DNA of 63,798 nt, the filler included, from Salisapilia sapeloensis CBS 127946 (Eukaryota > Protista > Oomycota): assembly GCA_023334545.1 (NCBI GenBank). It is 5 parts of 5 records of this genome, joined end to end, with 100 filler letters (N's around TTAATTAATTAA, not from the genome) between each part and the next. Parts side by side here need not be neighbours in the genome. Positions count along the whole stretch, not along the records: positions 1 to 20,436 come from JAADVB010000300.1; 4 more parts are not named here. One strand, given 5' to 3'. Of this stretch, positions 1 to 63,798 are shown one piece after another (within the stretch, counting starts at the first letter, position 1; each line of letters opens with the position of its first letter). Both the position numbers and the translations under genes were made by a program. The notes beneath the pieces were generated by a model, which did not search any database, was not told where the DNA came from, and worked only from the letters and a program-made list of their open reading frames with translations.

Positions 1-65
1 AGCTCAGATGGTAGAGCGTTCGCTTAGCATGCGAAAGGTACTGGGATCGATACCCAGCTTCTCCA
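1..65 (+). tRNA. tRNA-Ala(AGC), 5' end truncated by the window/contig start
   Basis: D-arm AGCTCAGATGGTAGAGC; anticodon stem TTCGC/GCGAA with loop TT-AGC-AT; T-arm CTGGG-ATCGATA-CCCAG (A54-type loop typical of eukaryotic tRNA-Ala); acceptor 3' strand CTTCTCC (U70 Ala determinant) plus discriminator A65. About 8 nt of the 5' end are missing. Confidence 0.92.
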
Positions 66-66
66 G

Positions 67-138
67 GCGTGTGTAGTATAGTGGTTAGTACCCTTCGTTG
101 TGGTCGAAGTATCCTCGGTTCGAATCCGGGCACGCGCA
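67..138 (+). tRNA. tRNA-His(GTG), preceded by a genomic G at 66 (G-1 position)
   Basis: Acceptor GCGTGTG/CACGCGC plus discriminator A138; D-arm GTAT-AGTGGTTA-GTAC; anticodon stem CTTCG/CGAAG with loop TT-GTG-GT; T-arm CTCGG-TTCGAAT-CCGGG. Confidence 0.95.
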
Positions 139-147
139 TTCTTTTTT
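139..147 (+). terminator. RNA polymerase III oligo-T terminator after tRNA-His
   Basis: TTCTTTTTT directly after the His discriminator. No T-run lies between the Ala and His genes. Confidence 0.75.
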
Positions 148-2569
148 GTAGGGTGAAACAATTTCTTTGCCAAGAATAGCTGAAGAACATGCTCTTTGCG
201 AGATGAATGAAGCTGTCAAGCGAATTTTTAGTCTTGATGTGTAGGATAAGAAAATTTGAATACAGATTGGAGGCGTGTGGACGGCTTCAGCTATCCACAA
301 CTCCACAACCTCGCTTCCTCGCATACTCGTAATGCTTCCTTATAGCTTTAGAAGGCCTAGTTTCATCACGTCTAACCAGGTATCCGCTGTCACTGAAGTG
401 GCCATTAAATGACCTCATGGTATATGACAGCGCGAAAGTAGAAATGCTAAGCGAGGTTTTCATTCAAAGAGGACATCAATGTTGAATAATAATCCTATTT
501 TGCTCTTTCATCATCGACAAATGCAATAAGGCCAATGTTGAGAAGCAAACAGCATGAGAATACCCTCGTTGTCTACACGAACTCAGCGGATCAATTGTTA
601 AATATTGCTGTCATAGAATTGTAAACCGCATGGAGGACGACGAAAGGCTTACTGCCAAAGAATAAAAACCAAATTTCCGTACACTTACAATGCTCCTACT
701 ATCGTCGCTTTGATGATCTACCCTTTGCTTCCATACACCTTTCTCCAATATAATCTGAGCTGACTGAAAACAATTTATTTAAATCTGGTCGGTACGTGAC
801 GAATCCATTATCAATGGATCGACTTCCCGATTGTCGTTTGATAGAGGTAGAATTTCAGTTAGAGCGAGGGGCATCGACATCCTCCTAGCGCTTCAAGTTC
901 AATCTTCGGGAAGATGTACAGAAAGGTGAAAGTGAATAGCCATGCAGCATCGTTTTTATGGGTTGATACCGTCGCCCACTCGACACTTGACACGTACCGA
1001 ATGATATATTAATCTCCCGACGATAGAGATGAGCCAATGTGTATGTAGCATATGTTCAAGGGATTGTATGCGAGACTTTCGCTAGCGAGTGACACAGCAC
1101 GCGCATCGAGCACACGAATCGTCCATGCTTGAGTTCAAGTATGCTCCATACGTGTCACTTTACCCAATTATTCACTACAAGAGAGAATTACTTTCAAGGG
1201 TATGGATGCCGCGATGTACACGAATTTTATTGAGCATTATCAGGCACGTTCATGACGTGGAGTAAACACAGGTTAGTAGCCATGGCCGAGGTGCGGACTG
1301 TACATCTTTTGATTGCAGTCAGAGGAATACCTGTAGTTTCTACCGAAAGATGGGTGCGATGGCCAGGATACTCGTGCAAACGTCAAAGATACCTATAACC
1401 AGATCGTACTTGCGTAAAGGGCAGATGGAAGGCACGACGACGATACTTCAAACGACGCAAGGAGAGGACGCAAAAGGGACAATTGCATGCATACTTCCGA
1501 CGACCGCGTTTCTTTGCAGCATTGAATTGATCTCGCGTGCCACCTCATGTCGTTCGAACGCCAGTATGAAAGACCCTACTGGCATCAGGGGATTGCCTCA
1601 AGACGTAAAGAGCAGTCCAACATCAACTGGATTTGCCCTGCAGACTTGGTGGTTACAAATTGTCCACGCCCCTTCTCTCACTTAGTACTGACCACCTCCA
1701 CATGCCCGCTAGTTGAACAATCATGGCAAGTATCTCTGCCGACAAATTTTCACGATAAATTTAGCCAAGACCACCGATAGGTAGTATCTCATTCCAAAAA
1801 CGAACGGACTGCCATAGGTGCTTCAAGATTGTCTCCTGAGAAGCTATCGATGGAGGTGGTTGTACCCATTTCCGTGCTATTTCTGGACGAAGTGTCTGCG
1901 ATATCTGGAGTAGCCAATCAAGATGCGCTGACCCCCGACTTTGTGACTAGGGTTCACACCAGGACGAAGACCGTGCGCACTCGATGCTCACGACGAAGGG
2001 CAAGGAAAGCGAGGGAGAAAAGTGCATGCAGTTTCGCAGGAGCGATCCTGCACAAGCAAAGAACGCTTCGTAGGAATCTCTACCGTCCACTAAATACAAA
2101 ACGCTTCGCATCCATGTCACTAGTAGAGAACCCTTTCCAATATTTTATTCACGCTATATAGAAATTTTCGTCAAGTCGGTGTCTGGTCACGAGGTGTATC
2201 CTCCTCCAGCTCTCCCATCCTTCCCAGGATCGCCATTCTTGCGTCATGGCAAGGCACAAGCTACGCTCGCCAGTCAAACGCGAAATCCCGGTCTACGTCA
2301 ACAAGGGTGTTGGTCGATATCCAGTTTCTCCATAGATCTTCGACAAAGTATAGCTGCTCCTTTTCTACTTTTCATAGTCTCTCTTTTCTTAGCGAAATCC
2401 ATCGTTACATACATGCGACGAGGCAAGTCTAGAATACCGTCAGCTGGAGAGACAGGGGCACCTGTAAAGGCTTCAAAGCCATGGGCCGAAGCCATCTCAT
2501 TATTGTTTTTGCTTCGCAAGACCCAAAGCGACAGGAAAAAAGCGCAACACAGAGAAAAACTGCTTGAAT

Positions 2570-3082
2570 ATGCAGAGCCCCATGACCGATACGAGCAACA
2601 ACCCGAGCTCGCCTGTACCGGAGGAACTTCGATGCTGCTACTCCTCCAAGCGTTGCGATAACCCGCGCACCAACAAAAAGAGCGGTGGCTTGCACAAGTT
2701 CTGCGCCTACCACCGTGACAAGGCCAATCGTAACCAGATGCGTCTGGATCACCGACGTCGGTTGCAGAAGAAGCAGGCACAGGCGTTAGAGCAGCGCGCC
2801 AAGCAAGCTGCATTTGCTCAGTACAACGCGCCACTTGCGCCTATCAGCACCCCCGACTTTAAAATCTACGACGCACCAGAGGCATCATCACCCACATACT
2901 GTGAGTTCCCAGTGGACGAACCGATGCAGTTTGACGAACAGGAGCTCCAGATCCTGGACGAATTACTGTTCCATGGCGAAGAAGATGTCAAGATGGAGGA
3001 ACCACAGGCTGAGTGTGATTGCCACGAATGCGCAAGCTACGTTGGTCGACGGCGAACCCCAGCGGCCATTCGCAACTATTAA
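2570..3082 (+). CDS. Oomycete-type hypothetical protein with a Cys/His motif (putative Zn-binding/DNA-binding) followed by a coiled coil
   Basis: ATG at 2570, intronless ORF. Motif RCCYSSKRCDNPR..KSGGLHKFCAYHRDKANRNQMRLDHRRR followed by a basic/Q helix and an acidic tail. Confidence 0.7.
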   Translation: MQSPMTDTSNNPSSPVPEELRCCYSSKRCDNPRTNKKSGGLHKFCAYHRDKANRNQMRLDHRRRLQKKQAQALEQRAKQAAFAQYNAPLAPISTPDFKIYDAPEASSPTYCEFPVDEPMQFDEQELQILDELLFHGEEDVKMEEPQAECDCHECASYVGRRRTPAAIRNY

Positions 3083-3319
3083 TTTTGGCTGAAGAAACGG
3101 ATAAAAATAGGCTTCTTTATTCTCGAGAAAAATAGCAGTAGACTCGGAGAAGCATGTAGCAGGTAGAGATAGAACGTAGCGGGAGGTAAATTAACAAGCA
3201 GCAGGATGCATCTATTAAATTCTTTTTATTTGCCCTGGTTATGTAGACTTGTACACGAATCTGCAAGGCCAAGATCTTCGCGGCATCGCACTGTCTTTTG
3301 GAGTCGACCGAGGGAGAGC

Positions 3320-4823
3320 ATGCGCGTAGAGACACTCTTCTTCCCTGTTCTCGCTCGTGCTGTTACGGCGGACTCGTCTTTGACGAGGCCCGTAACGCTC
3401 GGGCTGTCCCCAGATCTGCAGGTGCAAGTGCAGCAAGCCTCTACCGTACGTGCGGCATCTTATTCCTTTCGTACATGTCGATACCGATCTTTTTGTATTG
3501 CCTAGTTTACGTGTGATGGGAATACTCGACAATTGCCTGTTCAAGCATTGAATGACAACTATTGCGACTGTGTGGACGGCACGGATGAGCCCGGGACGTC
3601 TGCTTGTTCCCATACGTCAGCTCTCTTCTACTGCCAGAATGAAGGTTACTTTCCCCACTCCATCCCTACATCCTACGTCCAGGATCAGATCTGTGGTAGG
3701 TGTGCCTCGTATCTTTCCTTTTGTGTCTGTTACACTCACGATCTTCTCTCGCATAGACTGTTGTGATGGGTCGGATGAAGCCGAGAGTCGGATCTCCTGT
3801 GTCAACACTTGCGAAGATCGGATGACAGCGTATCTGGAAGAGAAAGCAGAGATGCGTGAAAGGTATCAAGCAGGTAGTCGCGATCGGCAAGCCTTGGTCG
3901 AAGCCGCACAGACTCGATTGGATGAAATCCAGACGAAAGTGTCAGAATTGCAAGCACTGCTTCCTCCGTTGGAAGAAGAGAAGGATCGACTGCAACGAGA
4001 GAAGGAAATGGAAGAAGATAAAGAAACGCAGGAACGTATGCAAGTCACTGTCGATAGTAAAAAGGCAATTATGGAGGAGCTGGGTGTACTTGATCTAAGT
4101 ATTGACCAGCTCGGATGGATCCTTCTGGACGTGCTACAAAAAGCGGATTCGCTCACACCTGATAAAGTTGTCGAGTACATTAACCGCGAACGGAAACCTT
4201 TGGAGGTCGACAGCGAATTGGTTAAGAAAGAGAAAGCGTTCAAGGAAGCAGAGGAAACGGAAACGGAAACGGATGCGACGCGTCCATTGGATGAATTACT
4301 GACGAAACTCAAAGGATTAGACACGTACTCGCGCCCGGAAGTCAAGGAAGCAAAGGACAAGTATGATCAAGTGCATCGGGATTGGCGGGAAAAGACAAAG
4401 GAATTGGAAACGTATCAGAAGAAGTTGGAGCGCGACTATGGTCCGGAGCATCAGTTCCTGGCGCTTGATGACGCATGCTTTGAAAATAACGACGGTGCGT
4501 ACAAGTACAAGGTGTGTATGTTCGGCGATGCGAAACAGGATTCGACCTTGCTCGGTCGTATGCAGCATGTGGAAGATGGAAAGGTTTTGGTATTTGAAGA
4601 TGGCGCCAAGTGTTGGCATGGACCGAAGCGACAGATGAAAGTGACATTGGCTTGTGGACCATTGCCGTCGAAGCTGTCGACAGTCGAGGAACCAGAAACG
4701 TGTGTGTATCAAGGAACGTTGTATACGCCATTGGCGTGTGATGACGTGTATAAGAAAGAGTTGGAAAAGGGAGAAGAGATCGAAGTGCATCCGATTGAAT
4801 TTCAGATTGAACCGCTTGGATGA
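3320..4823 (+). CDS. PRKCSH: Glucosidase II beta subunit (PRKCSH/GTB1-like), 3 exons
   Basis: Signal-like N-terminus. Introns at 3446-3505 and 3696-3756 (GT..AG) join NDNYCDC.DG.DEPGTSAC and ICDCCDGSDE (LDLa-like G2B motif). Then a coiled coil and a C-terminal MRH domain (YKYKVC.F..A.Q, G.KCW.GP.R...V.L.CG, EPETC.Y). Confidence 0.92.
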
Positions 4824-4850
4824 ATATAAAACCGAGTCTTGGCTTTAGTA

Positions 4851-5988
4851 CTAAATGTAGTCTTTTGTATTTGCAAATTCGATATAGAGGTCCGGTAGAT
4901 CGACCTTATCGTCGTCTGATATGGTAGATTCACGCCTACTTTCATCGAATTTGATCGTGTAAGTAGATGGTGGACGTGGTAACTTGGTCATGGTATCCCA
5001 AGGCGGAAGAGGTTGATCTTGTATACGAGCTTGAAGGCATTGGATGACATGATCGATCCTACTACGCTTCTCCATATCCGTCGTCAACATCCGACGGATG
5101 ATTTCATGGAGCTCACTCGAGTATGGAGAATTTGACGGGATTGAATATTTATCCGTTCGAAGACCAGTAGAGCTAAAGGGTGGTTTAAAGTAGGCCATTG
5201 TGTATAGCAAGCAACCCATCGCCCAAACATCGACTGCCTCTGTCAAGCATCCTGTACTAAACATGGCTGTGCCTTCAATGTCAGCAAGCTCAGGCGCTCG
5301 GTACATGGCTGTAGTTCGTTTCGCACTGTCTTCACTTTGCTCTACACGATCATCTTTCGTCAACAGGAAGATGGGACCTTCAACGGCTGAACCAAAGTCG
5401 CATAACTTGTATCGACCTTCAAAATCGCGGACAAAGTGCTCGGGCTTCAAATCTCGATGTGCTATAGGCGGCTGGTGTCTGTGAAGTGCATGCACTGGTC
5501 TACTCCATGAAGTTGAATATAAGAACAGCTTACTCAAGTATGAAGTGATTGGTAACCTACATGCATAGTGTCAGGAAGAGAGATAGCAATTCGTTTTCAG
5601 GCAAGTAGAGCCCATTTCGGCTTGCTAAGTAGTCGTGCAAACTGCCTCCTGGACAGTGCTCCATCAGCATGCACACTTCTAAATGATTTCTGTGGCCAAG
5701 AGGATTCGTCGCCGAGTCGAGGAAGGATACGATTTGAGGATATTTATGCTCGTTGTTTCGTTGATGCTGAAGCGACTTGTGCAAGCGAACTTCCTCCTTT
5801 GCCCATTCTAAAGCTTTCGGAGAAGTTGGAATAGTGACTTTCAATATCATAAGCCGTCCTCGTGGATTGGCCTGAGCTAAGAAGAGGAAAGAGCTACCGC
5901 CCATAGATAGAAACTTGGTCACTTTTACTGCATACAACCCAATGCGAACTTGCTTGCCGAGGTACTTCTTGACAATACTGTGCGTCAT
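4851..5988 (-). CDS. Ser/Thr protein kinase, NAK (numb-associated kinase)-like, 2 exons
   Basis: ATG at 5988, intron 5500-5560. Motifs LSMGGSS, ILKV, EV.LHK.L, MEHC.GGSL, PPIAHRDLKPEH, KLCDFGS, TTAMYRAPE, DVWAMGCLLY..AYFKPPF. Confidence 0.85.
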
Positions 5989-6180
5989 TCCAATGAATGA
6001 GTGTGTTATTGACGAATAATGGTCGAATATTAACAACAGGCAACGAGTTGGGCATAAGACGCGAGTACTGTTCAAGTCATAAGTCGCTTGTCTATTCTGG
6101 TGTTTGAGCTTGCATTTTAATTAAGCGTTTCATGCAGCCACCGATCCGTTGAGCTTTCGCATGCTAATAAGGTCGTTGAC

Positions 6181-7254
6181 ATGGTGATTCATGATCAAGT
6201 GGATTGGCGAACATTTTCTGATGCTTTCATGCTCGATGCGAGTCTTGTTGAGAGTGTTTTCCGCCGCGTCGCGAAGAAGGGTCTGGACAACCAAGGTCAT
6301 GACCACACAATTAATTGGAGAGACTATAACGAGCTAAAGAATCATCAGTTCACGAAAGCTGAAATCCTGCACGAACTAGAGACATCAGGTTTCTACCTTC
6401 AGAAACGACCATTCCTACGTCGACTCCATACGCAACTGTCATGCGTGTTTGAGGAAAAAGAATTGGAGAGTGTACTTAGCTATGTACGCCATCGTGTTCG
6501 AATACCCAAGCTCTCTTTATCTTCAACTTTAGCTATTCTCAAGAGTTTATACGCAAGCGCGGAAGACTTGGCGGATTTTGAGTGTCAAGTGCAAGCAGCC
6601 AAGAAGAAAGCGGAAGCGGTATCAATTTGGTGTGTGCGAGATAAGAGAAATATTTGTAAAAGCCCAGCTCAACTCTACGGCGTTCATATCATTCCACATA
6701 GGGAAAACCTGCAAGTAGAAATAAAAGATGAAAAAGAGATAGTGCAAAAGATGGCATTTACTACCGTCAATAGTGCCGTTAATGTCGTCATAGAGCGATT
6801 GTCGGTGCCTTATCGTCGAAGTAGTAGCAAAATATCCATAAAGGCTCCTCATCGCAACCGTATCCAATCGATCAAGCGACAAAAGACAGAATTAGCATTG
6901 ATTAAGCGAGAACAAAGTCGTTTGGAAGACAAGCGAAAGCAGCTTTTAATTTCCTTATTCACGCCTACAGCAACCTCTACAAGCTGTGTTGTCATGAAGA
7001 CAGATGATATGGAAATGATGAACAAGAAGTTTACAAAGGAAGAAATAGTCATCGCTCAGGCGGAAGCAAATGGAAACCTCAGAATGGCAAAATATTTATT
7101 AGAAAACAAAGATATCCGCGCAGGAATCCGCCGGACAATCAGCCATGTAAAGAATCTTCATGGTAATAGCGAAGACGTTAGTCAGTTGATCATTGTTTGG
7201 AGGCAGACTTATCGGTCTCAAATCGTACGACTGATAAAAGAAATAAAACATTAA
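6181..7254 (+). CDS. Hypothetical protein (357 aa, helical/coiled-coil)
   Basis: Long ATG-initiated ORF filling the space between a divergent and a convergent neighbour. No recognised motif. Confidence 0.6.
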   Translation: MVIHDQVDWRTFSDAFMLDASLVESVFRRVAKKGLDNQGHDHTINWRDYNELKNHQFTKAEILHELETSGFYLQKRPFLRRLHTQLSCVFEEKELESVLSYVRHRVRIPKLSLSSTLAILKSLYASAEDLADFECQVQAAKKKAEAVSIWCVRDKRNICKSPAQLYGVHIIPHRENLQVEIKDEKEIVQKMAFTTVNSAVNVVIERLSVPYRRSSSKISIKAPHRNRIQSIKRQKTELALIKREQSRLEDKRKQLLISLFTPTATSTSCVVMKTDDMEMMNKKFTKEEIVIAQAEANGNLRMAKYLLENKDIRAGIRRTISHVKNLHGNSEDVSQLIIVWRQTYRSQIVRLIKEIKH

Positions 7255-7257
7255 CGT

Positions 7258-7998
7258 TTATTCCTGAGTTGTTTGATGGAAAGTATCGGAGTTCACAAAT
7301 GAAGTCTTCTTTTTCAGTGGCGGATATTCTTGTGCCTCGTCTGCTTCCAAGGATGATACGGATGATCCCTTCTTATTCTCACCATCGTTCTCGTCATTTG
7401 ATTCTTCTTTCTCTTCACTGTCTTGACGTAAGGAAAAGGTTCGACTAGGACCCTCTGCTTCGCTTTCGGAGAACTGAGATGTAAGCCGCTCCAGGTAGCT
7501 TTTCGCAGACGTGTATGAGTCTACTAGGGACAAACTACTGCTTTGAGAATAGTTGCTATCACGCTTGCTATATTTCGTTTCATCCATGGATGAACTCCGT
7601 CTTTGAGAGTAGCTCGCTTCTCGTGGCAAATTTTGAATACTTGCACGCCGTGCTGGCATTCCGTCTGTTGACTGTTCCATCCATCCATTATGACTTTCAC
7701 GATCTTCAAGCAATTTATTGTCTTGAAAGCTCAGGTCATCCATTTCACTGGTCTCCTTCAGCGAGTATGGAGATGGTTCGTCGTGAAAGTAATCATCCAT
7801 ATCCAAGGACGACATTTTCCTCGGGGGCTCAGGTGATGCCTTGCTTGACGGCAGTGAGCTCCATGATGAAGCAATTCCTCGACTGACAGGGTCTGGTATA
7901 TCTTCGTCCACCTCGTTGGATAAGAGTCCTTCCTGTAGTGACGGGTTATTGACATCCGATTTCTCTTTGTTGAAACAACAAGAGCAGACGGAGCCCAT
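7258..7998 (-). CDS. Hypothetical Ser/acidic-rich protein with an N-terminal dual-acylation motif
   Basis: Begins MGSVCSCCFNKEK (G2, S6, Cys cluster). The remainder is low-complexity Ser/Asp/Glu-rich. Confidence 0.65.
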   Translation of the reverse strand: MGSVCSCCFNKEKSDVNNPSLQEGLLSNEVDEDIPDPVSRGIASSWSSLPSSKASPEPPRKMSSLDMDDYFHDEPSPYSLKETSEMDDLSFQDNKLLEDRESHNGWMEQSTDGMPARRASIQNLPREASYSQRRSSSMDETKYSKRDSNYSQSSSLSLVDSYTSAKSYLERLTSQFSESEAEGPSRTFSLRQDSEEKEESNDENDGENKKGSSVSSLEADEAQEYPPLKKKTSFVNSDTFHQTTQE

Positions 7999-8200
7999 GG
8001 TAACTTTGATCAGATAGTTCAAAAACGTTTAATTCGCAGTGAAGTGACCGACGCACACTTGTATCAAACTGACAAGAAATGCGTCGGATCATGGCGGCGC
8101 TTCGCGAAGACAAAACTTGATGTTTCAGCTTGGAAACTGTTTTTTATTCATATGCATTTGATAACTGCTTGCATCATTATACCTGCTGATCAATCTATAG

Positions 8201-10267
8201 CTACGCAAAGTGCTTCAATTTCTTCGTTGGTGACTCAATGTCGCGTAGATCTCTTCCAGAGAATTTGCGCTGCTGCTTCGGAGGTAACTTGTGCTTCCAA
8301 AGAGTGCAGTTCGCTAGGTATTTCGGACACTTGTCATGACGGTTCGTTCCTTTGCATTTCTCGTTTCCAGTCTTCTCGAAGCCTTCACACCATGTCCATT
8401 GGTAGTGTTCACAACTACGAATCTTCGTTCCTTCAAAAGTTGTCGGAACTGCTCGGACGAGTACAGGAGATATGTCTTCCATTAACTGTTTCTCTAGAGC
8501 CGTTGGCTCGTACTTCTTTCCGTGACTGGCACAGTAAGCCGAATGCGCTCGTCTCTTTGCTTCAGTACAGCGATTGCATATCTGAAAGGAGCTCATAAAC
8601 TTTTCCAGGTTGATATACCCGTCATTAGCTGTGTCCAGGAGCTCAAACGTTTGCTGCCATTCAGGCGAGACAGTTACCGCTTGACTGAAAAGATCGTCGC
8701 CATTTTCCTTATCAAACGCCTCACGAATTTGATGACGCTCCATCATAAGATGAAATTGAGGTAACGTCAGAGTATTCGTAGTTGGATCACAGAACGTGTG
8801 GAATATCTGGACGAGTTTAAAGTCAGAGATATCTGGTGTGATAGATATCTTCGAAATCTTCGCTGCACCCGTCGTTGGATGTGGTGGTCCGATCACAGAC
8901 GTCGTAATGACCGGCGGTGGTGCTTTACCACCTAATCCAACCGTTTTCGTCTGGCGTGGCTTTTGAACGTCCGAATTGATGAGAGACATAGGCACTACTT
9001 GTTCCGGAGTAAACGTCTGCATGAAGTCGCTTTGTTTAAAAGATGTCTTTGCCATTGTCATCGCAGCAACAGCCTTTGCTTGGTAATTAGCTGCTTGACT
9101 AGCAAGCAAAGCATTCTTTTGTGCGGCAGACAATTGAACTGCTTGCTCCAGAACATTTGCATCAAAGTTGCTTAAGTTGTCCAGAGATGAAATTGGGTAG
9201 TAGGGCATGTTGTTACTTTCGTGTGCTGTCATTTGTGCTTGGGCATACATACTAGCCACCTCATCTGAATTGTTCAACGAGTAGTCTAAAGAACCTTGAT
9301 CTGGAACTTTATGAGGTAGTTGGAAGTACTGCCCAAAGTAGCTTTCGCTTTGCATCATAGACGGCTGAATATTTGGATTAGGCGCAATCTTTCGCATGCG
9401 GTTGCTACCACTCTTACCGAGACTTGACTTACTTGACTCTTTCTGCAGAAGCTCCGACTCTGCTTGCATCATTGCGAATATGTCTTCTTCCGTAAGAGAT
9501 GGAATATCTGCGTCCGATTCATATTGAGACACAAGATGATCGTCTTCTTTCCCAGAGCTTTTGACATGGTACCGAGATAGATCCTCTCCACTTGGACTTG
9601 TAAGTCGCATCCCCTTCTCAAAGGACGACATTCGCAACGGCGACCAGGCATCTGACTGAGGCGTCGATGCAGCGTTTATACGCTGCGTGATAATTGGAGG
9701 AGGCCTATTGCTTGCACCCATTGATGCCCACGCAGTATTATCATCCAAGCCAGCAGTACCCAAAATGTTTTGGTCATTTGATGACACTCGATCATTTCCT
9801 TCGTCTTCATCTTGTGTACCATCGGTTTCTGCATCCTGTCTGCGATAGCTGAATGTTGTTTCCTCTACCTTGACTATACAGGCACGTGTAGTTAGTCGAC
9901 AATGCCGATTAGATAAGCAAATCATGTTGTGGTAACCTTGCTCCGTTTCGTTTGATGCACTCTTGTCAGCGCTTACTTTGGCAATGGTAACATCAGACTT
10001 CTTCGGCGATTCCTCTTGTAAGAAGTCATCAAATAGTTTTGCGTCATCGCTTTGCTCGTTCAGAAATGCAGTTGCAACGGAATCCGACTTCCACCAATCT
10101 AAATAAGATGAGCAATGATAGGAGCTGGCAACGAATCGGCACATAGGATGTGTACCTTCACCATCGATAGCTTCGCCATCAGTTGTAGAGAAGAAGGCTT
10201 CGAAATCCCACAACTCATCGGTCACCTCTGGACTACTTGTCAGATTGGTCTCTGCAGCACTTGTCAT
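8201..10267 (-). CDS. Hypothetical protein with EF-hand-like helices and a Cys/His-rich C-terminal domain; probably two introns
   Basis: Long ORF with likely ATG at 10267. EF-hand-like FELLDTANDGYINLEKF; C-terminal CNRC..C..CEHYQWTWC..C...RHDKCPKYLANCTLWKH. Intron-like segments at 10099-10155 and 9874-9936. Confidence 0.75.
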   Translation of the reverse strand: MTSAAETNLTSSPEVTDELWDFEAFFSTTDGEAIDGEGTHPMCRFVASSYHCSSYLDWWKSDSVATAFLNEQSDDAKLFDDFLQEESPKKSDVTIAKVSADKSASNETEQGYHNMICLSNRHCRLTTRACIVKVEETTFSYRRQDAETDGTQDEDEGNDRVSSNDQNILGTAGLDDNTAWASMGASNRPPPIITQRINAASTPQSDAWSPLRMSSFEKGMRLTSPSGEDLSRYHVKSSGKEDDHLVSQYESDADIPSLTEEDIFAMMQAESELLQKESSKSSLGKSGSNRMRKIAPNPNIQPSMMQSESYFGQYFQLPHKVPDQGSLDYSLNNSDEVASMYAQAQMTAHESNNMPYYPISSLDNLSNFDANVLEQAVQLSAAQKNALLASQAANYQAKAVAAMTMAKTSFKQSDFMQTFTPEQVVPMSLINSDVQKPRQTKTVGLGGKAPPPVITTSVIGPPHPTTGAAKISKISITPDISDFKLVQIFHTFCDPTTNTLTLPQFHLMMERHQIREAFDKENGDDLFSQAVTVSPEWQQTFELLDTANDGYINLEKFMSSFQICNRCTEAKRRAHSAYCASHGKKYEPTALEKQLMEDISPVLVRAVPTTFEGTKIRSCEHYQWTWCEGFEKTGNEKCKGTNRHDKCPKYLANCTLWKHKLPPKQQRKFSGRDLRDIESPTKKLKHFA

Positions 10268-10738
10268 GGATAAAAGCTCCGTCGATGGTATTACGCCGAT
10301 AGGTGACGAGAGATTTTGTGTCAACACTTGTCGATGGCAGCTCAACGCGAAGTGTTTATAAAGAGATCGCAACGCTGTAAGTCATAAATAGACCTCTGCA
10401 CAAAGATACAACAGTCTTATCTCATTTTCGTTCACTTCCGTTTACATTCGTTCTATGTTTAGCAGGCAAATTTGAAGTCTCGCTAGCTTTCTTTACAGCC
10501 TAGTTCACATCTACATTCAGCAATACAGACAACCAAGTAGATTCCCCGTTCAATCAGCAGCTTTTCATCATTTCCCTGTTTCAGTTATTGCTTTTACTTT
10601 CATCTAGATCTGGGTCATGATGCTATGAACTAAACCGCGCTTCCTGACTCTAAAAGCATAGAGTTTCTATGAAAGGATGATCAAAATAGCTTTCCGTTTC
10701 GAGTATGTTCATAGTAGCACGTAGCTTGTACTTTCAAA

Positions 10739-12475
10739 ATGACTAAAGTCAAGCAGCCATCAACAGATACAAGTAGCAGCTTGGCTGGGGAAGATGATGA
10801 CATTTATCGGATCCGCGTCGTTCACATCTTTCAATCGCCATCGTCCACAATCGAGCCAGCTTTTGGCTTCTATGGTCTTGGTCTTGAAATCATAGGCTTT
10901 GCTAGGGAAAGCAAGAAGAAAGTAAGTCAAACGCTTGAGTTTCCAATTGCTGGTGGTGCTACGAAGCAAGACTTGTCTAAATTAGAATCAGTCATTGGGC
11001 CGTACATTGTACGTGTCCGATCCATGCTGACATTATCTTCATCGAACTCACCCTTTAATGCATCCGAGACGGAAGTCGTTCAACAAGTTCAAGACGTACA
11101 AATCAACGATACGATAGCATACGTTGGAATGAAAGAGATATGCAAAAACAATTTTGCATCCAGTCGTGATATTTATGAAAAACTTCATCAAACCATATCC
11201 ACCACTAGCATCGACAGACCCTACATCATTCGATTCCGACGATCAAATTTGGCTCAAGCAACAGCGAAGATAATTCCATTCGCCCGAAGATCGGACGTAC
11301 AGGCAGCACAAATGGAACGATTTAAAGCACTTCAGGAACGAGAGAAAGAAGTATCACGATCTGACCATCTTCGAAACCAATGGGCATTGCATCAATTAAA
11401 CTGGAAGACTGAAAGAAGACTATATAGTCACCTGATAGGCGATTTATTGATTCAAGCGTATGCTGATGTGATGAGAGACGGTAAATGGCAGGCATATGAA
11501 TTCGAAAAACGGCTTTGGTATTATAACTCGGAAACCATGAGACTCATCGCTGAGCATCCTATCCGTCGTCATATCTCGACAGAACAACTTATTACAATGA
11601 CTCGACTACGGTACCGGATCATCGTGAATAGAGTTAAACGAGCTGGTAGAAGATTTCTTCTTGTATGCAGAACTATCAAAGCGGTTAATAGCAAACTGGT
11701 CGATACATATTTCGAAACTGCGTTTGAGAAAGCATTAAGGAGAAAGGAGAAAAAGGCTGTACTATTGCCTAAAGAAACAGAGGCCAAACGTTTAAAAGAC
11801 CCTGAAGAAAACATAGAAGCTGTCCTTCCGGACAAAGATAAGGCCTATCATGTGGAAAGTTTGGACAAGGAGAAAGCACCTAGCGCTCTTGTGGGACCTG
11901 AAAATAACTGTAAACAGGTAGTGAAAGAGGATGAAGTGCATGTCCTTCCTAAATGCACAGGTGCAACGGAAAACAACAAGAGTGATGCAGACGATAATTG
12001 GAAAGAGAAGCTGACACTACTCAAGACAAATTTACAAGTAAAGAGGACCTCACCGGGTAAACGGCAGCGGTCAAAGGCGACGCAGTATGACTTTCCGAAG
12101 TCACCAACTCGTAACAAAGGTGTCCAGTCATGGACTGAACTCCCCTCCATTTCAACTGAATCCCAGACAGAGATTGAAACGATAAAGATATCCGCATCAA
12201 AAGAGTCACTAACCACGTCTACTCAAACAATAGAGAAACATACAAACAACTCAAGCACTACATTGCCATCAGTATATTCAGTGGCTGGATTACCAGGCTA
12301 TGTTCCAATAAGGCCCGTAACGATATACCCTGAAAACCCATATCCGGCGGAACATTTTGTACCGTATTCCGTCCCAACGCATCAGCCGGAATATTTCTCT
12401 CGGCGCTATCCAACCCAAACTACAAAGACATCATATTCAAGTGAATTACCTTATATTTACCAGAAGCAGCCATAA
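10739..12475 (+). CDS. Hypothetical protein, possible PDZ-like, degenerate WW and IQ-like motifs
   Basis: 578-aa ORF. FGFYGLGLEI...QINDTIAYVG...PYIIRFRR (PDZ-like); GKWQAYEFEKRLWYYNSET..HP (WW-like); IVNRVKRAGRRFL (IQ-like). Domain calls are tentative. Confidence 0.6.
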   Translation: MTKVKQPSTDTSSSLAGEDDDIYRIRVVHIFQSPSSTIEPAFGFYGLGLEIIGFARESKKKVSQTLEFPIAGGATKQDLSKLESVIGPYIVRVRSMLTLSSSNSPFNASETEVVQQVQDVQINDTIAYVGMKEICKNNFASSRDIYEKLHQTISTTSIDRPYIIRFRRSNLAQATAKIIPFARRSDVQAAQMERFKALQEREKEVSRSDHLRNQWALHQLNWKTERRLYSHLIGDLLIQAYADVMRDGKWQAYEFEKRLWYYNSETMRLIAEHPIRRHISTEQLITMTRLRYRIIVNRVKRAGRRFLLVCRTIKAVNSKLVDTYFETAFEKALRRKEKKAVLLPKETEAKRLKDPEENIEAVLPDKDKAYHVESLDKEKAPSALVGPENNCKQVVKEDEVHVLPKCTGATENNKSDADDNWKEKLTLLKTNLQVKRTSPGKRQRSKATQYDFPKSPTRNKGVQSWTELPSISTESQTEIETIKISASKESLTTSTQTIEKHTNNSSTTLPSVYSVAGLPGYVPIRPVTIYPENPYPAEHFVPYSVPTHQPEYFSRRYPTQTTKTSYSSELPYIYQKQP

Positions 12476-13040
12476 GCTACGTAAAGATGCAAGGATAAGA
12501 AGCCTTTCGTGTTTATACAAGCTACCGGGTCGCTGCTTTATGGGTATACTATCAGAGTCTGTATTAAGCATCAAGAAACAGGTAGTAGAGTGCAAAAGAT
12601 ACTACACGAAGGAAGTATTAAGCTGCATTTGAAAAGCTGAGGATCAGAAGCTATTTATTTTTACCTACAACGTTCCAAAGGAATGCCTCGTATGACCATT
12701 GAAGTATATAAATGAAAGTTTTGCTTTCAAAAGAAACTTTTATAAGCAATGGAGTCTCATCTGTTGTCCAAGTTTCCACGTCTCTCGATTGTACTGATCT
12801 ACGCCATGACAAAGATACCTAGCTCAACACTTCAACCTCGTATCCGCAGACTGTACCTATCTTGGCATCAATCGAACACTGCTTGGACGACAGATAAGTG
12901 ATAGAAAAACAGACATGGAATGATTTGAATGACTTGTTTGTATTAGTTGTAAGAGGTTATGCGAATGAAGAGGTGGATGCGCGTCCGATGTCACCATGTC
13001 TTGCCTCCTCCCGCGTGCCTTCAACTGTCGTCCGTCGACT

Positions 13041-14075
13041 CTAATTGTCACTCTTGAGCTTTCGGACGTACTCGCCAAGTCGGTGCTGAGCCTTGTTCGC
13101 AATCTTTTATATATTCAAGATAAAGACATTGAGGCAACTTAATAAAAGAAATCGAGCCAAGGGCTCCGAGGAAAGTGACGCTTTACCGGAATGTTCGGGT
13201 TCACAGCCAAGAGCGCGCGAATGTCTTGCAGCGCAAGTCGGTAGCGTTCCATGCCTTCGTACGCTAACGCACGACGGAGCAACGCTTTCTGGTTCTTCGC
13301 ATCGTGCTCAAGCACGTGCGTGCAATCTTCGATGACGCCAGAAAAGTTGCTCAGCTGCTGGTAACACGCCGCCCTGTTGTTGTAGCAGGAGATGGCGACA
13401 GCACTGCCATGGTCCGTGCAGGCCTCCAAAGCCTTTGTATACAGTTCGATGGCGCCATCAAAATCAGCTTTCTTGAACGCATCGTTTCCATCCTCCTTCA
13501 TCTGTTCGTCCCTTGGCATGGAAGACCGCTTGGACTTTTCCAGCTCTTCTTTCAAAGGCTCGACTTCCGCTAGAAGACGAGACAGATCGCTGTTGTTAAA
13601 ATCGACCTTTTGACCGGCTCGGATGGTCGCAAGCGCTTCGTCATATTTGCCCAGGCCCTTGAGAGCAACACCATGACGGTGGTAACCTAATGGATCCAAG
13701 TGAGTATGATATAGACAGGAGATTAATCAAGCAGCATACCCTTAATGAAGGAAGGGTTCAGCTGGATGCATTTCGCGGCATCCGACGCTGCTTCCTCATG
13801 CTTGCCCCATCCATTGTAGGCAGCACTGTCATATATGTCAGCAAATGGCCTTTGGAGTTAGACAGAATGAAGCATACCTTCGGTTCGAGTAGTAGACGTG
13901 GTTCGAGCCGTCGATTTCAATGGCCTCCGTGTATGCCTTAATCGCCGGCTCGTACTGTTTGTTCTTAAAGAACTCATTGCCTTCACTGTACACCAGTTAT
14001 ATAAGCATGCCTGAACTACCATCTACAAGTCGTATAAACATACTTCTTCTTCGCATCAGCTTCGGGATTCCCCAT
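13041..14075 (-). CDS. TPR-repeat co-chaperone-like protein (STI1/Hop-type TPR domains), about 5 exons
   Basis: Spliced reading MGNPEADAKKNEGNEFFKNKQYEPAIKAYTEAIEID..NHVYYSNRSAAY; second TPR set KEDGNDAFKKADFDGAIELYTKAL..YNNRAACYQQL..KALLRRALAYE; last exon IANKAQHRLGEYVRKLKSDN* (TAG at 13041-13043). Confidence 0.85.
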
Positions 14076-14387
14076 CGTGGTCGAGTGGTATCAATTAACG
14101 GGATGTGCCCCTGGATCTTCAGATGTACCAACTCCAGTCTTTCTGTCTTTGAAAATACACATCAGATACCATATCATTTGGATAGTAGACATATACAACT
14201 AATTTTCTAGATCACCTATGTAATTTTTTACCAATCATCTCTAAAAACATAATCTTATTGACCAATCCTATAGATCCAATGTAGTGTCGTTCGGAAACAT
14301 TTTCAGTCTGGATTTTGCGTTGCCGAGAGCAAGTCGAGTTTCGTTTCTTTTTGTTGTTGCACTTGGGCAGAGCTACGGAAGTTGACG

Positions 14388-17106
14388 ATGGATAATTCAT
14401 GGCGGAATGAGATTGATGAAAATGAGCGGAAGAGTATGATTACGCAGATGTATGTATTTCGTTGACTTGCATTCATCTTTCCGCGCGGGAAAAAATGTTG
14501 GAGGTTACAGTGCAGAAGCTGATGAGGATGGATGTAGGTATCATGAACTATTGCGCATATCAGGTGAAAGCGATAAGCAGAAAGTATGGAGCTCAGCGGC
14601 GAAATTCGAATTGTTGCACTGGACTAAGAGCACGGACCGTGTAAGAAACCTTCTTGACTATGTCGACTCGTGGACGATTTAGCTTATGACGGTTGTTTGT
14701 ACATTGCAGAATACGTACATGAACAAGATGCAAAGCAAGATCATGACGTTAAAAAACCGACCGGCGACGGGCGGACAGAATGTGCAGCAGCAAGCGCAGG
14801 CCGCTCCTCAGCAGCCGCAACAGCCTTCACAGCCTCCTCAGCCCCAACAGCCTCCGCAGATGCAAGCAGCACAGCCTGCTCAACCGAACCAGCAAATGCA
14901 AGCTATGATGCAATCGGGGAACAACATGCAGGCGAATGGAAATAACTTATCGAATATGTCGCACTCCATGGCGGGACAAGGGAATTATAATGGCAACATG
15001 AGCTCTGGAATGCCTGCGCAACAAACTCATCAGCCTTTCACTTCCAGCTCGATGAATTACAACCAGCAAGCTTCGCAAGCGAATCCGACAAACCAACATG
15101 CGCAGCAGCAGGCTACGTCAATGGCCCAAACGTCGTCTGCGATGGGTCAGCAAAGCCAGCAGCAGCAACAGGCACAGCAGTGGCTCCAGCGAGTTCAAGT
15201 TCAGTTCCAGGCGCAGCAGCAGCAATTGCTCAACTCACAAAACCAAGAGACGCAACGGTTGAGACAGCAGCAATTGCAGGAGCAACAGACGTTGGCGGGT
15301 CAGTTGCAACAACAAGGAGCAACGGACGAGCAGAAGCGATTGCAAATGCAGCAACAGCAACAGCAGCATGCTGCTGCGAGGGAGCAGCAGCTGAAGGCGC
15401 ATAAGAATAAGCAAGCTCAGTTGAAGAAAAAGCAACAAGAGTACTTGAAGCAAAAGCGACAGCAGATCCAGCAGCAAGGCCAGTTGAACGTTTCTGCGCC
15501 GCCGAATACGTCGACGATGATGGCTTCGAATGTAAATTCGAACATGAACACGAATCAAAGTGCAAATGTCCAGACGAACGCTTCGGCTGCGATGCGAACG
15601 ATGCCTCAGCAAACACAACCAGCTCCGAATCTCGCGCAGAATGGCGTCAAGCAGGAGCAATTGTCTGCTGCGCATGAACAGCAAGCGAGAGATCGTGCGG
15701 CTCAACGAGCAGCGAACGCGACAGAGATGGCACAATCTGTGCCGGCTCATTCGATGCCTACGACCGCACCCGCTGCCACCACTACATCAAATAGTTCTGG
15801 AGCAGACGCAGCGTACGCCGAGCGTCTGAGTAAGATGCGAGCAAAGTACTGGGATGACCTTTTGCTCGTGTATCAAGAGTTCCAGCGGATGGTCAAGCAG
15901 AAGGGTTCGAATCCGAATCAACAGCAAGATCGTATCAACAACTTTTTGCAGAATCTCAAGCGCGTGATCGGACTATTGCAACAAGATCCGAGCAAGACGC
16001 AGAATGCTGGAAAGAATGATTTAGATCGAGTCGAAGCGCATATAGAGAAGCAAGTGCTGCCGATCCTCGCCAAGCTCAAGAGCAAGTCGAGGACGACGAC
16101 TGCTCCGACGCCAGCTCCTACCACGAGCACAGCTCCAGCAGTCTCGAACGTCCCGACGTCGACTACGAATGCTCAGCAAGAAGCTTGGAAGAAGCAGCAG
16201 GAGGCACAACGTGCAGCCAAAGCGAAGGAACAGCAGCAAAAGGCAGCGCAACAACGTGTAGAGCAACAGCGCAAGTTGAATGAACAGAAGAAGGCACAGG
16301 AAGAGGCGTTGAAGAAGCGTCAGGATGCGATGAAAGCGCAAGCGCAAGCGCCGACCTCGGCTCCTGCCACCGTAGACTTGACGACACCAGCGACGCAATC
16401 GACAAAGACGTCTGCACCTGTGTCGACTGCACCAGCGACACAGGCGTCGAGTCAGATGAACATCTCGACGGCTGCAGCCAACTTGACGCCAACGCAGTAT
16501 CGCAAGATGAAGCTACCGGATGCACAGAAGCAGCGACTGACTGCGGAGCATGCGAGACTTCGACAGCAGCAGCAGGAGATTATGGGAAAGCAGGCGCAGA
16601 CCAAGGCGCCGGGACAGCAGGCCAAGTTAGCGCAGCAAGCACAGCTGCTGGCGCAGATGATCACGAAGATCTCGCAGCAGTTGGTGCAGAACAAGGTTGC
16701 TGAGGAATACGAACGAGCGCAGCAGAAGACAAATGGCAGTGCTCCGGCTCCGGCTCCGGCTGCAGCTCCAGCTCCAGCTCCAGCTCCAGCTCCAGTTCCA
16801 GCGGCACCAGAGGTGAAGCCGGTGGAAGAAGCTCCTGCACCTGCAGCACCCGTTGCACCTGCAGCCCCCGTTGCTCCGGAAGCACCAAAGGAAGCACCAA
16901 AGGAAGAAGCGAGTAGTGTTAAGCTGGATGCTAGCTTCCAATCAGTCGTTCCGGATTTGTCGGCACTAGGTGCGTCGGAGAAACTGTTGACGGCAGTCGC
17001 AGCGTATGAGAAGCATAAGCCAGAGGTACTTGCTCGATCAGCAAAGAGGTTTGGACGTATCGCGACGACGATTGGTGCAACGTTGTCGACTTCTTTTGCT
17101 GCCTAG
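14388..17106 (+). CDS. KIX-domain, Gln-rich protein, Mediator subunit MED15-like, 3 exons
   Basis: Spliced N-terminus MDNSWRNEIDENERKSMITQMYHELL..AAKFELLHWTKSTDR|NTYMNKMQSKI fits the KIX_2/MED15 pattern. Followed by long polyQ tracts, a helical domain (KMRAKYWDDL..LDRVEAHIEKQVLP) and Ala/Pro repeats. Confidence 0.75.
16741..16905 (+). repeat. Coding hexamer tandem repeat (GCTCCG/GCTCCA)n encoding (AP)n, followed by APAAPV and EAPK repeats
   Basis: gctccggctccggctccggctgcagctccagctccagctccagctccagctcca..., then gcacccgttgcacct and gaagcaccaaag duplications. Confidence 0.9.
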
Positions 17107-17366
17107 TGTCTTGCAGGGTGCGAATATACTTACGTTCGTCTATTGATACGCTAAGTGTCTCCTATCAACTCGCATATGATTAATCTCCATCTTCCATCGT
17201 CTACAAGGAAGTAGAAAGGCATCAAGAGCATATATCCATACGAAAGGAAGCTAAGAATGAAAGCATGTCATTCTTCATCAAATATAAAATCTTTGGTTAT
17301 TCCTTTTCGTTTTTTATAACTAAAGGTCATGCAGATCCAACGTACTTGAGGTACTTGTTGAGATGC

Positions 17367-19024
17367 TCATGCATATGATGCCTGGTGCTTGGTCACGTTC
17401 ATCATCATCTGGCCTTTCACAGGTAACGTGATGGATGAGTCGTACGTGATCTCTTGACCAGACACGAGCGATAGATCGAAACTACTCAGTAAGCTTGCTG
17501 TGACAATCTTGAGCTCCATCAATGCGAGGTTCATGCCGATGCATCGGCGAGGACCAGCATGGAAGGAATTAAACTTGAACTCGGAGTATGCGATCAATTT
17601 GCCATGCTCATCGATGAATCTCTCCGGTCTAAATTCGCCCGCGTCTTCTCCCCATACGCTCTTCATACGAGCAAGTACGTAGGACGGAATGAAGACGTTG
17701 GTACCCTTCTTGATAAACGTCTTGTCGCTTAAAAGCACATCACGATTCGCTTGTCGTAGGTTTCTCGGGACTGGCGGATGCAGTCGTAGAGACTCTCGGA
17801 CGGTTGCCTCCAAGTACACAAGTCGTTCGCACTGTTCTTTCGTCGGTGCTTCGATTTCGCCACGCATGAGTTGAGGAATTTCAGCCTCCATCTCCTGACG
17901 TATCTTGGTCACTACCTCTGGATGGAGGTGGAGATTATAGAATAGCCACGCGAGTGATTGGGCGGTCGTATCTCGTCCAGCGATCATAAAGTTCACCACG
18001 ATATCTCGTAGATAGTTAGGATCAATAGACGAAGACCCGTTCTCCTTTTCGTGGTCCATGCCATCCAGAAAGAGTGCCACGAGGTTCTTCGTTTTCGTTT
18101 CATTCGACACAAAGCCCTTCTGCCTGTCTTCCAGTGACTGTGAAATGATGTCCATCACCGTCTTATTGATCACTTCCACATTGCGTGCGAGTTCTCCCTC
18201 GGAGCCGATTCGAAAGAAACGCATTGGTTTCCAGATCCAAGACGCATAGACGAAACGCAAGGAAGAGAGGCGTTGGCTCGAGTCGAAAGCGTATTCGAAC
18301 GGATGAGCTTCCTCCATCTCAAGACTCTTTAGCTCAGCGCCAAAACCGATCTCAGCAAATGCCTCCAGCGTAAGCTTCCCAAAGATTCGGGCCATGTCGA
18401 TCGGTTTCTGTTGGTCGACATGCCTTTGAAGAATCGTCTTTAACATGGTGACGTGCTTGTGGATTGTATTCGCCATAGAGTCTCGTAGAGACCGTGCAGT
18501 GAACAGACGACTGGCAACCTTGCGTTGGTGTTTCCACAAGTCACCGTCCACGGCAAAGATCCCGTTCTGGAGTACATCTCCAAGTCGTTCATGTAGATCG
18601 GAGCCCTACAGAGACCAACGAGTTAGACGATGTTTTCAACTGTATCAACCATGGCGTTCGAATGTAACGAAAGAGGACGTACCTTGTCAAAAGCCTCGAA
18701 CTGTGTCGACAGCACGTCCTCAATAAGTTCGGGCGTTGCAGCGACGACCTCGGGTTTCATACCCACAAACTGGTAGTAAAATGGTTTCCAATTCACTTTC
18801 TCACAGGTTTCCACGTCGACATCATGGAATTTCAGAAAGTTTCGCAGTATGAAGAAGGTATGGTGGAAGATGGGAAGATTGCCTGGGGCACTTATAGGAG
18901 GCGTACCTCGTTTCTCCAATTCGGATCGCGTGAGATAATCATAGCCTGAAGAAATACCGTACAATAGCACAGCTCCAGCCAAGGCTGTAGTCCAACTCGA
19001 GTTCCTTAGAAGTTCAATGTCCAT
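17367..19024 (-). CDS. Cytochrome P450, CYP86-clan-like (fatty-acid hydroxylase type), 2 exons
   Basis: N-terminal membrane anchor; intron 18606-18682; GIFAVDGDLWKHQRK; I-helix AGRDTT; ExxR (ESLR); PERF; heme motif FHAGPRRCIG. Confidence 0.95.
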
Positions 19025-20299
19025 CACCTTGTACTTCTTTTCAAATTATCGACTGGCAGTGTGAGAATGATAAATTGGAAAATGCCTCGTCTCCTACTAG
19101 TAGATCACCACCGAGTATGTACTCATCATGATTTGTCGAGTTTGGATACATGGAGACTAATACAGAAAGTAAGACAAAAGAATGTTGTTGTTGCGAAGGT
19201 TTCAAAATACATATAGCGACACATTTATTGACGTGGGCTCTGAAACCACCAAATGCGAGCTCAACCATTTTGAATAATCAAGGGTGTATTGCTCGTCATC
19301 CCCAGATTCGAAAGGCTAAAGATTAGTCGCAAGCGAATTCCAGAGCGTGCGACGATCAAGTCGCTGCTTCTCAATTATGCATAAACCAAGATTTAGAACC
19401 ATCTATATTCGTTTCTAGGTTGCCATTCGTTTTGCGTGCCTAGCAAATCATTGAGGTTGGTGACCTTGAAGTCGTGGCGTTGGGATGTCGCGTGGGAGGT
19501 ACTGCGGTCTGGTGCGCACATATCGTGATGCCATTTCTTGAGGCTGATGATATTGCGTACTATAGAGTATCAATTGTGTTGGTAGACTAGTCTTGCTGTC
19601 ATTCGGAGCTCCTGTCCTCTGTGGTTGTCGTGCCTTCCGAACTGATGCGAACTCGTGCTTTATGTTGTAGTGAATAGCAACACTGAGACGGAAATGTGAA
19701 AGCACCAGCCATATTATAATACATTCTGCAAGTTACCAAATCGTGTTTGAGCGCCGTATAATCTGGATTATGTAAAGTCGCTTCAGTCATTAGAAGCAAC
19801 AGCTCGATTGATACAACAAAAGAGAGATTACGAGCAAAGCAAAGAGATCTATTTTCATATGCAACTTGCCCTTTGTAGTGCAAAAATAGATTTAGGTCGC
19901 CGTCGTGGGTCTCGTTTGTAATAGTAATCTGAAAACTTGGCCACGTACAAGGTGTATTCGCGTGTACGCATCAAAAGCAGGTAGAAAGATATAAAAGTAG
20001 TTGCGGAGTGTTACCTCTTCTGTTTTAGATGAATCTTCGCATACATATCCGACGTGGACTCGATAATGCTCCATCGAGTTGTTACTACCACTGGGGGTCA
20101 ATTCGTCTGGCGCTGAGTTTATGTATTGACCACTTCGAAAGTTATATATACAAAGTTTTGTATGTACAGACGTAAAGTAGATGCAGGGCGCACGTGGTGC
20201 ATGCATAAAGGGCAGCAAATTAAAGCAATTATATACATCCGGTAGTTTGAACATTGTAACTAAATTTATTATAATACATTTTGCTTCCACTTTCCATAT

Positions 20300-20380
20300 G
20301 ACAGCTTGGCCGAGTGGTTAAGGCGATAGACTAGAAATCTATTGGGGCAACCCGCGTGAGTTCAAATCTCACAGCTGTCG
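20300..20380 (+). tRNA. tRNA-Ser(AGA)
   Basis: Acceptor GACAGCT/AGCTGTC plus G discriminator; D-loop GGCCGAGTGGTTAAGGC; anticodon stem ATAGA/TCTAT with loop CT-AGA-AA; long variable arm; T-arm GTGAG-TTCAAAT-CTCAC; T-runs downstream. Confidence 0.95.
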
Positions 20381-20436
20381 AAATCTTTTGCTTTTTTGTC
20401 TTGTTACTTTCATGTTGCACAGATACTCTGGGTGCG

Positions 20437-20536
20437 NNNNNNNNNNNNNNNNNNNNNNNNNNNNNNNNNNNNNNNNNNNNTTAATTAATTAANNNNNNNN
20501 NNNNNNNNNNNNNNNNNNNNNNNNNNNNNNNNNNNN
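20437..20536. other. Artificial contig linker
   Basis: 44 N + TTAATTAATTAA (stops in all six frames) + 44 N, identical in design to three other linkers in the window. Confidence 0.97.
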
Positions 20537-20563
20537 CTTGTGGATCGCTATGTGTGCGTGTAG

Positions 20564-20687
20564 ACTGTGGCTGAGTGCAGACCTTGGGAAGCTGGAGGCG
20601 GCGGAGCGGGCGCTGTACGAGCAGCACGTGAACTCTCCGTTCGAGATGGATGTGGTGGCTGGACTGGGCACGGTGAAAGTTCCATAA
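20564..20687 (+). pseudogene. Orphan exon or gene fragment at a contig start (LWLSADLGKLEAAERALYEQHVNSPFEMDVVAGLGTVKVP*)
   Basis: GC-rich codon-like block after a ..GTGTAG acceptor. Resembles from memory the N-terminal segment of oomycete ABHD4/5-like hydrolases but stops immediately. Uncertain. Confidence 0.3.
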
Positions 20688-20944
20688 TTCTGAAAGGCTG
20701 ACTGGTTACCATCTATGCGTTGGAGTGCAACCTCTATGCGATTGTCTCCTTCGTATTGTGCATAATGACTGTAATAAAACCCTCAGAGCAACCCACAGGA
20801 CTTTAAGGAAACAATCTTAGACGCCACGCGGGAGTGTACGAAAGCTCCTACATAAGCCTTTCAGCAAAGTCATGGCCAGAATGATAAAAAACTATCCCAA
20901 TGTAGTTTAAATTGTGTTTTGTCCCAGCTACGCTATGTCGGTGA

Positions 20945-22263
20945 TCAGGTAAACTTTTTATTGCGTCCAGCAGTGCTGAAGCTTGGAAGTGAGGTGCGCT
21001 TGACCTGTCGGGTACGTAGCTTCTTCTGCAGCTGTCGTTTACGATATACTGTCTGCAGACGAATGACAGCTTTATACGCTATACTTTCCGTGTAGGATAT
21101 AAAGATTCCATGGCTTGGCGGATGAGCGGACACGCAATAGTTGTGAATGCTGTAATACATTTTCTCTCGCGTGTATTGATCGATGAATTCAATCCATTCG
21201 TCTTGCTCTATCACCAACGCTCGATACTTTTCATATCCACGGCGCTCGATTTCCATACGTAATGATGGGTCGTTCGCAAGGATCTCAGTAATGGTTTGCT
21301 CTACAACGAGCGGGATATCAGTGTCTTGGTTACCATCAAAGTCGCTCGGTTTTTCCAAAACAATTCGCTGATCGGCACGATTGTAAAAGTATGGGATGCC
21401 TTGCGATGACTCAAGCCGAAACCAAATGCTATCACTGCGTTGTACTGCTGGTGGTTTCGTCAATACTTGAACATCGTCGTAAGGTGGAAACCCTCTTAAG
21501 CAATGGTGTTTCATGTGCACGTAGTCGAGGCAAGCGGTTACCCAATGTCGTAGGCAAGCATACGCTGGCATAGATTGCCAGCATCGATGGCTTTCGGGAA
21601 CAGACATCGCGCTGCGTATAATCGCTTCGACTTTGTCTAGATGTTCTGCTGATAGCGCATACGGTTTGGTAAATAGCCCAGCAGGTTGGTTCGAGGCTAC
21701 CCATTGCCATCCTTCAGTATGCGCTTGTATGTTCTTCATAATCCACACTCCCCAGCAAGAACGCCACACCTCCTCGAGATCACTGTCCGTGCATGATACA
21801 ATGATCGAAGATTGCACTCCAAAGAGCAGCAGCACTGCTCTAGTGACTGCAACCACGGCTGGATGAGGAAGTAAATCCCATGACAGTGGTCCTAGCAACG
21901 CCTTCTGTGTCTGTTCCTGAAGATTTATCACTGCTTTGTCAACTCGGGCAACTGCATTTCAACATACTTAGCGATCAAAATTAACTTCGAATTTATATAA
22001 GCCATACCAAGCGAGGCGACCTCTAGATAGCCAAACGCATAGTCCATGTAGCGTCTCTTGTGGTATATCTCTTGCTGTAACTTCGACAAGACTTGATCTT
22101 CATTTTGCTCCGGATGGAGTACCTTCTTACCAGTACCTGATACCTTGTTGCCGACCATCTGATGCAAATGCTTCCAGAGAGCTTCATCAACTTGATTTTG
22201 TGGTTTCTTCATTCCAAACTCTAGCTCGAATGCTTGCTGAACGATTGAAGACAACTCTTTCAT
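20945..22263 (-). CDS. Hypothetical protein with a dynein-stalk/MTBD-like segment, two WW-like domains and an IQ motif, 2 exons
   Basis: Intron 21952-22007 joins the two ORFs in frame (LEVASL-VARVDKAVINLQ). WW-like WFRLESSQGIPYFYNRAD...EKP and WIEFIDQYTREKMYYSI...HPP; IQ-like AVIRLQTVYRKRQLQKK. Confidence 0.7.
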
Positions 22264-22384
22264 TTTAACGCTTTATCTTCTTAGACTACCTGCTGCTATT
22301 CCTGAGACAACGTCTTGAGCACTGGGCAATCGCTTGGCCACTGCACTTGATAGAGGGGATAGTCTAAGAAAACTAAAAATAAAA

Positions 22385-24868
22385 TCACTCAGCAGCATCC
22401 GTTGCAACGTAAGCCTCTGCGGATGCGAATTCGCCTACTGCGCGTACGAGTGCTTTTGTTTTCAACAGCATTTCATCATACTCTTCCACCGGATCGGACA
22501 GCGCAACGATGGCACCACCAGAGCCCATAGTCACTCGCTCTGGAGTAATGACCGCACTGCGAATGATGATGTTTAGATCGCAACTGCCGTCAAGTGAGAT
22601 GAAGCCGAGTGCACCAGAGTAAGCTCCACGAGGGTGCTTTTCCAGTTGACGGATAATCTGCATTGTCCGCTCTTTTGGAGCCCCGGTCATGGATCCGCCT
22701 GGGAACGTAGCTCGGAGAACGTCACCAATGTCCGCACCATCCCGTCGTAATCCACGCACGGTCGTAACAAGCTGATGAACAGTAGCGTATGACTCGACGT
22801 TCATGAGAGTAGGCACGTGGACCGTTCCGACTTGAGCGACGACACCGAAATCGTTGCGCACCAAGTCGGCAATCATCATATTCTCGGCGCGGTCTTTTTC
22901 ACAAGTCGCAAGCTCCTTGGCAATCTCTGCGTCCTCTTCTTCATTCTTGCCTCGAGGACGTGTGCCTTTAATCGGCTTCGACTCCATCCAACCATGACTA
23001 TCGATGTGCAAAAAGCGCTCAGGAGAAGAGCAACATATAGCATACGACGTGACCGTCGAGTCCGAGAGTATCGTGCTGGCTTCATTCGTCAATGGTGTCC
23101 TGGTCGTGAATTGTCCGTGAGGATTGCTTACATAGTATGCAGAGAATGGCGCAGGGTTTCGCTTTCGTAGTAGTTCGTAGAAGGCTAGTGGGTCGTGTAT
23201 ACAATGCTTTGCCTCGACTTGGTTCGTCAAACACACTTCGTACGTTTCTCCCTCTTGAATCAATTCTTGTGCCTTTTCGACATTTCGAATGTATTCGTCT
23301 CGATTGCAGGATGGATAAAAGGTAATGTCACTCGCTTTCTCCGCTCTTACTTTCTCCGCTGCTGGAGACGATTGAGGTAAGTGGGAGAAGGTAGCTGCAA
23401 GTTCGTTCAGATCCTGCGTCATCGTCTTCTGCCAAGCTGCATTCTTTACAGCAGATACTTCATCGTCGACACATAGCGTGTAGATATGACCTTCTTGGTG
23501 ATCAAATACCAGCACGCGATCGGCAAATAGCATGGACGAATCCGGTTCACATCTCCGTTCGTTGGCCATTTTCTCTTTTCGACGAGCAATGTCGTTGCTA
23601 CTGCCATCATTTCCCATACCAAGTGCTTCATAGCCCACGTAGCCTACGAAACCTCCTCTGAAGTTAAATGGAACTGCCTCAACGCCATGTAGCTGCGTAA
23701 TGAAACCATTAAAAGCGTTCGTGACGTCTGCAATGTAGTTTGCCAAATCCGTATCTGGACGGACTTCGATTTGGCCATTCGATTTGATGATTCGTAAGGT
23801 ATTGTCTACGACCGAGTACTCAACACATTCACTTAGTGGTCCGCTACCATCACCCATGTAAGAAAAGCGACACGTAGATCGGTGGTGCACATGCTGCTGA
23901 AAGTTGCTACTGTCCAGCCAGAATGCCCTGGAGGACGTACTGAATAGCTGTTGAAACACATACTGGGTAAAGTCCAATGACGTCAACGAGACATCTGTCA
24001 GCTCGATCTTAACTTTGTATGGTGACCTTATCTGCATACGTCTCGACATCACTTGCGGGTCTGAACGCTTGATGCTTTTGCCAGCTACAAGTAGACGAGC
24101 AACGAGGTCATGGTCCATCTGACAGCTCGTACTTGGCGTACTTAAGGTCAGGTCTCTGAAGTTTTGTAGTAGCTGGAAACCATATTCACTACAGATTGCT
24201 TCTGGATGGAACTGGACGCCATACTGTCTTCTCTCTTTATGTCGCAAAGCCATGATGACACCATCGTCTGTGGTTGCAAGGACTTCCAAGTCATCCGTTG
24301 GGAAAGAGGTTGGTTCGACTGTTAGTGAGTGGTAGCGAACGACCTGAAAGCCTTCCGGAATGTGACTGAATAGACGCTGGTGAGCAGACTTGGAATTGTA
24401 GTACACCCGGCTTGTACGTCCATGGACAGCTTCATCAGCCTTTACGACAGTCCCACCGTATGCACAAGCGAGACCTTGATGACCAAGGCATACACCAAGG
24501 ACTGGTATGTCGGTATATTGAATCGCCTCTGCGCATAAACCAAAGTCTTGTGGGATGGACGGATGGCCCGGACCTGGTGACACAACGATGTTATACACGT
24601 CTACGAAGCCATCTTCACTCGTGTCACTGTCATCATCGGTACTATCTTGACTCCGAGCTTTCGAAGCAAGGTTTTCTTGTCGATTCTGGACTTGGTTTAG
24701 GAAGAAGTCCCACGCAAGACTCCAATCGCCGCCAAATGCATCATTCGCGATGACCACCGGCGCTTCTCCATTGATCTGCGCCAGCATTTGGTATAAGTTG
24801 TACGTGTAGGAGTCATGGTTGTCTAGAAGGAGCGTCCACACTCGGCCAGCTCGTCTACCTTCCGCCAT
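22385..24868 (-). CDS. pabAB: Aminodeoxychorismate synthase (fused PabA glutamine amidotransferase and PabB), intronless
   Basis: LLLDNHDSYTYNL, SPGPGHP, LGVCLGHQ, RYHSL, QFHPE (class I GATase triad); PabB motifs SSPERFL, KPIKGTRPR, KDRAENMMIADLVRND, FPGGSMTGAPK, RGAYSGALG. Confidence 0.96.
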   Translation of the reverse strand: MAEGRRAGRVWTLLLDNHDSYTYNLYQMLAQINGEAPVVIANDAFGGDWSLAWDFFLNQVQNRQENLASKARSQDSTDDDSDTSEDGFVDVYNIVVSPGPGHPSIPQDFGLCAEAIQYTDIPVLGVCLGHQGLACAYGGTVVKADEAVHGRTSRVYYNSKSAHQRLFSHIPEGFQVVRYHSLTVEPTSFPTDDLEVLATTDDGVIMALRHKERRQYGVQFHPEAICSEYGFQLLQNFRDLTLSTPSTSCQMDHDLVARLLVAGKSIKRSDPQVMSRRMQIRSPYKVKIELTDVSLTSLDFTQYVFQQLFSTSSRAFWLDSSNFQQHVHHRSTCRFSYMGDGSGPLSECVEYSVVDNTLRIIKSNGQIEVRPDTDLANYIADVTNAFNGFITQLHGVEAVPFNFRGGFVGYVGYEALGMGNDGSSNDIARRKEKMANERRCEPDSSMLFADRVLVFDHQEGHIYTLCVDDEVSAVKNAAWQKTMTQDLNELAATFSHLPQSSPAAEKVRAEKASDITFYPSCNRDEYIRNVEKAQELIQEGETYEVCLTNQVEAKHCIHDPLAFYELLRKRNPAPFSAYYVSNPHGQFTTRTPLTNEASTILSDSTVTSYAICCSSPERFLHIDSHGWMESKPIKGTRPRGKNEEEDAEIAKELATCEKDRAENMMIADLVRNDFGVVAQVGTVHVPTLMNVESYATVHQLVTTVRGLRRDGADIGDVLRATFPGGSMTGAPKERTMQIIRQLEKHPRGAYSGALGFISLDGSCDLNIIIRSAVITPERVTMGSGGAIVALSDPVEEYDEMLLKTKALVRAVGEFASAEAYVATDAAE

Positions 24869-25653
24869 GCTCACGAGTTGGTCAAGAGCTCAAGTCCGAT
24901 TCGCCCGCCAACGAAACGTTTGACTTAAATAAAGTATGTAGTCTCACTCGATGTCAAGTGAATCTAAAATGCGTGTTCAGGAGCTGGATGACCAGCTACC
25001 GATGCCTTTCAACATATTTCATAACAAGCTTTGCTTATCGTGCATCATCTAGTCATTCTAGTTTGGAAGTCATACCTACCGTGCAAGTTTTACTTTCGCG
25101 ATAGACAGCGCTGTCGCTGATAATACATCACATATGACTCTGGATGCACTGCATGCCTTCAAGTGGAATTGATGATCGAGGATGGAAAGAAGAGTAGAGC
25201 TTTGAATGGACAGAAAGTTACAGTGAAAGTCGTCTGTGAGGTGTATGTAAAGACTGTTCTTGCCGATGTGAATGAATTGTTGTAAATTTCCCTCTAAATT
25301 TATACAATACTTCTGCTTTAGCATGACTAGATATTGACTAGCACCGTCGACTATCTTGTGCTATGAGGACGCTACCTGCAAGCCAATCCAGTACTATTAT
25401 GGATTTGTACCTGATTGATATGTGTACCAGAGTTCTTCCTTAACTAATGCAAGATGAGTAAAGATGAAGATATCAACTTTCCATTGTGCATTTCAAAGCA
25501 CACTTCATGCTACCGCGCTACAGACAAACGGAAGAAGCATGCCAAACAAACCACCTATCTAGTACTCCCATCGTGTTAATGAATAAGAAATGAATGAAGA
25601 CGACTCCAATTGCCATATCAATGCATATACTCTGTCTGGTTCAATTACAAGTA

Positions 25654-26994
25654 CTACCTCTTCTTCTGGTTCTTTTTGCCTTTCGGACCCTTCTTCCCTT
25701 CACTTTGCTTCACTTTCTTGCGCTGAAAGTCACGTGGCAATGGCATATCATCCTTCTCCACTTCACCTCTCTTCCGCTTACCAATGCGCACGAGTTCGAC
25801 CTCGAAAAACAACGTCGAGTTCGGAGGAATCTTTTCTCCTTTTCCACTTTCTCCATACGCCAAGGACGGAGGAATCGTCAGTAGTCTCGAACCGCCTGCT
25901 CGCATCGTCCCCAATCCTTCTTCCCATCCAGCAATAACAGACCCGGAACCAAACGTAATAGACAGCATGCCCTTCCCGAAGACCAGACCACCTTTACCAA
26001 GGCTTCCTCGGTATCGCACTGTTAGCAACTCTCCGATCTTTGCGACTGGGCCATCACCCACTTCCTTATCCTGCAACACAAGCCCACTTGGTGTCTCGAT
26101 CTCATCTCCAGTCTGCTCTTCATAGGCTGCCGCGACACCAGCTCTCGTCTTCTGTTCCTCCAGCTTCGCATTGGCGTCTTCTTTCTCTTTTAACTCCTTT
26201 CGCTGCTTTCGACTAAGTTTCGCTTCCTGCTCTGGTGCATCTTCCTTTGCCGGCTTGGATGCTACATCTTCCTTCTTGGGCTTGGAAGGTGCATTCTCAA
26301 CTTCAAGCTTTTGCTTTTTGTCCTTGGGCACCGAAGTACTCGGCTTTACATCCTCTTGCTCCGGTTCCTGTTTTCGCTTTTTGTCTTTGGACATCGATAT
26401 AGTCGGCTTTTCATCCACTTCTTTCGTTTCAAGCGCCGGTGATAGTTCCACCTCCGTTTGCTCTTTGCTTTGCTTCGATGGTGTTTTTGACTGCACAGGT
26501 ACTCCTTCTCTACCCTGCTTTTTCATTTTCGCTTTCTTCTTCTTTAAAGCAGCTCGACTCATGCCATGGCCTTTCGGCTTTTGCTGTTTCTCCTCCGCCA
26601 CGAGATGCCCATCCTCCATGTGGTCTCGCGCGTTCAGAGAGGATGCAAGGTCCTCTCGAGTCGTATGCCATGGATGATCAACACCCCACGTCTGGTCCGG
26701 ACGACCATAACCACCGACGTTCACGCGCATGTCGGCCGCAAAGCGACCGCTGATGCCAGCTTGCATGCTGCGCACACCTTTATTCGCTGCAATCATCGTA
26801 TCACTTGCCACAGCTAACTCATCATCTGCGTTCTCCTTCCGCTTGTCCTTCCTACGCATTAACACCATGGCTGGTACTCGGATTGATTGGTCTCGTGATC
26901 GTTGGTGATGCCTCGTCTCTGATGTGATCTTAAAGGGACGCATGTCAATTGAAGTTGTAAAGTGCGCTTGCATCATGACCTTATCTGCCGTCAT
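25654..26994 (-). CDS. Lys/Glu-rich FKBP-type peptidyl-prolyl isomerase (nucleolar FKBP-like); alternative start possible at 26868
   Basis: C-terminal FKBP domain TPSGL..QD..VGDG...V.VRYRG..VIAGWEEGL..MR.GG.R.L.IPP.LAYG..IPPNSTL.FEVEL, preceded by a charged low-complexity region. Confidence 0.88.
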   Translation of the reverse strand: MTADKVMMQAHFTTSIDMRPFKITSETRHHQRSRDQSIRVPAMVLMRRKDKRKENADDELAVASDTMIAANKGVRSMQAGISGRFAADMRVNVGGYGRPDQTWGVDHPWHTTREDLASSLNARDHMEDGHLVAEEKQQKPKGHGMSRAALKKKKAKMKKQGREGVPVQSKTPSKQSKEQTEVELSPALETKEVDEKPTISMSKDKKRKQEPEQEDVKPSTSVPKDKKQKLEVENAPSKPKKEDVASKPAKEDAPEQEAKLSRKQRKELKEKEDANAKLEEQKTRAGVAAAYEEQTGDEIETPSGLVLQDKEVGDGPVAKIGELLTVRYRGSLGKGGLVFGKGMLSITFGSGSVIAGWEEGLGTMRAGGSRLLTIPPSLAYGESGKGEKIPPNSTLFFEVELVRIGKRKRGEVEKDDMPLPRDFQRKKVKQSEGKKGPKGKKNQKKR

Positions 26995-27446
26995 TCGGCC
27001 GCAATATCATTGATTCTGTAGATTCATCCGTTGATGATACACCAATGCACTGATTAATCCAAGTTTGGGCGCTACGAATATTTCTTTTCTAATAAGAAGA
27101 ACTTTATAAAGCATAGCAGCAAGCTTTTGCTTCACCTCATTGTATCCTGGTCCACTCGAATGTATATTTCGATGCGGATTCGTCACCGAGGTATTTGGCA
27201 TCTCTCGAGTCATTCACTTCCACTTTTTATGCAAGACGAATACGAGAAAGTTGCTTAAAGAAGCGAATTAGAATGCACTAGCGGGAACTTCGAGGGTCCT
27301 ACCGCTTCTCGTCTAAGCGATGGTACCGCCCTCACTCCATCAACACATCAATCATTATCTCAATACTGTGTACCTGCTATTGAAATATATATGATCAAAC
27401 CATTTTCGTCCTAAAACTTTCGTCCTCTTTTCTATTTGAAGCTAGT

Positions 27447-29129
27447 TTAATGCGAACTGTCGTCTTTATCGTCTTCATCCGCTTGGATGCCCATATAGCC
27501 TTTATCAGACTTTCTCAAAATCTTCAGCTTTAGCATGATTTTCCGTTTCTCAGGGTCCCCCACATATGTGTTTCCTTTCCGAATGTGTCGCAATGCATCT
27601 CCCAAGTGAAGCCCCCACGTATTCTCTGGGAAAGGATCCGTGGCCGGAACGACGTACGTCATTGGCATATCGATACACGATCCGAACTTTTCCGCATACG
27701 CATTAAATGCTGGCAAAATGATCCGCTCCCATCTCGAGTCGTACAATCTCCAACTGAAACCTAGATCATCCAACTCCTTCCGCGTCTCATCCGTCATAGT
27801 CGTACGCCCACCTCTCGCTCTTTTAATCCATTCGCCTAGGTAGAAGCCTCTGGATGCAAGTGGCCAAGGCGCTTCCTCTGGAACGACAAAATCCGTCGGG
27901 ATGTCCACATGTCCGTGCAGCTCTTTAAAGTGACGCATTGCTGGCAACGCTTTCGTAGTCGCTTGCATCTCCAGACGATGCGCCATGCTCCAAATGAAAC
28001 CCATGTCTTGTAGTTCCTGCTCATCATACTTGGACTGCTCTTCATATGCACCACGACGAACTCGTTTCACTACTTCACCTAGCTCTAATCCAGCCGTTCC
28101 TTCTGGCCATTGCTCATCTCCTGAATTAGAAGATGGAACTTGAAATGTCTGTGGTACATCGATATGTCCGTACTTGGTATAGAATGTCCGCAAAGCTGGC
28201 ATGATCGACTGACTCCATCTGTCTTGTAACATATCAAAGCTATAGCCAAGCATATTTAGCTCGTTGATCTGTTCTTCCACGAATTCTGCATATGCTCCAC
28301 GAACGCGGACACCGCTCCACGCTTTTCCGAGCTGGTAGTGGTGCATATACTCTGGCCATGGCTCTTCAGCAGGGACGATGAAAGTGGCAGGGACATTGGC
28401 ATGGCCGTATATATCTTTGAAAAGACGGAGGCCAGGCATCATAAACTTTTTCCATGTCGTCTCCCTGGCGTTCCATAGGAATCCGATTTCATCTAGTTTT
28501 CGGACATTTTCGTCCGAGATTCTTCGGTTGCGTCGAATATCTCGAACGTTTCTGCCAAGCCGCAGGTTATAGCTCGGTCGAGGCCATGCCGGGTCTCCGT
28601 ACGGCACAATAAACGAGTACGGAACGCGACAATCTCCGTATAAATTACGATAGTTTTGAAGTGCTGGAAACACAGCCGTCTCAAAGTAGTAGTCTTTCCA
28701 GTTATTAGTCGGGAAGCCAATGTTATCAAGTTCTCGTATAACGAATCGGTCAGCATCGTGCCGAGACCGACTGCGCATGAGTCGATGAAGACGAGCGCCG
28801 AGTTTCATGCCTCGCAATTCCTCCGGCCAAGGTTGATACAATACATCAATAGCATCATCTGTGTGGTCATCGTGGCCTTCTGATAGTGAAGTCGTTGGAA
28901 TCGTGAATTGATAAGGCACTGCAAAGTGGTTTTCGCGATGGTAAAATTCTTGTATGGCACGTACGAAACGATGACCAGGTCGTAGTCGTGTGTCAGCATT
29001 AGCGATTGATTGCCAGTTCAGTGACGGATACAATGACTTCGAAGATTTTGATGAAAAGCATGCTCTTGATCGAGTACTGAGGAGCGGGTATCGATGCAGT
29101 CGCCCTAGCAGCATCCCTGGACTCGCCAT
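27447..29129 (-). CDS. Tandem helicase-associated (HA)-like repeat protein, about 6 repeats, with a mitochondrial-type presequence
   Basis: Six repeats of about 80 aa: W....PA...F...YGH..VP..F.VP....WPE...G..LG..V..IR......EL..LGF.W. N-terminus MASPGMLLGRLHRYPLLSTRSRACFSSK. Confidence 0.8.
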   Translation of the reverse strand: MASPGMLLGRLHRYPLLSTRSRACFSSKSSKSLYPSLNWQSIANADTRLRPGHRFVRAIQEFYHRENHFAVPYQFTIPTTSLSEGHDDHTDDAIDVLYQPWPEELRGMKLGARLHRLMRSRSRHDADRFVIRELDNIGFPTNNWKDYYFETAVFPALQNYRNLYGDCRVPYSFIVPYGDPAWPRPSYNLRLGRNVRDIRRNRRISDENVRKLDEIGFLWNARETTWKKFMMPGLRLFKDIYGHANVPATFIVPAEEPWPEYMHHYQLGKAWSGVRVRGAYAEFVEEQINELNMLGYSFDMLQDRWSQSIMPALRTFYTKYGHIDVPQTFQVPSSNSGDEQWPEGTAGLELGEVVKRVRRGAYEEQSKYDEQELQDMGFIWSMAHRLEMQATTKALPAMRHFKELHGHVDIPTDFVVPEEAPWPLASRGFYLGEWIKRARGGRTTMTDETRKELDDLGFSWRLYDSRWERIILPAFNAYAEKFGSCIDMPMTYVVPATDPFPENTWGLHLGDALRHIRKGNTYVGDPEKRKIMLKLKILRKSDKGYMGIQADEDDKDDSSH

Positions 29130-29481
29130 CGAGGACAAATTGTGTGGTGGAAAAATGCGTACAGACGAAAAGATAGCTACATTTGTAAAATAGCTGACAT
29201 ATCTGGTAACTTGGATGAAAGTATCCAAGACCGCATCTCGAAGCACCTTGGTCCCAACATACCTAGAGTGATAGTCTATGGTGTACTTCTGTTAGAAGAT
29301 AACATATAAAGCTGGTAGGTCCCGTACATGAAATATTAATCTGTACCCGAGTAAAATACGCTTTGAGAAACTATTATTTAAAACATTTATTAGATTAAGT
29401 TGCGTAGTCAAAGGAAAGAACAATAGCATAAGCAGTACATGTTATGAGCACATTTTAAAAGCTGCGTTCGCTGCGTACATA

Positions 29482-32400
29482 TCAATCGTCCTCATCTTCA
29501 TCTCCGTGGTCATGAAGAGATAGACTGAGGAGTTCCATGAGCCTTTTCGTGCGCGGCAAAATATCGTCCATGGTCGCCGCACCGAGCTCTCGCTGGAGCT
29601 GCTGCACCAGAACGCTCATTTGCCGCACTTGTCGCACACCAGCCAACGGCGTGTCTTCCTTCGAGCCACGTGATTTTTTATCAACTACGAAGTTGGGCGT
29701 CGTGTCACCTTCGTCATCATAACGACGAGGCGTTGGCGCACTCGACTGATTAACGCACTGCTTCACAGCGTCCAGACAAGCTACTGTCGATGCATTTTTA
29801 TCTACTCGTCACGAATAAGACATTGGATCGAATGACATGAGATTTATGGACGTACGCAATTGGAGAAGAGGTCGAAGAGAGGACAGGAAGGTTTCCATCT
29901 CGTTCGTGAACAAGTACAATTGATTGATCTTCGGCAGGACACCATCGACTTTAGGTATCTGGAAGACATGCATCAAGTGACGTACGATCTGATTGATCAG
30001 AACCGATGGCTGACGCTATATACACCACATTAGCAACTAAAGTCGCATCCTCTGTATGATACACACGTACCTCCAGCTCTTCAGATGCCAGACTGTAGAT
30101 CTCTTTATGATGCAAAACATTCTTCTCCAGCTCTACAAGTTCTTCCACCATATAAGCAGCTTTCCCGAGCGTCGATCCGTCCTCTCTCTCCCTCTCCGTC
30201 AACAACGTCGGCTCCGTCGGTCTTTTACACAACTCCTTTACGACACTCACTTTGAACTTCTCCAACTCGTGCATCCTCGTGCGTTCGACCGTCCATTGTT
30301 GTAGCGTCGGTAGAACGTCTTCCAGTCGAAACCTACCTGGTGTATTGCTTTCATAAAACACAAAGCCACATACATCTCGAACAAACTTTTCCATCCGAGG
30401 TACAACCGCAACGACATTGCACAGCTTTTCAAGACTCGGAGCGATTAACGTCAAATCCTGTAGATGCAGTAATCTACAAACATCTTTCACGACTTCCAAC
30501 AACGTCTCTTTCGGGAGACTGTCGAGACGATTGAGATGCAATCGATGGTTCATACGATCACGCTGCATGAGCTCCTTTGTGTCCATATACTTGCGTAGTT
30601 CCGTCAGGTCTTGTGCCTGGTCCAGAGCGTGCTTCCCATCTGCCAACTGCCGTTCAAGCTCATGGATACGGCGCTGAGAGAGTCTATACGCCCGTATCGT
30701 CGGACGGGACTCAATGTCGAGTGTCAAGTTGGCGTTCTCGTCCTTGAGCTCTTGTATCGTTTCTCTTGCATTCATTAACTCCTTTTCCACTTTACTCATT
30801 TTGGTCAGCATCTCTTTCTCTCTTCTACGCAGTCTGTTCGCTACTTTTTCCTGTTCTCGACGTGCAGCTTCCAGTCGTTCCAAGATCATTTCATCCGAAG
30901 TCTCCGATAATGGACCTTTCTCCTTATAATCCCAAAAGTCTTCTTCTTTTGATCGTTTCGATAGAGCACGAGATATGACACGTTCTTTATCCTTGAGTTC
31001 CGATCGGAGCATGGATACTTGTTGCTGTAACGACGTGACTTGGTCCTCCAATTCAGACTTTTGCGATTCAAATTCTGCTAAGAACTCTACGCGCTCACTG
31101 TCTCTAGCTGATGCTTTCCTCGGGACGCGATTGTGGAACTTTTCAAATGATTGTCGTGCCTTTTTTCGACGCACATCTTCCTTGTCGCGAAACTGGGTCA
31201 GCTTTTCTTGTAAGCTTTCGATCTCCTTGTCTTTTGCACGCACTTGATGCTTCGCTGTATCGACCTTTTGCTGTGCCTTTGCACACGTCTTCTCTAGCTT
31301 GGCATACGCTTCATCCTTCTCTTTCGACTGCTTCCGTATTGACTCTTTTAGTCTATCCACTTCCGTATTGGACTTGTTTAAAGCCTGTTGGAGACGCTGT
31401 ACACGCTTTTCACTTGATTCGAGAGCTCCATCTGATCGACCTTTGGCACTAGAATACTTTCTAGCATCCAACATCATGTCTTGTATCGTGTCATTCTTAT
31501 CACTCAATTGAGCAATGAGATCCTGGAGTAAATGAATGAGAGAAGATTGGACAGGCACGATGACAGTATTGTCAGACGGTAGAGGTGCTTGTTCTTCGAA
31601 TTGGATCGTCGGAAGTGCATTCTGACGTAAGAGGTCGTTGAGGGAAGTCCAGTCACCTGCATCTACTGGATCCTCTTCCACCGATCGGGAGTCTACCGGA
31701 CGACGATAGGACGTTTGCTGTTCACTGGATGAAGACTCCTGTACTGAGGGTTCTTGTGCCTCTTCGGTGCGTCCCAAAGGATATGAAGATTGCTGTGAAC
31801 GGATGGGCGACAATGTATCTGCCGATTGCGTCAGGACTTGATCCAAGTGATCAGACTGATCTGCTGGCGTCGATGTCATTAAGACATGGTCCATATCGTT
31901 GCTCTCTTCCTCGTACTTGTTCGATAAGTTGCTGTCGATAGAAACAGATTCTTCTTTAGCCGATGTAGTGTAAGACTCAACTTCTAGATATGAAGAAGAC
32001 TCTAGCATCGGATCTGCATCAATTGGAGGAGCAGATGGACGAGGTTGTTCAGACGATCGCAAGCGATGTATCGCATGTGCCTGGATTTCTGAACTGACTT
32101 GAGAGGTTTCGGATGGGTTGCCTAAAACCATAGACCGATCCAAATCATGCTCTTCGTTCTGTGCACTTTTATTCGATTCTACTCCCTCTCCTGTGCTGTG
32201 GCGACTATCGCTTGCAGATGATCCATGTGGCTCTGACTGTGCTTCTTCATCTTCGACGCCTGTATCATTGTTTGGCTTGGGCATAACATGCTCGATCACT
32301 TCTCCAGACTGTATTTCCCATTCCGAAGACTCATCTTGTTTTTGATGCAGTGAGCTAGAGCTTTGGCTCTCATTCTTGTCATGTGCCGACTTTGGAGTAG

Positions 32401-32788
32401 GCTGGTGATGCTGCTGATTGATAGAATGCTGCTCTGAAGTAGTTGTGCTTGGACCAGCGTCGTCATCCCACAGTATAAACCGTAGTGGAGTGGCATTGCT
32501 AGTAGTACTGGACTGCATAGATCCATCAGCTCTTCTCTGTAGCATCGAAGGATAGCTTTCAATATCCATTTGCTCCTTCGTCTCTTCACTTTCTAACGAA
32601 GTGTGTCGGTTGGAAGAGCGTGCGTCATTTTCCACCTCCTCGTCATCGTCCCCGTTACTCAAGGACGAAAGATACGCATCTGTACCTGCATCAATGTCGA
32701 ATCCGTGTTGACGAAGAAAATTATCGACACTAGAAGCACTGAAATCACTTGATTGCTCTGAAGACGGTGCGGCCTCCTGCTCCGACAT
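29482..32788 (-). CDS. CEP70: Centrosomal protein CEP70-like, 3 exons
   Basis: Disordered acidic N-terminus and long coiled coil. RPTIRAYRLSQRRIHELE and the spliced exon QIVRHLMHVFQIPKVDGVLPKINQLYLFTNEM match the CEP70 C-terminal pattern (SHFQKLFDV.SL.GVYPRMNEVY). Last exon ends DEDEDD* at 29482. Confidence 0.75.
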
Positions 32789-32904
32789 GGTCTTCACCGC
32801 GTTTTTTCGCGATGCGTTTCAAATTTTATCTTAACATTTGTATGGTACCCATGTGTGCGTATCTTTAAAAAACTGCCGCTAAATTTCTGCCATATCGTAA
32901 CGTC

Positions 32905-34282
32905 ATGCGGACACGACGTATGCCATGGTCGAAGAGGGCATCTATTGTGCTCTTATGCATGCTCTTACTCGTCAATTATGTACCTCTATGTACTGGGTTG
33001 ATTGAAGACCCGTATAAAGTGCTTGGAGTGCGCCGGTCGGCTAGTGAGACCGAGGTCAAACGAGCTTATCGTAAGCTCGCACTTCAGCTTCATCCGGACA
33101 AGGTTGCTTCGGTCATGGCATTCTGTACAGCAGAATATTCATAAGTCCAATATAGAACCCTGGGAACGAACAAGCAAGAGAACGATTTACGAAAATCAAT
33201 GCAGCGTACGATGAGATTATCAATGGAAAACCGGAACCCATGCAAAACCGACGACCACAAGGGAACCCATATCAACGACAGTATCGGCATAACTTTTACA
33301 ATCAGTACTCGCAATGGGTACATTATATCATGACATTGGGATTGAATGATATATTGACATTTCTTTCATAGTCGCGCTCCCGTACGCAGTATCAACAGAG
33401 GTATAGACATATATCATACTCAAGTGAATTGACGCTAACCGACATCTTCCTCGTACAGTGCAAACTCTTCTATGGACTTGCAGACACTTTTATTCGCTGT
33501 TATCGTAACGCTTGGTGTCATCGTGTTCTTACCAGCGCTCTTTGCCGATGATTCTAGTGCTTCCGACTCGCATGAACAAAGCAATGAACATAAAAATACC
33601 CAAGATAAAGAGAAGGAAAGAAAGAAAGCTGAGGTACGTCTCACATACGACCCAAACGTCAATATTAATCGAATAATTGAATATATTCTTTCTAGGAAGA
33701 ACAGCGAGCCAGCAGATTCGAACAGCTCGCAAAAGTGTTTGCCCCGTCAGTCCATCACTTTAAGCCAGTCTACCTCACAGCACGTGGTCGACGCATCCTC
33801 ATTTTCCTCGTTTCTGAAAATAGACCAACGATGGACCTTCGAGGTATGAACCTACCTTTTGTCCTAGTCGTAACGAGTGACTAAACTATACTTGTAGCTC
33901 AATTCTCAGTCATGGAAAAGTTGACGTTAGAGTTTCGTCGAGATCCAGTCGTGTTCTGTTGGCTCGACTTTGCAGCCCTGTCTTCATCTCAGCAAGCAAA
34001 GTGGCAGCAGCAATTCCAGAACCATCGACAAGACCGTGTTCATTGCTCTTGCAGCCCTCGAGAACTGCGTACGTACATTCCATAAGCTGATCGAATTGTC
34101 GTTTATATGCTTATTTATTCGTTTGTACAGCTTTCCTTGTCGCTTGCAACTATAAAGGCACCAAGATCGCTGTTAGCTGTAGTGCTGCTCGACATGAGGA
34201 GGTGGGTCTTCGTGACTGGATATCCAAATTGGTGGGCGGAGAAGTATCGCAGCAAGCGACTGTGGATGGGATGTTCACATAG
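32905..34282 (+). CDS. Secretory-pathway DnaJ (HSP40) membrane protein, multi-exon
   Basis: Signal peptide, J-domain DPYKVLGV...[17 protein letters not shown]|NPG...F..INAAY, TM helix [18 protein letters not shown]; putative last exon ..[25 protein letters not shown]. Internal exon boundaries are only partly resolved. Confidence 0.8.
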
Positions 34283-34333
34283 ACAGTAATACAAGTGGTT
34301 ATTTACGAACACTCAAATAATCTTCAATTGATT

Positions 34334-37300
34334 TCATCCTTCCTCTGTGTTAGCCTCACCTACTGGATCCGTTGATGGCTGTGTACTTCGATCATCTGTC
34401 TCCCGTGATGACGATAGAGGTAGATTCTGAGACAATAAAGATGTGAGATACTGAAGTTGCTGATCAACACGTTGCTGCTGCTTTTGCATTTCATTCATGC
34501 GATTGAGCACCACGACAGTCATTTCAGATTCAGCTTTCCCTCCATCCTTGTTCGCTGCTGCCATTAGTCGCTTTGATGACTGCCGCTTCTCCAATCGTGT
34601 CGGGGAATTCTCATCAACAGTAGTGGTCTCATCCTTCGCTGTCGCAGCATCATAAACTTGTCCACGAAATCTGTCTCGTACAGAAGGTAGAGACGTTGCT
34701 GTAGAATCTCTCGTGAGAGCTTTGGAGGACGGCTGACGGCTGGACCGCGCTGTAGAATCACTCGTGAGGTTTTTAGAAGATGGCTGATGACCGGGCCGCG
34801 CTGGTGGATTTACCTGCACTTCTGACTGCTTTGCCACTTGTGCAGGAAACACGTTCGGCAGCGAAGCAGCAGATCGTATCAGAGAACCACTTCCTCTTCG
34901 ACCCATATTGCTTGCTCTTCGCATCAGTGTTGGGGGTCGAACAAAACGGTGGATGCCTGGAATATCGCTCGGCTTTGTGTCGGGTGGTAGTAAACCTTCC
35001 AAACCTTCCGCACACCACACTGCTGCAAGCCCTTGCAGAAGTGTATTGGTCTTTATGTCTGTGCCGAATAGAAATTGAGATGCTTTGCGCGATTTGACAG
35101 ATCCCAGTTCTTTAATAGACTTGAGCATGAACGGGTGATACATCAATTTGCTCAAAAGAATAGACCGGTTCGTACAATGGGTTTCACAAAAGTCAAAAGC
35201 TTGTATCGTAGCTTGTCGAGGTTTGGTTGGGTTCAGGACGCCAAACTCTCCGAAATAGGAATTGGGACCGAAGGCTGCAACTTTGGTTTGGCTTACAAAG
35301 ACTTGGACATGACCTGCGAATAAGAAGTACATTTCATCTCCGTAGTCATCTTGCTTAATAATGTCTTCACCTGGGAGGTAACATCGAACGGTCATTGCTA
35401 AATAAAGTTCATGTATAAACTCAGCGTTGCATCCTTCAAGGTAGCCCATCTTCATCGGCATTGCCATCATGCAAAAATTATAAGCAATCTTTGATTGAAT
35501 CGTCGTGGACATCTTGCTGAAGATTTTCCTATGGCGCTTTTTGTCTTCACGTGTAGCTTGGAAGAGATGAAAAAAGTTGGCTCGAACTTCATCCCTTAGC
35601 TTTCGTGACAACGACCTACTATGCATAAATGCATTTACTTGATCCATCTTCTGTCGATTCTCAGTCTCGACTTCGTAAAGTTGCTTAAAGAGTGCCACAA
35701 CACTTGTGATCATGTAGGCAAAGACAGCACTACCAACTGCCATTGCAAGTATAGAGAAGACTCGTCCAGAGCTGGATCGTGCGGCCACTACCCCAAGAGC
35801 ATTGGCATTAGAAAATGATCCTAAAATCGGATAGAATTATGCTAGGTTACCATCGCCATACCCAACGGACGTCATCGTCATTATGGACCAGTAAAACGCG
35901 GCGACATAGCGCGAGTCCATTGTCGTTTCTTCCAAGTGACCATACTGAACAGCATAAGCAAGGTCATCTTCTGTTCCAAATGCGAGATAGACAAAACCAC
36001 AGCTACGCATATTCTGATCATTAGTTCATATCTCGAGTCACAGGATACGTGGTCACTTACCTGAAAACATGAGAGAGTGCCACCACGACATAGAGAAAGC
36101 TAATCAGGCCGCTGATTTTCGAAGTAATCATGAGAGAATACTCTAGTCGACGTTGAACGCGAGGGATGCTGAATATGCGTGTAGCACGAAACAGTCGAAA
36201 GATAAAATACAACCATACATACTTATGACTGATAAGAAAGAGGCTCTCTGGTTCTACAGCACGGAAGATTGTTGGATCCTTGTGCTCAAAGAATGCGTAG
36301 AACGGAAATGTCCACGCAAGATCCGCAAGCAACCACCCGTGGACATAATGCTGCCGGATTGATGTGTAGGAAAAGTGTAATCTTCCATCTTCCTCCACGC
36401 CTGTGTTGAAACTAATTACGGATAGTGACGTTAACACTGCATGTCGGTAGCTAGTCAGACCATTCGTATTCATTGATACTATGTACTTACTTGAGGATAA
36501 TGTCGACCGCAAAGAAGAAGTCGACGAATATATCAAATCGGAGCAAAGCGCGTCGAACAGATACATCCAAATCGTTAAAGCTGAGTTCAAGGGGCGTGAT
36601 AATTAAAACCCAGGTGATCAAAAGTATCAACAAAATGTCCCAATTCACTCGAAAACGTCCGTGAGGATGCAGCACTCTTGTTTTGGTCGTCAGAAATTCT
36701 TTGTTGGCAGTACGCTGGGAGAAGTAGCTTACTTCATCAAGTTGCTGAGCGGTCATCAGCATTATTTCATCCTCTTCTTCACTTGTATCTTCCATGTCAT
36801 AGTCGTCTTCATCAAAGGAATTATCATACTCATGCTCACTGTCCTCTTCGCGCTCTTTAAATGGAACGTGACCAGATCTGTTCGAATCAGTCGCGCTCTT
36901 GCTCGGTAGTCTGGAATGCATAGAATCAAAAGACAATTGCTTTGCTTGTAGCGAAGCAGCTTGACCGTGTTCTCCCATAGTCTTTGACATCAACCGTTGT
37001 GTAAAAGAAGGTGAACGAGTACGCTGCAACGAAGATTGTCTCTTGGACGGTCGTCGGAGCAGCATATTCGGGGAGTTCGAGTTATCCAATTGACTTTTAC
37101 CCTGCGTTGACGTCTGACTAAGTGCGAACTCGAGCTGCCCACCATTTTTCTCTTGACATCCATTAATAATATCCTGAAGGCTTCTCCGACTATTAGACTT
37201 TCTGCTGTTACTACGTGGTTTCCTCATATTATCTTTATCCGTCTCCACATATACTTTAGATGGGTCTGGCCTAACTTTGTCCAAGCCTCGAATTGTGTTC

Positions 37301-37395
37301 CGTCGAATGGTACTATTGGTTCCACGCTGCGAGCCGGATGATGATTGTAGCTTTTGAAGCATCGAAGTAGCTATGGATGATAGTTGCTCCGCCAT
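34334..37395 (-). CDS. Voltage-gated K+ channel with a cyclic-nucleotide-binding domain (KCNH/HCN/plant Shaker-like), multi-exon
   Basis: S1 HPHGRFRVNWD; S4 FRLFRATRIF..PRVQRR; pore exon YVAAFYWSIMTMTSVGYGD; C-linker; CNBD YLPGEDII.Q...GDEMYF...G.V..FGEFGVL...RQATI.A. Confidence 0.9.
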
Positions 37396-37666
37396 TGCCT
37401 GGATGGAGCAGCAATACTGATTTTCGCAGCTTGAGGTGCGTGTAGAAACCTACGAGGAACCTTGTGTGTACGATGTATAAAGCCAAGGAAAGGGATGCTG
37501 AAGAGTTGGTCGTTTCAAAAGTCGTCGGTTATTCATACGTATCGGTTTGTCAGGGACTGCAGACAAAGTGGCATTGAAGATCGAGGCGTCACGTTGGATG
37601 GCGACTTTTGGTCATTAAGAGTCTCTTAAGACGACGCAACAGCCGCAGTTGCTCCCACACCTGCCA

Positions 37667-38420
37667 ATGGATAGGACTTCTGGTCTGTCTGCTTCTGCCT
37701 TTGCTCGATCACGAGCAGCGCTTCGTCGTAAAGCTCGTCCAGTGAAAAAGGTAGGAGTCTCCAAAGCGCTAAATATCTTCTATCTTATGGTCGTTGTTAT
37801 CCCTAGGCGTTGGATGAAGAAGATCTTGAAGAAGTCAAAGAAGCCTTTCGCTTATTTGATACGGACGGTAGTGGTACGATTGACGCGAGAGAGCTCAAAG
37901 CGGCGATGCGGGCTCTAGGTTTCCAAGTGAAGAAGGCTGAAATTCGTCAACTAATCGCAAACGTCGACAAGGACGAGTCTGGTGCAATCGACATGGACGA
38001 GTTCATCGAAATGATGACCGATAAAATGGTAATCCTCAAAGCCGTTCTGACAAAAGTATCTTTTAAGAAGCCTATGCAATGCGCAATTAGAACTCGAGAG
38101 ACCCTCGCGAAGAGGTGTTAAAGATCTTTAAGCTATTTGATGATGACAATACGGGCAAAATCTCTTTCCGAAACCTCAAACGTGTTTGCACAGAGTAAGG
38201 CGTAGCATGCATTGCAGATTGTACTGGACTACTGATAGCTAACACGATGTGATGGTACATAATCAGACTCGGCGAAACTCTCACCGATACCGAGATGCAG
38301 GAAATGATTGATGAAGCAGATCGAGATGGCGATGGTCTGATAAACGAAGACGAGTTCTTTCGAGTCATGAAAAAGCGGAGTGGCAACCCGCTTGACGATC
38401 TAGACAGTGACGATGATTGA
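37667..38420 (+). CDS. CETN: Centrin (caltractin), 4 exons
   Basis: [36 protein letters not shown]; [26 protein letters not shown]; [30 protein letters not shown]; tail [16 protein letters not shown]. Confidence 0.95.
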
Positions 38421-38743
38421 TGCATTCGCTCTTCCTTTTCGTGACGCTGTCCACCTTGTATCTGTAGCAACTGGTACGTACTCATCTCTCTCCCATCCTC
38501 CACAGCGTGTAGCTCATTTCGGTGGACGAATTGGATCGAAGCATCTACATAGAACAAAACAGAGTCGTACTCTGTCCGACCTACATGCCGACAATAATGA
38601 ACGAAATGAAATAGCTTTGTGAGCTTTACTTATCGCTTTTATCATGGCAACTTCCATGCTCCTACTGTTAAACTAGTGCAGATGTAGTCCAATGGTGAAA
38701 TGTCCGATATGAACGATACCAACGCAGACATGTGCTGATAAAA

Positions 38744-39655
38744 CTAGTGCACGGCAAACGCAGCATCACGACGAATGTCATCGGCGTGTTGCTGGTCGAA
38801 TTCTTCCTTGTCTTCCTTGGCTTCTCCCTTCTCGCCCTTCTCCACGTCTCTATCATCCACGTCTTGCTTCCGAGGTGAAGAGTCCTTCTCGAGGAGTGGT
38901 GCAGACTCATCCGCACGCCGTGTCGTTTCCAGCACACCTGGATTGACCTTGTTTTCATCGCCAATCTTGGATCGAAGGCCAGTGACAATCTCTCTGCCCG
39001 CCGGCATCTTCGGATGGAAGATGATCCACACGATCACTTGGAAGACACATACGGAGCAGTTGACCCCCGTACCGACAAATAGCATCAAGTCGCTCGTCAT
39101 GTAGCTGTAGAGTACCCACAGTCCGTTGTTCGCGACACCGAAAGAACACATCCCGATCGGAATCACCATCGAATTTCGCCATCGAATGGCATGGCGTACG
39201 GCGGCTAGCGGGCTTGCGTACAATAGGAACGAAGCTCCAATAGCGCAGTATCCGCTGCCGTACTTGAGGCCGCTCTGGGTGTAGTCGATGACGTCGAACA
39301 CAGCTAGCAAGATGTACACTAGAGCAACGACGTTCACAATCGTGGCGTAGGCAACGACGGCCAAGTCATGGCGACGATTGTCCGTGTAGTGGCAGTATAC
39401 GCCCAAAAAGATAATGCTGAAGACGTAGCAGACGCCAAACGTAAGCAGCAATGGAAAGTAGTTCTGTGTCACGATCCCGTAGAGCACCCACATGTGGTTG
39501 CACAGCCACAGTGAGACGAGTTGGAAGACCGAGATTGAGTCTGTGTGCTTATAACGGTACATATGCACGATGGACGGCGCTGGGCTCAAGCACACGTACA
39601 TCATCGTGAGCGATGCCAAGATCTCAATGACGCGAAGAATCACTTCTTCGTCCAT
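38744..39655 (-). CDS. SWEET/MtN3 sugar transporter, intronless
   Basis: Two MtN3 halves: SPAPS..HMYRYK.T.S....Q...WVLYG and YASPLAAVRHAI..NS..IP......NNGLW.LY; seven hydrophobic segments; charged C-tail. Confidence 0.93.
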   Translation of the reverse strand: MDEEVILRVIEILASLTMMYVCLSPAPSIVHMYRYKHTDSISVFQLVSLWLCNHMWVLYGIVTQNYFPLLLTFGVCYVFSIIFLGVYCHYTDNRRHDLAVVAYATIVNVVALVYILLAVFDVIDYTQSGLKYGSGYCAIGASFLLYASPLAAVRHAIRWRNSMVIPIGMCSFGVANNGLWVLYSYMTSDLMLFVGTGVNCSVCVFQVIVWIIFHPKMPAGREIVTGLRSKIGDENKVNPGVLETTRRADESAPLLEKDSSPRKQDVDDRDVEKGEKGEAKEDKEEFDQQHADDIRRDAAFAVH

Positions 39656-40364
39656 GGCGCAAGTTAATGTGGTCGCGAGGCTCTGCGTTCACGAGTAAAT
39701 AGCAAAACCGATTGTGAGCATCCTCGGGCCCTTTGGTGAACTATGTAGAACCTGCAAATTTCTTCGAGAATGGCTACAACGTGCATACAATTTCAAAGAA
39801 ATTTTGCGATTGTATTGAAGACAAAGGGATAAGTTCAATTCTGAAATTCAGCGCTAGATGGGCATGGAAATAGATTGGACGGCATTCTTGTCTTGACGTC
39901 GACGCGGAAGAGAGCGGTGGTGAACGCTTGGCGAGCGCTATCTCATGTACAAAAGGTTCTTAATCGATCTTTCATGTACTCCAACACTTCCCATCATGAT
40001 CCGTTGGTCGCAAACTGTCCCATCCAAGCGCTGTGCACGGGAAGGGCAGTCTGCTTCCTTTTATATGAGGGCTCGCATGGAATTTTTGACGGGCGCATAG
40101 CATTACTTATTAGTCCGAGGAGTAATCAAGACCAGCGAAAGATAGTCAAGACTACCTGTCGCAAACGGTAGTAGAGGAAACGGAAAGAGCTTCGTTTAAT
40201 GCGAAATACTCAGTTTGATTTCGCGTATCTTGGTTATACTGAAGACAAGAGAATTGATATTGAAGTTCGCGCCAGGCGGCGGTGTGCATTTAGATAAATA
40301 CTATGTACAGATATGCTACTTAGCCGAGGACGGCGATGGGCGGTGGCGCCGCGACCTCTGATGC

Positions 40365-40464
40365 NNNNNNNNNNNNNNNNNNNNNNNNNNNNNNNNNNNN
40401 NNNNNNNNTTAATTAATTAANNNNNNNNNNNNNNNNNNNNNNNNNNNNNNNNNNNNNNNNNNNN
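40365..40464. other. Artificial contig linker
   Basis: 44 N + TTAATTAATTAA + 44 N. Confidence 0.97.
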
Positions 40465-40515
40465 GTACCCTTCGTTGTGGTCGAAGTATCCTCGGTTCGA
40501 ATCCGGGCACGCGCA
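40465..40515 (+). tRNA. tRNA-His(GTG), second copy, 5' part lost in the gap
   Basis: 51 nt identical to positions 88-138, followed by TTCCTTTTTT terminator and different flanking DNA. Confidence 0.9.
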
Positions 40516-40895
40516 TTCCTTTTTTATACTTTTGCTGTCCGTCGTCATGCACGCCGTCCGACGAAACCAACTACTTTTTCATAGACCAAAGGCAGAGTCA
40601 AGGGAGCACCAGAATCATTTGCTCTGACTAACGCTTCTTCAAGTGCTGATGAGATGATTAAATATTCTCGGTTCTATATTTCTTGGCCTTGCTTTATGTG
40701 TAGTTTTCAATCAGGTACCTTCATTAATTGATAATTCCTAGAATTTCCAGGTACTAACAGACAAATTTTAAGATATTCTACCTGTAACAAAGAATGTTAT
40801 GGTAAATATTACTGGAACTTTGGCTGGACATCGCATCACAACTAGAAAATTTCTACAAAACCCGAAGCGATCTTGCTCACCGGGAAGCGGCGTCC

Positions 40896-43640
40896 ATGGA
40901 CACATCATGTACCTGTGGCCTGCTACCGTGCATCTGCACTGAAGACAATAACAATTTGGAATTGTTTGTAGAAATTGCCGGCTCAGACACTGTTCAGCAG
41001 TCGGATACGAGCGTTCTTGGTGGCAAACCGTCCAAGTTACGCCAATTGATCGGGTCTAGTTCAGCAAAAGAATGCGTGGATTGTATGTTTTTGCCATGTA
41101 TTTGCCCTCCAGAAGGCACCATAGAGGAGGAGGTAGACGAAGTGCGACGGGAAGAAGGGACAGCAGCGTCAGGAAAGGACGCTCAAGTCAATGACACGGA
41201 AGCTGATGCACAGCAAGTCATCTCACTAGAAGAAGAAAGTGATGAAGAAATGGATGAATACGGACGTGTCTTGCTTCCACAGTCGAAGAGCTTGGCTGAA
41301 CGAGATGAGGATGACGAGTCTGCTTTCCAAGAGCTGTGGGTCGCAAAGGAGCTAAAGCGATTTCTAAAGCCGCATCAAGTAGTTGGTGCTCATTTCCTAT
41401 ATCAAAACGTGCAGAACGACCAAGGATGTATTTTGGCAGACTACATGGGTCTAGGCAAGACGCTGCAAGTGATCACTGTCACGTACTCGTATTTAGTCGA
41501 CAAGCAGCAGGAGGAAGAAGCTGCAAAGACACCGCCAACAGCAATGATTCTGTGTCCAGCAATCTGTATTCCAAACTGGCAGTCTGAGTTCCAGAAATGG
41601 CTCTCACCTCACTCTAGACAACGCTGTCCTGTGTTTGCATTCGATGCTGCTGCGAGTAAAGGGAGTGTGGACTCACGGATGAAGCTCCTTCAGAGCTGGA
41701 AAAGTACTGGGGGCATCTTACTCATGGGCTACGAGATGTTTCGAGGACTATTGAACCCTACATCTTCATCCAGTACGTCCGACCCGGCCATTCAAGTATG
41801 CACTCGCGTGAGTACATCAACGATGGAGGTGACGAGCGCCGTAAGTCGACGTCTGGAAAAGTCTGCGAAAGACTTTACCCAATTACTCTGTTCGCCTGGT
41901 GCAGATCTAGTAGTTTTGGATGAAGGACATCGTATGAAAGACCCGACGTCACTCCTTTGCCAAAGTGTCATGAAGGTAAAGTCACCTCGTCGCCTTGTGC
42001 TTACGGGATATCCAGTCCAAAACTCCTTATCCGAGTACTGGTGCATGGTAGACTTTGCCAGAAAAGGTTTCCTAGGCTCGTACGAGTCCTTCCGATCGAA
42101 CTACGAAAAGCCGATCGTCGAAGGCGACAAGGCCAAGTCCTCGGAGCTGATCGAAAAGCTTCAGAGCGTCGTTTTGCGTCGAGGGCCATCTCTTTTAAGG
42201 ACTCAACTTCCTCCAAAGAAAGAATGGATTCTGTATTGCAAACTTTCTCCTCTGCAGCACCAGTTGTACTGTGATTATCTCCATTCATCGGATAACCCGA
42301 CAGCAAATGACGGTGGGAAGCCGACGACAGATCTCTTGTCGACTTATGCCACGCTCATGCAAGTCATGAACCACCCTGACATTATCCATTGCAAGTTCAA
42401 TCCGAGTAACGATGGAGACTTGGCTGCCATCGAAGCCTCTGAAACTCCACAGCAATCTGTCGTAAGCGACGGATGGGAGTGGGAATCGACCGATCGAACA
42501 GCCCAACGACGTCGGCAGGCACAGGAGACTGTCCGGAAGCGAAAGCAGAAGCGTCTAGATCAGCAAAAAGCACAAGAATGGGCTCGTCCAGCGCTGTTCG
42601 GAAGTACCGAGAACAGCGATGGAAACGCTGGCAATGGGACTTACCACCAGCGCCTGTTGGAGCACAGTGGTAAGATGGCGATTTTGATGCGCATTGTCGA
42701 TGAAAGCTTTGCGTGTGGTGATAAAGTGGTGGTCTTTTCTCAAAGCGTACCGACTCTGCAGATTATTCGTGACTTCTTGGAACAGAGCGAGTTTAATCCG
42801 AAGCCAAAGCCAGTGGTGAAGACACGAGAAGTGTCCGAGCCAGCTTATAAGAAGCGAAAGGGTATGAAGCCAAAGAGAGATCCGGCAGGGATCCTGCGCA
42901 AACGACGTAACAAAGTGACCAAGGCAGCAGGCAACAAGGGTATGAACAGCCTCGAGCCCAACGAGGCGGATGATGCCGATGCCTGGTTCCTCCAGATCGA
43001 TGGTGGTACGAACGGACAGAAGCGGATGGAATATATTAAACGCTTTTCGTCCCAGACGTCGCCTGTGAAGCTATTGCTAGTATCCACTCGAGCGGGTGCA
43101 GAAGGCATCAACCTGCATGCAGCCAATCGACTGGTGCTTTTTGACGTGAGTTGGAACCCTTCCAACGACCACCAGGCTATGTGTCGTTCCCACCGCATCG
43201 GTCAAACGAAGACTGTGCACGTGTACAGACTAGTGAGCACAGGCACGATGGAACGTATGATCTATGAGCAGCAGATGAAAAAGGTGGATCTATCCACCAG
43301 TGTCGTCGACCGAGACGCTCATTCTGAAGTTGAGAAGAAAAAGAACGTGTCGTCGTCCACTTGCACGTCACCAGATAGTGGAAGCGAAGAGGCGGAGACA
43401 CCAGTGCGTGGGTTCTTCGAGCTACCGCCCGCACAAGATCTGACGACTGGTATGTCGAAACAGGATGTAGATGTTGGCGAAGACCAAGTACTGTTAAATT
43501 GTCTCGAGAAAATGGGGCATTGGCTGGTACGTCTATTTAACTATTACATCTTGAACTTATATTCATCTTTCGTGTCGTAGGAGGATGTACTCCCGGTCAA
43601 CCCAACAGAAGATGGCAGTTCGAATGTCCTAGCGGCATAA
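40896..43640 (+). CDS. SNF2-family helicase/ATPase, ATRX/RAD54L2(ARIP4)-like; short terminal exon after an intron ending at 43580
   Basis: GCILADYMGLGKTLQVI, DLVVLDEGH, LTGYPVQNSLSEYWCMVDF, KVVVFSQS, RIDG-like QIDG, LVSTRAGAEGINL.AANR.VLFDVSWNP..D.QA.CR.HRIGQ.K.V.VYRLV. Confidence 0.93.
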
Positions 43641-43732
43641 TAAAAACAAGTTAAAAAACCCAATTGGTACCGTCTCTGCTGACGTACCCCCCATACATTT
43701 GTAGCAACTTGGTCTTATTCACTGTCTCCACG

Positions 43733-44563
43733 ATGCCGTCGGTACCTGTTGGAGTGGACGTTACAGCACACACAGAAGAGCGGAATGTGACGGATCCGAA
43801 GCATAAATTGAAGCTACGCGTGCGGTACTACATCGAGCTCGTTCTCGGTTCGACTCGCACTGAACATACGCGCCTCGCATTCTCTGGAACGTTTAAAGCC
43901 CTCGCTCACTTTCACCGAGCTTTTCTAGATGCTTATATCGACCGGCATGGCGAAAATGCTGTACCAAAAAGCAATCCTAGCACCCCAGATGCACATTCAG
44001 GTAAACTCCAGTCCTTTGTGCTCAAGCTTAAGCGGTCGAATGCAGTGCAGCGAGAGAAGCGACGGAGTACGAGTACTTATAGCAACAGCGATTCTGGTGG
44101 AAGACTATCCACTTCAACTCATTCAGCCCCAGGAATGGGCTCAGTTGCACCACCGATCGTTCCGTTTCCAGAAGTAAAGTTGCTTGACAAGCTTCAGGCG
44201 GAGACGATGGAGGCTCGAGATGATAACAAAACGAGGTTGCGATCGGATGCGTTATTCGAGTACTACTCGTCTTTGCTCAATTCGGAAGATGGAGATTTGT
44301 ATCTTGGTATTATCCAAGCGCATTGCGACCAAGCTGCCGTTGAAAAAGAGAAGGAGTTGAGGGCAGGAGATGCCGTGGACGGGTCGGAATCGAATGCTCG
44401 ATTATCCCAAGGAATAAAGCTGTGGGCCAAACTTTCTGGCAAATCAGTAGAGACAGACATTCGGAAAAGTGGGAAAGAAGTCGCGTTTCAACCTCCCATT
44501 CAGGTCCATCCCAGAGGTACTAAAGTGAAACGACGGCACCGGCGACACAAATCACGGTCATGA
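43733..44563 (+). CDS. Hypothetical protein, possibly with a divergent PX-like fold
   Basis: ATG at 43733. V.VTAH.E...V.Y.I....F..L..FHR...PFPE.K.......R..AL.EY...LL pattern is loosely PX-like. Basic C-terminus. Confidence 0.5.
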   Translation: MPSVPVGVDVTAHTEERNVTDPKHKLKLRVRYYIELVLGSTRTEHTRLAFSGTFKALAHFHRAFLDAYIDRHGENAVPKSNPSTPDAHSGKLQSFVLKLKRSNAVQREKRRSTSTYSNSDSGGRLSTSTHSAPGMGSVAPPIVPFPEVKLLDKLQAETMEARDDNKTRLRSDALFEYYSSLLNSEDGDLYLGIIQAHCDQAAVEKEKELRAGDAVDGSESNARLSQGIKLWAKLSGKSVETDIRKSGKEVAFQPPIQVHPRGTKVKRRHRRHKSRS

Positions 44564-44655
44564 AGACATTCATCATGTATTTGCAGCTCATAACATTTTA
44601 CTTACACTTCAATCCATTGCTTTGCTTTTGCATGCTGATTCGTGTCTTCTTCTAG

Positions 44656-46665
44656 TCAATTTTCATCTGCTTTTAGATTTGTACGATCAGGAATTAGATG
44701 TGCTTTGCAGTACGAGCTGACGGACTGCTCAATGACGGTTTTCACAAATCTATAGCAAACACCCAGCCTAACTTTCGACTTGATGTCCATACTATCACTT
44801 TCCCCTTCTATCTTGGTTCCATGACCATCCACATCCTCCATACTCTTTTGAGCGAGGGGAGGATGAGGCAAATCAGTTTCCACTTCATCTTCATCTTCGA
44901 ACTTCTCATGATACTTACTGAGCAGTCCTTCGAACGGATCGACATTGACGTCAAGTTCATTTGTCGTAGCAGGACGGTCTTTGACTTCTTGCCGAAAAGC
45001 TGCGTGGAGGTATTCATCAGACGAGTCTGTGTCCATAGCCACGCTCATTGCAGCATCCATTTCTTCCAGCAAACGCGCAACATCTTCCACTTTCTCTTTC
45101 TGACTTTCTTCACCCATGTCATCAGTACTAGATTTAATTGTAGAGGGCACATCTAGCTCACTTCTGAAAACGGAAACTTTGAGCTCTACCGGCAATGCGT
45201 GGCCTTTGCTGTCTATACCTTTCACATCATCTTCATCTGTAGCTCCCTGGGTTTCCAAGTTTCCATTCTCCGCCTCGATATTAATTTTTTGCTCTACATC
45301 ATCCTGCTGACTTTCATAGGAAGTAGTAGCAACCCTCGACGGTAGCAAATCAACAGAAGTAGCATCAAGTTTAATTGATGAAGTGAGACTTTTATCTTCT
45401 ATCCCATTTTCCTGAATTTCCATTTCCTTTTCCACGATTGCATTCGACTTGTCATGTCTGCTTAAAACCTCACTTTTTACGACCAAAGCTTCGCTATTAT
45501 TTAAACATCGAGTAGATTCCCGTGTAGATGATTTTGAAGCACTTATTTTATCTGGTTTGTGTATGTCTTGACGAGGTGGCGTTGTTTGCTTTGGCTTCGC
45601 GGATCTGGGCGGTTCCTTGACACTTCGTGGTGTAGCAATTCTTATTAAAATCTTCTCTTTTAAAGGAGTTGAGCTCGTAGAAGATGAAGACGTTGGCCGA
45701 ATATAAGTGCGCTGCCTTCGCTCTTGCTGAAACTTGGCTTGCATTTGATCCATCTTAGAGCGAACGAAGGTCACTTCATCTGCCTTTTTCTTTGTTTCGT
45801 ATTCTTGCTTCTTTACCTCCATCTGCAATCGAGAGATCTTTTGCTTTGACTCAGTAGCAAAATGTGCCATTTCCACTATTCGTTTGGCTTGGCTATTAAT
45901 CGACTTGCGTAACATGGCAATGGCTTCATCTCGTTCCTCGAGTGCGGCACGGAGTTGATTCTTCTCCTCTTCCAGCTCCATCATATAAAAACTTTTGGTG
46001 CTGCTTCTTAGACTTTGCAATGCATCCTCGTACGAAACAATTTCCTGGCTTTGCTGGGAAATCTTTAGACGAAGTTTCTGTATTAAAGTGTGTTGTTGGC
46101 GCTCACGAGCATTTCCACTAGAGCCATCCACAGATTTGTTCGAGTGGTCTCCATTGTAAGTATCGTTCATCATCAGAGACTCTATCCTCTTGTCTTTCAG
46201 CATACTAATTTCTTCTAACCGACGGGCTTTAGCAGCAACCTTCATTCGTTGCGTCTGTTCTTGACTGTATCGAGCTTTCAGATCCCTGACAGCTTCGGAG
46301 AGTCTATGGCATTCATCTCGTAACTTTTCCTGTTGAAAAACCTCTGCTCGCTTTTCGAAGATAGCGTCAGCTGCAGATGACCGTACCGGTTTTTTCGACT
46401 GGATGCGATGCATACTAGGTCGTTTGCCATTCGTATATATCGCTCGGACATTGCTGCTTGCTCCATTAGAAGAAGAGGATCTAGTACGAAGAACTCTACC
46501 TCGGTTGTGAGGCATTTGAGAACTTTCCTGACTTTCATGGGCGTACGATCGTCCAGGTCGATATTGCTGGCTTCCAGTTGGACGAGTTGGCATCCGTGTT
46601 GAGCTAGGTACCGATTCTGGATTATCGGGATTCACCATGTAGAATTCAGGCGGTTCATTTGGCAT
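44656..46665 (-). CDS. Coiled-coil protein, N-terminal region IQCE-like
   Basis: 669-aa ORF. KARRLEE....KDKRIE.L and L.QKL..KI......I...E..L..L.SSTK...MME resemble the IQCE coiled coil; acidic disordered C-half. Confidence 0.6.
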   Translation of the reverse strand: MPNEPPEFYMVNPDNPESVPSSTRMPTRPTGSQQYRPGRSYAHESQESSQMPHNRGRVLRTRSSSSNGASSNVRAIYTNGKRPSMHRIQSKKPVRSSAADAIFEKRAEVFQQEKLRDECHRLSEAVRDLKARYSQEQTQRMKVAAKARRLEEISMLKDKRIESLMMNDTYNGDHSNKSVDGSSGNARERQQHTLIQKLRLKISQQSQEIVSYEDALQSLRSSTKSFYMMELEEEKNQLRAALEERDEAIAMLRKSINSQAKRIVEMAHFATESKQKISRLQMEVKKQEYETKKKADEVTFVRSKMDQMQAKFQQERRQRTYIRPTSSSSTSSTPLKEKILIRIATPRSVKEPPRSAKPKQTTPPRQDIHKPDKISASKSSTRESTRCLNNSEALVVKSEVLSRHDKSNAIVEKEMEIQENGIEDKSLTSSIKLDATSVDLLPSRVATTSYESQQDDVEQKINIEAENGNLETQGATDEDDVKGIDSKGHALPVELKVSVFRSELDVPSTIKSSTDDMGEESQKEKVEDVARLLEEMDAAMSVAMDTDSSDEYLHAAFRQEVKDRPATTNELDVNVDPFEGLLSKYHEKFEDEDEVETDLPHPPLAQKSMEDVDGHGTKIEGESDSMDIKSKVRLGVCYRFVKTVIEQSVSSYCKAHLIPDRTNLKADEN

Positions 46666-47138
46666 GAGACGGTAGGAAGGTGTACTTGAAGGAGGAGTGG
46701 AAACCTTCCTATATCAAGTGATGCTAAGCAATTTGCTACAAAATTCACGCTGTAATATGGCAAATAGAGCACGTACTGCTGAAGGTCATTGCGGTACTGA
46801 TTGTACGCGTCCACGACGAACTAAGTACAACATAAAGAGGAATGAGACAAGTATTTAAATGGGTCATCGTAGAGATATAAAGTATTTGTTCTTATCCCTT
46901 ACATCTTCATCTTCGATATATAAATCCCTTCTACTTGATTCATAGACATCTCTTTGACCTGAGTGTCTACTTTCAGTGTCAGCATAACTAGCATCCATTT
47001 GATCACTCTTCCAACTTTTGTACTTGATTTCGTCAAGAGCCCTGTGCCTGGATTGAAACGGTTACTATAATTATGATTCTTTATCAACGATTTGAAATGA
47101 GAGAATGGTTTTCATTGTCTATGTGAAATATACTCCAG

Positions 47139-48797
47139 CTAGATAAATGGTGGCGACCTTTTCTTCGCTCCTGCTGAATGTGATGCTTTCGAGTGGCCTC
47201 TCTTGAGTTTTTGACTGTGGTAGGGCCTAGTATGCAACTTGTGCGCATTCCTGTCTGTACTTAGGTCTAGTGCTGATGAGGACTGATTTAAGCTGTGCGA
47301 GGCATGGGCATTTACAAATTGAGCACTTCGGAGGCTGTCTGGAGGCACAACGCTATTTGATCTTAAAGCAGATGATTGATACAGGGACATCTTCCTTTTT
47401 TCTGGTGTAACCATTCCTGCTTTGGCAGCGAAAAGAGATACTCGACGTTGATGGTTTTCAAAGGCCTTGCGCTCATGCATTTCATTTACGACTGCGACAG
47501 GTGCAGTATCGTGCATGAACACATTGGGATGCGGCACTGGTACATCGGAATCCGGAAGTTCCTCTTTCGCGTCCAACATGATCGATGGAGAATGAGGTTT
47601 TTTCTCTTCTTTGACAGCTTCTTGCTTCGGAACGTCGTGATTATGATGGGTTTCATTGAAGAGAGATAAGGCTTCAATGTTCATCGCTGAGACTCCTCGT
47701 AAAAAGACTTGACGTAGATTGTCTTCTAGTCGTCTGTACCGAAGCTGTGAAGTTTCTGATTCCTCTTTTGCGTCCTTTAGCGCTTCCTCCAACTGTAATC
47801 CAGACGAATGAGCTTAGCATATCGAGTGTAATGAACACGATGATACCTTGTAGATTTGGCAAGTGAAATTCTCTTGCATTTCCGTCAGAGATTGCTCATA
47901 CTCTGATTGCTGCTTGGCCAGCCTCTTTTCCAGTACAGCTAGGAAAGCTGTACTTTGCCACGACCGAAATAATTTATGCTGTAGTCTCTTTCTGCAATGC
48001 ACAGCCGCAACTGCGATCATTTGCTTTTGGCGCTTCTTAAATAGTGATCTCGCTTTCCAAGACTGAAAGCAACGTTGAGAAGATTGGAAAGAGCTCCAGT
48101 AGAGTTGCTATTCGTCGTGAAAATCAGTATGATGGAGATGAAGATTATGTATAAATATTGAATACTTGTTTCGTCCATCGTTTGATGAAAAAGAGAGAAA
48201 GGTTCTCCATGACGACTGCATTGCGTCGGGATTGATGGCTACTCTCCGTCATGGAAACAACACAATCGTCGATAGTAGTCTACTCGTATTGAAAAATGTC
48301 ACGTTTGTACATCGATAATGAATAAGATGACCGTTAAGTACCTGCATGCGAGCGATTTCATTTGAATGATAATTTTGAAGCTCTACACGTTCAGACTCCA
48401 TGTCCTGGTCCAGCTTTTCTTTCATTTCTTTAAAAGAAACCTAAATGGTCAAATTCTTGATAAGTTATGTACAGCTCTTATTCATACGACAATGAGATGC
48501 ACCATGATTGAACGACGAAGCATGTCTTGCGCATTTGATATGTCTGCTTCAATGGCATCCAAATAGTCATTCTTGCCATGATTCGATGAAGGCTGGTTCT
48601 GATCAATTGGGTTACTACAAAGACACATGACGCGTGAGAGATTTACAGGAAGACTTTATCGAGAGGACATACTTTGACTGAGGTGTTCGCCCGAACTCAT
48701 CTTCTGCGTTTGGTTTGTCTTGAGAACCACATTGAGGTGGATTGGCACCTGGACATTCCCACGACGCGTTTACATCGGTACGACTCGTATCTTCCAT
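47139..48797 (-). CDS. POC5: Centrosomal/centriolar protein POC5-like, multi-exon
   Basis: Exons splice in frame via GT-AG (MEDTS..; NNPIDQ..RRSIM; VSFKEMKEKL..ARMQ; ..). AVHCRKRLQHKLFRSW (Sfi1-like) and RRLEDNLRQVFLRGVSAMNIEALSLF, the POC5 hallmark (KKAFMRGVCALNLEA). Confidence 0.82.
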
Positions 48798-49003
48798 CTT
48801 CACGTTCTACTTTCTCGACCCGACCTTCCAGAAAGCTGACGTCGAAACGGACGACTGCTCCATGCTGGGATTCTGTTAGAGAGACGTGTACAGATTACTG
48901 ATGAATGATAAACAAAACACAGGATTAAAATTATGAAAGATTATCTTTCGTGTTCACACTTAAAAGTAGTTGCGCAAATAAACCATCGCTTAAGCTGACA
49001 TGA

Positions 49004-49924
<921 letters not shown>

Positions 49925-52373
49925 TTAGTTGTTGTTTCTTCCGAGTCTTGTGTCCTAGGCGGCAAATTCCGAAATGACTTCTTCGAGGAAGCGCCTTTTG
50001 AAGACGGTTGAAGTTGGCATACAAATTTGTAGTCAGATGCAAATGTTCTCGCGGTTAGGTTTTCTCAGATACAAAATCCAAGTGTAAATCCGGAGGGGAC
50101 ATTCAGTCTCGATTTTTCCGGAAAACGGTCACACATACATTTTCCAAGATAAATTGTTTCCGTAAAGTCGTTCGGATGGAGAGTCGAAGGTAGAGATCTA
50201 TCTATAGCATGTCGCACGGATCTTTTTTGCCTTACTTGGGTTGATAGCTTGATAGCTTGACAGCTAATGACTACATCATGATGCGGACAGGAAACTTGGA
50301 GGATAGTCATAGGTATTTGCATTTACATCTTATGAAGGAACGCTGGATTGAAAGCTCGTCGCGTGTTTATAGAGCGCTGCGATTGCATGATGCCTGTGAG
50401 ATACCCCGTTGCTTTCTTATCGGGCGACCATTACAGGTAGACCGTACACAATCGAGTAGCGTAGATCTTATCATCATGCTTGGTACTTTAAGCCACGAAA
50501 GAAACCAGAAATCTGATCGAGAATGTCGGATGAGAATATCATGCTATTCCAGCACGTGAACCAGCCTCTATTTGCCCAGTTGGCAAGTAAGAACGATAGG
50601 AGTTCTAGGAGCTTCGTCTTCCAAACGCACAACCGTAGGTTTCGTACAGATATGGTACGATCCACTTCCAGTCCAGAAACAAATCATGGCGACAACTAGT
50701 CTCGTCTGGATCTGTCAATGGCTCCGTCATAGAAAGTTTCTAACAACTTCAATATGTGAGGGATATTAAGTGTCAAGGTACCCATCAACATCCTTTTGAG
50801 GCTGTCAGTCACACACTCATGATCTTGTGCTCTTTTAGAACAAGGATACGTAAAAATTGGAGACAGAAGGAGAGATACAACTATCGGGAGTGTATCTATA
50901 GGTGACGGAGTATCATGGTGGTGGGTACAGCAAATTATGTACATGCAGCCTCGAGCGCGGCAATTTGTATCCAGCTTTCGGCTGCACTTACCAAATGGCT
51001 ATAAAAGCATCAGTGCGCACCTTAAACCAATTGCAAGGAGACTTCGTTTCGTGATTAACATATAATCGCATGATGCAGATCAGCTATTAAATCGCAATGA
51101 AGCAAAAGCATCCTTTAGAAAGTGCTATTAGACACTTGATTGATAAGTTAGAGTCGACCTGCAACCCTTTAATGCATACTAGAATACCCGTTGTGCCTCT
51201 TGTCGCGGAGAAGAACTTTAGTATCGACGTAAAGCGAACAATACCCAAATGAGAAAAATAAAACGTCGCAAGATCCTGTACTAAGAAACCAGACTTAATA
51301 TCTTTTCAATAGTCACATACGTAGACTCCAACAAGAAAGCGACTACTGGTCGGAGACGGAGCCTCTTTACCAAGATCGACTTACATAGCTCCCACTTTTG
51401 GAAGGACCGATTCTGTGTCATAGTTGACTTGGCATGTATAGCTACTGCATGTCTGACTATATGATCCTTCACTCTCGTACTCTACCGAGACCATTGAAAA
51501 GTGTATCGTGGAATGCAGACTACTTGAATGAGCAGTCAATGACCTACTACGTCGATAATTTTCTACTTAATGACGAAGACTTGGAGAAGTCGGGATCTGT
51601 CGACACGTTTTCATGCAAAAAGAATTTCTCAAGCTTAACACGGTTACATGATCCTATCCTCCGACATTTTACCTTTGCAATTCAAGCAAGCGTCAATGTG
51701 TCGAAACAGACACATCTTTTCACTCATCTTCTTCACCATCACTTGACAACTCCACATTCAGTAGCAACAACTATTCCTTCAACGAACAATTAAACAGTGG
51801 CAAGTCTAGCGCAAATGTGCTTCTTCTATCTTAAGTTCCTTTCGCTTGGGCCCCTTAATGCCCTTTGCTTATTTGACTTCATGCTTGCAAACCCCGAGTC
51901 TAGGAGTTCGTACTACAGCCGAGGTTACCATCCTTGTATTTTTATGATCGACATGAGCCTCAATACTTTGTCAACAATACAAGGTTGTCACGCTTGCTAC
52001 AAGATTGCACACGTATAGTTGATGTGCATAATGGTGGAAACCTTCACCCTACACAGAAGATAATGCGATTTTAAAACGCAACTGAATAACAAGTACGCAA
52101 TGGGAAATCGATCTTGCAACTGCTATAGCATCGAGTGCTTTCATCCTCTATTCCAATGCCGTTGTAATCTAAACTAAACTTCTATGGTAAGCTAGACCTG
52201 ACTGAAAAACCATTCCATCTGAGTAAATGCAATCAACTTTCTGATCTTCAATCATCTCGAGTACCTCAACGGCATGTGCATCTAGCGTGTTTGCAATGTC
52301 CCGATAGTAAACAACGAATGAGACAACAAATCTGGAGCTTATCAGCGGCATCGATTGACCGCTTCTATAGCTC

Positions 52374-53724
52374 ATGCCAGACACCGAAGATGGAACCTTC
52401 GAGCTTGCTCGCAAGGTGCATGCTTTTTCAACTCAATCCCCATTCTATATACCTACGACTTACAAGAAGACGTAATTTTAAGAATACTTGTACGACATAG
52501 GTGCGGTGCTTGGAAGCTATTGTAGCAGAGCGTGAGCATTCCAACTACATTGTTGGAACAACCGACCTTCACCGTGAAAATCTAGTATGCTATATGCTTG
52601 CACGACAGCATTTCTTTAGTCTAAACGCATACATTGTTTCTTTATAGCTACTTGTTCTATCCTACGACAAATCTACCAACAAGATCGCCCAGCATAGCGC
52701 TTACGCCCATCCGAACCAAGTTCTTGACGTCGCTCCTAATCCAACGGATGCTCAAATCGTAGCAACCTGCCACAAATCCCATGGTAGCACTCCGACAGCT
52801 ACATTATGGAAAATGCCGGAAGCAAATACGGATGTGTCGTCACCGCGTTCACCAACTTCTTCCGCCCCGGCACTTGCACTAGAAACTATTTCAGACTTTT
52901 CGCTTGAAAGGCAGCCCATCAATCGGTACAAGCCTTTGCCTTTTTGTACTGCCTGCATTAATAGCTGAATCGATCATCTGCTTAGAGTTGTGTGGAATCC
53001 ATTTCCAGACAGTACATCCACTTCGGAACTTTCGACAGCACATGAGTCAGTTGTTCGTACTTGGACACTAGAAAACGGTGCATTGGAAGCAAAGGATCGA
53101 CTGGAACTCGACCTGTCCATGGGTGGGCAAAGTCGTCTAGATCAGTTGGTGTGGGATCCGCACCACAGGAGCTGCCTCTCATTTACCCTCGGCAATGCCA
53201 TTCAAACATGGGACACCCGCACCTCGTCAATCATTCACTGCGTCTCGAATCCACATTTGGCATCCACCTTGTCCTTGGACTACAATCCGAATCGACCACA
53301 TTGTCTCCTATCCGGCGGAGATGATGGCAAGATCAAGTTCTGGGATCTCCGCAAACCGTCTTTGCCACTGAAATCTCTCCAAGCGCACGATCATTGGGTG
53401 ACAAAAGCCAAGTTCAATCGGTATCACGACCAACTCGTCCTGACATCCAGTTCGGATGCGAGTGTTGCTCTCTGGCGTGTCTCCAGCGTCTCTTCCTCCC
53501 CGCTTGTTGACTTATCAGAAGAGGACTTGGCCATGGGAGAGCGTCACAAAGTATCGGACGTTCTCGACGGTCACGTGGCAACAGAGTTGGGTGACCACCA
53601 GGACTCGGTGTACGGCGTCTCTTGGGCAGCGCATGACTCGTGGAGCTTTGCTTCTGTTTCATATGATGGCAAAGTCGCTATGAACCAAGTTCCATCGTCT
53701 GAAAAATATAAAATTTTGCTGTAA
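52374..53724 (+). CDS. EIPR1: WD40 protein EIPR1/TSSC1 (EARP- and GARP-interacting protein), 4 exons
   Basis: Introns 52416-52500, 52585-52647 and 52926-52985 give MPDT..|VRCLEAIVAE..YIVGT..LH.EN|..ATLWKMPE..|..WDPHH, LDYNPNRPHCLLSGGDDGKIKFWDLRK, HDHWV....FN.YHDQLVLTSSSD..V.LW, HQDSVYG.SWAA.DSW.FASVSYDG, and the terminus VPSSEKYKILL typical of TSSC1. Confidence 0.9.
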
Positions 53725-53811
53725 TGGCCAACCAGTTCTTTTATATTTCAATTCCGCGCTACAAGATGCAACGACTTAAAGCTTAGACACACTTTATATG
53801 CTTTCCGTCGC

Positions 53812-56172
53812 CTACTTATTCGCCTTTCGTGCATCCTTCTTCGCTTGCTTCCGCTGCTTTTTATTCAGCTGCTCGAGGTACGCGACTTGATCCCCCTTCT
53901 TCATACCTTTCATCGCCAACACGCTCTGGAGATCCGTCGGACCTCCATCCGGCCACATGATCAAGAAACTCTCGACCAGCATGTCGTTGGGCGTACCGAG
54001 GAGCTTCAACACACTCTCGACCTTGCCCATTTCCTTTCCAACGTACTTGCTGTACCTCGCAGGCACGACCGTCTTGTCTTTCGAGCCGAGTTGAGGGAGT
54101 TGGAGCATCATCGTCTTCAGTCCATACACGTCCAAGAGCAGTTGCTGAGTAGCAGCACCGTTCACACGACGGCACTTGAGCACCGCTCGGAGGACGTTCG
54201 GAATGAAGACAGCTGCGAGCTTATCACAAAAGTTCGTCCAGTATAGTGGACTTAGCATCGTCCGAAGCGTAGGTGCAAATGCTCGTAGCTTTTCACCCAC
54301 TTGACTAACGTAGCTACTTTCATCGCCAACGCTTTGTATGTTCGCCCAATTCTTCTTCCCAATCGCACTCACATCGTCATCTAACTTGGTATTCAATCCA
54401 TCAACAAGAGACTTCATGGCGCTAGATGCAGTGTCATAGAAAACATCGACTTCCTCAGACAAGTCCACAGACTCCTTGTAAGCAGCATCAATCTGGTTTT
54501 GAATCGCTTCTTCTAAGGATGGTAGTGTCTCGGCACAGTATTCCGCAGTGTTAATGATGAAACAAAGCTCTTCTTCCTGTTCATTCGCGAGTTTCACACG
54601 TGTGATGCCACTTGGATCCGACGTACTGGCTGGAAGTTTCTTTATTAGTCGAGATGCATAATCCTTAAAGCAAGTACGGAACTCCAGATGCAAGTCGTAG
54701 AACGTCTGACCATTCGCCAACGCCGTGCATCGACGTATCGAGTTACGAACGTACGCGAACATCGAGACGGAGCTTGCGAGCACCGGCAACGCTCCATTTC
54801 GATCCACCACTTCAGACAGCATGGCCTCATCCAACATCTTGGCCATGTTTTTACGTTCTAAATGAACGTATGCACTCATGAACGGATCAAAGCACTTGGA
54901 GACAAAGCCTCGAATGGTCGGTAGCGATGCATCCTCCGCTATCTCTCCTCTCTTCTCCATTTCCTTCTCCACCTGCTCCCGCTCAGCTTCTCGCTGTCGA
55001 CGACGATGACGGCGCTTAATTGCTTCGGCCGAGTGACTATCCAAGAGCTCTCCGTCGTCGTTTAACTCGACTTCTTCCGTCTCATCTGATGTTGGTCCTT
55101 CGAATCGATCAGCACAGTCGCGTTCGAATTGGAGAGTACGCTGCAAAGCACGTAGTAGTAACGTGACATCCATGTCGTCCGCAGCTTCTTGCTGCATTTG
55201 ACTGATCATATGACCGCGTGTGGACTCACAGAAGAAGATGCATAGTCGTCGACGTATTTGCCAGTGTGGAGGAAAGACAGCATCGAGACGGTCTGAGATA
55301 CCGTTGACTAGTTTATAAAACCACGGATAACGATCTTCTGCACCTTTTAGTCCTCTCTTTTCACCTTGATCACCAAACTCTCGTTCGTACGTCTGGAGCT
55401 GATCTTCACAAAAGTCGCGAATGAGCTGATCTCTCGTCGCTCTTCCTAACGCATCCACGACCTGACATGCAGAAGATAAGTTCGTGTAGACGGCATTTCG
55501 TTCCTGTTCTGACGGAAATTCGTCTTCTAGTTTATCCAACGGACCGACAGCTCGAAAGTCTGCAAAGATCTGACCACTCAGCTCTTCTTCCACTGTCTGC
55601 AACGTCCGATGCAGCTCGACAATCTTCGGTACAGTCGTGAATGCATCGAAATGAGAAAATAGCTGATGCGAAGCTTCGAGCAAAGGAGCTGCTTTTTGAT
55701 AACTGCGCTGAGATGCTGCCAGTTCGAGCTCATCAACGGCTTGGACGAGCATTTGGAGCCTCTTTAGAGCCGTGAGCGTCGTCTGTAAATGCCGCTTCGC
55801 TAGATCGAGCTGCTTAATGTCACGGCAGATCTCATGGACCATGACTTCCGACTGCTGCGCTTTGCCACGGATATCGACGATTTTCGTCGCTAGCTGCTGC
55901 GCTGCACTTTTCGCATCACGTAGATCTGTAAGGGCTTGATGAGCAGCTAAACTCTGATCTTGCGATGCCTGTGAAAGAGCTGCATCCAGCTCGCTGCGTC
56001 GCTCCCGCAGTCGTGATACAAAGTGGGAGACGTCCGACAGAGCGGATTCATCCGGGAAATTCCGGTTGATAAAGGCACGAGCGTCGAACCCTGGTCTATC
56101 TAGTGCATCCTCTGAAGGTAGCACGGCTGCTAGTCTGTCCTCGACTTGCGCAGGTAGCGTAAATCCTTCCAT
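53812..56172 (-). CDS. VPS53: Vacuolar protein sorting 53 (GARP/EARP subunit), intronless
   Basis: D.LD.P.FDA..FIN..FP.E.AL; A.QSE.MV.EICRDIKQLD.AKRHL..T.TALKRLQMLV.AV; INTAEYC.ETL; VGDES.YV; A.QQLLLDV..LK; M.K.E..LKLL. Confidence 0.95.
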   Translation of the reverse strand: MEGFTLPAQVEDRLAAVLPSEDALDRPGFDARAFINRNFPDESALSDVSHFVSRLRERRSELDAALSQASQDQSLAAHQALTDLRDAKSAAQQLATKIVDIRGKAQQSEVMVHEICRDIKQLDLAKRHLQTTLTALKRLQMLVQAVDELELAASQRSYQKAAPLLEASHQLFSHFDAFTTVPKIVELHRTLQTVEEELSGQIFADFRAVGPLDKLEDEFPSEQERNAVYTNLSSACQVVDALGRATRDQLIRDFCEDQLQTYEREFGDQGEKRGLKGAEDRYPWFYKLVNGISDRLDAVFPPHWQIRRRLCIFFCESTRGHMISQMQQEAADDMDVTLLLRALQRTLQFERDCADRFEGPTSDETEEVELNDDGELLDSHSAEAIKRRHRRRQREAEREQVEKEMEKRGEIAEDASLPTIRGFVSKCFDPFMSAYVHLERKNMAKMLDEAMLSEVVDRNGALPVLASSVSMFAYVRNSIRRCTALANGQTFYDLHLEFRTCFKDYASRLIKKLPASTSDPSGITRVKLANEQEEELCFIINTAEYCAETLPSLEEAIQNQIDAAYKESVDLSEEVDVFYDTASSAMKSLVDGLNTKLDDDVSAIGKKNWANIQSVGDESSYVSQVGEKLRAFAPTLRTMLSPLYWTNFCDKLAAVFIPNVLRAVLKCRRVNGAATQQLLLDVYGLKTMMLQLPQLGSKDKTVVPARYSKYVGKEMGKVESVLKLLGTPNDMLVESFLIMWPDGGPTDLQSVLAMKGMKKGDQVAYLEQLNKKQRKQAKKDARKANK

Positions 56173-56457
56173 CCTCCGTAGCGTCGTGTCTAAGAAATTG
56201 TCGTATAATTTCTTCTTTTCTTTGGTTTTTGACTGTGAGTTTGTAGGCGTGATCAGCCAACAGAATCCAGGGACACGTTTGGGATCAGTGGCACTGATCA
56301 GAGGTGATTCGACGGATTCCTGCGCATAAGATTTGTACGGAAAAGCGGTATCTGTACACGTTCTATTGTCTTTGAGTCCAGTACCGTAGCGTTCGCTCCA
56401 TTGTTATCTCGGTGCCTGGACGAGTCGCAACGAAACCATTGGCGATCAGTCGAGAGC

Positions 56458-58389
56458 ATGACCGACACACCAAGACGCAAAGGGCCGCCCTCGACGGCTA
56501 GGAATAACCATGCGTACTGGCAAATGCGGCAGCAGCATAAGCAGGGAAACCCCAAGCAGCAGCGGCCGGCGCAACAGCCCAAGCATGCGCTCTCTGCTCA
56601 GATGGGAATCAAGAGTGGCATGACCGTCGAGGTATTCTGACGAGATCATTCGAGTGAAATAAACTATTCATGACAATTATGTACATAGGATTTGAAGCGG
56701 TTAACGCAGCAACGGATGCAGCAATCGGCAGGAGGAACACCAGCTCCATCGACAGCCCCACCTCCAACGCCACCTCCGACGACTCCACCGTCCTACTCTG
56801 CTCCTGCCTACTCATCTCCTGCACCTACTAGCACCTACTCTTCCAGGACGTCCTCGGCGCCCTACCCAAAGCCAGGCATGTCTGTGCAAGAGTTGAAACA
56901 GCTTACGAACATGCGACTCCAGAGCAATCGAACGACGGCTCCACCAGCGACGAAACGATCTACTAGTGCTGGGCGTCCATCGCACGACTTTGAGAGCTTG
57001 TCGATCGATACAAAGCTCCCACGTAATCGATCGCGTAGTTCCCAATCGAATAAACCGTCTGGCGGAACGTACTTGGAAGACGGTGATAGTCAGAGCCTAG
57101 ACGATGACGACGAGTCCGAGTATGGAAGGTCTTCCTTACCACAAGATCTAGATGCGTACGCTCGTTCCAATCTTTTGTTCGATAACTACGCTTCGTCCGA
57201 CTTCCAAGTACCTCCACCACCTCCGCCCATCAACACGTCCGGAGCTTCGAACAATCTTCCGTCCTGGAGTCCGCCTGCGCAACGCTCGAAGAAGATCGAA
57301 GCGGCGAATGTCCCACCTGCTTCCTTCTACAGTCAGCCGTGGGATGAAGGCCTATCGACGACGCCACAGGACCTCAATATGGTCACCCCGCCAGGACTGC
57401 CTCGACGTCCGTCCATGACTGTGCCGTGGCAAGTGGCAGAATCCGTTTTGCTGACTCCTCAAGCACATCGAAAGACAGCGAGGGAGAGTGAGGAAGGAGA
57501 TTTGAAACCTTCTGCCGCCGAAGTCGCAGCTGAGCTTAACAGCATGTCGTTAGTCGGCTCTGGACGAGGCTCTCCGTTGTCAGCTAGTCCTGGAGCGAGC
57601 ATGAGGCGCAGTAGCTTGGGCAATGCCGCCGAGTTCTTCAAATTCCGAAGACGCAGCAAGAGTCGGCTGTCGCTCGCGAGAGACGCGCCGACGGTTGAAG
57701 CAGACAACGATGGTGTCATGCCTGGTATCGATGAACGGCATCTACCGGAGCCTGCAGGAGTAAACCCCCGACTGTCCTTTGATAGTTCATCCGATGAAGA
57801 CATTGGCGCTAGCACGCTTGGAGACGACGAAGATGTGGTGCAGATTACAGGCGGGTATGACGATGAAGTGGACTTTAACGGAAGCTTTGCGTCGTTTTAC
57901 CAAGCGACGAACAACTTTCCTATCCCTCCACCTCCTCCAAGTGAAGACGAGGATACCTCGTCGTTGCCGAGGATGAGTCCCAGTAGTGCTCGACTGCGCA
58001 AGGCAGCCGAGTTGGCTCGTCGACGCAGTTTGAGTGAAGACAAGGTCCCTCCTCCTCGACTAGGCACGTCCAAGAGCTCTGGCGTCGCGGTGGAACTTAG
58101 TGAACGACCTCCGTCCGGTCTGAATAAGACGCCAAGGAGCGCAGGGAAGACAATGAGTCCTCGAGCTGGCATCGTCCGACAGAGTTCGTTGCGTGACCGG
58201 ATGGGCCGCTCGCTCTCGGTGGAAGACGCCGTGCCTCCAGTGTCGAAAGAAAAAGAGTTGTTGGAGAAACGAATGGCTGCGTTAGTGGAGCAAGTGGCTG
58301 AGTGTGCGGAGAACCAGGATATGCAAGGGTACGAGCGCGCGATGGATGAGTTGGATACGTTGCGTGATGAGCATAAGAACAGCGTGTAA
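56458..58389 (+). CDS. Hypothetical Pro/Ser-rich protein with a duplicated short helical motif and a C-terminal UVR-like coiled coil, 2 exons
   Basis: Intron 56632-56688 joins GMTVE|DLKRLTQQR; second copy GMSVQELKQLTNMR; C-terminus LEKRMAALVEQVAECAENQDMQGYERAMDELDTLR. Confidence 0.75.
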
Positions 58390-58500
58390 GGCACCTCCTT
58401 TTTCCCGTGAGAGGATGCCAAGGTGACGTTTGACGCGTAACGAATGAAAAACAAAGACAGGCTTTGAGCGTAGACGAATGACATGTACTTGTAGACAGGG

Positions 58501-59250
58501 TTAAAACAGTTTTCCTCGCCGACGACGATAGGACCGCCAGGCGTTTAAATGAGGCGTAGCGCCAGTGACGTCTACGGGAATGGAGGTCGTTGTTGGGGTA
58601 TCGTTGTCCTGACCTCCGCCGTTCGGCATGGAGCATCCGTCAAAGTCAGACGTACTGAGTTTGAATTTAGACGTCATGCCTGTATTCGACTTGATCTTGA
58701 CCTTGAGATCCTCTATATTGAGATTCTCAGCGGAGACTTGGTAGAACGATGTAACTCCGATGACATTGGCTTCTTTTCCATCGATCTCCATCTCTTGAAT
58801 GCCGTCCCTGGAGTTGGCGACTTGTAGTGCCATCCATTGCGGATTGCTTCCTTCTTTTTGACAAAACTTTTCCTGCTCCTCTGGGCATGGACTGTACTGC
58901 CAAGAAATGTCCTCGATGCGAGGATGGCCACCGATGACCGTATCCCACAAGGCAGTGTTCAAATCCAAGTTGTTTTCGCCACATTCGTGGCAAATGTCCG
59001 CGACAAATGTCTGGACTGTACCGGACGGACCGGAGAGCGTGAGGCAGCGACTACATGCTGCTGAAGAATCGTATTGATCGCCATTCATGGCGACAAAGAG
59101 GCGAGGGTCGAGACCCATTGGGGCCATGCGGACGCTACAACTTCCACCGATAGCGTCGTCTAGGCCGTACGTAGTGGCTCGCCCATGGAATTTATCCGAT
59201 GCGTGACTGATGCCAATCCATAGAGCGTAAACAAGAATGAATGAGCGCAT
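58501..59250 (-). CDS. Secreted expansin-like protein (DPBB plus CBM63-like domain)
   Basis: Signal peptide; GRATTYG....GGSCS; VAMN..QY.SS.ACSRC....GP.G.V...V.D.C.EC...NLDL; I.ISWQY..C; KEGSNP.W.A.QV.N.R..I..MEI. Confidence 0.88.
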   Translation of the reverse strand: MRSFILVYALWIGISHASDKFHGRATTYGLDDAIGGSCSVRMAPMGLDPRLFVAMNGDQYDSSAACSRCLTLSGPSGTVQTFVADICHECGENNLDLNTALWDTVIGGHPRIEDISWQYSPCPEEQEKFCQKEGSNPQWMALQVANSRDGIQEMEIDGKEANVIGVTSFYQVSAENLNIEDLKVKIKSNTGMTSKFKLSTSDFDGCSMPNGGGQDNDTPTTTSIPVDVTGATPHLNAWRSYRRRRGKLF

Positions 59251-60417
59251 GTTTGTCTACTATCAGAAAGAGCGTGATTTGCACTTCGTTGGCAAGACCA
59301 GCAACGACGACTGCTTCTTAAGAAATTGTACCGACCAGGCCAAATGCTTTCGTGGATCCAAGAAGCTTGGTCGAGTCAAGTGTATACGATCAGGGTGGCA
59401 CTTGTAGTCAGTCCAGGGGCTTTAGGTGATCTGGCGCTATGTGTCTGCTTTTGGTTGTCAGTGCCATACGAAATCCTAGTTTAACAGTGGGCTGACGTGG
59501 CCAGAATGAACTCTAAAGGCAGACAGGAGATGGATGAGCTAAGTGACGTATTCGCTTGGCACTGCGCCCGTTCCATGCCAGACAAATCATGGACATGACC
59601 ATGCGATATCTACGTGTTTGACAGTCGAATTCGAGCTACGTCGATTACAGCTAAACTGTCAAACACTTCAAGCAATGCAAGGGTTTCAAGGTAGACATGA
59701 AGATCCAGATACTCTGATACGTGCAGGTAACTAATAGCTTCGTATCAAAACAAGTACACACAAAAGTTTACTATGAAAGTTTGAAAGAATCAACTTGGAC
59801 GACAAGATTTTCCGATCTTGAAAATTTAAGTGTGTGATATATCTGTGCTCTCGCCATGTCTCGCCTAGGTTTAAAGACTAAGACGTAAGGAAGAGAGCTC
59901 TTATCTCGGTATAAATAACACCCCGCGACCGCCCTTGTCCGAATAATTCTCGAAGCTTACGTGGCTCGTCAAGATCCTGTATGCCTCATGACGTTCTCGA
60001 AGCGTGGTGGCGAAACCCAATCACTTGATGTGAGCTAACGTCGTCATCCACCACGAAACCCGTCTCGGTCCAGACGAAAAAGCATTTGGCCAGGTATGAA
60101 TATCAAATGCTTGTTTTTCGCATCGGCAATGTGGCCAATTTAAAGGGCCGGCCACTTGAAGGGCGTTTCACTTGCGCTCACTATGACCCGTCACGCGCAA
60201 ACTGCCTCTTCGCTCTCGATAGCTCATTTCCAGATTTGATCAACACTCCACAAGCTAGCCACTTCCTCCGAGCTCTTTGTATCTCTTGCCACGACGCAGT
60301 GTAGCCTTGTCCGCTTTTAACGCGAGATACCACGGCGATACTGCCTACTTCATTATACGTTTGTGTACGTCTTAAAAACTTTGCACCCCAACGCTCGCGT
60401 GTGCGACTGGATCATCC

Positions 60418-61029
60418 ATGGGACTTTCCAAGTGGAAGTTTGGACGAAACAAAGGTCCTACCGCCATCGCTGCTTTCCCACTCGCTGCCGCAGACTGCTC
60501 GCAGCTAATTCCGCGTTTGAGCGCCGTCAAAGGATACGTCAACTCGACGCTCGAGGTCTCGTCCAAGCTACAACAGGCGGTCGTCTCCAACTTTAGCTCG
60601 CCCAGTCTACCCTCCATGCAAGTATACGCCCAGCAGCCTCCAGTCTCGGTCTCTGAAGTAAGCTTCTTTGACCTACCAAGGCAGAAAAGTGCGAATAATG
60701 GACCCGAGGTGGACCAAGCGTGGGCTTCCTATCGTTCGCAAGCATCTCAAGACCTGTCCGATGCCACATTGACAAGCAAAGCGTCGATCGTTTTTGAGAA
60801 ACAGATTCACGAACTCGTTGGTACGAAAGACATTCACTTTGAGATGACGTCGGACGGGTGTGGCGGTGCCTACTTTATTCGCAATGGGCAAAAGGAAGTC
60901 ATCGGCATTTTCAAGCCTCGTGACGAAGAGTACATGGCGCCGAACAACCCGCGCGGATACGCTGTCGAGAATGCTGTGGTGGGCGTATCCGACCACCCGA
61001 CGAACCCTGGCTTCCGTGTCGGGAACGGA
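60418..61029 (+). CDS. Type II phosphatidylinositol 4-kinase (PI4K-gamma-like), 3' part lost in the gap
   Basis: SDGCGGAYF.....IGIFKPRDEE..APNNPRG..PGFRVG.G is the N-lobe signature of type II PI4K. The ORF runs into the linker. Confidence 0.8.
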
Positions 61030-61129
61030 NNNNNNNNNNNNNNNNNNNNNNNNNNNNNNNNNNNNNNNNNNNNTTAATTAATTAANNNNNNNNNNNNNNN
61101 NNNNNNNNNNNNNNNNNNNNNNNNNNNNN
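61030..61129. other. Artificial contig linker
   Basis: 44 N + TTAATTAATTAA + 44 N. Confidence 0.97.
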
Positions 61130-61134
61130 TGTGG

Positions 61135-61812
61135 ATGCAGCTGGACAATGGGATGCAAGTCGCGTTCTCGCCCACGGTTACCATGCCGTCGTTCTCGAGC
61201 GGCAGCAGCCCAAGTTTCTGGTCTTCGATGCAGGGAGGTTTCAACCAGTTTCTGCATGACCTTTTCCAGCGGTCGCAGGACGAGAGCCATGGTCCTCCGC
61301 CCACGAGCAAGGAGTTTCTCAGCCATTTGCCAGTGAAGACCTGGAGCACGCAAAGTGCCAAGATGGAGGCGCACTCGGACTGTGCGATCTGCCTGAGCGA
61401 CTATGAAGACAACGACGTCGTGCTGTCTTTACCGTGCGGCCACCAGTTCCACAAGGACTGTGGTCTGCCGTGGCTCCAGGAGCACAATGTGTGTCCGACG
61501 TGCCGACACAAGCTTCCGACGCAGGAGTCTTCGGCACCGCCAGAGCAGGAACCAGAGCAGGAACCAGCCACTGTGGCAGAACCGCAAAGCGAACAGACCG
61601 TGGGCGTCCGACGACCACTGTCGCCTCGGACTCGACAGAACGAAGAGCAGGACAGGAACGTCCGACAGCGAACAGCTTCCTTCTCCATGACCGAAGAAGA
61701 GATGGAGAGCATGATGGACGAAGAGGCCGACAAGCTTTTGGAGGCCTATGGGAACGAAAGAGATGACGACATCGACGATGCAGACGTCGAAGAGCTATTG
61801 CATGACCTGTAG
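61135..61812 (+). CDS. RING-H2 E3 ubiquitin ligase (RNF126/115-like C-terminal half), probably 5'-truncated by the gap
   Basis: GPPPTSKEFLSHLP, then CAICLSDY....LPCGHQFHKDC..PWL..HNVCPTCR (C3H2C3). Confidence 0.88.
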   Translation: MQLDNGMQVAFSPTVTMPSFSSGSSPSFWSSMQGGFNQFLHDLFQRSQDESHGPPPTSKEFLSHLPVKTWSTQSAKMEAHSDCAICLSDYEDNDVVLSLPCGHQFHKDCGLPWLQEHNVCPTCRHKLPTQESSAPPEQEPEQEPATVAEPQSEQTVGVRRPLSPRTRQNEEQDRNVRQRTASFSMTEEEMESMMDEEADKLLEAYGNERDDDIDDADVEELLHDL

Positions 61813-62015
61813 ATATCGGAAGACTGTACGAAGAATAAATATGTATTTACTATTCCCAGAGCGTTTTCTCGTGTCGGAAGTAGACTCTGCTCGAGCGTCT
61901 TGGATGAAAGGAAACACGATAAGGCTTTAGAATCGAAAGAGCGAGCGGCCATTTATATTGCGAACTTAACACTACGCATTGTTTCCTTTGTTCTCTTGGT
62001 CATGTGGAAAGCAAG

Positions 62016-62261
62016 TTACCATCCGAAGCCGTACGGGCCGAAGCCGCCGTAGCCGTAGCCAGGGTATCCAAAGCCATAGTACGGGCCCCGTCCGTAGTAG
62101 CCAAAGAACTCCTTATCGTTCGCACCCTCTTTCGGCATCGCGTTGGCTTGAGCATTCTCCTGCGGCATGGCGTTCTTCATTCCACCTTCATCAGCCGAGA
62201 CAGGCATGGCAGTGTAGGTAGCAGCAACGACGGCGAAAACGATAGTGGCAGAAGTCTTCAT
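62016..62261 (-). CDS. Small secreted Gly/Tyr-rich peptide precursor (81 aa)
   Basis: Signal peptide MKTSATIVFAVVAATYTAMPVSA; polar spacer with two NAMP(Q/K)E units; tail KEFFGYYGRGPYYGFGYPGYGYGGFGPYGFGW. Confidence 0.82.
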   Translation of the reverse strand: MKTSATIVFAVVAATYTAMPVSADEGGMKNAMPQENAQANAMPKEGANDKEFFGYYGRGPYYGFGYPGYGYGGFGPYGFGW

Positions 62262-62317
62262 GCTTGTTGGGGCTGGGAGGATAGTTGGGTTGGAGTCCGC
62301 TTGAGCAGTCGATGGCA

Positions 62318-62332
62318 CAAAGCACAATGAGC
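62318..62332 (-). promoter_or_regulatory. Putative oomycete initiator/flanking promoter (Inr-FPR-like) element
   Basis: Minus-strand GCTCATTGTGCTTTG about 60-70 nt upstream of the ATG at 62261. Resembles the GCTCATTY.....WTTY oomycete core promoter; imperfect match. Confidence 0.4.
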
Positions 62333-62580
62333 TTTTGCTGGAGCTGGCTGCGGATAGTCTGGAAGTGTCAAGAAAAGGGATGAAGATCGATCAGTCCGAG
62401 AACTCGGCGATGGAAGGATACTGATGACAAACGACTGCAAGCATGACTACATCCATCAGCGTCCACTGGGATCATTCCCAATGCTTCATCTATTCATTCG
62501 TCTGGCTTAAGGATCTACGGATGCATGGCGAAGTGGTATGAGTCTCAAGCCGAGTGCAGTACTCTCACTCGAGCACTCAA

Positions 62581-62680
62581 NNNNNNNNNNNNNNNNNNNN
62601 NNNNNNNNNNNNNNNNNNNNNNNNTTAATTAATTAANNNNNNNNNNNNNNNNNNNNNNNNNNNNNNNNNNNNNNNNNNNN
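62581..62680. other. Artificial contig linker
   Basis: 44 N + TTAATTAATTAA + 44 N. Confidence 0.97.
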
Positions 62681-63798
62681 AAGGAGAGCACTGGAAATAA
62701 AAATGTATTTTAGAGAATTGGTATCCGAAACACGAAATATAATCTCGTTCCGTAATTATAATGCTATATGTAAAGAACGGTGACTTTATATGTGTTTGAA
62801 CAGAGTCTTGTTACGATAAAGCAGCTGCATCGTTATATCATAGTAGACGCTATTACATGCAACAGAGAAAAGATACCAATTTCAGAAAGATACAATTGAA
62901 TGACTGCATGATAGTCAAGCCTGATCTGATCTGATGGTACAAACTTCAACTTCTTAGCGAGCAGAAGATAGCACGCCAGTAACATTTATTCTTCACAATA
63001 GTTGTACAATATTTAGTTGTATATGGCTAGCACAGTGAGGAAGAATAGAATTACAAAAATATATTTACTTCTGAGTTGGTTGACCCAAAACGAGTCATTT
63101 TCAAAGCTTATCCTTTCCAACCACTTCATCTACACGCTCAAGGGTGGCACGGTATCACAAAGATCTGAGATAGTTACCCAATACCCCCATAAACGTTTCT
63201 GGGTTGGAGATTTGCTTGGTGTGGTATTAGTTGGTATCTAAATAGTTTTGCTAAGCGCAAGATGAAGTCTAATCCAATCTAGCTACACGGAAGATGTTTA
63301 AGGGGAAAGGATGCAAATGTAACTTTAAATTGAAATGCTTTTAACTCTGACTCTAAACTCTATTCACTATACAGTGAGCATATAGTACTTGAATTCAACC
63401 ACAACGAGACTTTGTATCACGTAACATATTTACTTTCTATCTCTTCTCGTCAATGTTCTTGTCCATAAGCTTGAACCTTTCACATGTAGGCTTCACTAGT
63501 CATCCCGTCTTCTTCAGGCTCACCATCAAAATGGAAGTTAGTGCTTGATTGACTGACGGAGCTAGGTGGAGAGCTTTCAGCGTTCTGATAGAATAATGGC
63601 GCATGGCGCACACAAACGTTGCGACGCGTCCGACATCGGCTTCAGGTCCGTTTCTTTCTGTTTTGGGCTTTAACGCCCACCAATAAGTATACCGATATCA
63701 GTCGCTCATAGCTTTCAATGTCAGCGCTAGCTCGCAGCGGGTTCGTCTTGATCTGGAAGCTTGTCAGTGCAATGCAAAAATGACTACTCGTATCATAT

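What the first reader, a model, noticed from the sequence alone, without database searches (positions are those of the whole stretch)
1..147. Zero-spacer tRNA-Ala/tRNA-His dicistron whose junction base is the His G-1 identity nucleotide
Seen: the tRNA-Ala discriminator (A65) is followed by one G (66) and then the first acceptor base of tRNA-His (67). No terminator lies between them; one oligo-T follows His. Known: tRNA-His needs an extra G-1 for HisRS recognition. Most eukaryotes add it post-transcriptionally with Thg1 opposite A73, while bacteria and organelles encode it (usually opposite C73) and keep it by shifted RNase P cleavage. tRNase Z cuts immediately 3' of a discriminator and leaves a 5'-monophosphate on the downstream piece. 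Inference: a single Pol III transcript cut by tRNase Z after A65 would directly release a tRNA-His starting with pG-1, with a eukaryote-type A73. That would be a Thg1-independent route to tRNA-His identity in which an upstream tRNA acts as the leader. Abutting nuclear tRNA genes are themselves unusual.
Basis: partly seen in the sequence, partly recalled or inferred. Interest (0 to 1): 0.88.

Follow-up and report, generated by a model that had tools for sequence, protein, structure and literature searches.

The report
Conserved tRNA-Ala–G–tRNA-His gene pair
Two nuclear tRNA genes (alanine, then histidine) are separated by a single G, the extra 5' base that histidine tRNA needs; this layout holds for every histidine tRNA copy seen in this oomycete-like organism and in dozens of environmental relatives, so the base is probably encoded and released by one cut rather than added by an enzyme, though no RNA data yet prove it.

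Summary
tRNA-Ala(AGC), cut off at its 5' end by the piece edge, ends at A65. G66 stands alone. tRNA-His(GTG) with A73 runs 67-138 and is followed by TTCTTTTTT.

It is not a one-off or a misassembly. In the organism's DNA run an unbranched 105-nt unitig crosses the junction at about 4.4x single-copy depth, and it is the only record covering the His 5' half. So every His gene of this sequence is preceded by Ala plus G. About 3 further Ala copies stand alone.

The minus strand of the pair is an open reading frame, so public protein collections hold it as spurious ORFs. I found 63 to 73 such ORFs (42 distinct cores). The junction codon is Pro in all of them, which means G at -1, G at +1 and a spacer of exactly 1 nt. 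Eleven fetched loci (about eight distinct sequences) confirm this in DNA. Their flanks are unalignable and 13 stem pairs covary.

Where no constraint is expected, as in giant-virus Phe-His pairs, the spacer varies (C, or AAATT).

Best reading (about 0.5): G66 is a genome-encoded G-1, released by one cut at the Ala 3' end, probably by tRNase Z. Co-transcription, the mature 5' end and Thg1 absence are untested. No prior description was found.

The parts
1..65 (+). tRNA-Ala(AGC), positions 9-73 of the tRNA. The first 8 nt are lost at the piece or contig edge. U70 is at window 62 and discriminator A73 at window 65.
   Evidence: Rfam RF00005, 41.8 bits, truncated at the 5' end. The sequence was read directly. 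The full 73-nt gene forms one unitig at depth 323, about 7.7 copies, in DNA run X1. Full-length homologues are in L041-L051.
66..66 (+). Single spacer G, the proposed genome-encoded G-1 of tRNA-His. It lies opposite A73 and is not Watson-Crick paired.
   Evidence: It is invariant in 8 of 8 aligned DNA loci plus L050 and L051. It is inferred as G from the invariant Pro junction codon in 63/63 ORFs by strict signature, or 73/73 by alignment.
67..138 (+). tRNA-His(GTG), 72 nt, with a complete cloverleaf and discriminator A73 at window 138. Internal A-box-like and B-box (GGTTCGAATCC) sequences are present.
   Evidence: ARAGORN. Rfam, 58.1 bits. Covariation in all His helices except the invariant D stem.
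139..147 (+). Trailer TTC followed by T6, a Pol III terminator-like oligo-T and the first T-run of four or more after the start of the pair.
   Evidence: Five of the six fully flanked relatives in A1, plus L050 and L051, carry T4-T7 within about 15 nt after His; L046 has none within 45 nt. Function as a terminator is inferred.

Best explanation
Window 1-147 is one copy of a conserved nuclear two-tRNA gene: tRNA-Ala(AGC), one G, tRNA-His(GUG), then oligo-T. The spacer is held at exactly one G by selection because it is the G-1 identity nucleotide of tRNA-His.

Proposed route:
1. Pol III, using the Ala and/or His internal promoters, makes one Ala-G-His precursor that ends at the T-run.
2. A single endonucleolytic cut between Ala A73 (window 65) and G66 creates two ends at once. 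This is the normal tRNase Z site of tRNA-Ala. It leaves the 3'-OH end of tRNA-Ala, ready for CCA addition, and a 5'-monophosphate G-1 on tRNA-His.
3. The remaining one-base 'leader' is a poor RNase P substrate, so G-1 persists opposite the eukaryote-type A73 without needing the guanylyltransferase Thg1.

Shown: the anatomy; multi-copy status; obligatory linkage of His to Ala+G in this genome; cross-lineage invariance of the G and of the 1-nt spacing; covariation proving both tRNAs are under selection.

Inferred: co-transcription; the cut site; the enzyme; retention of G-1; independence from Thg1.
For: **Anatomy.**

**Linkage in the source organism.**
- A unitig spanning 36..140 is unbranched at depth 185, about 4.4 copies, and is the only record covering the His 5' half. 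So all His genes of this sequence carry Ala+G upstream.
- Ala totals depth 323. About 140 of that depth continues into a different sequence with its own T-run. Ala can stand alone; His does not.
- The repeat starts exactly at Ala +1 and the copies diverge 2-3 nt after His A73. These are therefore not recent segmental duplicates.
- Organism B holds an identical 18..145 with a different 3' flank.

**Conservation elsewhere.**
- 28 ORFs, then 63-73 ORFs, span His, the junction and Ala in frame.
- The junction codon is always Pro. His acceptor strands fall into 7 classes, His anticodon stems into 5, and Ala acceptor strands into 7.
- DNA of L041-L051 shows a 73-nt Ala, one G, and a 72-nt His with A73, in contigs of 26-52% GC. 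Flanks are unalignable from Ala -1 and from His +74.
- In the structure count, 96.7% of cells are paired, 13 pairs change on both sides, and 0 of 500 shuffles reach this.

**Controls.**
- Solo Ala copies are followed by A or T, not G.
- Giant-virus Phe-His pairs have spacer C or AAATT.
- Other abutting pairs have 0-nt spacers.

**Literature.**
- Diatoms and several algae lack any Thg1/TLP, and the basis of their tRNA-His identity is undetermined (PMC3561963).
- C. elegans and B. natans encode G-1 with A73, and how it is retained is unknown (PMC4338351).
- The protein-only RNase P PRORP3 cleaves a 1-nt leader 10-fold more slowly (PMC4797305).
Against: - No direct RNA evidence. The only junction-spanning record from a putative RNA library (X3, depth 4) reads through T4 and T5 runs and may be DNA.
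- The Thg1 and HisRS status of this organism could not be examined.
- Invariance of G could instead reflect a processing preference, such as the first trailer base for tRNase Z or the -1 base for RNase P, rather than retention.
- tRNA-His has its own A and B boxes and could be transcribed from within Ala.
- A 1-nt leader is still cleaved by RNase P, only more slowly.
- The unitig inference rests on Logan contigs, which drop rare variants and may come from the same sample as the assembly.
- The taxonomy of the environmental relatives is unknown.
- L046 has no T-run within 45 nt after His.
Confidence: 0.5

Rival explanations
1. Canonical eukaryotic route. The pair is co-transcribed, but RNase P cuts at the usual site, G66|G67. 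The lone G is then trimmed from the Ala 3' end by tRNase Z or an exonuclease, and Thg1 adds G-1 afterwards. On this view the spacer G is conserved for processing efficiency or minimal spacing, not as an identity base.
For: This is the default pathway in most eukaryotes (PMC6471195). In known yeast dimeric precursors RNase P separates the two tRNAs (own knowledge). A73 cannot pair with G-1, so nothing obvious redirects RNase P. Thg1 absence is not shown here.
Against: If G-1 were re-added, neither the identity nor the length of the spacer should be constrained. Yet it is G and 1 nt in 63-73 of 63-73 divergent pairs. Unconstrained Phe-His pairs vary, with C or AAATT. Other abutting pairs use 0 nt. 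Solo Ala copies do not need a G after the discriminator.
Confidence: 0.25
2. G66 is retained as G-1, but the cut at A65|G66 is made by RNase P (RNP or protein-only PRORP) shifted one base upstream, as in bacteria, organelles and as proposed for C. elegans. tRNase Z is not involved.
For: RNase P makes this cut in bacteria and organelles, and it was proposed for C. elegans (PMC4338351, PMC6471195). PRORP3 shows flexible site selection (PMC4797305).
Against: The known shift depends on a G-1:C73 pair, and here the discriminator is A73 in every copy. This model does not explain why His is always fused to an upstream tRNA whose discriminator lies exactly at the cut.
Confidence: 0.15
3. The two genes are merely adjacent. 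tRNA-His is transcribed on its own from its internal promoter, starting inside the Ala 3' part. The Ala sequence serves only as an ordinary leader, or the pair is kept together by array amplification.
For: His has A-box-like and perfect B-box sequences. Oomycete tRNA genes are amplified as dimeric or trimeric array units (PMC9584435). L046 and L042 show tandem units.
Against: Array amplification acts within genomes. It cannot explain cross-lineage invariance of a 1-nt spacer while flanks are randomised. In organism A the copies share nothing beyond the two genes.
Confidence: 0.07
4. tRNA-His in this lineage needs no G-1 because HisRS is non-canonical, as in Acanthamoeba or Trypanosoma. On this view the G is an inert spacer.
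For: Such eukaryotes exist (PMC3561963, PMC4338351).
Against: An inert base would not stay G in every lineage examined.
Confidence: 0.03

Closest known systems
Nuclear tRNA-His genes with encoded G-1 and A73 in Thg1-lacking eukaryotes (C. elegans, 16 of 17 genes; Bigelowiella natans), Rao & Jackman 2015, PMC4338351
   Same: G at -1 in the nuclear gene, eukaryote-type A73, present in essentially all gene copies, and proposed Thg1-independent acquisition of G-1.
   Different: No upstream tRNA is described for those genes (PMC4338351), and how the G is retained is unknown. Here the base before the G is the discriminator of a complete tRNA-Ala, which offers a defined nuclease site. Thg1 absence is documented for those species but not tested here.
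Bacterial and organellar tRNA-His with encoded G-1 retained by shifted RNase P cleavage
   Same: G-1 is transcribed and kept rather than added.
   Different: That mechanism needs a G-1:C73 pair forming an 8-bp acceptor stem. Here the discriminator is A73 in all copies, so this defining feature is not met.
Dimeric nuclear tRNA genes of yeasts (S. pombe tRNA-Ser/tRNA-Met-i; S. cerevisiae tRNA-Arg/tRNA-Asp); Mao et al. 1980 as cited in PMC9584435; see also PMC2566860
   Same: Two tRNA genes on one strand, a short spacer without a Pol III terminator, and a terminator after the second gene.
   Different: The yeast spacers are 7-10 nt (own knowledge) and carry no identity function. Here the spacer is 1 nt, invariant, and coincides with an identity nucleotide. 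Co-transcription is shown in yeast and only inferred here.
Abutting mitochondrial tRNAs (human tRNA-His/Ser(AGY)/Leu(CUN)), where 3' processing of the upstream tRNA defines the 5' end of the next (own knowledge, not checked here)
   Same: One cut at the 3' end of an upstream tRNA makes the 5' end of the downstream tRNA.
   Different: That case is organellar, not nuclear Pol III, and it does not supply a G-1.
Nanoarchaeum equitans tRNA-His, whose G-1 comes from transcription initiation without RNase P (PMC10100707)
   Same: An encoded G-1 is obtained without Thg1 and without an RNase P shift.
   Different: There the 5' end is the transcription start and carries a triphosphate. Here a nuclease cut inside a dimeric precursor is proposed.

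Membership tests
tRNA genes (Rfam RF00005) | Cloverleaf scoring above the family's gathering score | tested here: met
   His scores 58.1 bits. Ala scores 41.8 bits although cut at the 5' end. The gathering score is 29. ARAGORN calls His.
tRNA genes (Rfam RF00005) | Stems maintained by compensatory change among homologues | tested here: met
   96.7% of cells are paired, 13 pairs change on both sides, 0 of 500 shuffles reach this, and slid controls give 27-52% paired.
Eukaryotic dimeric (dicistronic) Pol III tRNA genes | Two tRNA genes on the same strand, no oligo-T between them, oligo-T after the second | tested here: met
   Most homologous loci show the same layout.
Eukaryotic dimeric (dicistronic) Pol III tRNA genes | A single precursor transcript containing both tRNAs | tested here: inconclusive
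   One 151-nt contig at depth 4 from a library only guessed to be RNA, in organism B, spans 18..145. It continues past T4 and T5 runs and could be DNA.
Bacterial/organellar encoded G-1 tRNA-His | G at position -1 in the gene | tested here: met
   G66. It is invariant in relatives.
Bacterial/organellar encoded G-1 tRNA-His | C73 pairing with G-1 to give an 8-bp acceptor stem | tested here: not met
   The discriminator is A in the window (138) and in all fetched relatives.
C. elegans-type nuclear encoded G-1 (Thg1-independent) | G at -1 in nearly all nuclear tRNA-His gene copies, with A73 | tested here: met
   The only record covering the His 5' half in DNA run X1 carries Ala+G, at about 4.4 copies. 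A73 is confirmed.
C. elegans-type nuclear encoded G-1 (Thg1-independent) | No Thg1 orthologue in the genome | not testable with these tools
   The organism's proteins are not in the searchable collections. The literature reports absence only for diatoms and several algae (PMC3561963).
C. elegans-type nuclear encoded G-1 (Thg1-independent) | Mature tRNA-His carries G-1 | not tested
   No tRNA or small-RNA reads could be laid. Also, older runs are held as contigs only.
Upstream-tRNA 3' processing defines the downstream 5' end (mitochondrial punctuation type) | Downstream RNA begins immediately after the discriminator of the upstream tRNA | tested here: met
   A65 is the Ala discriminator and G66 is the next base.
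Upstream-tRNA 3' processing defines the downstream 5' end (mitochondrial punctuation type) | tRNase Z makes the cut | not testable with these tools
   This needs enzymology or 5'/3' end mapping.

The most novel reading that the evidence does not exclude
There may be a third eukaryotic route to tRNA-His identity. In an oomycete-like lineage and many environmental relatives, tRNA-His has handed its 5' end formation to the 3' end nuclease (tRNase Z) of a fused upstream tRNA-Ala. The encoded spacer G would then become pG-1 opposite A73 without Thg1 and without an RNase P shift. This would explain how at least some Thg1-lacking protists keep G-1. A virus-like Ile-G-His pair (L052/L056) and a tRNA-like element followed by G-His-Thr (L004) hint that the same trick recurs with other upstream tRNAs.
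Probability: 0.4. Interest if true: 0.85.

Novelty: new variant of a known kind. Interest (0 to 1): 0.72.

Why it matters
G-1 is the main identity mark of histidine tRNA in all domains of life. Two routes are established: bacterial-type retention through a G-1:C73 pair, and addition by Thg1 in eukaryotes.

Two questions remain open in the literature. How do eukaryotes without Thg1, such as diatoms and several algae, obtain tRNA-His identity (PMC3561963)? And how does C. elegans retain an encoded G-1 opposite A73 (PMC4338351)?

A fused tRNA-Ala whose discriminator sits exactly one base before tRNA-His gives a concrete, testable answer: one cut makes two mature ends. The comparative data here show that the single G is under selection across many lineages.

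The finding also offers:
- a compact natural design for expressing G-1 tRNA-His without Thg1, for example in orthogonal translation systems;
- a marker for annotating tRNA-His genes in stramenopile genomes;
- the identification of over a hundred database 'hypothetical proteins' as reverse-strand tRNA artefacts.

Tried and rejected
- Exact look-ups of two window proteins found no contig, so I could not extend the locus upstream of Ala or reach the rest of the genome.
- The first metagenome scan returned nothing because I mis-counted two gaps in the pattern. The corrected pattern required GGTTAG in the D loop, so it missed the GGTCAG-type relatives. It gave mostly metazoan-like His genes, 46-tRNA clusters, and L004, L026 and L039.
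- Folding the dimer by minimum free energy was uninformative (z = -0.53). I relied on covariation instead.
- The bacterial promoter/terminator scan is irrelevant to Pol III and found nothing.
- Taxonomic attribution of the environmental pairs failed.
- Literature searches found no description of an Ala-G-His pair or of a tRNase Z-made G-1. P. infestans and P. sojae tRNA-fragment papers say nothing on tRNA-His. Jackman et al. 2012 is not held.
- Misassembly is rejected: the unitig sits at 4.4x depth.
- A pseudogene or SINE is rejected: the cloverleaves are intact and covary.
- An organellar or viral origin of the window is rejected: the neighbours are ordinary eukaryotic genes, namely a glucosidase II beta-like protein and a P450 whose best hits are oomycete.

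Full report
**Observation.**
- Infernal places a 5'-truncated tRNA at 1-65 (41.8 bits, model positions 9-71). It has anticodon AGC, U70 and discriminator A65.
- A complete tRNA sits at 67-138 (58.1 bits). ARAGORN calls it tRNA-His(GTG). Its acceptor stem runs G67...C137 and its discriminator is A138, the eukaryote-type A73.
- One base, G66, belongs to neither cloverleaf.
- No run of four T occurs before 139. TTCTTTTTT follows the His gene.
- The Ala gene is cut only because the piece, probably the contig, starts inside it.

**Context.** The window is nuclear eukaryotic DNA of about 46% GC. It carries a glucosidase II beta-like gene, a kinase-like gene and a P450.
- The 120 best P450 relatives that carry a name are all oomycete (Globisporangium, Pythium, Phytophthora), at only 42-54% identity.
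- The best named glucosidase relative is Phytophthora, at 38%.
- None of the window's proteins is itself in the public collections.
- The source is therefore an oomycete-like stramenopile without a close sequenced relative.

**Copy number and linkage in the source organism.** I laid Logan contigs of a DNA run of the same organism (X1) on window 1-700. Single-copy flank has depth about 42.
- A 73-nt record equal to the whole tRNA-Ala has depth 323, about 7.7 copies.
- A single unbranched 105-nt record runs from Ala position 36 across A65-G66-G67 to His position 140, at depth 185 (about 4.4 copies).
- That record is the only one covering the His 5' half. In a de Bruijn graph this means every His gene of this sequence is preceded by the Ala 3' part plus G.
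- The remaining Ala depth (about 140) branches after A65 into another sequence, ATCGAATCTTTTAC..., which has its own T-run.
- The repeat begins exactly at Ala +1 and the copies diverge 2-3 nt after His A73. The copies therefore share nothing but the two genes and the G.
- So Ala exists alone, but His does not.
- A second organism (B) holds a contig identical over 18..145 with a different 3' flank.

Caveats: X1 may be the sample behind the assembly, and contigs drop rare variants.

**Conservation elsewhere.** The minus strand of the pair is an open frame starting at an ATG made by His C72-A73 plus the first trailer T. Gene callers have therefore deposited it as 'proteins'.
- A word-indexed search found 28 such ORFs spanning His, the junction and Ala.
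- An exhaustive HMMER pass over 1.84 billion representatives found 103 hits. Of these, 63 by a strict signature (42 distinct cores), or 73 by alignment, contain both halves.
- In this frame the junction codon is the reverse complement of Ala-73, G-1 and His+1. It is Pro (CCN) in every case. So -1 is G, +1 is G and the spacer is exactly one base.
- Meanwhile the His 5' acceptor strand falls into 7 classes, the His anticodon stem into 5, and the Ala 3' acceptor strand into 7.
- The same searches also returned Ala-only ORFs, including plant-type Ala arrays, and a few His-only ORFs (P0272, P0284). The method is therefore not blind to other arrangements.

**DNA confirmation.** I fetched DNA for eleven loci, about eight distinct sequences (L041-L051).
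- All show a 73-nt Ala(AGC), one G and a 72-nt His(GTG) with A73, in contigs of 26-52% GC. Two contigs hold tandem units.
- In the alignment the flanks are unalignable right up to Ala -1 and from His +74, while TCTCCA-G-G is invariant.
- On the two cloverleaves 96.7% of cells pair and 13 pairs change on both sides. No shuffle of 500 reaches this, and slid controls fall to 27-52%.
- Both tRNAs are thus functional genes that have diverged considerably, and the lone G has not changed.

**Controls for the spacer.**
- Solo Ala copies are followed by A (organism A) or T (L050). Ala does not need the G.
- In tight tRNA clusters from other eukaryote-like contigs, junctions between non-His tRNAs are 0 nt (Cys|Asp, Ser|Gly). 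His there has A at -1 after a 67-nt spacer.
- In giant-virus MAGs a homologous Phe-His pair has spacer C in three contigs and AAATT in a fourth. This shows what an unconstrained spacer looks like.
- An Ile-G-His pair (L052/L056) repeats the 1-nt G before His with another upstream element. So does a tRNA-like element followed by G-His-(0 nt)-Thr in L004. These are single lineages of uncertain standing.

**Mechanism.** The simplest reading of a spacer held at one G before a tRNA that needs G-1 is that the G is used.
- A cut between A65 and G66 is the canonical tRNase Z site of tRNA-Ala. By established enzymology (own knowledge) it leaves a 3'-OH on Ala and a 5'-phosphate on the downstream piece, which would be the mature form of G-1 tRNA-His.
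- A 1-nt leader is a poor RNase P substrate, at least for protein-only RNase P (10-fold lower rate; PMC4797305). This would protect G-1.
- The bacterial way of keeping G-1 needs C73, which is absent here.
- Published work fits the proposal. Diatoms and several algae lack any Thg1-family gene and the basis is undetermined (PMC3561963). C. elegans and B. natans encode G-1 with A73 and the retention mechanism is unknown (PMC4338351).

None of the following is shown here: that the pair is co-transcribed, where the precursor is cut, which enzyme cuts, that mature tRNA-His carries the encoded G, or that the organism lacks Thg1. The only junction-spanning record from a putative RNA library may be DNA.

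**Rivals.**
- Canonical RNase P plus Thg1, with the G conserved for processing reasons: 0.25.
- A shifted RNase P cut: 0.15.
- Independent transcription of His, or array hitch-hiking: 0.07.
- A HisRS that does not need G-1: 0.03.

The first rival is weakened mainly by the invariance of both identity and length of the spacer. The second is weakened by A73 and by the obligatory upstream tRNA.

**Comparison and novelty.** This is a tRNA gene pair of the dimeric Pol III type and a case of nuclear-encoded G-1 with A73. Both kinds are known. What I could not find described is their combination: an upstream tRNA whose discriminator abuts the G-1, conserved across many lineages. I rate it a new variant of a known kind. 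It fails the defining feature of the bacterial or organellar type (C73). Membership of the C. elegans type cannot be completed because Thg1 absence and the mature 5' end are untested.

**Verdict.**
The comparative predictions are met and the biochemistry is open.
- Confidence in the single-cut, encoded G-1 model is about 0.5.
- Confidence that the pair is a conserved functional unit with a selected G spacer is about 0.9.
- Interest is 0.72.

Noticed in passing
L041, L042, L046, L047, L048, L049 (alignment A1, columns 37/98); L050: The tRNA-Ala(AGC) of the pair has a U6-U67 mismatch in its acceptor stem in 6 of 7 full-length copies. In L050 the paired-up Ala has T67 (mismatch), while a solo Ala on the other strand of the same 545-nt contig has A67 (paired). 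The window's own Ala 5' strand is cut off, so its state is unknown.
   Followed up: partly
L003, L008, L009, L028 (metagenome contigs of about 6-7 kb): These contigs hold 46-47 tRNA genes each, on both strands. Several junctions are 0 nt (Cys|Asp, Ser|Gly) and Ser and Asn overlap by 1 nt. tRNA-His there has A at -1 and is followed within 2-7 nt by tRNA-Val (L010 holds the same pair). Abutting nuclear-type tRNA genes are therefore not rare in some protists.
   Followed up: partly
L004:11659-11900 (59-kb contig, GC 32%, with an EF-Tu-like GTPase ORF at 9416-10459): A tRNA-like element, found by ARAGORN only at a relaxed threshold and with an odd anticodon arm, ends one base before tRNA-His. The order is element, G, His(A73), 0 nt, Thr(AGT). 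The spacer is 1 nt (G) before His and 0 nt after it. The contig may be viral.
   Followed up: partly
L052, L056 (IMG/VR contigs); L053, L054, L055, L057 (giant-virus MAGs): L052 and L056 carry tRNA-Ile(TAT), one G, then tRNA-His(A73). The giant-virus MAGs carry tRNA-Phe then tRNA-His, with spacer C (three contigs) or AAATT (one).
   Followed up: partly
L039:1960-2104 (contig with a Peptidase_M15 ORF at 525-986): A degenerate Ala-like tRNA (25.7 bits, below threshold, G3:U70 kept), one G, then a tRNA-His with an A2-G71 mismatch. This is probably a decaying or virus-borne copy of the same pair.
   Followed up: partly
P0177-P0290 (public protein collections): More than 100 'hypothetical proteins' of 59-457 aa are reverse-strand translations of tRNA-Ala, tRNA-His or arrays of them. 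These are annotation artefacts. They were useful here as an index to tRNA gene order.
   Followed up: yes
window 20299-20381: An ordinary monocistronic tRNA-Ser(AGA) followed by T4 and T6 runs. No neighbouring tRNA lies within the piece.
   Followed up: yes
window 1-65 as laid in runs X2 and X4: A solo tRNA-Ala copy sits inside contigs of about 1.8-2.0 kb, at depth 32-37, in libraries guessed to be RNA from the same organism. After A73 the contigs continue as ATCGAATCTTTTAC... This could be read-through transcription or DNA carry-over.
   Followed up: no
window 2564-3082 (+): A 172-aa ORF, the nearest ORF of 120 aa or more to the tRNA pair apart from two overlapping ORFs at 2179-2834, begins MNMQSP and carries a Cys/His-rich stretch (CCYSSKRC...KFCAYHR). 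It was not searched.
   Followed up: no
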